A DNA stretch of 8,973 nucleotides, from the IMG/VR virus record IMGVR_UViG_2529292829_000013; one strand, given 5' to 3'. Both the position numbers and the translations under genes were made by a program. Shown one piece after another: positions 1-8,973 of the stretch. Positions within the stretch are counted from its first letter, which is position 1. The number at the start of each line of letters is the position of its first letter. This DNA comes from a virus (taxonomy: Duplodnaviria > Heunggongvirae > Uroviricota > Caudoviricetes). Under the pieces are notes generated by a model. It did no database searches. It saw only the letters and a list, made by a program, of their open reading frames with translations, and was not told the origin of the DNA.

Positions 1-291
1 CACACGGACCGTGGAGGCCAGTACTGTTCAGCAGATTATCAGGCGCAACTGAAGCGGCATAATCTGCGTGGAAGTATGAGCGCAAAAGGTTGCTGCTACG
101 ATAATGCCTGCGTGGAAAGCTTCTTTCATTCGCTGAAAGTGGAATGTATCCATGGAGAACACTTTATCAGCCGGGAAATAATGCGGGCAACGGTGTTTAA
201 TTATATCGAATGTGATTACAATCGGTGGCGGCGGCACAGTTGGTGTGGCGGCCTCAGTCCGGAACAATTTGAAAACAAGAACCTCGCTTAG
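1..291 (+). CDS. insF: IS3 transposase OrfB (InsF-type), C-terminal part; 5' end lies outside the window
   Basis: The frame is open from base 1 and translates [55 protein letters not shown]...[11 protein letters not shown], the DDE-transposase C-terminus of IS3 OrfB from memory. The ORF track reports only 76-291 because it starts at the first Met. Confidence 0.8.
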
Positions 292-331
292 GCCTGTGTC
301 CATATTACGTGGGTAGGATCATGCTGTCCTC
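1..331 (+). mobile_element. Right-hand portion of an IS3 element ending in its terminal inverted repeat; the window starts inside the element
   Basis: Bases 290-331 (ggcctgtgtccatattacgtgggtaggatca) match the IS3 right inverted repeat as I recall it (reverse complement TGATCCTACCCACGTAATATGGACACAGGCC); the transposase ORF stops at 289-291 just inside the end. Confidence 0.85.
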
Positions 332-379
332 ATTGAATACAATTTAAAAGATCTTTTTTCGTCAAATACAGATCATCTA

Positions 380-949
380 ATGATCGTAGATGTTGAGGAG
401 AAAACAGTTAATGATTTCTTTAAAAACTACACACTCTCACCTTTTTCTGTAAGAAGGTTTTATCCGTCATACTTGATAGTAGAATGTGAAGATTTTTCAT
501 TGTTAAGGAACTTGGTTGCATGCTTGAATTGTGATAGCAAAACCGTGGATGTAGTTAGAAATCAAATATCACTTGCATGTCTTGCTGTCTTATCTTCAGA
601 GAAAATAGTGCAAAGTTTTTTGTTCGGAAGTCTTAATAGCTTAGGTTGTAAAGTTAAGGCTATTATTCACTCGGATATCTCAGCGTCATGGAGACTTTGT
701 GATATATCTTCAAGATTATATATGAGCGAGAGTTTGTTAAAAAGAAAATTAAAAGACGAAGGATTATCGTTTAGTAAATTAATTCTTGAAGAACGAATGA
801 TGATGGCGCAAAGATTATTGATCTACAGTAACCATACTGTCGGCAAGGTGGCGGGAATATGCGGGTATGACAATGCATCATATTTTGTAAGTGTTTTTAG
901 AGGATATTTTGGTGTGCCTCCGCACCAATATTTATCAAGATTTTCTTAG
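380..949 (+). CDS. AraC/XylS-family transcriptional regulator (AppY/EnvY/GadX-like), apparently N-terminally truncated next to the IS3 end
   Basis: 189-aa ORF whose C-terminal ~90 aa look like an AraC double helix-turn-helix (LLKRKLKDEGLSFSKLILEERMMMAQRLL...GYDNASYFVSVFRGYFGVPPHQY). Family members are usually ~240-260 aa. The frame is open back only to 347, there is no Shine-Dalgarno before the ATG, and the IS3 end is at 331. Confidence 0.7.
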   Translation: MIVDVEEKTVNDFFKNYTLSPFSVRRFYPSYLIVECEDFSLLRNLVACLNCDSKTVDVVRNQISLACLAVLSSEKIVQSFLFGSLNSLGCKVKAIIHSDISASWRLCDISSRLYMSESLLKRKLKDEGLSFSKLILEERMMMAQRLLIYSNHTVGKVAGICGYDNASYFVSVFRGYFGVPPHQYLSRFS

Positions 950-1017
950 AAGATATGATGTGATGGCATTTTATAAAGTTATTTTTTGAAGTGTAAGATT
1001 ATACGATATTTTTAGCT

Positions 1018-1049
1018 ACGCCAGAATAATTGCTGGCGTTTTTCTTTTT
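1018..1049 (+). terminator. Rho-independent terminator (for the AraC-like gene, or a tR'-like late terminator upstream of the holin)
   Basis: Stem CGCCAG (1019-1024), 8-nt loop, CTGGCG (1033-1038), then T-run tttttcttttt (1039-1049). Confidence 0.6.
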
Positions 1050-1139
1050 GAATAGATGTTCGGGCCTTACGCTAATGTAACTTCTTTCCTTCTTCGAACC
1101 AAACCGTGTACACCATCCGTTATCTGCGGAGGTGAGGCT

Positions 1140-1355
1140 ATGAAATCCATGGATAAGTTAACAACGGGCATCGCCTACAGCACCTCTGCAGGCAGTGCTG
1201 GCTACTGGTTTTTACAGTTGCTCGATAAAGTCACGCCCTCACAGTGGGCGGCAATAGGTGTATTGGGTAGTCTGGTATTTGGCATGCTGACGTATCTGAC
1301 AAACCTTTATTTCAAGATTAAAGAAGACAGGCGTAAGGTTGCGAGAAGAGAGTAA
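1140..1355 (+). CDS. essQ: Phage-21-type pinholin (S21 / EssD/EssQ family), dual-start motif MKSMDK
   Basis: 71-aa product [71 protein letters not shown] with two transmembrane segments and a charged C-terminus; strong SD GGAGGTGAGG upstream; Met1 and Met4 mirror the S21 71/68 dual start. The ORF-track start at 1056 is an unsupported upstream extension. Confidence 0.85.
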
Positions 1356-1359
1356 TCCA

Positions 1360-1911
1360 ATGACTCAAGACTATGAACTGGTTGTGAAAGGAGTTCGCAA
1401 TTTTGAGAATAAAGTGGCGGTAACTGTAGCCTTACGGGACAAAAAACACTTTGACGGTGAAATTTTTGACCTGGACATCTCGCTGGACCGTGTTGAAGGT
1501 GCCGCGCTGGAGTTTTATGAGGCAGCAGCCAGAAGGAGCATCAGACAGGTCTTCCTGGATGTTGCTGCCGGGTTATGTGAAGGGGATGAGCAGTCGCCGG
1601 AAAAGCGCCCCATAATTTTAGAGGCGCAGAATGTGTGGATAACCTACAAAGGAAAGCTACCGGGAAGAATTACTGGTTCTCTGAAGACGCCACCGACGGC
1701 ATTGCGGTCAGAAAAAGATGATATTGAATCGCCCATTGAAAAACTGGAGGGCAGCGTCGCTGATCTGAATAAAAAATTGTCGGTGCTGATTCCTTCTGAA
1801 GATGAAAAAAAACGCCGCGATGAGCAGTTTGCGGCGTTTTACGATTATTGCATTGAAGTTACTCGCAGGAATTTTGTGAAGATTTTTGAGGAGGGTAAAT
1901 CTCTTCAGTAA
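1360..1911 (+). CDS. Hypothetical prophage protein; N-terminal part ydfR-like (DUF826-like), with a C-terminal extension of unknown function
   Basis: ATG at 1360 with SD-like agaagagag 7-8 nt upstream, 4 nt after the holin stop; 183 aa with coding-like codon usage throughout. My recollection is that the K-12 protein at this position (YdfR) is ~103 aa and begins MTQDYELVVKGVRNFENK; that recollection is unverified. Confidence 0.6.
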   Translation: MTQDYELVVKGVRNFENKVAVTVALRDKKHFDGEIFDLDISLDRVEGAALEFYEAAARRSIRQVFLDVAAGLCEGDEQSPEKRPIILEAQNVWITYKGKLPGRITGSLKTPPTALRSEKDDIESPIEKLEGSVADLNKKLSVLIPSEDEKKRRDEQFAAFYDYCIEVTRRNFVKIFEEGKSLQ

Positions 1912-2119
1912 GCTTATTGGCGGACGCTGCAATTAATTCAGGAAGGTCCGCAAGGTCATCTGTCAGTGGATATGATGAAAAATCGGCGGCAGTTCTGTTA
2001 AGAAGCGCTTTAACTAATTCCTTTTCCTTCTCCGGCAACAAGTTGATTAGAGCTACGACTGCTTGCCTGAGTGCGATTAAATCAGCAAAAGTTTGTTTAG
2101 GTAGATTTGTGTAATCCAT
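1859..2119 (-). CDS. Hypothetical 86-aa acidic protein, convergent with and overlapping the 3' end of the ydfR-like ORF
   Basis: ATG at 2117-2119 (minus) preceded by AGAGG 7 nt upstream; product MDYTNLPKQTFADLIALRQAVVALINLLPEKEKELVKALLNRTAADFSSYPLTDDLADLPELIAASANKLTEEIYPPQKSSQNSCE; I recognise no family. Confidence 0.45.
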   Translation of the reverse strand: MDYTNLPKQTFADLIALRQAVVALINLLPEKEKELVKALLNRTAADFSSYPLTDDLADLPELIAASANKLTEEIYPPQKSSQNSCE

Positions 2120-2232
2120 AGTCGCCTCTGTGTTTATCAGATTGACATCCTCCTCCCGCCAGTGCCCATCACTGGTGAGGTAAGATTTAACATATCCGGG
2201 GATTTGAAGCCGATAAATCCTGATAAATATCC

Positions 2233-3260
<1,028 letters not shown>

Positions 3261-3622
3261 ATTAATATTAAATCGGATTATTTTTAGCGCTGAATGTGAA
3301 ATTTAAATAAAAAGGACTCTTCCATGAGTCAAAATCCTTGAAATCTTAAGGGTAAGATAAAAGGTCATTAGACAGAATGACACGTTTTATTAATAAATAA
3401 AGCTATTGTTTCATTCGTGTGTTTTTCTTTACAAAAGTAATCCTTGCTATGGTTGGTTAATCATGCGTTAATGGTGTTCTGGTTTGTTACAAAATTATCT
3501 GAAGCAGTCATTGTTATAATTTTATTATTTGTACCTCTTGAGATTTCCTTGTTGGTTTTTCTCTCTGATATTTTTTTCGGACCATTCTGCCCAAGGGCTA
3601 ACTTCTTCAAAAGGTAATAATG
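3261..3622 (+). promoter_or_regulatory. AT-rich promoter and long 5' leader region of the cold-shock gene cspI
   Basis: ~360 bp AT-rich non-coding stretch with a TATAAT at 3516-3521; CspA-family genes characteristically have long structured 5' UTRs. Exact promoter elements are not resolved. Confidence 0.4.
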
Positions 3623-3835
3623 ATGTCTAACAAAATGACTGGTTTAGTGAAATGGTTTAACCCTGAAAAAGGTTTTGGTTTCATCACGCCGAAAGATGGT
3701 AGCAAAGATGTGTTTGTCCATTTCTCAGCTATTCAGAGCAACGATTTCAAAACGTTAACTGAGAATCAGGAAGTCGAATTTGGTATTGAGAACGGACCTA
3801 AAGGCCCCGCGGCTGTTCATGTTGTGGCACTTTGA
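3623..3835 (+). CDS. cspI: Cold-shock protein, CspA family (CspI)
   Basis: 70-aa product [70 protein letters not shown] with RNP1/RNP2 motifs (KGFGFI, VFVHF); the ORF track starts one codon earlier at 3620. Confidence 0.92.
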
Positions 3836-4034
3836 GGTAGAAAATATTACAAACCATATTCACTTTAGATGCCCGTGTTGCCATGGTTCTCAGTATAGAA
3901 CATCATCTTTTGATGTTTCTGACAGGAATCCTTTCGGGGCAAAATGTATCTTTTGTAAATCAATGATGATTACATTTGATAATATTTCACAATACTTAAA
4001 TGTTAGCCGTCTATCGTTAGATTTAAGAAAGTGA
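3819..4034 (+). CDS. Putative small zinc-ribbon protein (CPCC...CIFC), overlapping the 3' end of cspI in another frame; start uncertain
   Basis: ORF contains C-P-C-C, 21 residues, then C-I-F-C, a classic zinc-ribbon spacing; its stop at 4032-4034 is followed directly by a strong terminator. The only in-frame ATG (3819) lies inside cspI and has no good SD. Confidence 0.3.
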
Positions 4035-4039
4035 AAATG

Positions 4040-4062
4040 AAGGCTCCTTCGGGAGCTTTTTT
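4040..4062 (+). terminator. Rho-independent terminator with a UUCG tetraloop
   Basis: aaGGCTCC ttcg GGAGCtt followed by tttttt (4057-4062). Confidence 0.8.
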
Positions 4063-4180
4063 GCTTAGTGTCTAGTCGATGGATACTCACATATTACGGT
4101 AACATTATGAAAAAAATAATAGTTTTTTTAACTCTGAACCAGCAATGGTAGTGCCAGTGATGACCGGAGTTAACACCATC

Positions 4181-4336
4181 ATGCGTGAATATCCAAATGG
4201 CGAAACAACACACCTCACTGTAATGGCTGCAGGGTTTCCATCTCTGACCGGAGATCATAAAGTCATTTATGTAGCAGCGGATCGACATGTAACTTCAGAA
4301 GAAATTCTGGAAGCAGCAATGAGACTCTTGAATTGA
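4181..4336 (+). CDS. ynfN: YnfN-like small prophage protein (51 aa)
   Basis: MREYPNGETTHLTVMAAGFPSLTGDHKVIYVAADRHVTSEEILEAAMRLLN; the length and position (between cspI and the gns gene) match what I recall for Qin ynfN; the sequence itself is not recalled. The ORF-track start at 4145 has no RBS support. Confidence 0.5.
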   Translation: MREYPNGETTHLTVMAAGFPSLTGDHKVIYVAADRHVTSEEILEAAMRLLN

Positions 4337-4508
4337 TTTGATTCTAATGCATTGATAATAAATGATAATCATCTTTATCTGTTTGTGTGAAATTTAGACC
4401 GTCGTATGTTGATTATTGCGATGTTTCATCTTATCTTTTATACGTTTGCTCCATATAATTGACACTACTGTGTACCAGGAAAGTCATAACAGACTAAAAG
4501 AGGAAATG

Positions 4509-4682
4509 ATGAACATTGAAGAGTTAAAAACAAAAACAGAAGCAGATATTTCTGAATATATAACAAAAAAAATCATTGAGCTTAAGAAAAAGACCGGGAA
4601 AGAAGTTACCAGTATCCAGTTTACTGCACGGGAAAAAATGACTGGTCTTGAAAGCTATGATATCAAGATTGATTTAATCTAG
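4509..4682 (+). CDS. gnsB: GnsA/GnsB-family protein (57 aa)
   Basis: MNIEELKTKTEADISEYITKKIIELKKKTGKEVTSIQFTAREKMTGLESYDIKIDLI; strong SD aaGAGGAa upstream; resembles GnsA/GnsB (MNIEELK...TGKEV...FTAREKMTGLESYD) but appears diverged from the K-12 sequence as I recall it. Confidence 0.75.
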   Translation: MNIEELKTKTEADISEYITKKIIELKKKTGKEVTSIQFTAREKMTGLESYDIKIDLI

Positions 4683-4743
4683 TCTGTTTAGTATTAGCAT
4701 CAATTTCTCATCAGATGCTATTCAACAATACAAATTACCCATA

Positions 4744-4770
4744 AACCTCGTTTTTACGGGGTTTTGTTAT
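4744..4770 (+). terminator. Probable rho-independent terminator downstream of the gns gene
   Basis: AACCTCG (4744-4750), loop ttttta, CGGGGTT (4757-4763, one G-U pair), then a T-rich run ttttgttat. Confidence 0.5.
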
Positions 4771-4975
4771 ATTTAAACATTACCGAATAGGTATAAATCT
4801 CGATTGTCGATGGTATTGGTTGTGTGACAATACCTAGTCTTTCCGGTATGCCTGATGAGAATACAAACGACAGATTATGTAAGGGAAACGCGCTGAATCT
4901 TTAACTCTTTCATGCTGAGTGATTTGACGTTATATTTTTAGCCGTAAGTGAAGAGCAAACGCATGGAGCGACAAA

Positions 4976-5182
4976 ATGCATAAAGATCAATACACTGATG
5001 CCCCCTCCCAGGAGCAGGTTCGTGTAAAAACTATGCTTAATAGCACCATTTCGATGGGTTACCCGGATGTTGTAATTGCATGTATAGAACATCAAGTGTC
5101 TCTGGAAGCATTCAGGGCAATTGAGGCCGCGTTAGTAAAGCACGATAAGAATACGAAGGATTATTCCCTGGTGGTTGACTGA
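4976..5182 (+). CDS. Hypothetical 68-aa protein
   Basis: ATG at 4976 with GGAG 7 nt upstream; product [68 protein letters not shown]; no family recognised. Confidence 0.45.
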
Positions 5183-5530
5183 TCACCATAACTGCTAACC
5201 ATTCTGACCATTTCACAAGTGACAGAGTCAATATCGTATTCTGTCACTGTCAGGCTAATACAGCAATGCAATTCAACTACAGCAATGCCTCGTATTTAGG
5301 TGAATTTACAATATCGTCCAGTTCGGATGCCGGCTGCATTTCTGAAGATAAGGCATTTCGGTTCTCGTATTTTCCCCTCATGCTCGTCAGTCCTGCGCGT
5401 AGTAAGAAACAGGACACTCACACTAATTTGTGTGGGCATGCTGTGATGTCCTTCTGAATTATCCCCATGCCATTATGTAAAGCTCTGTTACAGATGCTCG
5501 TCACGGTTGTCAGGCTGTCGGGTCCTCCCA

Positions 5531-5570
5531 GTGGGGGGCCCTGCCACGGGGCGGGAGCGTCGCGGAAAAA
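5531..5570 (+). other. Lambda-like cohesive-end site (cosN-like core), with a probable cosB region extending to the Nu1-like start
   Basis: cacggggcgggagcgtcgcgg (5545-5565) resembles the lambda cosN region ACGGGGCGGCGACCTCGCGGG; it sits ~185 bp upstream of the Nu1-like ATG at 5735, matching lambda's cos-to-Nu1 spacing. Confidence 0.5.
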
Positions 5571-5734
5571 GGCTAGTTTTTGAAATTTCATCCGTCATCA
5601 CCACTACTGTAATAGATTGATATTAAAGTATTTTTATTTTTGTGGTGTCGATTTTGATTGTTTTTTGTTCATCACTAACACCGTTTGCCTAAAGTCGTTC
5701 GCAAGATGCATGTTTAAAACATTCTGGAGCGGGT

Positions 5735-5980
5735 ATGGATCGAGAGTTAAAAAATCTGACGCTGAATATCAGTCAACTGGCGGCACTGTCAGGTGTACAT
5801 CGCCAGACTGCTGCGGCAAGGCTGCAAAATCTACCCGTTGCAGGGGGGCATGAAAGCAACCTCAAGCTTTATCGGGTGGTTGATATTGTGTCGGCATTTC
5901 TGGCATTACCACCGCCGGTTGCAGAAGGCGAAATGGACGCGCATGAGCGCAAAGCCTGGTACCTTCTGCCCGTAAGGTGA
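5735..5980 (+). pseudogene. nohQ: Terminase small subunit (Nu1 homolog, NohQ/NohA-like), C-terminally truncated fragment
   Basis: N-terminal HTH region (NISQLAALSGVHRQTAAARLQNLPVAGGHESNLKLYRVV) parallels lambda Nu1; the ORF stops after 81 aa (Nu1 is ~180 aa) and the tail-fibre frame begins at the same point. Confidence 0.7.
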
Positions 5981-7160
5981 ATGGTAAGGCGCTTTCAGCT
6001 GATATAACACTGACGCCGAAAGATATTGGTACGCTTAACTCAACAACAATGTCATTCAGCGGTGGTGCTGGTTGGTTCAAATTAGCAACGGTAACCATGC
6101 CACAGGCGAGTTCTGTTGTTTCAATTACGTTGATTGGTGGCGCGGGATTTAACGTGGGGTCACCTCAACAGGCAGGTATATCTGAACTTGTTTTGCGTGC
6201 AGGTAATGGTAATCCGAAGGGGATTACTGGTGCTTTATGGCAGCGCACATCGACAGGGTTTACAAATTTTGCCTGGGTCAATACATCTGGTGATACTTAC
6301 GATATTTACGTTGCAATCGGAAATTATGCGACTGGTGTAAATATTCAATGGGATTATACCAGTAATGCCAGCGTGACGATTCATACGTCACCAGCATATT
6401 CTGCTAATAAGCCGGAAGGGTTAACGGACGGTACAGTTTATTCACTCTATACGCCATCAGAGCAGTTTTATCCGCCTGGCGCACCAATCCCGTGGCCATC
6501 AGATACCGTTCCGTCTGGCTATGCCCTGATGCAGGGGCAGACTTTTGACAAATCTGCCTACCCGAAACTTGCAGCCGCTTATCCGTCAGGCGTGATCCCT
6601 GATATGCGTGGCTGGACGATTAAGGGCAAACCTGCCAGTGGTCGTGCCGTATTGTCTCAGGAACAGGACGGCATTAAATCGCACACCCACAGCGCCAGCG
6701 CATCCAGTACGGATTTGGGGACGAAAAACACATCGTCGTTTGATTACGGAACCAAATCCACGAATAACACCGGGGCGCATACCCATAGTATTAGCGGGAC
6801 TGCAAATAGTGCCGGTGCGCACCAACACAAGAGTTCCGGTGCATTTGGTGGCACGAACACGAGCATTTTCCCTAATGGTTATACCGCGATTTCAAATCTA
6901 AGCGCGGGGATTATGAGCACAACAAGCGGTAGTGGCCAGACTCGTAATGCAGGGAAGACATCATCAGATGGTGCTCATACCCACTCGCTGTCCGGCACTG
7001 CTGCAAGCGCAGGCGCACATGCACATACTGTCGTATTGGTGCTCATACGCACTCCGTTGCGATTGGCTCACATGGACACACCATCACCGTTAACGCTGCT
7101 GGTAACGCGGAAAACACCGTCAAAAACATCGCATTTAACTATATTGTGAGGCTTGCATAA
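5977..7160 (+). pseudogene. stfQ: Side tail fibre protein, C-terminal portion only (StfQ/StfR-like), with a 1-nt frameshift near 7033
   Basis: No ATG start; the frame opens at 5947 inside the nohQ fragment. The product has His-rich GAHTHS-type repeats typical of Stf C-termini. After ...SAGAHAHTV the listed frame gives [15 protein letters not shown]..., while the other frame from 7035 gives [42 protein letters not shown] and ends at TAA 7158-7160, overlapping the tfa ATG. Confidence 0.75.
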
Positions 7161-7735
7161 TGGCATTCAGAATGAGTGAACAACCACGGACCATAAAAAT
7201 TTATAATCTGCTGGCCGGAACTAATGAATTTATTGGTGAAGGTGACGCATATATTCCGCCTCATACAGGTCTGCCAGCAAACAGTACCGATATTGCACCG
7301 CCAGATATTCCGGCAGGCTTCGTGGCTGTTTTCAACAGTGATGAGGCATCGTGGCATCTCGTTGAAGATCATCGGGGTAAAACCGTCTATGACGTGGCTT
7401 CCGGCGACGCGTTATTTATTTCTGAACTCGGTCCGTTACCGGAAAATGTTACCTGGTTATCGCCGGAAGGGGAGTTTCAGAAGTGGAACGGCACAGCCTG
7501 GGTGAAGGATACGGAAGCAGAAAAACTGTTCCGGATCCGGGAGGCGGAAGAAACAAAAAACAACCTGATGCAGGTAGCCAGTGAGCATATTGCGCCGCTT
7601 CAGGATGCTGCAGATCTGGAAATTGCAACGGAGGAAGAAATCTCGTTGCTGGAAGCATGGAAAAAGTATCGGGTATTGCTGAACCGTGTTGATACGTCAA
7701 CTTCACAGGATATTGAATGGCCAGCACTGCCGTAG
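7160..7735 (+). CDS. tfaQ: Tail fibre assembly protein (Tfa)
   Basis: 191 aa, [39 protein letters not shown]...; GAGG 8 nt upstream; sits immediately downstream of stf as in lambdoid stf-tfa pairs. Confidence 0.9.
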
Positions 7736-7832
7736 GGTAAAACATATAAATTCTATAATTAGATGTATCTTTCCATTTACGGCAAGGAAGGGGGCTTGGA
7801 AGACGTAAAGCATCTCACACCGAGATTATTTT

Positions 7833-8423
7833 TTATATGTCAGGTGTCTGAAGTTTTGCTTTGGCTCTTAAAATGGTTTGCCGCGAGGTTTTGAATTCCC
7901 GGGCAATGGCACTTATACTTACACCTGACTTAATTCGTTCGAATACCACCTGTTTCTGTTCTTCATTTAACACAGGTGGTCGACCAAAACGTTTCCCTGC
8001 GCCGCGGGCTCTTACTATCCCGGAATGAGTGCGTTCAAGTAAAAGGTCTCGTTCAAATTCAGCGACTGCTGAAATTACTTGCATCATCATTTTTCCTGTT
8101 GGACTGGTCAGGTCAATGCCACCCAATGCCAAGCAATGCACTCTGATACCTGTTTCGGTCAGTTGTTCCACTGTTTTCCTGATATCCATTGCATTACAAC
8201 CAAGGCGATCCAGTTTTGTCACAATCAATTGATCACCACATTTCAGGCGAGCAAGCAACCGGTTAAAACCAGGACGCTCACTGGTTGCTGCTGAGCCGCT
8301 AATGTGTTCTTCGATTATTTGCTGAGGTTTGATTTTAAAACCTGCACTTTCGATTTCCCGGCGTTGATTTTCGGTGGTCTGATCCAGCGTTGATATCCGA
8401 CAGTAAGCAAAAATTTGAGACAT
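7833..8423 (-). CDS. pinQ: Serine recombinase / DNA invertase of the Pin/Gin/Hin family
   Basis: 196 aa, [31 protein letters not shown]... with the catalytic Ser motif (YCRIST) and a C-terminal HTH ([18 protein letters not shown]). Confidence 0.9.
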
Positions 8424-8739
8424 AGTGAGACTCTATACGAAATTGGTGTTCATATCATAATGCATCTCAGAAAATAATTATGATTATTTTTGTGCATATT
8501 TGTATGTACACGTTCGAAAATAAACGAATGCGTATGCAACCCCGTAATTTTGGTGAGACCCAAAATCGATTTTGTGAAAAATGGCTTTAACTCGGTTTGT
8601 TTTTCGAGTTCCGGGCGGACTCAAGGAAGAAGAATAGTGTTGCGTGTTATTTTAACCAGATTTCAAGTTGTTTGGACGTGGAAAAGTGGAGCAAAATGTT
8701 GTTGAAGTGGAAAAATGATAAAAAAGTAAGTTTATTATA

Positions 8740-8973
8740 TTACATTTTACCATTTAAATTTTGGTTGTCTTTAAGAACTGATATCGCTGTTTGTAATAAT
8801 TCTTTGTTATCCAGCCATGATTTTTTCTTTATGTTTCCTTCAATGTAATCAAGCAATGTTCTGGTATTAATAGGTCTTCCCTGTTTTGCTACTTCCACTA
8901 CAGCATCCCCTAGGATAATTCTTACTTCAGGAAGCTGCGCAGGGAACCACTTTAGGGTGTCTTTTGATTTCAT
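8740..8973 (-). CDS. ydfK: YdfK/YnaE-family small prophage protein (cold-shock-associated); start codon is the last three bases of the window
   Basis: 77 aa, MKSKDTLKWFPAQLPEVRIILGDAVVEVAKQGRPINTRTLLDYIEGNIKKKSWLDNKELLQTAISVLKDNQNLNGKM. Confidence 0.85.
   Translation of the reverse strand: MKSKDTLKWFPAQLPEVRIILGDAVVEVAKQGRPINTRTLLDYIEGNIKKKSWLDNKELLQTAISVLKDNQNLNGKM

Follow-up and report, generated by a model that had tools for sequence, protein, structure and literature searches.

IS3 splits an AraC-family regulator gene carried as cargo by a Qin-type defective lambdoid prophage of Escherichia coli

The IS3 end, the regulator fragment and the prophage setting

The stretch of DNA analysed here, referred to as the window, comprises 8,973 nucleotides of the IMG/VR virus record IMGVR_UViG_2529292829_000013. 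It opens inside an IS3 element, continues into the 3' fragment of a regulator gene and then runs through the lysis genes and cold-shock cargo of a defective lambdoid prophage of the Qin type from Escherichia coli. No exact match to the window was found among the complete genomes in the collection. The whole window is common to six complete E. coli genomes at 99.8–99.9% identity and full length, and the left junction of the element was deduced from these relatives.

The right-hand 321 bp of IS3 occupy positions 1–321 (+ strand) and consist of the 3' end of the orfB transposase gene, represented by its last 96 codons with the stop at 289–291, and the right terminal inverted repeat, which finishes ...GGGTAGGATCA at position 321. 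Pfam matches to rve, rve_2 and rve_3 were obtained on 1–291. The complete IS3 copy of strain 97.3 (locus L001; 1258 bp) ends in a sequence identical to positions 1–321; nine further complete copies from other genomes differ from the L001 copy at two positions at most, and this part of the window was matched at 99% or more in 3654 E. coli records. The terminal repeats (TGATC.../...GATCA) and the length of 1258 bp, seen in L001 and at nine other loci, are those of IS3, as is the DDE (rve) transposase of an element read by a programmed -1 frameshift from orfA into orfB. The frameshift site lies outside the window, and RefSeq annotates the element in the relatives as 'IS3-like element IS3 family transposase, programmed frameshift'. 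Sequence identity, the rve matches and the terminal repeat all agree with the IS3 right end that a preliminary description of the window had recognised at its start, and the identity of the element is not in doubt, despite the atypical target duplication described below.

The 3' fragment of the split AraC-family (PatE/GadW/AppY/YdeO-like) regulator gene was delimited by translation and lies at 317–949 (+ strand). Its frame is open from position 317, with an in-frame TAG at 314–316 located within the IS3 terminal repeat. The frame therefore opens five bases before the IS end at 321, and not 16 bp past it as had been proposed; the IS end had apparently been placed about 20 bp too early. Native codons 30–237 are found at 323–946 and the stop codon at 947–949, residues 1–29 alone being absent from the window. 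The translated fragment is 99.5% identical to residues 29–237 of the CFSAN018748 protein, the sole difference being a His created at the junction in place of Asn29, and it carries no secondary mutations relative to the intact allele. Upstream of Met49, the frame matches residues 30–48 of the intact protein exactly.

The longest ATG-initiated ORF of the fragment (380–949, + strand, 189 aa) starts at the native Met49 and has no Shine-Dalgarno sequence. An intact AraC-type double helix-turn-helix domain was located at 707–937 (+ strand) by matches to Pfam HTH_18 and to the GadX C-terminal domain. HTH_18 covers residues 131–207 of the 210-aa translation (E=2.1e-16, 60.4 bits against a curated cut-off of 33.6), and HTH_AraC scored 43.2 bits (cut-off 26.6). 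The GadX C-terminal domain structure 3mkl was matched both in sequence (E=3.9e-21) and in fold (TM 0.85–0.89, rmsd 1.5–1.6 Å). [quoted passage not shown] The N-terminus is indeed short, as had also been stated, but the proposed loss of 50–60 residues has to be corrected to 48 before Met49, as judged from the 237 aa of the intact protein. The equivalent fragment in the relatives is annotated by PGAP as 'incomplete; missing N-terminus'.

Between the regulator fragment and the holin gene, a consensus scan identified a terminator-like G+C-rich hairpin followed by a T-run (1018–1049, + strand; hairpin at 1018–1039), which is conserved in REL606 and is probably the regulator gene's own terminator. 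The class II (P21-type) holin gene essQ (1140–1355, + strand; Phage_holin_2_1, E=3.3e-34, in agreement with the RefSeq annotation of relatives) is the first gene of the lysis cassette and forms the downstream border of the cargo region. The remainder of the window carries rrrQ, rzpQ, cspI, ynfN, gnsB, a tail-fibre remnant, tfaQ and pinQ. A search against Rfam gave no match in 1–1139 and two unrelated matches elsewhere in the window. What lies at this locus is thus, as the preliminary description had it, an AraC regulator gene of the AppY/PatE type that lacks its 5' part and directly adjoins an IS3 end, on a prophage and just upstream of the holin.

A gene for a Q antiterminator of 125 aa (Pfam PF06530) is located upstream of the cargo in every relative. 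Q and a terminator-like hairpin are present ~3.3–4.4 kb upstream. The hairpin, a strong one read as a putative tR', was seen in REL606, where it follows the gene for the same Q protein at a distance of ~100 bp. The cassette is ordered Q, lipocalin (opposite strand), YbgA-like (YbgA/DUF1722), AraC and holin, and this gene order was found in L001, L002, L007 and L013–L016, which include other prophages that are more complete or intact. The regulator had been described as sitting where Q would be expected; this is only loosely correct, as in close relatives Q is found ~3.3 kb upstream of the window start and is separated from it by cargo genes. Q, pR' and tR' have not been replaced, since Q is intact upstream and the same Q protein is followed by the hairpin in REL606. 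The regulator gene and its upstream region have a G+C content of 27–36%, which would be typical of horizontally acquired, H-NS-silenced DNA. In its position between the Q/tR'-like hairpin and the lysis cassette, and in its foreign composition, the gene corresponds to lambdoid late-region cargo (a moron).

The complete element and its 29-bp repeat

In strain 97.3 (L001), the complete IS3 is located at 5064–6321 (1258 bp), and directly to its left the regulator gene begins, with its native Shine-Dalgarno sequence (AGGTGG), start codon ATG and codons 1–38. Five of the six relatives have this left junction at 100% identity, among them the three closest ones at 99.9% (027_SK3, ABW_S38 and KFu015), and RefSeq lists the two gene halves in the relatives as pseudogene fragments on either side of IS3. 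The left end of IS3 reads TGATCTTACCC..., and by comparison with the relatives it is expected to be preceded in the source genome by ...GGAAATGCTGTCCTCATTGAATACAATTTAAAAG and the first 38 codons. The sixth relative, E2, has decayed further and has lost the left end of IS3 and part of the 5' fragment through a deletion and the arrival of another IS3-family element. Because the 5' fragment lies directly beyond a complete IS3 in five near-identical genomes, the gene was split by insertion and not deleted, and the comparison indicates that its 5' part is displaced by 1258 bp rather than lost. The preliminary description had pointed to the upstream sequence for the element's second end and the rest of the gene; in these five genomes both are found there, adjoining the element. 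The possibility also raised there, of a complete IS3 with the gene starting at an overlooked upstream site, did not materialise in the sense meant.

Junction analysis of L001 revealed a 29-bp direct duplication, TGCTGTCCTCATTGAATACAATTTAAAAG, flanking the element. The right copy is located at 322–350 (+ strand) of the window and corresponds to regulator codons 30–38 plus two bases; the left copy lies outside the window, at 5035–5063 of L001, just past the other IS3 end. The intact allele contains this sequence in a single copy. Five complete, independent assemblies, whose sources were cattle, wastewater and river water, contain the repeat, which is therefore not an assembly artefact. The target duplication of IS3 is normally 3 bp. 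Instead of the expected 3 bp, the copy in the window is flanked by 29 bp, while among the other IS3 copies in the same ybgA-araC-holin interval eight have 3 bp and a ninth (L011) has no duplication and is associated with a deletion. The insertion event of this copy, or its later history, is atypical.

The left junction falls in a perfect 12-bp palindrome, AAAAGATCTTTT, and a frameshifting 2-bp deletion in a paralogue is found at the same palindrome. A third, independent IS3 insertion, in LR-27, lies inside the same 29 bp with a target duplication of TAC. Two origins of the repeat are conceivable. It could have arisen in one aberrant integration, by strand transfers 29 nt apart or at a pre-existing staggered break at the palindrome, or by recombination within IS3 between two alleles with insertions 26 bp apart. 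The single-site parental alleles of such a recombination would be recognised by the junctions GGAAATGC joined to TGATCTTACCC and GGGTAGGATCA joined to AAGATCTTTT. Among the complete genomes, no parental allele with a 3-bp duplication at either junction was found, whether in the 21 records with IS3 beside the gene or in the six with the left junction. The nearest published analogy found is that of IS elements centring large duplications (Ngan et al. 2024, PMC11708052); that study deals with other IS families and with duplications of far greater size.

The intact gene and its family

The intact, single-copy gene (714 bp, 237 aa) is carried by CFSAN018748 and by E. coli B REL606. In a search with the intact locus, an allele of at least 99% identity was present in 332 of 5426 complete genomes (~6%), in about 320 at near-full coverage, and nearly all of the alleles in the sampled rows were full length. 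Homologues in the databases are 237–247 aa long. An N-terminus of the form M..CS[VI]I is common to these homologues, GadW, AppY, YdeO and the PatE candidate, and M1, S6, I8 and F14 are invariant in the family alignment.

The intact protein is 47% identical to Sakai ECs_0287 (prophage Sp1) over all 237 residues without gaps. It is collinear over the full length (~230–237 residues) with GadW (33%), AppY (30%) and YdeO (29%), whereas similarity to GadX (41%) is confined to the C-terminal domain. The best NCBIfam model was that of YdeO, which matched along the whole length with 112.2 bits against an equivalog cut-off of 348; the GadX model gave 89.9 bits (cut-off 500). As the scores fall far under every equivalog cut-off, the intact protein is a paralogue within the subfamily and not an orthologue of YdeO, GadX or any other named member. 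Full-length collinearity and the conserved N-terminus place the intact allele in the PatE/GadW/AppY/YdeO subfamily.

Paralogues with 76–86% identity are encoded by isolated lambdoid phages (IdasGreatGrand, 1H12 and the Lambda_ev series), and more distant ones (~46%) by mEp332, PhiR70_1 and ev099. Cluster names of the homologues are the generic 'helix-turn-helix domain-containing protein' and 'AraC family', with one 'GadW'. In Sakai, ECs_0287 is the only annotated AraC-type gene of Sp1 (OI-8) and the only tblastn match in that stretch; for this reason it was taken as z0321, that is, PatE. PatE is an AraC-like activator of acid resistance encoded by prophage CP-933H/Sp1 of EHEC O157:H7 (reviewed in PMC10877973). 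For the prophage-encoded secretion regulators PsrA and PsrB of O157:H7, the analysis covered Sakai Sp6, which was equated with OI-50 because it carries the effector genes espK, espN and espX7; neither its annotation nor tblastn gave an AraC homologue there. By analogy with PatE, GadW, AppY and YdeO, we infer that the intact protein may activate H-NS-silenced or acid-resistance promoters (gadE, hdeA and similar).

Fate of the remnant and comparison with known systems

A regulator of naturally ~189 aa, with IS3 simply lying upstream of it, retains practically no probability and is already refuted by the intact alleles. What could have spoken for it is a 195-aa cluster (P0012, 623 members) from an 85% paralogue, whose ORF begins at the Met corresponding to Met49. 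In the one member checked, a natural short form was rejected: PGAP labels it 'frameshifted', and this pseudogene has lost 2 bp at codons 39–40. The frame of the window, moreover, runs on upstream of Met49 to the IS3 boundary and matches residues 30–48, and the homologues are full length with a shared N-terminus. Homologues of natural ~189 aa length, on which the preliminary description would have given up its reading, were thus not encountered. Very unlikely, too, is an adjacent IS3-mediated deletion that removed the 5' part of the gene and left the regulator truly truncated in the source genome. Such an event would be compatible with a left junction that lies outside the window, with the loss of the IS3 left end and part of the 5' fragment from E2 through a second IS plus deletion, and with the deletion-associated neighbouring copy L011, which lacks a target duplication; it is opposed by the five of six genomes sharing the window at 99.8% or more that keep the 5' fragment beside a complete IS3, among them all three 99.9% relatives.

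It is somewhat less remote, though still unlikely, that the remnant is expressed and active as a 189-aa DNA-binding protein starting at Met49. Such a protein, with no folded N-terminal domain, would regulate the genes controlled by the intact protein or by its paralogues in a constitutive or dominant-negative manner. Its transcripts would come from IS3 read-out, a weak hybrid promoter where IS3 meets the gene, or Q-antiterminated late transcription. The DNA-binding domain is complete and unmutated, and in some members of the AraC family the C-terminal domain binds DNA on its own; that of GadX has been crystallised alone (3mkl). IS3 and the gene are co-oriented, which makes read-through RNA plausible, and the consensus scan found no terminator-like site between the IS3 transposase stop and ATG380. 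The paralogue cluster whose ORF starts at the same Met would also favour a product from this codon, but the member checked was the frameshifted pseudogene described above. For translation, the pairing of ATG380 with the anti-Shine-Dalgarno sequence was calculated at +0.4 kcal/mol (native start, -5.9; holin, -10.8), in line with the earlier statement that this ATG lacks a ribosome binding site. For transcription, the consensus scan detected no sigma-70-like promoter site on the + strand in 182–932. A -10-like hexamer (TACAAT, 338–343) was considered by reading as part of an outward promoter at the IS3 end and was rejected, as it has no acceptable -35 element. In a reporter assay by Fuqua and Wagner, the wild-type 150-bp IS3 right end showed no detectable promoter activity, for which it had been picked, and after single mutations it was the most promoter-prone of the ends tested (Pnew 0.23; PMC12095673). 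The IS3 copy in the window is identical to canonical copies and therefore carries no promoter-creating mutation of this kind. Expression by read-out from IS3, a question raised in the preliminary description, consequently finds no positive support in the promoter scan, the inactive wild-type end or the missing Shine-Dalgarno sequence.

The consequences for the protein were assessed on an AlphaFold model of a 98%-identical protein (mean pLDDT 86, pTM 0.78, from a shallow alignment of 16 sequences), which as a whole resembles the two-domain regulators CsvR, Rns and ToxT. Strands at residues 3–10, 14–18, 21–25 and 29–34 and a helix at 35–47 are all located before Met49. According to the model, a product starting at Met49 would retain the DNA-binding domain, but its N-terminal domain would be without one helix and four of its six beta-strands, which also counts against an active fragment. 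With no Shine-Dalgarno sequence, no promoter-like site and the N-terminal strands gone, the remnant is most likely an unexpressed or untranslated pseudogene, and we infer a loss of function. The unmutated C-terminal ORF fits a recent event and is no proof of decay.

We consider it highly probable that the locus as a whole represents an IS3-split, non-functional pseudogene of a cargo gene in a Qin-type defective lambdoid prophage. According to this interpretation, a complete IS3 has transposed into codon 39 of the moron gene, parting the promoter region, Shine-Dalgarno sequence, start codon and first 38 codons from the remainder by 1258 bp. The remnant at 317–949 encodes residues 30–237 and is closed upstream by the TAG in the IS3 terminal repeat, and its transcription would be at best passive, by read-through from IS3 or from farther upstream or by Q-dependent late transcription.

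As an ordinary IS-inactivated accessory gene of a known regulator family, already listed as a pseudogene in RefSeq, the remnant is mostly of little consequence. The intact 237-aa protein is an uncharacterised phage-borne regulator of the PatE/AppY type, which is found in ~6% of complete E. coli genomes, REL606 included, and whose paralogues are carried by viable lambdoid phages. The surrounding interval gathers IS elements at many independent sites and is useful for the study of IS3 target choice in AT-rich DNA, and the 29-bp duplication provides a naturally occurring exception to the 3-bp rule of IS3. It is unlikely that the locus holds something more unusual, namely a non-canonical IS3 integration behind the 29-bp repeat or a constitutive or dominant-negative PatE-like fragment expressed by read-through. 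If true, the former would be a small natural case of the 'IS at duplication centre' events lately proposed on the basis of laboratory evolution.

Compared with gene inactivation by IS3 through copy-out/paste-in transposition, the locus has the complete 1258-bp element with canonical ends and differs in the 29-bp duplication. The cassette occupies the same position in the same prophage backbone as the cargo of K-12 Qin, where the order is Q, ynfS/cspF/cspB/ynfU and essQ; the prophage differs from K-12 Qin in its cargo and in the type of Q, which has 125 aa (PF06530) here and is the 250-aa ydfT product in K-12. With PatE the regulator shares its location on a prophage, a length of ~240 aa and the same two-domain layout, and both proteins carry the conserved motif at the N-terminus and the double helix-turn-helix at the C-terminus. 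PatE is located at the prophage end, beside invertase and tail-fibre genes, whereas the Qin-type gene lies in the Q-holin interval; the two proteins are only 47% identical, and the Qin-type copy described here is split by IS3. AppY, GadW, YdeO and GadX of E. coli K-12 have the same subfamily architecture. AppY is also a cargo gene of a defective lambdoid prophage, DLP12 (PMC10057817), and differs in its position, past the tail-fibre genes at the prophage end and outside the Q-to-holin interval.

Flanks of the interrupting IS3

The direct duplication flanking IS3 measures 29 bp, with one copy in the window (322-350) and the other at 5035-5063 of the strain 97.3 locus (L001), which carries the complete element, and it is common to five complete genomes. 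The canonical target duplication of IS3 is 3 bp. The left IS3 junction of the duplication is held in a perfect palindrome, AAAAGATCTTTT, within which a Dam site is found.

The allele of strain E2 (L023, upstream of the window equivalent) descends from the window allele. Here, a second IS3-family element, starting TGGACTGACCCC, takes the place of L001 4994-5100, so that the left 29-bp copy is gone and IS3 has lost its first 37 bp.

A paralogue of the regulator with ~85% protein identity sits in another prophage (L024, 1686-2406). It has a 2-bp deletion at codons 39-40, inside the same AAAAGATCTTTT palindrome, by which the reading frame is shifted, so that gene callers give a 192-195-aa ORF from Met49, the equivalent of the first ATG left in the window fragment of the regulator gene. 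ORFs of this Met49-start kind make up cluster P0012 of the protein collection, with 623 members.

Insertion sequences between ybgA and the holin

In the ybgA-araC-holin interval of Qin-type prophages (L001, L003-L011, L002 4266-5494 and L023 about 871-2100), IS3 was found at at least nine distinct sites, in a sample skewed to co-oriented IS3 copies. Target duplications were GAT, TAC, GAG, ATG, TAT, AGG, AAC and ACC. IS2, IS1 and another IS3-family element are also hosted, and this build-up suggests either that the AT-rich DNA here is a hotspot for insertion or that the regulator is under selection.

Two of the IS3 copies lie at the holin. In strain D2 (L008, 3313-4570) the element is inside the holin Shine-Dalgarno sequence (GGAGG, IS3, AGGTGAGGCTATG), and in Z1324SEC0014 (L011, 3343-4600) it is inside the holin gene, lacks a target duplication and is followed by a deletion of the downstream lysis region. 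The window holin (1140-1355) has the N-terminus MKSM, a motif with two starts, Met1 and Met4, as is typical of holin/antiholin pairs of class II (P21-type). In the mechanical ORF list its ORF reaches upstream as far as 1056.

State of the window prophage

Two Rfam matches were obtained on the plus strand: the cspA thermoregulator (3466-3881, 111 bits), which spans the cspI 5' leader and the beginning of that gene (3620-3835), and a full-length match to the family IS009 (7503-7701, 221 bits) within the tail-fibre assembly gene tfaQ (7160-7735). The window prophage is defective, since the terminase-to-tail region is absent and a DUF1441 (NohA-like) fragment adjoins a 5'-truncated tail-fibre gene (5977-7149 and 5735-5980), an arrangement shared with K-12 Qin.

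Follow-up and report, generated by a model that had tools for sequence, protein, structure and literature searches.

The window (the whole analysed stretch of DNA, 8,973 nucleotides) contains a lysis cassette in which a pinholin (PF04971), a lysozyme (PF00959), and Rz (PF10721) with an Rz1-like ORF are arranged in the order of the phage 21 cassette. The pinholin is a 71-aa protein of the S21 type (E=3e-34 against PF04971) and is annotated as essQ or class II holin in near-identical genomes. The endolysin carries a hydrophobic N-terminus of 24 residues, and its SAR behaviour is predicted. The downstream Rz protein belongs to DUF2514, and the Rz1-like ORF (2914-3210) is embedded within the Rz gene. 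The gene ydfR, here named ydfR-183 after the length of its product, starts directly after the end of the holin gene, and the same layout is found in K-12, in CFT073, and in phages. Unlike in the phage 21 cassette, an interval of 877 nt lies between holin and endolysin and accommodates ydfR-183 and, on the opposite strand, the convergent gene orf86. In K-12 Qin the slot between the two genes is absent: ydfR (1749-2060) overlaps the start of the endolysin gene rrrQ (2057-2590), without a convergent gene. The coordinates of all features are compiled in Table 1. The prophage is otherwise degraded, and IS remnants are present. A scan of positions 900-3500 against Rfam gave no RNA family at E<=1.

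Table 1. Features of the lysis cassette and of the interval between holin and endolysin
Feature	Position	Strand	Basis and remarks
S21-type pinholin	1140..1355	+	PF04971; borders the slot on the left
ydfR-183, YdfR/DUF1327 late gene with 71-aa C-terminal tail	1360..1911	+	PF07041, phrog_2091, AF2
Segment coding for the conserved YdfR N-domain, codons 1-69	1360..1565	+	87-91% blastn identity to K-12, ending at 1565
ydfR codons 70-112, common to 114/116-aa alleles, absent from K-12	1566..1696	+	Homology to HH194M, S51, and 24AR0357 stops at 1695/1696
ydfR tail segment common to 169-, 211-, 263-, 296-, and 329-aa alleles	1697..1851	+	Left breakpoints at 1718, 1774, and 1850/1851 in other alleles
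orf86 intrinsic terminator (predicted)	1805..1840	-	Embedded in ydfR codons 149-161, KKRRDEQFAAFY; fold and stem conservation
DNA found only with the 86-aa cargo type (ORF, SD, proximal leader)	1852..2154		Between the innermost breakpoints 1851 and 2155
orf86, 86-aa acidic three-helix protein, slot cargo	1859..2119	-	phrog_2572; dN/dS; AF2
orf86 Shine-Dalgarno sequence AGAGG	2125..2129	-	6 nt upstream of ATG; conserved in PhiR12_1 and L010
5' stem-loop of putative orf86 leader, CCAGTG-N5-CACTGG	2159..2175	-	Common to six cargo families
Conserved promoter-like element	2185..2234	-	Precedes every cargo type; overlaps, by its 5' end, the complement of the endolysin ATG
SAR-type endolysin, 177 aa	2233..2766	+	PF00959 (E=3e-24); annotated rrrQ; right neighbour of the slot

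An earlier sequence-only reading of this DNA had described a holin-endolysin distance of 878 bp, a ydfR-like ORF about 80 aa longer than its K-12 counterpart, and a convergent acidic 86-aa ORF with a good ribosome-binding site and a 53-bp overlap with the former, with no recognisable domain in the C-terminal extension or in the 86-aa protein. This description holds. The distance from holin stop to endolysin start was off by one nucleotide, the YdfR proteins comprise 183 and 103 aa (K-12), Orf86 has a mass of 9.5 kDa, a pI of 4.6, and a net charge of -5, the overlap comprises positions 1859-1911, and no domain was found by profile and fold searches. The accompanying view that at most one small gene lies between holin and endolysin in phage-21-type cassettes was too narrow, since convergent small ORFs between ydfR and the endolysin gene R are common, for example in the cassette type with a 114-aa YdfR and a 90-aa ORF.

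The product of ydfR-183, a protein of 20.8 kDa, was matched by PF07041 (DUF1327) with 143.4 bits at a cut-off of 25. The match comprises positions 1-92 of the 93 of the profile and is limited to residues 1-112 of the protein. The profile phrog_2091, annotated 'unknown function', spans all residues (1-183/183, E=8e-112). YdfR of K-12 (P76160, Qin) resembles the protein in its position after an S21-type holin, in its strong Pfam match, and in residues 1-69, which are about 86% identical; past codon 69 the two are unrelated, and ydfR-183 continues with a linker modelled at low confidence and a tail of two helices. In the AF2 model, a beta-beta-beta-alpha N-domain (residues 1-73) is followed by a low-confidence region (70-127) and by helices at 123-143 and 147-182, with a low confidence of 52-64 for the tail. 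Searches of the tail against Pfam, NCBIfam, and PADLOC gave no match; a match to PARP1 (E=0.016) was treated as compositional. The 71-aa tail results from the reading of ydfR through the orf86 terminator and 53 nt of orf86. All indels among the 169-, 176-, 183-, 211-, 296-, and 329-aa alleles of ydfR are in frame. The dN/dS of the tail is 0.5-0.7, compared to about 0.5 for the accepted N-domain, and the tail is conserved at more than 95% across alleles whose N-domains diverge at a pS of about 0.65. Fragment 1-72 of K-12 YdfR is reported to bind RNase E at its N-terminal (catalytic) domain, and the protein co-purifies RNA (PMC13232886); codons 1-69 of ydfR-183 are the counterpart of this fragment, and judged from the identity over residues 1-69, RNase E binding by the N-domain of ydfR-183 is plausible. 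In all of the ten inspected records carrying long alleles (including D2 and CFT073), PGAP labels the long ydfR as an 'incomplete, missing C-terminus' pseudogene because the family model comprises only 103-114 aa.

Orf86 was matched over its full length (residues 1-86/86, E=4e-53) by phrog_2572, which is likewise annotated 'unknown function', and its distant homologues are 41-55% identical. No match was found in Pfam, NCBIfam, or PADLOC, and no significant family or fold match apart from phrog_2572. The AF2 model (pLDDT 72) consists of helices at residues 8-25, 30-48, and 59-74. The start codon is conserved alongside the Shine-Dalgarno sequence. Among seven homologues of three clades, the orf86 frame is the sole stop-free frame in 7/7, with at least two stops in every other frame, and the between-clade dN/dS is 0.23-0.26 at dS>1. 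Close E. coli variants gave dN/dS values of 0.3-0.7, which are uninformative and do not separate orf86 from the antisense frame. Both ydfR-183 and orf86 are genuine, widespread genes. An exhaustive phmmer search also gave the 975-aa repeat protein P0020, and this was discarded as a spurious match of repeats or low complexity. The anti-CRISPR protein AcrIIC4 (PDB 7xvo, 8hns; 88 aa) is similar to Orf86 in size, in its helical structure, and in being encoded by prophages, and a collinear weak profile match was found over residues 25-86, with 0 of 20,000 shuffles reaching the real score. At an HMM E-value of 0.11 this match is short of significant sequence or fold similarity, and the AcrIIC4 lead was rejected because it was supported by no fold search.

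A predicted intrinsic terminator for orf86 is located inside ydfR. Positions 1805-1840 consist of A8, CGCCGC, a 12-nt loop, GCGGCG, and T4. T8 comes after the stem on the minus strand, and hairpin plus T8 lie 18 nt past the orf86 stop. The calculated fold is -17 kcal/mol with z=-2.6 for the minus strand, and z=-3.7 was obtained for the plus strand. The 8-bp stem is 100% paired in eight sequences of three clades, including one compensatory exchange of G-C for A-U, a single event which makes up the whole covariation support. Between clades whose coding sequence has dS>1, the stem is invariant or compensated. At the protein level it corresponds to the KKRR...FAAF motif of YdfR tails. The loop is long, and in clade 3 as well as in Salmonella-type loci the T-tract is poor. 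A decayed copy of the terminator remains where orf86 has given way to a 210-aa cargo. A weak minus-strand hairpin with TTTT at 1605-1627 is the counterpart of the terminator-like site behind the 90-aa cargo.

The stem-loop in the putative leader of orf86 is present in the 86-, 87-, 98-, 104-, 116-, and 210-aa cargo families, where it is retained via G-U wobbles, and five of these six families are homologous from 2155-2158 rightwards. The promoter-like element contains a direct repeat (ATTTATC x2) with a 10-bp period and comprises the -35-like TTTATC (2217-2212), a 17-nt spacer, and TATGTT (2194-2189); conservation falls immediately past this -10-like hexamer. The element is also found in Salmonella-type loci which lack an adjacent endolysin start. 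The -10-like hexamer is present in 56/56 cargo-bearing versus 17/37 cargo-less IMG/VR loci, an association which is overstated by the Fisher p-value because these loci are not phylogenetically independent. The match to the consensus is weak (3/6 for the -35 and 4/6 for the -10 region), and a generic consensus promoter scan gave no call at 2185-2234. The element overlaps the initiation region of the endolysin, and it could alternatively be kept as the translation-initiation region of this gene.

Judged by comparison with other prophages, positions 1360-2232 are one allele of a hypervariable slot which extends from the YdfR N-domain (codons 1-69) to the endolysin start. A possible break of identity to K-12 Qin within the ydfR-like ORF had been proposed as a check by the sequence-only reading, and a break was found at nt 1565 (codon 69). 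Identity returns at 2223, which is 10 nt short of the endolysin ATG, and is interrupted only over 1566-2222; therefore, the interval is a replacement module relative to K-12. Compared to other alleles, left breakpoints were located at 1520, 1565, 1696, 1718, 1774, and 1851, and right breakpoints at 2155-2158, 2189, and 2206-2227. The cassette of the window is about 95% identical to that of PhiR12_1, compared to about 79% for the flanks, and one tail was found joined to divergent YdfR N-domains. In the slot of other prophages, at least seven unrelated leftward cargo ORFs were found (86/93, 90, 87, 98, 104, 116, and 210 aa), and no mutual homology between these families was detected by blastp or hhalign (probabilities <3%). 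All cargo types are located behind the same promoter-like element abutting the endolysin ATG, and most families are followed by a hairpin and a T-tract resembling a terminator. Most cargo proteins were matched by PHROGs, only to families of unknown function, and no function was obtained from family searches with Pfam, NCBIfam, PADLOC, and PHROGs.

The cassette was found in 291-294 of 5426 complete E. coli genomes (about 5%) from many hosts, including CFT073, and in the phage records 2H10 and PhiR63_1. The exact 183-aa and 86-aa proteins are each present on at least 1000 contigs, and the identical arrangement was also found in E. albertii, E. fergusonii, and Shigella. A scan of genome representatives returned E. 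coli only, and the family is therefore narrow; its Salmonella members come from non-representative genomes. The combination of ydfR-183 and orf86 is thus a common and already catalogued variant. The cargo insertion or replacement suspected by the sequence-only reading is accordingly borne out as a replacement module with a cargo gene relative to K-12, but not as a one-off event in this genome, which is contradicted by the contig counts, the E. coli genomes, and the two phage records. The same reading had named conservation of both ORFs as core genes in many prophages as an argument against itself; this largely holds, the ORFs being widespread and covered by full-length PHROGs, though as alternative alleles of the slot and not as core genes. 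Literature searches for the locus, the protein accessions, and lysis-cassette morons, which were of incomplete coverage, yielded nothing specific; a prior description is possible.

Positions 1360-2232 are probably a slot allele exchangeable by recombination which holds a self-contained leftward unit, a moron, with ydfR reading through the end of orf86. The unit would consist, in this order, of the promoter-like element (2234-2185), the stem-loop leader (2175-2159), the Shine-Dalgarno sequence, orf86 (2119-1859), and the terminator (1840-1805). Lacking a stop ahead of this unit, ydfR would be translated across the terminator and across the last 53 nt of orf86, to yield the 183-aa protein with the two-helix tail. 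In the lysogen, orf86 may be transcribed from its own sigma-70-type promoter, and the terminator would halt antisense transcription before ydfR and the holin gene are reached. During lytic growth, Q-modified polymerase would read rightwards through the hairpin, aided by ribosomes translating ydfR, and this convergent transcription would suppress orf86.

Textbook morons of lambdoid phages are bor and lom of lambda. Like these, orf86 lies between late genes which are adjacent in a relative, is equipped with a terminator of its own and a candidate promoter, and is mosaic in distribution, the unit having been exchanged more recently than its flanks. Unlike these, orf86 is located within the lysis cassette and is convergent, with its terminator and 3' end inside the coding region of the late gene upstream of it, and one upstream element and leader is common to at least seven alternative cargo ORFs. 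The arrangement therefore behaves like a constant expression platform whose ORFs can be swapped. In terms of the moron definition (Juhala et al. 2000, in the form cited in PMC4104026), the genes on either side are neighbours in a related phage (ydfR/rrrQ in K-12 Qin), and an intrinsic terminator of its own is present as hairpin plus T8, with a weak T-tract in two clades. We read the orf86 unit as a convergent moron with a candidate promoter and presumed expression in the lysogen.

Other explanations were weighed against the same data. An insertion of cargo, or a recent replacement, restricted to this prophage would agree with the loss of identity to K-12 Qin at 1565 and its return at 2223, and with the degraded state of the prophage and its IS remnants; it is refuted by the spread of the cassette through E. 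coli, E. albertii, E. fergusonii, Shigella, 2H10, and PhiR63_1, and is thus highly improbable. The chance that the 86-aa ORF is a fortuitous or antisense ORF, and not a gene, is close to nil. A plus-strand ORF of 65 aa (1917-2114) shares wobble positions with orf86, frames cannot be separated by the dN/dS of close variants, and orf86 was left unannotated by the depositors of PhiR63_1, but purifying selection between clades, the stops in all other frames, the conserved start and Shine-Dalgarno sequence, the full-length PHROG family, and a moderately confident fold all argue for a gene. It is quite unlikely that the long ydfR is a decayed gene with an untranslated tail, or with a tail that is functionless read-through, so that only orf86 would matter. 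The PGAP label and the low AF2 confidence of the tail behind a low-confidence linker could be taken in this sense, and the embedded terminator accounts for part of the tail conservation. However, the ORF is intact and matches the DUF1327 profile almost to its end, the label reflects a length mismatch, the allele indels are all in frame, and the dN/dS of the tail is near that of the N-domain; owing to the stop-free frame, any translation of ydfR also produces the tail.

Orf86 and the YdfR tail might also form a functional pair, in which the late partner neutralises the protein or silences its mRNA as a switch tied to lysis or RNase E. This was considered rather unlikely, in spite of several points which speak for it. 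A convergent 3' overlap of 53-59 bp is retained in all three small-protein clades, while the partner on the late strand varies between a YdfR fusion (183, 169, or 243 aa), a 144-aa protein which is unrelated, and a free 73-aa gene after Rz. The latter has its own Shine-Dalgarno sequence and a dN/dS of 0.32-0.39 in its non-overlapping half, its product was aligned to the tail by hhalign with a probability of 88.7% (E=2.5e-6), and the RNase E and RNA binding reported for K-12 YdfR would suit such a switch. However, the homology between the partners is found only in the last ~37 residues and is inseparable from constraint on the other strand, because it is confined to DNA shared with the terminator and 3' end of orf86. 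Moreover, other cargo families adjoin unrelated or very short YdfR tails (e.g. the 114-aa type), and none of the toxin-antitoxin or anti-phage defence models of PADLOC, Pfam, and NCBIfam matched orf86, the YdfR tail, the 73-aa partner, or the other cargo. Convergent type I toxin-antitoxin loci with overlapping 3' ends are known from prophages as txpA/RatA and bsrG/SR4. The ydfR/orf86 pair shares with these the convergent units, the overlapping 3' ends, and the prophage location; it differs in that both products are soluble, with no toxin-like hydrophobic peptide.

Within the moron reading, Orf86 is most likely a prophage accessory protein under turnover of the arms-race type, with exclusion, defence, anti-defence, or host modulation as its field. 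A further-reaching proposal would make the slot an arms-race locus, in which the shared promoter element with its 10-bp direct repeat and the 5' stem-loop leader form a fixed platform for swapped small effectors expressed in the lysogen, and in which the overlapping late partner of the orf86 family, either the YdfR tail or the free 73-aa protein, is a cognate off-switch; it has to be regarded as quite improbable. If it were true, firing of the late operon would cancel lysogenic protection or host modulation at the RNA and protein level. Such a slot may also be tied to the YdfR N-domain and its RNase E binding.

By itself the finding is unremarkable, as the two ORFs are catalogued hypothetical proteins of about one in twenty complete E. 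coli genomes. It indicates that the S21-type lambdoid lysis cassette holds a previously unremarked variable slot for small hypothetical ORFs, at least seven of which are unrelated. The slot cargo is a compact candidate set for prophage accessory functions, and the candidate promoter and leader are easily testable. For annotation, intact long ydfR alleles are miscalled by PGAP as C-terminally truncated pseudogenes. The leftward terminator embedded in a translated rightward late gene provides a tidy case of overlapping signals which shape the C-terminus of a protein. The conserved core of YdfR comprises residues 1-69 only, which is useful for the design of follow-up work on RNase E binding (cf. 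PMC13232886).

The interval between the conserved YdfR N-domain (codons 1-69) and the endolysin start codon (2233) of the S21-type lysis cassette is a mosaic slot. Cassette alleles, named by the length of YdfR or of the cargo ORF, were compared with the window, and the ends of homology are listed in the table together with the other features. The innermost breakpoints confine the allele-specific DNA to 1852-2154, which holds orf86, its Shine-Dalgarno sequence and the proximal leader. Compared with PhiR12_1, the window is about 95% identical in the cassette and about 79% in the flanks, and the same YdfR tail is joined to N-domain alleles differing at a pS of about 0.65. The latest transfer of the module by recombination is therefore younger than the divergence of its neighbours.

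Features of the window and limits of homology in the slot
Feature	Position	Strand	Remark
IS3-family transposase fragment	76-291		upstream of holin
AraC-type HTH gene	380-949		upstream of holin; called frameshifted in D2
S21-type pinholin	1140-1355
YdfR-family ORF, 183 aa (YdfR-183)	1360-1911	+
Left homology end	1520		72-aa YdfR type
Left homology end	1558-1565		K-12 and 243-aa types
Left homology end	1696		114/116-aa types
Left homology end	1718		268-aa type
Left homology end	1774		176- and 329-aa types
Left homology end	1851		263-, 296- and 329-aa types
orf86 terminator, AAAACGCCGC-N12-GCGGCGTTTT, then further T's	1840-1805	-	18 nt past orf86 stop
Convergent ORF, 86 aa (orf86)	1859-2119	-
Right homology restart	2155-2158		five other cargo types
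Right homology restart	2189		90-aa and 93-aa types
Right homology restart	2206-2227		cargo-less alleles and K-12
Lysozyme (endolysin)	2233-2766
Rz/Rz1, then csp and gnsB genes			right of lysozyme
Truncated DUF1441 gene adjoining tail-fibre fragment	5735-7149
Tfa and Pin invertase			right end of gene order

The sequence-only reading had described a cargo insertion or replacement within the lysis cassette. Its observation was confirmed and all its measurements hold: the YdfR-like ORF is over-long (183 aa versus 103 aa for K-12 YdfR), its 3' end overlaps the convergent ORF by 53 bp, and the latter has a good ribosome-binding site (AGAGG, 6 nt before the ATG) and encodes an acidic protein (pI 4.6). 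Replacement is correct relative to K-12, but not as something unusual for this genome, as both ORFs are widespread. The same ORFs were sought in related prophages by megablast of 1100-2800: of 5426 complete E. coli genomes, 5162 had an S21-type cassette and 291 the full arrangement (at least 80% coverage); the inner 492 bp (1697-2188) were complete in 294, including CFT073. The arrangement is also present, at 97-98% identity, in the deposited genomes of two phages, PhiR63_1 and 2H10. The exact 86-aa and 183-aa proteins were each found on at least 1000 contigs, with clusters that extend to E. albertii, E. fergusonii and Shigella, and YdfR-183 and Orf86 are matched end to end by PHROG profiles whose lengths are exactly 183 and 86 positions. 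Both are therefore known, unnamed phage proteins and not a private insertion.

orf86 and the long ydfR are both genes. An exhaustive phmmer and profile search yielded two further Orf86 clades (93 aa and 89-93 aa; 41-55% identity). Across the three clades dN/dS was 0.23-0.26 at dS>1, and the orf86 frame was the sole one without stops in 7/7 sequences; among close E. coli variants dN/dS is uninformative, an antisense 65-aa frame sharing the wobble position. The AlphaFold model of Orf86 is a three-helix protein (pLDDT 72). No match was obtained in Pfam, NCBIfam or PADLOC, and nothing was found that assigns a role. A weak similarity to AcrIIC4 (E=0.11) was unsupported and was rejected.

Intact long YdfR alleles (183, 263, 296 and 329 aa) are labelled by PGAP as "incomplete; missing C-terminus" pseudogenes in 10/10 RefSeq E. 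coli records inspected (L001, L006, L009-L014), and 600-1050 bp before the endolysin are left unannotated there. This call looks like an artefact, made because the ORF is longer than the 103-114-aa family model and not because it is broken. DUF1327 spans only residues 1-112 of YdfR-183. All length differences among the 169-, 176-, 183-, 211-, 296- and 329-aa alleles are in frame, and dN/dS of the tail (0.5-0.7) is near that of the accepted N-domain (about 0.5). Since no ydfR stop precedes the orf86 unit, the gene is translated through the orf86 terminator and 53 nt of orf86. AlphaFold models YdfR-183 as a beta-beta-beta-alpha N-domain (residues 1-73), a low-confidence stretch (70-127) and helices of modest confidence (123-143 and 147-182). 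K-12 YdfR is reported to co-purify RNA, and its residues 1-72 to bind RNase E's catalytic domain (2026 study, PMC13232886); this fragment coincides with the part conserved in the window.

Read on the plus strand, the terminator DNA (1805-1840) specifies the YdfR residues KKRRDEQFAAFY. In 8 sequences from all three clades the 8-bp stem pairs throughout, with one exchange of G-C to A-U that reads in protein as RR to HH and AA to VA. A decayed copy of the hairpin persists where a 210-aa cargo replaced orf86. In other orf86 clades the late-strand partner is a 243-aa YdfR fusion, an unrelated 144-aa protein, or a 73-aa gene that stands alone after Rz and has its own Shine-Dalgarno sequence (dN/dS 0.32-0.39). 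Similarity between partners (hhalign probability 88.7%) covers the last ~37 residues only, encoded by DNA that also forms the orf86 terminator and 3' end, and is no proof of an independent protein relationship. In Salmonella enterica prophages (L019-L022, 5001-5445), a 93-aa orf86 homologue and a 73-aa late gene form the same kind of convergent, 3'-overlapping pair after a DUF2514 Rz. The holins of that cassette are unrelated (Phage_holin_8, Phage_holin_3_7) and its endolysin is a GH19 enzyme; the pair therefore moves independently of ydfR and the S21/R21 genes.

Upstream of orf86 on the minus strand, an element of about 50 nt (ATGGATATTTATCAGGATTTATCGG...GGATATGTT) is shared with the 90-aa ORF of HH194M-type prophages and with the 210-aa ORF. 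It also occurs in Salmonella-type loci, before a small gene after Rz with no endolysin start near. Scanning IMG/VR for 19 nt of it gave >120 loci, in which what comes after it is either a member of one of at least seven cargo families (86/93, 90, 87, 98, 104, 116 and 210 aa) or nothing; hhalign detected no homology among the families (probabilities <3%). Behind most cargo ORFs lie a hairpin and a T-tract. Conservation falls off just past a -10-like TATGTT, which is present in 56/56 cargo-bearing versus 17/37 cargo-less IMG/VR loci, samples that are not independent. We infer that the element is the cargo promoter; its putative hexamers are weak, it overlaps the endolysin initiation region, and a generic promoter scanner made no call there. 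A leader stem-loop, GCCAGTG-N5-CACTGGC (window 2159-2175; also L051, L087, L103, L117 and L130), occurs in six unrelated cargo families, is kept via G-U wobbles, and may either make the mRNA more stable or have a regulatory role.

The best reading of the orf86 unit is that of a convergent moron sitting on an expression platform that the cargo types share. Its leftward transcription in the lysogen would end at its own terminator, and in the lytic phase Q-modified late transcription would override it. That unrelated cargo genes turn over in the slot suggests that their functions are accessory or linked to conflict. Read as a moron, the unit would be of a kind already known, with a tidy architecture; its significance is modest, and would be greater if the slot turned out to house effectors expressed in the lysogen.

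The window represents an E. coli prophage of lambdoid, Qin-like type that has degraded. It lacks every head and tail gene and is therefore defective, as is K-12 Qin. The DUF1441 gene is cut at about residue 76 and abuts a C-terminal tail-fibre fragment. The region upstream of the holin, with the AraC-type gene and transposase fragment, lies downstream of Q and is the classical site of morons. In E. coli strain D2 (L001; cassette 99.9% identical), lipocalin and YbgA genes are additionally present there, and an IS3 element (L001 6037-7291), absent from the window (~1130-1135), lies between an upstream terminator-like site (1018-1039) and the holin ribosome-binding site.

A 7-bp direct repeat of 10-bp period, ATTTATC-AGG-ATTTATC (2210-2229, minus strand), overlaps the -35 of the putative cargo promoter and is near-invariant across cargo types and Salmonella-type loci. 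In geometry it is like the response-regulator boxes that take the place of a -35; no regulator was identified for it. The 210-aa cargo (MLIYPAADLRL...; L013 2036-2668, minus strand; L061, L130, L144), found in some STEC prophages, overlaps the 3' end of the 263-aa YdfR by ~250 bp and had no Pfam, PADLOC or PHROG match. The 296- and 329-aa YdfR alleles (L006 1658-2647, L014 1461-2351) have an extra C-terminal region of ~160 aa (…ISENGKVTPPSHQHSEELIEFAIDYLKNNKKQG…) that matched no family, and they lack a convergent gene; the 329-aa form combines, as a mosaic, a 176-type insert, an 86-type hairpin segment and this region. Inside ydfR codons 82-90 (EKRPIILEA), a weak minus-strand hairpin, GCGCC-N13-GGCGC plus TTTT (1605-1627), corresponds to the terminator-like site that follows the 90-aa cargo in 114-aa-type alleles. 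Possibly it is what is left of an earlier cargo, in which case the YdfR tail would have grown by accretion.

Follow-up and report, generated by a model that had tools for sequence, protein, structure and literature searches.

A deletion scar in a Qin-site prophage of Escherichia coli at a recurrent TA breakpoint of the side-tail-fibre gene

The window analysed here, meaning the whole stretch of 8,973 nt of viral DNA, carries a deletion scar in which the beginning of a small-terminase gene is fused directly to the C-terminal part of a side-tail-fibre gene (stf). The stf side of this joint is not random: the same TA in stf is the breakpoint of many other rearrangements. The best explanation overall, to which we assign a probability of roughly 0.55, combines the deletion scar and the recurrent stf TA with a conservative exchange resembling that of serine recombinases. 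A literature search for a hotspot described at this site returned nothing relevant and, to our knowledge, a recurrent TA crossover point in this common tail-fibre module is undescribed in the literature searched.

Taken by itself, the scar is ordinary prophage decay, already flagged by automatic annotation, and a single joint is one more example of prophages becoming cryptic. It is the recurrent breakpoint that matters. If it is true that an enzyme keeps cutting this TA, the loss of virion genes would be directed and repeatable, not purely random decay. This would help to explain the shared architecture of cryptic prophages, in which lysis genes and cos meet a fibre tip, tfa and pin, and it would provide a new recombination site directly testable in the laboratory.

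The prophage and its deletion scar

Over all 8,973 nt the window is 99.84% identical to NZ_CP061758 (E. coli O68:H12 strain 97.3), from which it differs by 12 substitutions and 2 one-base indels. It is the late region of a lambdoid prophage at the Qin site (ydfJ) of a non-K-12 E. coli. The site is identified by ydfK at the end of the window and by ynfT, then a 5'-truncated ydfJ and then ydfI, which continue beyond its right end in NZ_CP061758. The gene content is likewise that of Qin, namely essQ-rrrQ-rzpQ-cspI-ynfN-gnsB ... stfQ-tfaQ-pinQ, as judged by Pfam matches and PGAP names (Table 1).

Table 1. Features of the window, with coordinates, strand and the evidence for each; L004 is the reference prophage of strain BDSF8-3
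Feature	Position	Strand	Evidence or remark
IS3 end	1-321		ORF list, Pfam scan
AraC-type regulator, C-terminal part	380-949		ORF list, Pfam scan
Class II holin	after AraC-type regulator		ORF list, Pfam scan
ydfR-type gene, disrupted	after holin		ORF list, Pfam scan
Lysozyme	2233-2766		ORF list, Pfam scan
Rz-type gene	2763-3260		ORF list, Pfam scan
cspI	3620-3835		ORF list, Pfam scan
ynfN, gnsB	between cspI and 81-codon ORF		ORF list, Pfam scan
cosN-like cohesive-end sequence GGGCGGGAGCGT	5549-5560	+	equals bases 1-12 of the phage Tritos linear record
Small-terminase 5' fragment, codons 1-75 plus 2 nt (227 nt)	5735-5961	+	Pfam, PHROG, L004 11746-11972
Chimeric 81-codon ORF, 76 terminase residues plus LLPVR from stf DNA	5735-5980	+	ATG start, stop TGA at 5978-5980
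Joint	5958-5961	.	GGTA common to both parents (three-way alignment)
Crossover dinucleotide TA	5960-5961	.	common to all rearrangements at the stf site
stf 3' fragment, codons 588-987	5959-7160	+	collinear with L004 32575-33777
Single-base deletion (A missing)	7032-7033	+	base present in L001, L002 and L004
tfaQ, tail-fibre assembly gene, intact	7160-7735	+	Pfam Caudo_TAP, E 2.2e-42; annotated tfaQ in L001 and L004
pinQ, small serine recombinase (DNA invertase family), intact	7833-8423	-	Pfam Resolvase and HTH_7; annotated pinQ
ydfK, right edge	8740-8973	-	ORF list

The initial annotation described a Nu1-like ORF that stops after 81 aa and a tail-fibre frame, devoid of an ATG, that opens inside it. 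Both reading frames are as described, and the terminase assignment holds for position and presumed role but not for family. Residues 1-76 of the 81-codon ORF match positions 1-72 of 147 of Pfam DUF1441 (E 3.3e-13) and coincide exactly with the N-terminal 76 residues of a 164-aa protein from the intact prophage. The fragment also matches PHROG 141, 'terminase small subunit', with an E value of 5.9e-25 (7.2e-74 for the full protein). Its nucleotide sequence equals L004 11746-11972 at every position (100% identity); this is the start of the 164-codon gene, which in intact prophages and phages immediately precedes the gene for the terminase large subunit. Profile and position, between cos and the large subunit, thus point to a small terminase of the PHROG 141/DUF1441 type. 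Neither the fragment nor the 164-aa protein matches Pfam Phage_Nu1 (PF07471), both matching only DUF1441 (PF07278), and the cross-match to the Nu1-type phrog_57 is weak (8.2e-10). NohA of K-12 matches Phage_Nu1 at 2.7e-101, and BLASTP of the DUF1441-type protein against it gave nothing significant. A sequence-only search for a structural link between DUF1441 and Nu1 found no solved relative, and a literature search on DUF1441 function found nothing relevant. PGAP labels this stretch of NZ_CP061758 'DUF1441 family protein, incomplete, missing C-terminus'.

The fibre piece is truncated at the other end. Intact Stf of 987 aa carries phage_tail_N at residues 1-134 and Phage_fiber_2 repeats up to residue 590. 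Lambdoid Stf proteins combine PF08400, fibre repeats and a C-terminal collar/GxHxH with an adjoining tfa; the window piece has lost the N-terminal tail-attachment domain and keeps only Pfam Collar and Phage_fiber, and is therefore a fragment, not a member gene. PGAP likewise calls it 'phage tail protein, incomplete, missing N-terminus'. The frame is already open just 5' of 5959 and lacks its own initiator; the GTG at 5977, taken as a start in the ORF list, is an internal valine codon, V594, of the 987-codon gene. The single-base deletion at 7032-7033 shifts the frame of the last 42 codons, so that the open frame stops at 7149 and not at 7160. This copy of stf is thus doubly defective, and the frameshift could be either a true mutation or a sequencing error.

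The terminase remnant ends in a stop codon that shares bases with an in-frame GTG of the fibre remnant (GTGA, 5977-5980). Judged from the sequence, translation of the two could be coupled in this way, and a fibre-tip fragment could be expressed. By analogy with StfE2, which is reported to be a receptor-blocking protein (PMC12529663), expression of this kind might matter in relatives that are free of the extra frameshift. The same overlap, together with the annotation of the StfQ remnant of K-12 as a protein, could be taken to mean that the 81-codon and 390-codon ORFs are genuine stand-alone genes. As an account of their origin this is refuted, with a negligible probability. Each is collinear and nearly identical with part of a far longer gene, 76 residues of the 81-aa ORF being the first part of the 164-aa protein and 5977-7160 the 3' part of the 987-codon gene, which excludes both refuting conditions named in the initial annotation. 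Start codons and ribosome-binding spacing proper to them are lacking, the stf piece has the extra frameshift, and PGAP flags both as partial.

The joint was placed by alignment to locus L004, an apparently complete prophage of strain BDSF8-3 (NZ_CM141451) that likewise resides at the ydfJ (Qin) site. Its gene order is the 164-codon DUF1441 gene, terminase large subunit, portal, a protease/capsid fusion and tail genes, then tape measure, J, lom, the 987-codon stf, tfaQ and pinQ. Homology on the left stops at window 5961 (L004 11972), its final 602 nt containing 4 differences, and homology on the right begins at window 5958 (L004 32574), with 8 differences in 1765 nt. In L004 the two points are 20,605 bp apart. 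Such a match of both flanks across a 20,605-bp gap is far beyond chance, and the fusion is a deletion scar at a Qin-site prophage. It joins codon 76 of the small terminase to codon 588 of the side-tail fibre, out of frame. The DNA lost comprises the 3' half of the small-terminase gene, everything from the terminase large subunit through Lom, and the first 587 stf codons, that is, 18 complete morphogenesis genes and parts of two. Among the 18 are those for the terminase large subunit, portal, protease/capsid fusion, head-tail and tail proteins, tape measure, J and Lom. The fusion had been noticed from the sequence alone and assigned to 5947-5980; the alignment confirms it and narrows the true joint to 5958-5962, and the predicted loss of about 20 kb of morphogenesis genes agrees well with the comparison to BDSF8-3.

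Both remnants are pseudogenes, and RefSeq treats both as partial pseudogenes in six near-identical genomes. With the whole morphogenesis set removed as well, packaging of DNA and building of particles are impossible, which bears out the earlier view that the prophage cannot form virions: all head and tail genes are absent. What it keeps is cos, the lysis cassette, accessory genes of the cspI/gnsB type, tfa and pin. This retention had also been proposed, correctly, since holin, lysozyme, Rz-type gene, tfa and pin are intact ORFs and cos matches the end of phage Tritos. The cohesive-end sequence GGGCGGGAGCGT lies 175 nt upstream of the small-terminase start codon, and the opposite end of the Tritos linear genome record stops at window 5548. 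It resembles the lambda cosN sequence, GGGCGGCGACCT.

The joint itself is present in 6 of 5,426 complete E. coli genomes and absent from the GTDB species representatives and metagenomes scanned; in IMG/VR the sole match is a prophage of the strain-26561 type.

A recurrent breakpoint in stf

In strain 26561 a prophage next to prfC consists at this place of three joined pieces: a terminase fragment, a tape-measure remnant and an stf fragment. The terminase fragment ends, and the stf fragment starts, at the same TAs as in the window. The tape-measure remnant, also found in locus L005, is 664 bp long (L002 6592-7255) and in frame. Its left joint connects the terminase TA to GGC-TA-CCCGAC of the tape-measure gene, which is again an exchange at TA, and both sites of this left joint resemble the hotspot core. 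Because of this coincidence, it was asked whether the stf breakpoint is special.

The first sample comprised all 106 IMG/VR loci that contain a 26-mer located 140 nt to the right of the stf site, and was thus chosen independently of the joint. Joints were located by walking leftward against intact stf. In 21 of the 106 loci homology is lost inside L004 32572-32577, a span of 6 nt, and about 16 different left flanks are attached there. The 140 nt between the site and the 26-mer contain at most one other candidate joint, the remaining pile-ups of breakpoints being allelic mosaic boundaries within the fibre repeats. Overall, TA followed by CCTTCTGCCCGTAAGG (TA being window 5960-5961) is joined to about 22 different left partners drawn from viral contigs, metagenomes and complete genomes. 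These partners lie in small- and large-terminase genes of several types, portal, tape measure, J (two points), the lom-stf region, stf itself (two points), ynaK of Rac, the dicB region, a DLP12-like bor region and a P2-like capsid gene. The joint of terminase large subunit to stf occurs in 11 complete genomes, and four further joint types, among them the gpA-Stf chimera described below, were also found in complete genomes. The internal stf deletion of the L129 type is likewise present in the complete genomes of 23CRST047 and 23CRST021. In an independent replication scan, the site was intact in 68 of 74 metagenome loci, and the other 6 had joints belonging to 5 types already known. As no new joint type appeared among these 74 loci, the events may be few and old.

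Only three of the joints are in frame, so selection of fusion proteins is not the cause. In-frame chimeras, as in L150, L013 and L142, comprise terminase large subunit-Stf, J-Stf and an Stf N-domain joined to the fibre tip. The gpA (terminase large subunit)-Stf chimera of L150 (714-3722, strain JKHS016) is annotated by PGAP as one intact terminase protein of 1002 aa; chimeras of this kind, whether terminase-fibre or J-fibre, can pass as intact proteins in annotation pipelines.

The 26561 prophage also suggests a two-step origin of the window joint, as a sub-route of the preferred explanation. A 26561-like ancestor would have lost the 664-bp remnant between the CCTGGTACC and CCTGTACC joints. 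Both 26561 and IMG/VR locus L005 share the two outer breakpoints with the window, and removal of the remnant between its flanking GTACC repeats recreates the window joint base for base. The one-step and the two-step routes yield an identical sequence. This detour seems unlikely, however. The 26561 prophage is at another site, prfC, its left flank is 9% diverged from that of the window, and no Qin-site genome with the remnant occurs among the 5,426 searched. Independent use of the same two TAs is plausible given the stf hotspot and a terminase TA that is a good look-alike (GGTAtC). The near-identity of the window flanks to an intact Qin-site prophage favours the one-step origin.

Candidate mechanisms of the exchange

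In 15 of the 17 recoverable cases the parental partner sequence has TA at the crossover (chance, 1 in 16 each), so that both partners show the identical central dinucleotide expected of a serine-type exchange; the two exceptions are CA in L131 and TG in L142. Beyond TA the partners show a weak GGTAnC tendency, and many share only TA with the site. Their likeness to the hotspot around the core averages 5.9 matches of 16, vs. 4.05 (sd 1.8) for random TA sites, and G is enriched at partner positions -1 and -2. The L111 joint has 8 nt of homology; this and the G enrichment also fit microhomology-assisted joining.

Two contigs, L014 and L147, come from one metagenome. In L014 (X-left, TA, D-right) inverted portal-region DNA is joined to the right side of the site, and in L147 (D-left, TA, X-right) the left side of the site is joined to the other side of the same portal point. 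In both contigs the sequence changes over at a shared (G)TA without loss or gain of a base. Read together, the two contigs would represent the reciprocal products of a conservative 17-kb inversion, though not proven to come from one genome. This inversion joint was not found in complete genomes.

One rival account of the window joint is illegitimate recombination at short homology, by slippage or microhomology end joining between GGTA and GGTA, as a single random deletion of 20.6 kb, with the shared breakpoint being due to coincidence or common descent. It has in its favour the perfect homology of 4 bp, the 11 of 17 positions that match between the parents around the joint, and flanks that are nearly identical to the intact Qin-site prophage, suggesting a recent, simple event. 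Other deletions in related prophages do use microhomology other than TA, e.g., joint 1 of L013. As an explanation of the site it is nevertheless strongly disfavoured, and we regard it as improbable: about 22 left partners converge on the same 2-6 nt within a gene of 3 kb, a pile-up not expected of random breakpoints, many joints share only TA with the site, and L014 and L147 would form an exactly reciprocal inversion. RecA-independent deletions between short repeats of the lacI type also have a few bases of homology, like GGTA here, at the joints of large deletions. They differ in being scattered according to repeat quality, rather than having one end fixed to within 2-6 nt in about 22 events, a constant TA and an apparently reciprocal inversion. 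Spontaneous deletions between short direct repeats were reportedly described by Albertini et al. in 1982.

A nuclease could instead make a site-specific double-strand break in stf, leaving a short TA overhang, after which the left end would be degraded to a variable extent and rejoined at the first usable TA microhomology. This scheme agrees with one fixed and one variable end, with TA at the joint and G enriched just to its left, with all deletions running leftward, and with the presence of GGTACC/GTAC in the site. GGTACC and GTAC are recognition sequences of known restriction enzymes. A loss-free reciprocal inversion would be unexpected from a break followed by resection and end joining, and no like behaviour is known for other GTAC/GGTACC sites in the prophage, which leaves this scheme quite unlikely. 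No rightward deletion from the site was seen among 50 loci, and this lack is not predicted by a symmetric recombination site. The observation is only suggestive, far less dispensable DNA being available on that side.

Subunit exchange by DNA gyrase (type II topoisomerase) at a strong cleavage site would also be conservative, here with a 4-nt GGTA stagger. At least three of the four GGTA bases match in all 8 of the 8 hand-checked D partner sites with an L004 parent. Ikeda and colleagues are said to have described gyrase-mediated illegitimate recombination with hotspots in the formation of lambda bio transducing phages. The strict requirement, however, concerns the inner TA only and not four bases, and partners found later carry A, T or C at positions -1 and -2. 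A gyrase origin thus appears very improbable.

In the preferred explanation, a fixed site, promiscuous partners sharing a 2-bp core, the palindromic nature of this core and conservative products fit a serine recombinase better than random slippage. Serine recombinases need complementary 2-nt central overhangs for religation, and a palindromic core lets the sites align either way (PMC5062993). By this chemistry, conservative breakage and rejoining would proceed with a 2-nt stagger at the palindromic TA. We infer that the preferred stf site would recombine with look-alike TA sites, roughly GGTAnC, within the same prophage; directly oriented partners would give deletions, as here, and inverted partners would give inversions. 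More specifically, the TA at codon 588 may be the preferred crossover of an uncharacterised serine-type activity that repeatedly amputates lambdoid and P2-like prophages. It would delete or invert the interval from the packaging or early genes to the fibre tip and always spare the receptor-binding end, tfa and, where present, pin. This extended reading is tentative and falls somewhat short of an even chance; if true, prophages would become domesticated by a route that is programmed or at least driven by an enzyme.

DNA invertases acting on quasi sites offer a close parallel. With Cin, Gin, Hin and Pin, too, one good site recombines with many poorly related partners that share the central dinucleotide, inversions or deletions arise with no base lost, and a tail-fibre gene lies beside the invertase gene. 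Recombination of phage P1 Cin at quasi-cix sites is reportedly the subject of work by Iida and Hiestand-Nauer. The present site differs from Din-family sites in that its TA core is flanked by GG/CC, the AAACC-NN-GGTTT half-sites are missing and no natural inverted partner was found. The only two loci of relatives with both orientations proved to be chance matches inside J.

The enzyme might, speculatively, be a Pin-family invertase encoded 1.9 kb away or supplied in trans. Intact pin lies beside the site in the window and in several other joint-bearing prophages, and pinQ is a candidate, albeit unproven, catalyst of the joint. For at least five joint types, the prophage DNA to the right of the site is free of pin over 2.4 kb or more. 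PinQ is active, able to act in trans and acts on the pix sites of e14 (PMC12529663). Its inversion of the e14 P segment, which underlies the StfE2 anti-T2 defence, involves the same recombinase family and, as here, C-terminal tail-fibre remnants of a cryptic prophage. It differs in being a reversible inversion between canonical 16-bp inverted repeats in a region coding for ENLGLGEG (PMC12529663), whereas the hotspot events are irreversible deletions at an unrelated sequence.

The earlier proposal to look for microhomology or a recombinase site at the breakpoint was answered in part: GGTA microhomology is present and no Pin- or Din-type site was found, yet the breakpoint recurs. Over 26 bp, the dyad symmetry of the hotspot is confined to GGTACC and the sequence does not look like the e14 pix sites; the Din-family crossover site (26 bp, inverted 12-bp half-sites around a 2-bp core, ..AAACC) was found neither there nor elsewhere in the window. 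A Pin crossover at the joint was rejected: neither the window nor L004 contains the e14 pix 16-mer, even with 3 mismatches allowed. The resemblance of CCTTCT to e14 pix is coincidental, because the latter lies in another coding motif. No 26-mer of the window exceeds 17/26 identity to pixL/pixR, the level of shuffled sequence, and a Din-like 26-mer upstream of pin (8555-8580), 15/26 identical to pixR, is at or below the shuffle maxima. A generic scan with AAACCNNGGTTT gave 4 matches vs. 5.4 expected.

Other structures were rejected as well. A supposed inverted copy of the hotspot between tfa and pin reaches a local alignment score of 23, shuffled sequences giving 17.3 +/- 3.3 with a maximum of 36. 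DNA folding z-scores of -0.08 and 0.21 for the intact sequence do not indicate a hairpin or cruciform. Nor is the hotspot the end of a mobile element: the left gene that is interrupted does not resume beyond tfa/pin on the right, and no terminal inverted repeat is present.

Related defective prophages and other features of the window

A comparison with the nohQ-stfQ junction of K-12 Qin had also been suggested. The locus is the same, but the joint is not. K-12 Qin shares with the window the chromosomal site next to truncated ydfJ, with ydfK/ynfT, and the order of lysis genes, cspI, ynfN, gnsB, packaging remnant, stf remnant, tfaQ and pinQ, and the morphogenesis module is missing in both. Identity is 92.6% over 2223-4680 and 98.8% over 6464-8973, homology around stf resuming only from 6464. 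In K-12 the packaging remnant is a lambda Nu1-type gene (Phage_Nu1, 189 aa, almost full length) accompanied by ynfO/ydfO, vs. the DUF1441 type here. The break in K-12 is right at the end of Nu1, and on the stf side it falls at another point of another allele. The nohA-stfQ joint of K-12 is a separate, independent deletion.

Another defective prophage, next to bioA/ybhB in strains 23CRST047 and 23CRST021 (L006/L007, 4404-7207), contains a packaging fragment of the Nu1 type that is joined, at another point, to part of a tail-fibre gene. It also carries an internal stf deletion that ends at the hotspot.

Several smaller observations concern the left part of the window. The IS3 end sits in the gene for the AraC-family regulator. 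In the strain with the intact prophage IS3 occupies another place in the opposite orientation, and the two insertions are therefore independent. At the ydfR/rrrQ boundary, 663 bp (1560-2222) stand in place of 98 bp of the intact relative. This replacement lengthens the DUF1327 ORF to 190 codons and holds an antisense ORF of 86 codons (1859-2119), which has no Pfam match and is a hypothetical protein according to PGAP. Just 5' of ynfN, at 4122, the run of T is T7 vs. T8 in the closest genome, and this difference alters the possible N-terminal extension of ynfN. Two Rfam families score above the gathering threshold: the cspA thermoregulator over the leader and gene of cspI (3466-3881, 111 bits) and family IS009 inside tfa (7503-7701, 221 bits).

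Follow-up and report, generated by a model that had tools for sequence, protein, structure and literature searches.

A singleton one-nucleotide frameshift in a truncated side tail fibre remnant of a Qin-type cryptic prophage of Escherichia coli

The window, by which we mean the whole 8,973-nt stretch of DNA analysed here, comprises the first 8973 nt of draft contig AQDU01000095.1 (GCA_000355575.2) of E. coli 2785200, and its closest complete genomes match it at 99.8–99.9% identity. According to the annotation of these genomes, it carries, in order, IS3, an HTH stump, essQ, ydfR (pseudogene), rrrQ, rzpQ, cspI, ynfQ/ymcF, ynfN, gnsB, nohA' (pseudogene), 'stf (pseudogene), tfaQ, pinQ, and ydfK. 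This arrangement, which is devoid of morphogenesis genes, is that of the K-12 Qin prophage (essQ-ydfR-rrrQ-rzpQ-cspI-ynfQ-ynfN-gnsB-...-nohA-stf-tfa-pin-ydfK), and no head or tail genes were found in the window's prophage. The window is a Qin-type cryptic prophage, and the features that concern us lie in its right-hand part:

5735–5980, + strand: nohA'/DUF1441 stump, N-terminus of a Nu1-like packaging protein, 76–81 codons, frame 2
5947–7160, + strand: 5'-truncated side tail fibre remnant 'stf, StfQ-like, body in frame 1 to 7033, native end in frame 3 from 7034
7033–7034, + strand: site of the 1-nt deletion, GTC GGT ATT to GTC GT ATT, a GG pair minus one G
7033–7149, + strand: out-of-frame tail of 38 unrelated residues (VLVLIRTPL...HLTIL), then TGA at 7147–7149
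7034–7160, + strand: native, now unread stf 3' end in frame 3, with the last two HxH motifs and TAA at 7158–7160
7148–7151, + strand: GAGG, putative Shine-Dalgarno-like core of tfa (function inferred), 8 nt before its ATG and overlapped by the new TGA
7160–7735, + strand: tfa, TfaQ/TfaR-type tail fibre assembly protein, 191 aa, intact (PF02413, E 2.2e-42)
7833–8423, - strand: pin, Pin/Gin-type serine invertase, 196 aa, intact (PF00239 and PF02796)
8740–8973, - strand: ydfK/ynaE-type small cold-shock gene near the prophage right end

The closest known module is StfQ/TfaQ/PinQ of K-12 Qin (b1547-b1545), with its paralogue StfR/TfaR/PinR in Rac. StfQ of K-12, at 320 aa, is likewise N-terminally truncated; over its C-terminal ~230 residues it agrees almost completely with the window protein once repaired, and it shares the TAATG overlap with tfaQ. 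The window differs from K-12 Qin in its nohA–stf junction, which leaves ~405 stf codons and a shorter nohA stump, in the absence of ydfO and ynfO, and in the extra 1-nt deletion, where K-12 reads GTCGGTATT. It also differs in the right flank of the source contig: the ydfJ-ydfI-...-dcp chromosomal flank of Qin is absent, and the contig instead runs into ynaM-uspF-ompN-ydbK, the K-12 Rac locus, whereas the closest complete genome retains the Qin flank (ynfT-ydfJ-ydfI-...-dcp). When the contig is compared site by site, Qin-type sequence is seen to give way to Rac-type sequence somewhere in contig positions 8869–9427. A 2.5-kb repeat common to Rac- and Qin-type prophages occupies contig positions 6970–9517, and the deletion lies 63 nt inside it. 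The join of a Qin left side to a Rac right side may have arisen in the strain by Rac x Qin recombination, perhaps through an inversion spanning the terminus region, or may be a chimera of short-read assembly.

Two further observations concern the left part of this prophage. The end of an IS3-family transposase gene (1–291) abuts an AraC-type HTH gene (323–949) that has no N-terminus. In K-12 Qin the region beyond essQ holds the late-control genes cspB/cspF/quuQ, so the remnant seems to lack the region of the late-gene antiterminator. Separately, ynfN (4107–4336) is 1 nt shorter in the window and in E. coli KFu015, where PGAP labels it 'frameshifted', and is intact in 027_SK3. It is the second place in this prophage at which a small frameshift is polymorphic.

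Turning to the fibre gene, the preliminary description had treated the lesion as one that inactivates an intact tail fibre gene, a premise that the locus does not bear out, as the open reading frame is the 3' part of stf and ~540 N-terminal codons were lost earlier. Homology to full-length stf (926 aa) begins only at 5958, at about codon 544, and the ~405 remaining 3' codons are joined out of frame to the nohA/DUF1441 stump. The stump itself matches Pfam PF07278 (E 3.3e-13) over profile positions 1–72 of 147, and PGAP describes the same stretch in KFu015 as 'DUF1441 family protein, incomplete, missing C-terminus'; it is the left edge of an old internal prophage deletion. Full-length neighbours of 926–1117 aa carry the tail-attachment domain PF08400 (phage_tail_N). 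This domain is absent from the window ORF, in which only Collar (PF07484) and Phage_fiber (PF03335) were detected, so that both the N-terminal attachment domain and the shaft of Stf/gp37-type fibres are missing. At the equivalent place in KFu015 and 027_SK3, PGAP annotates a pseudogene, 'phage tail protein, missing N-terminus'. With its N-terminus gone, an out-of-frame nohA stump in front of it, and no PF08400, stf was thus reduced to a dead 3' fragment before it acquired the frameshift. The 3' frame is still open in at least six complete genomes that share the nohA–stf junction, and in the six closest of these PGAP nevertheless labels the gene a pseudogene without its N-terminus; the proteins P0005, P0011, and P0015 (394–405 aa) likewise have an intact 3' frame.

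Within this fragment, direct reading of the sequence gives GTCGTATT at 7030–7037, and positions 7021–7044 read GCA CAT ACT GTC GTA TTG GTG CTC in frame 1. The long open reading frame (5977–7149) uses this frame, and the missing base at 7030–7037 therefore takes it into 38 unrelated residues and to the stop TGA at 7147–7149. Frame 3, read from 7032, is closed by TAA at 7158–7160, the final A of which is shared with the tfa ATG (7160–7162). Inserting one G after 7033 yields an uninterrupted product of 394 aa. The deletion is placed at 7033/7034 because the remaining G is 7033. The preliminary description had put the replaced C-terminus at about 41 residues; the replacement itself stands, and its exact extent is corrected here to 42 native residues exchanged for 38 out-of-frame ones, with a drop in HxH motifs from seven to five.

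Comparison with intact alleles bears out a 1-nt deletion in the tail fibre gene, as natural alleles carry GTCGGTATT and the window has one G fewer. Over 361 nt (6880–7240), the window aligns to SE11, 19SZHZ803Rt, and five more complete E. coli genomes with a single 1-nt gap and is otherwise identical. In the two of these alleles that were fetched, those of SE11 and 19SZHZ803Rt, the extra base is G, giving GTCGGTATT; StfQ of K-12 carries the same sequence and runs in a single frame to its native end. Twelve related loci read GTC/GTG-GGT-ATT or GTC-AGT-ATT at the site, all with the native ending and TAATG. A broader set of 253 copies (239 with a complete tail), fetched from viral and metagenome contigs, has G at the deleted position in 247 and A in six, in line with the earlier suggestion that G is the most likely missing base. 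The earlier proposal that the native C-terminus lies in the other frame likewise holds, since the frame-3 peptide of the window is the identical C-terminus in 227 of the 239 complete tails and aligns to gp37 through its last residue; TAATG, which terminates 233 of the 239, belongs to frame 3 only, as had been claimed. Agreement of this extent goes far beyond chance, and loss of one G from the GG pair of GTCGGTATT is the most parsimonious event.

The closest genomes over the whole window, KFu015 and 027_SK3, carry the minority AGT codon at the site (GTCAGTATT). Ten of the 12 substitutions between KFu015 and the window cluster in 6558–8599, from the stf 3' end to just upstream of pin, and at most of the substituted sites in this interval it is KFu015, not the window, that is the odd one out. 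This pattern suggests a gene-conversion patch or private changes of the KFu015 lineage, including the AGT codon at the frameshift site.

The deletion allele is a singleton. None of 5426 complete E. coli genomes contains a 46-mer that crosses the deletion site, whereas the repaired 47-mer, with the G restored, occurs at 4548 places in 3038 of them; the 46-mer is also without a match in 50,697 phage records and in 72,556 plasmids. At contig level, a 25-nt deletion pattern gave 0 matches in each of three collections (metagenome contigs, viral contigs, and contigs of GTDB genomes), and the intact 25-nt pattern gave at least 120 in the metagenome contigs and at least 120 in the viral contigs. The exact frameshifted product of 390 aa, EMW36073.1, is found in one contig only across indexed assemblies holding 153 billion gene positions, and no length variants at the site occur among the 253 fetched copies.

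The preliminary description had also considered that homologues might share the out-of-frame C-terminus, in which case it would be native. Beyond the window's own protein, no such fibre homologue was found. A search with the out-of-frame ending among 5.8 billion cluster representatives recovered only ORFs of 31–70 aa; these are without a fibre body and represent either intact alleles called in another frame or deletion fusions. Since this search covers representatives only, and the cluster to which the window's own protein belongs is represented by an intact one, more weight falls on the searches at the DNA level and on the look-up of the exact protein. The deletion fusions form an observation of their own, as three independent prophage remnants have the right junctions of large deletions within ~12 nt of GGTATTGGTGCTCAT, equivalent to about 7033–7047 of the window:

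Locus L256, 3001–3168: deletion fusion, junction at about window 7033–7047
Locus L259, 3001–3213: deletion fusion, junction at about window 7033–7047
Locus L260, 3001–3195: deletion fusion, junction at about window 7033–7047

The left partners of the three fusions are the nohA/DUF1441 N-terminus (11 contigs), a lambda-P-like replication gene, and minor tail gene Z, and all three retain the last ~42 stf codons together with an intact tfa.

To place the replaced residues in a structure, residues 151–394 of the repaired protein align to the last residue with the T4 gp37 needle (PDB 2XGF, E 3.8e-83). With the G restored, the ORF carries the C-terminal needle of Stf/gp37-type fibres; as read, it does not, having five HxH motifs and its last 42 residues replaced. 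We take position i of the 2XGF chain to be gp37 residue 784+i, the chain of 242 residues thus representing 785–1026; under this numbering the first replaced residue corresponds to gp37 985 and the replaced span to about 985–1026. In gp37, the collar domain D10 comprises 811–881 and 1010–1026, the stem-tip domain D11 comprises 882–1009, seven iron ions are held by His residues along the needle, and the receptor-contact residues that have been studied lie at ~933–953 (PMC6957217). The equivalence to 985–1026 therefore identifies what is lost: the strand by which the stem descends, which bears two HxH motifs, and the final strand of the collar. The repaired protein resembles gp37 in its collar domain, in seven HxH motifs that correspond to the seven iron sites, and in an identical ending; it differs in a middle tip segment of another, longer type and in lacking the N-terminal fibre shaft, and in the window as read the equivalents of 985–1026 are replaced by unrelated residues. 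The lost span is the invariant folding core, with the variable receptor-contact tip lying upstream and unchanged, and the lesion would prevent folding of the trimeric needle rather than vary the tip. The earlier idea that the receptor-binding tip is altered does not fit this placement, as the replaced residues form the invariant return strand of the stem, on which the last two HxH motifs lie, and the last strand of the collar.

The effect on tfa is predicted to be slight. The exact tfa protein is found in 126 blocks of an assembly collection, and TAATG is still present in the DNA. The new TGA lies 10 nt before the tfa ATG. In bacterial translation, a close upstream stop combined with a gene's own Shine-Dalgarno sequence generally still allows reinitiation or independent initiation, and tfa would be expected to be translated by one or the other despite the frameshift. 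The preliminary description had held that stop–start coupling to tfa is broken: the overlap is indeed lost in the frame that is read, but uncoupling as such was overstated, because the TGA is only 10 nt before the ATG and tfa has its own GAGG.

What could have produced the deletion? The sequence comparisons establish the deletion, its uniqueness, the earlier truncation, and the homology. We infer that the fragment is not expressed, that the change is neutral, and that it is a true mutation, and on this footing the most probable account is neutral decay of an stf fragment that was already dead. An old internal deletion took out every head and tail gene as well as the first ~540 stf codons and fused the rest out of frame to the nohA stump. 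Because neither a virion nor an anchored fibre can be made, the stf fragment would be free of selection, and the later loss of one G of GTCGGTATT at 7033/7034 would amount to neutral decay. If translated, the product would have only the first five of its seven iron-binding HxH motifs and no final collar strand, the missing elements being needed for needle folding, and the downstream tfa would be left intact with its own ribosome-binding site. A real mutation at 7033/7034 is plausible, as the site is a GG dinucleotide and no long homopolymer, no other indel separates the sequence from KFu015 over 9.5 kb or from independent Rac-locus assemblies over 8.7 kb, and the core genes nearby, uspF, ompN, and ydbK, are of normal length. 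The same three facts weigh against the less likely, yet still serious, reading that the strain truly carries GTCGGTATT and that the draft consensus dropped one G in sequencing or assembly, as does the consideration that an unselected pseudogene is where true private indels are expected. That reading draws on the appearance of the allele solely in one draft contig from 2013, on the identity of the rest of 6880–7240 to natural alleles, and on the location of the site 63 nt within a 2.5-kb near-identical repeat present at two prophage loci, which is error-prone for short reads. The junction of a Qin-type left side with a Rac-locus right flank, possibly chimeric, also speaks for it, but the switch at 8869–9427 is ~2 kb away, so the deletion is not at the contig join. 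As a specific mechanism, an artefact at a mosaic or chimera boundary was rejected, given the position of that switch and the status of A at the site as a minority state of the KFu015 lineage; a generic assembly error is possible. Pseudogenisation and assembly error, both offered by the preliminary description, are thus still live, with the former favoured as a real mutation in a dead fragment.

The third option offered there, slippage-based variation, does not survive, the site being a mere GG dinucleotide without a slippery heptamer and the allele occurring once among thousands of copies. Slipped-strand phase variation, or programmed ribosomal or transcriptional frameshifting, would toggle the fibre C-terminus, and the other frame is open to the native stop, though this is expected after any recent frameshift. 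There is no simple-sequence tract and no X XXY YYZ heptamer in 6990–7060, and the nearest run of at least four identical bases is at 7111, with none within 75 nt; with neither repeat tract nor slippery site, slippage and programmed frameshifting are rejected. Moreover, no length change was seen in the 253 fetched copies or at the 4548 genomic places, so that the length polymorphism among strains that marks contingency loci is absent, as is the conserved two-frame arrangement of programmed frameshifting, every intact homologue encoding the ending in one frame. The affected region is invariant structural core, not variable tip, and in an stf without its N-terminal half there is nothing functional for frameshifting to regulate; we regard this mechanism as having a negligible chance of being correct. 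The three fusions described above might instead mark the site as a local breakage and repair hotspot in lambdoid prophages, with the 1-nt loss as a scar left by repair in the same process. They come, however, from a search seeded with a peptide starting at the site and thus biased towards it, and two further fusions from that search end 9–12 codons away. Microhomology accounts for two of the junctions, GGTA and TGGTGyTCAT (the latter deduced from protein, not from an intact DNA allele), a rough post-hoc estimate puts the clustering only at p~0.05, and the site shows neither invertase-crossover or Chi resemblance nor an inverted repeat. An origin of the deletion as such a scar is accordingly most improbable, and it is very unlikely that GGTATTGGTGCTCAT, ~125 nt upstream of tfa, is a preferred lambdoid breakpoint through site-specific cleavage, replication stalling, or selection that keeps the last ~42 stf codons with tfa.

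The adjacent invertase gene does not provide a switching context for the fibre. It lies ~97 nt from the end of tfa, and the window holds no second fibre/tfa cassette. Searches for inverted repeats gave only weak ones of 14–20 nt with 80–86% complementarity. The locus therefore contains an invertase (PF00239) and lacks the arrangement of invertase-switched cassettes such as the Mu G, P1 C, and e14 P segments; in the absence of an alternative cassette and of convincing crossover repeats, pin is without an evident substrate in the window. An invertase crossover site at the frameshift itself was considered and rejected, as no inverted repeat partner was found. The frameshift site also bears no resemblance to what we take to be the hix/gix-type consensus.

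A likeness is offered by lambda PaPa, in which the gene hit by a frameshift is again a lambdoid one for side tail fibres, with tfa downstream. That lesion reportedly lies mid-gene in an otherwise complete, functional phage, with absence of side fibres as the phenotype, whereas the lesion in the window affects the last 42 codons of a mere fragment, and the prophage that carries it is unable to make particles. As summarised in PMC3945230, which cites Hendrix & Duda 1992 (its ref. 40), the PaPa frameshift (orf-401/orf-314) inactivates the side fibre gene, and this loss is tolerated. The frameshift described here is an extra lesion, or a sequence error, in a cryptic prophage whose fibre gene had been cut down to a fragment beforehand; lesions of this kind are known, and no new type of feature is involved.

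The biological weight of the finding is very small, as it reflects routine gene decay or a draft-assembly error. For sequence collections, the entry named 'phage tail fiber repeat family protein' (EMW36073.1) translates a pseudogene that has been damaged twice and is unfit for use as a fibre sequence. The stf–tfa regions of cryptic Qin and Rac prophages are known donors in recombination with infecting lambdoid phages (PMC3945230); if the lesion is real, it could therefore pass to a recombining phage and knock out the side fibres of the recipient.
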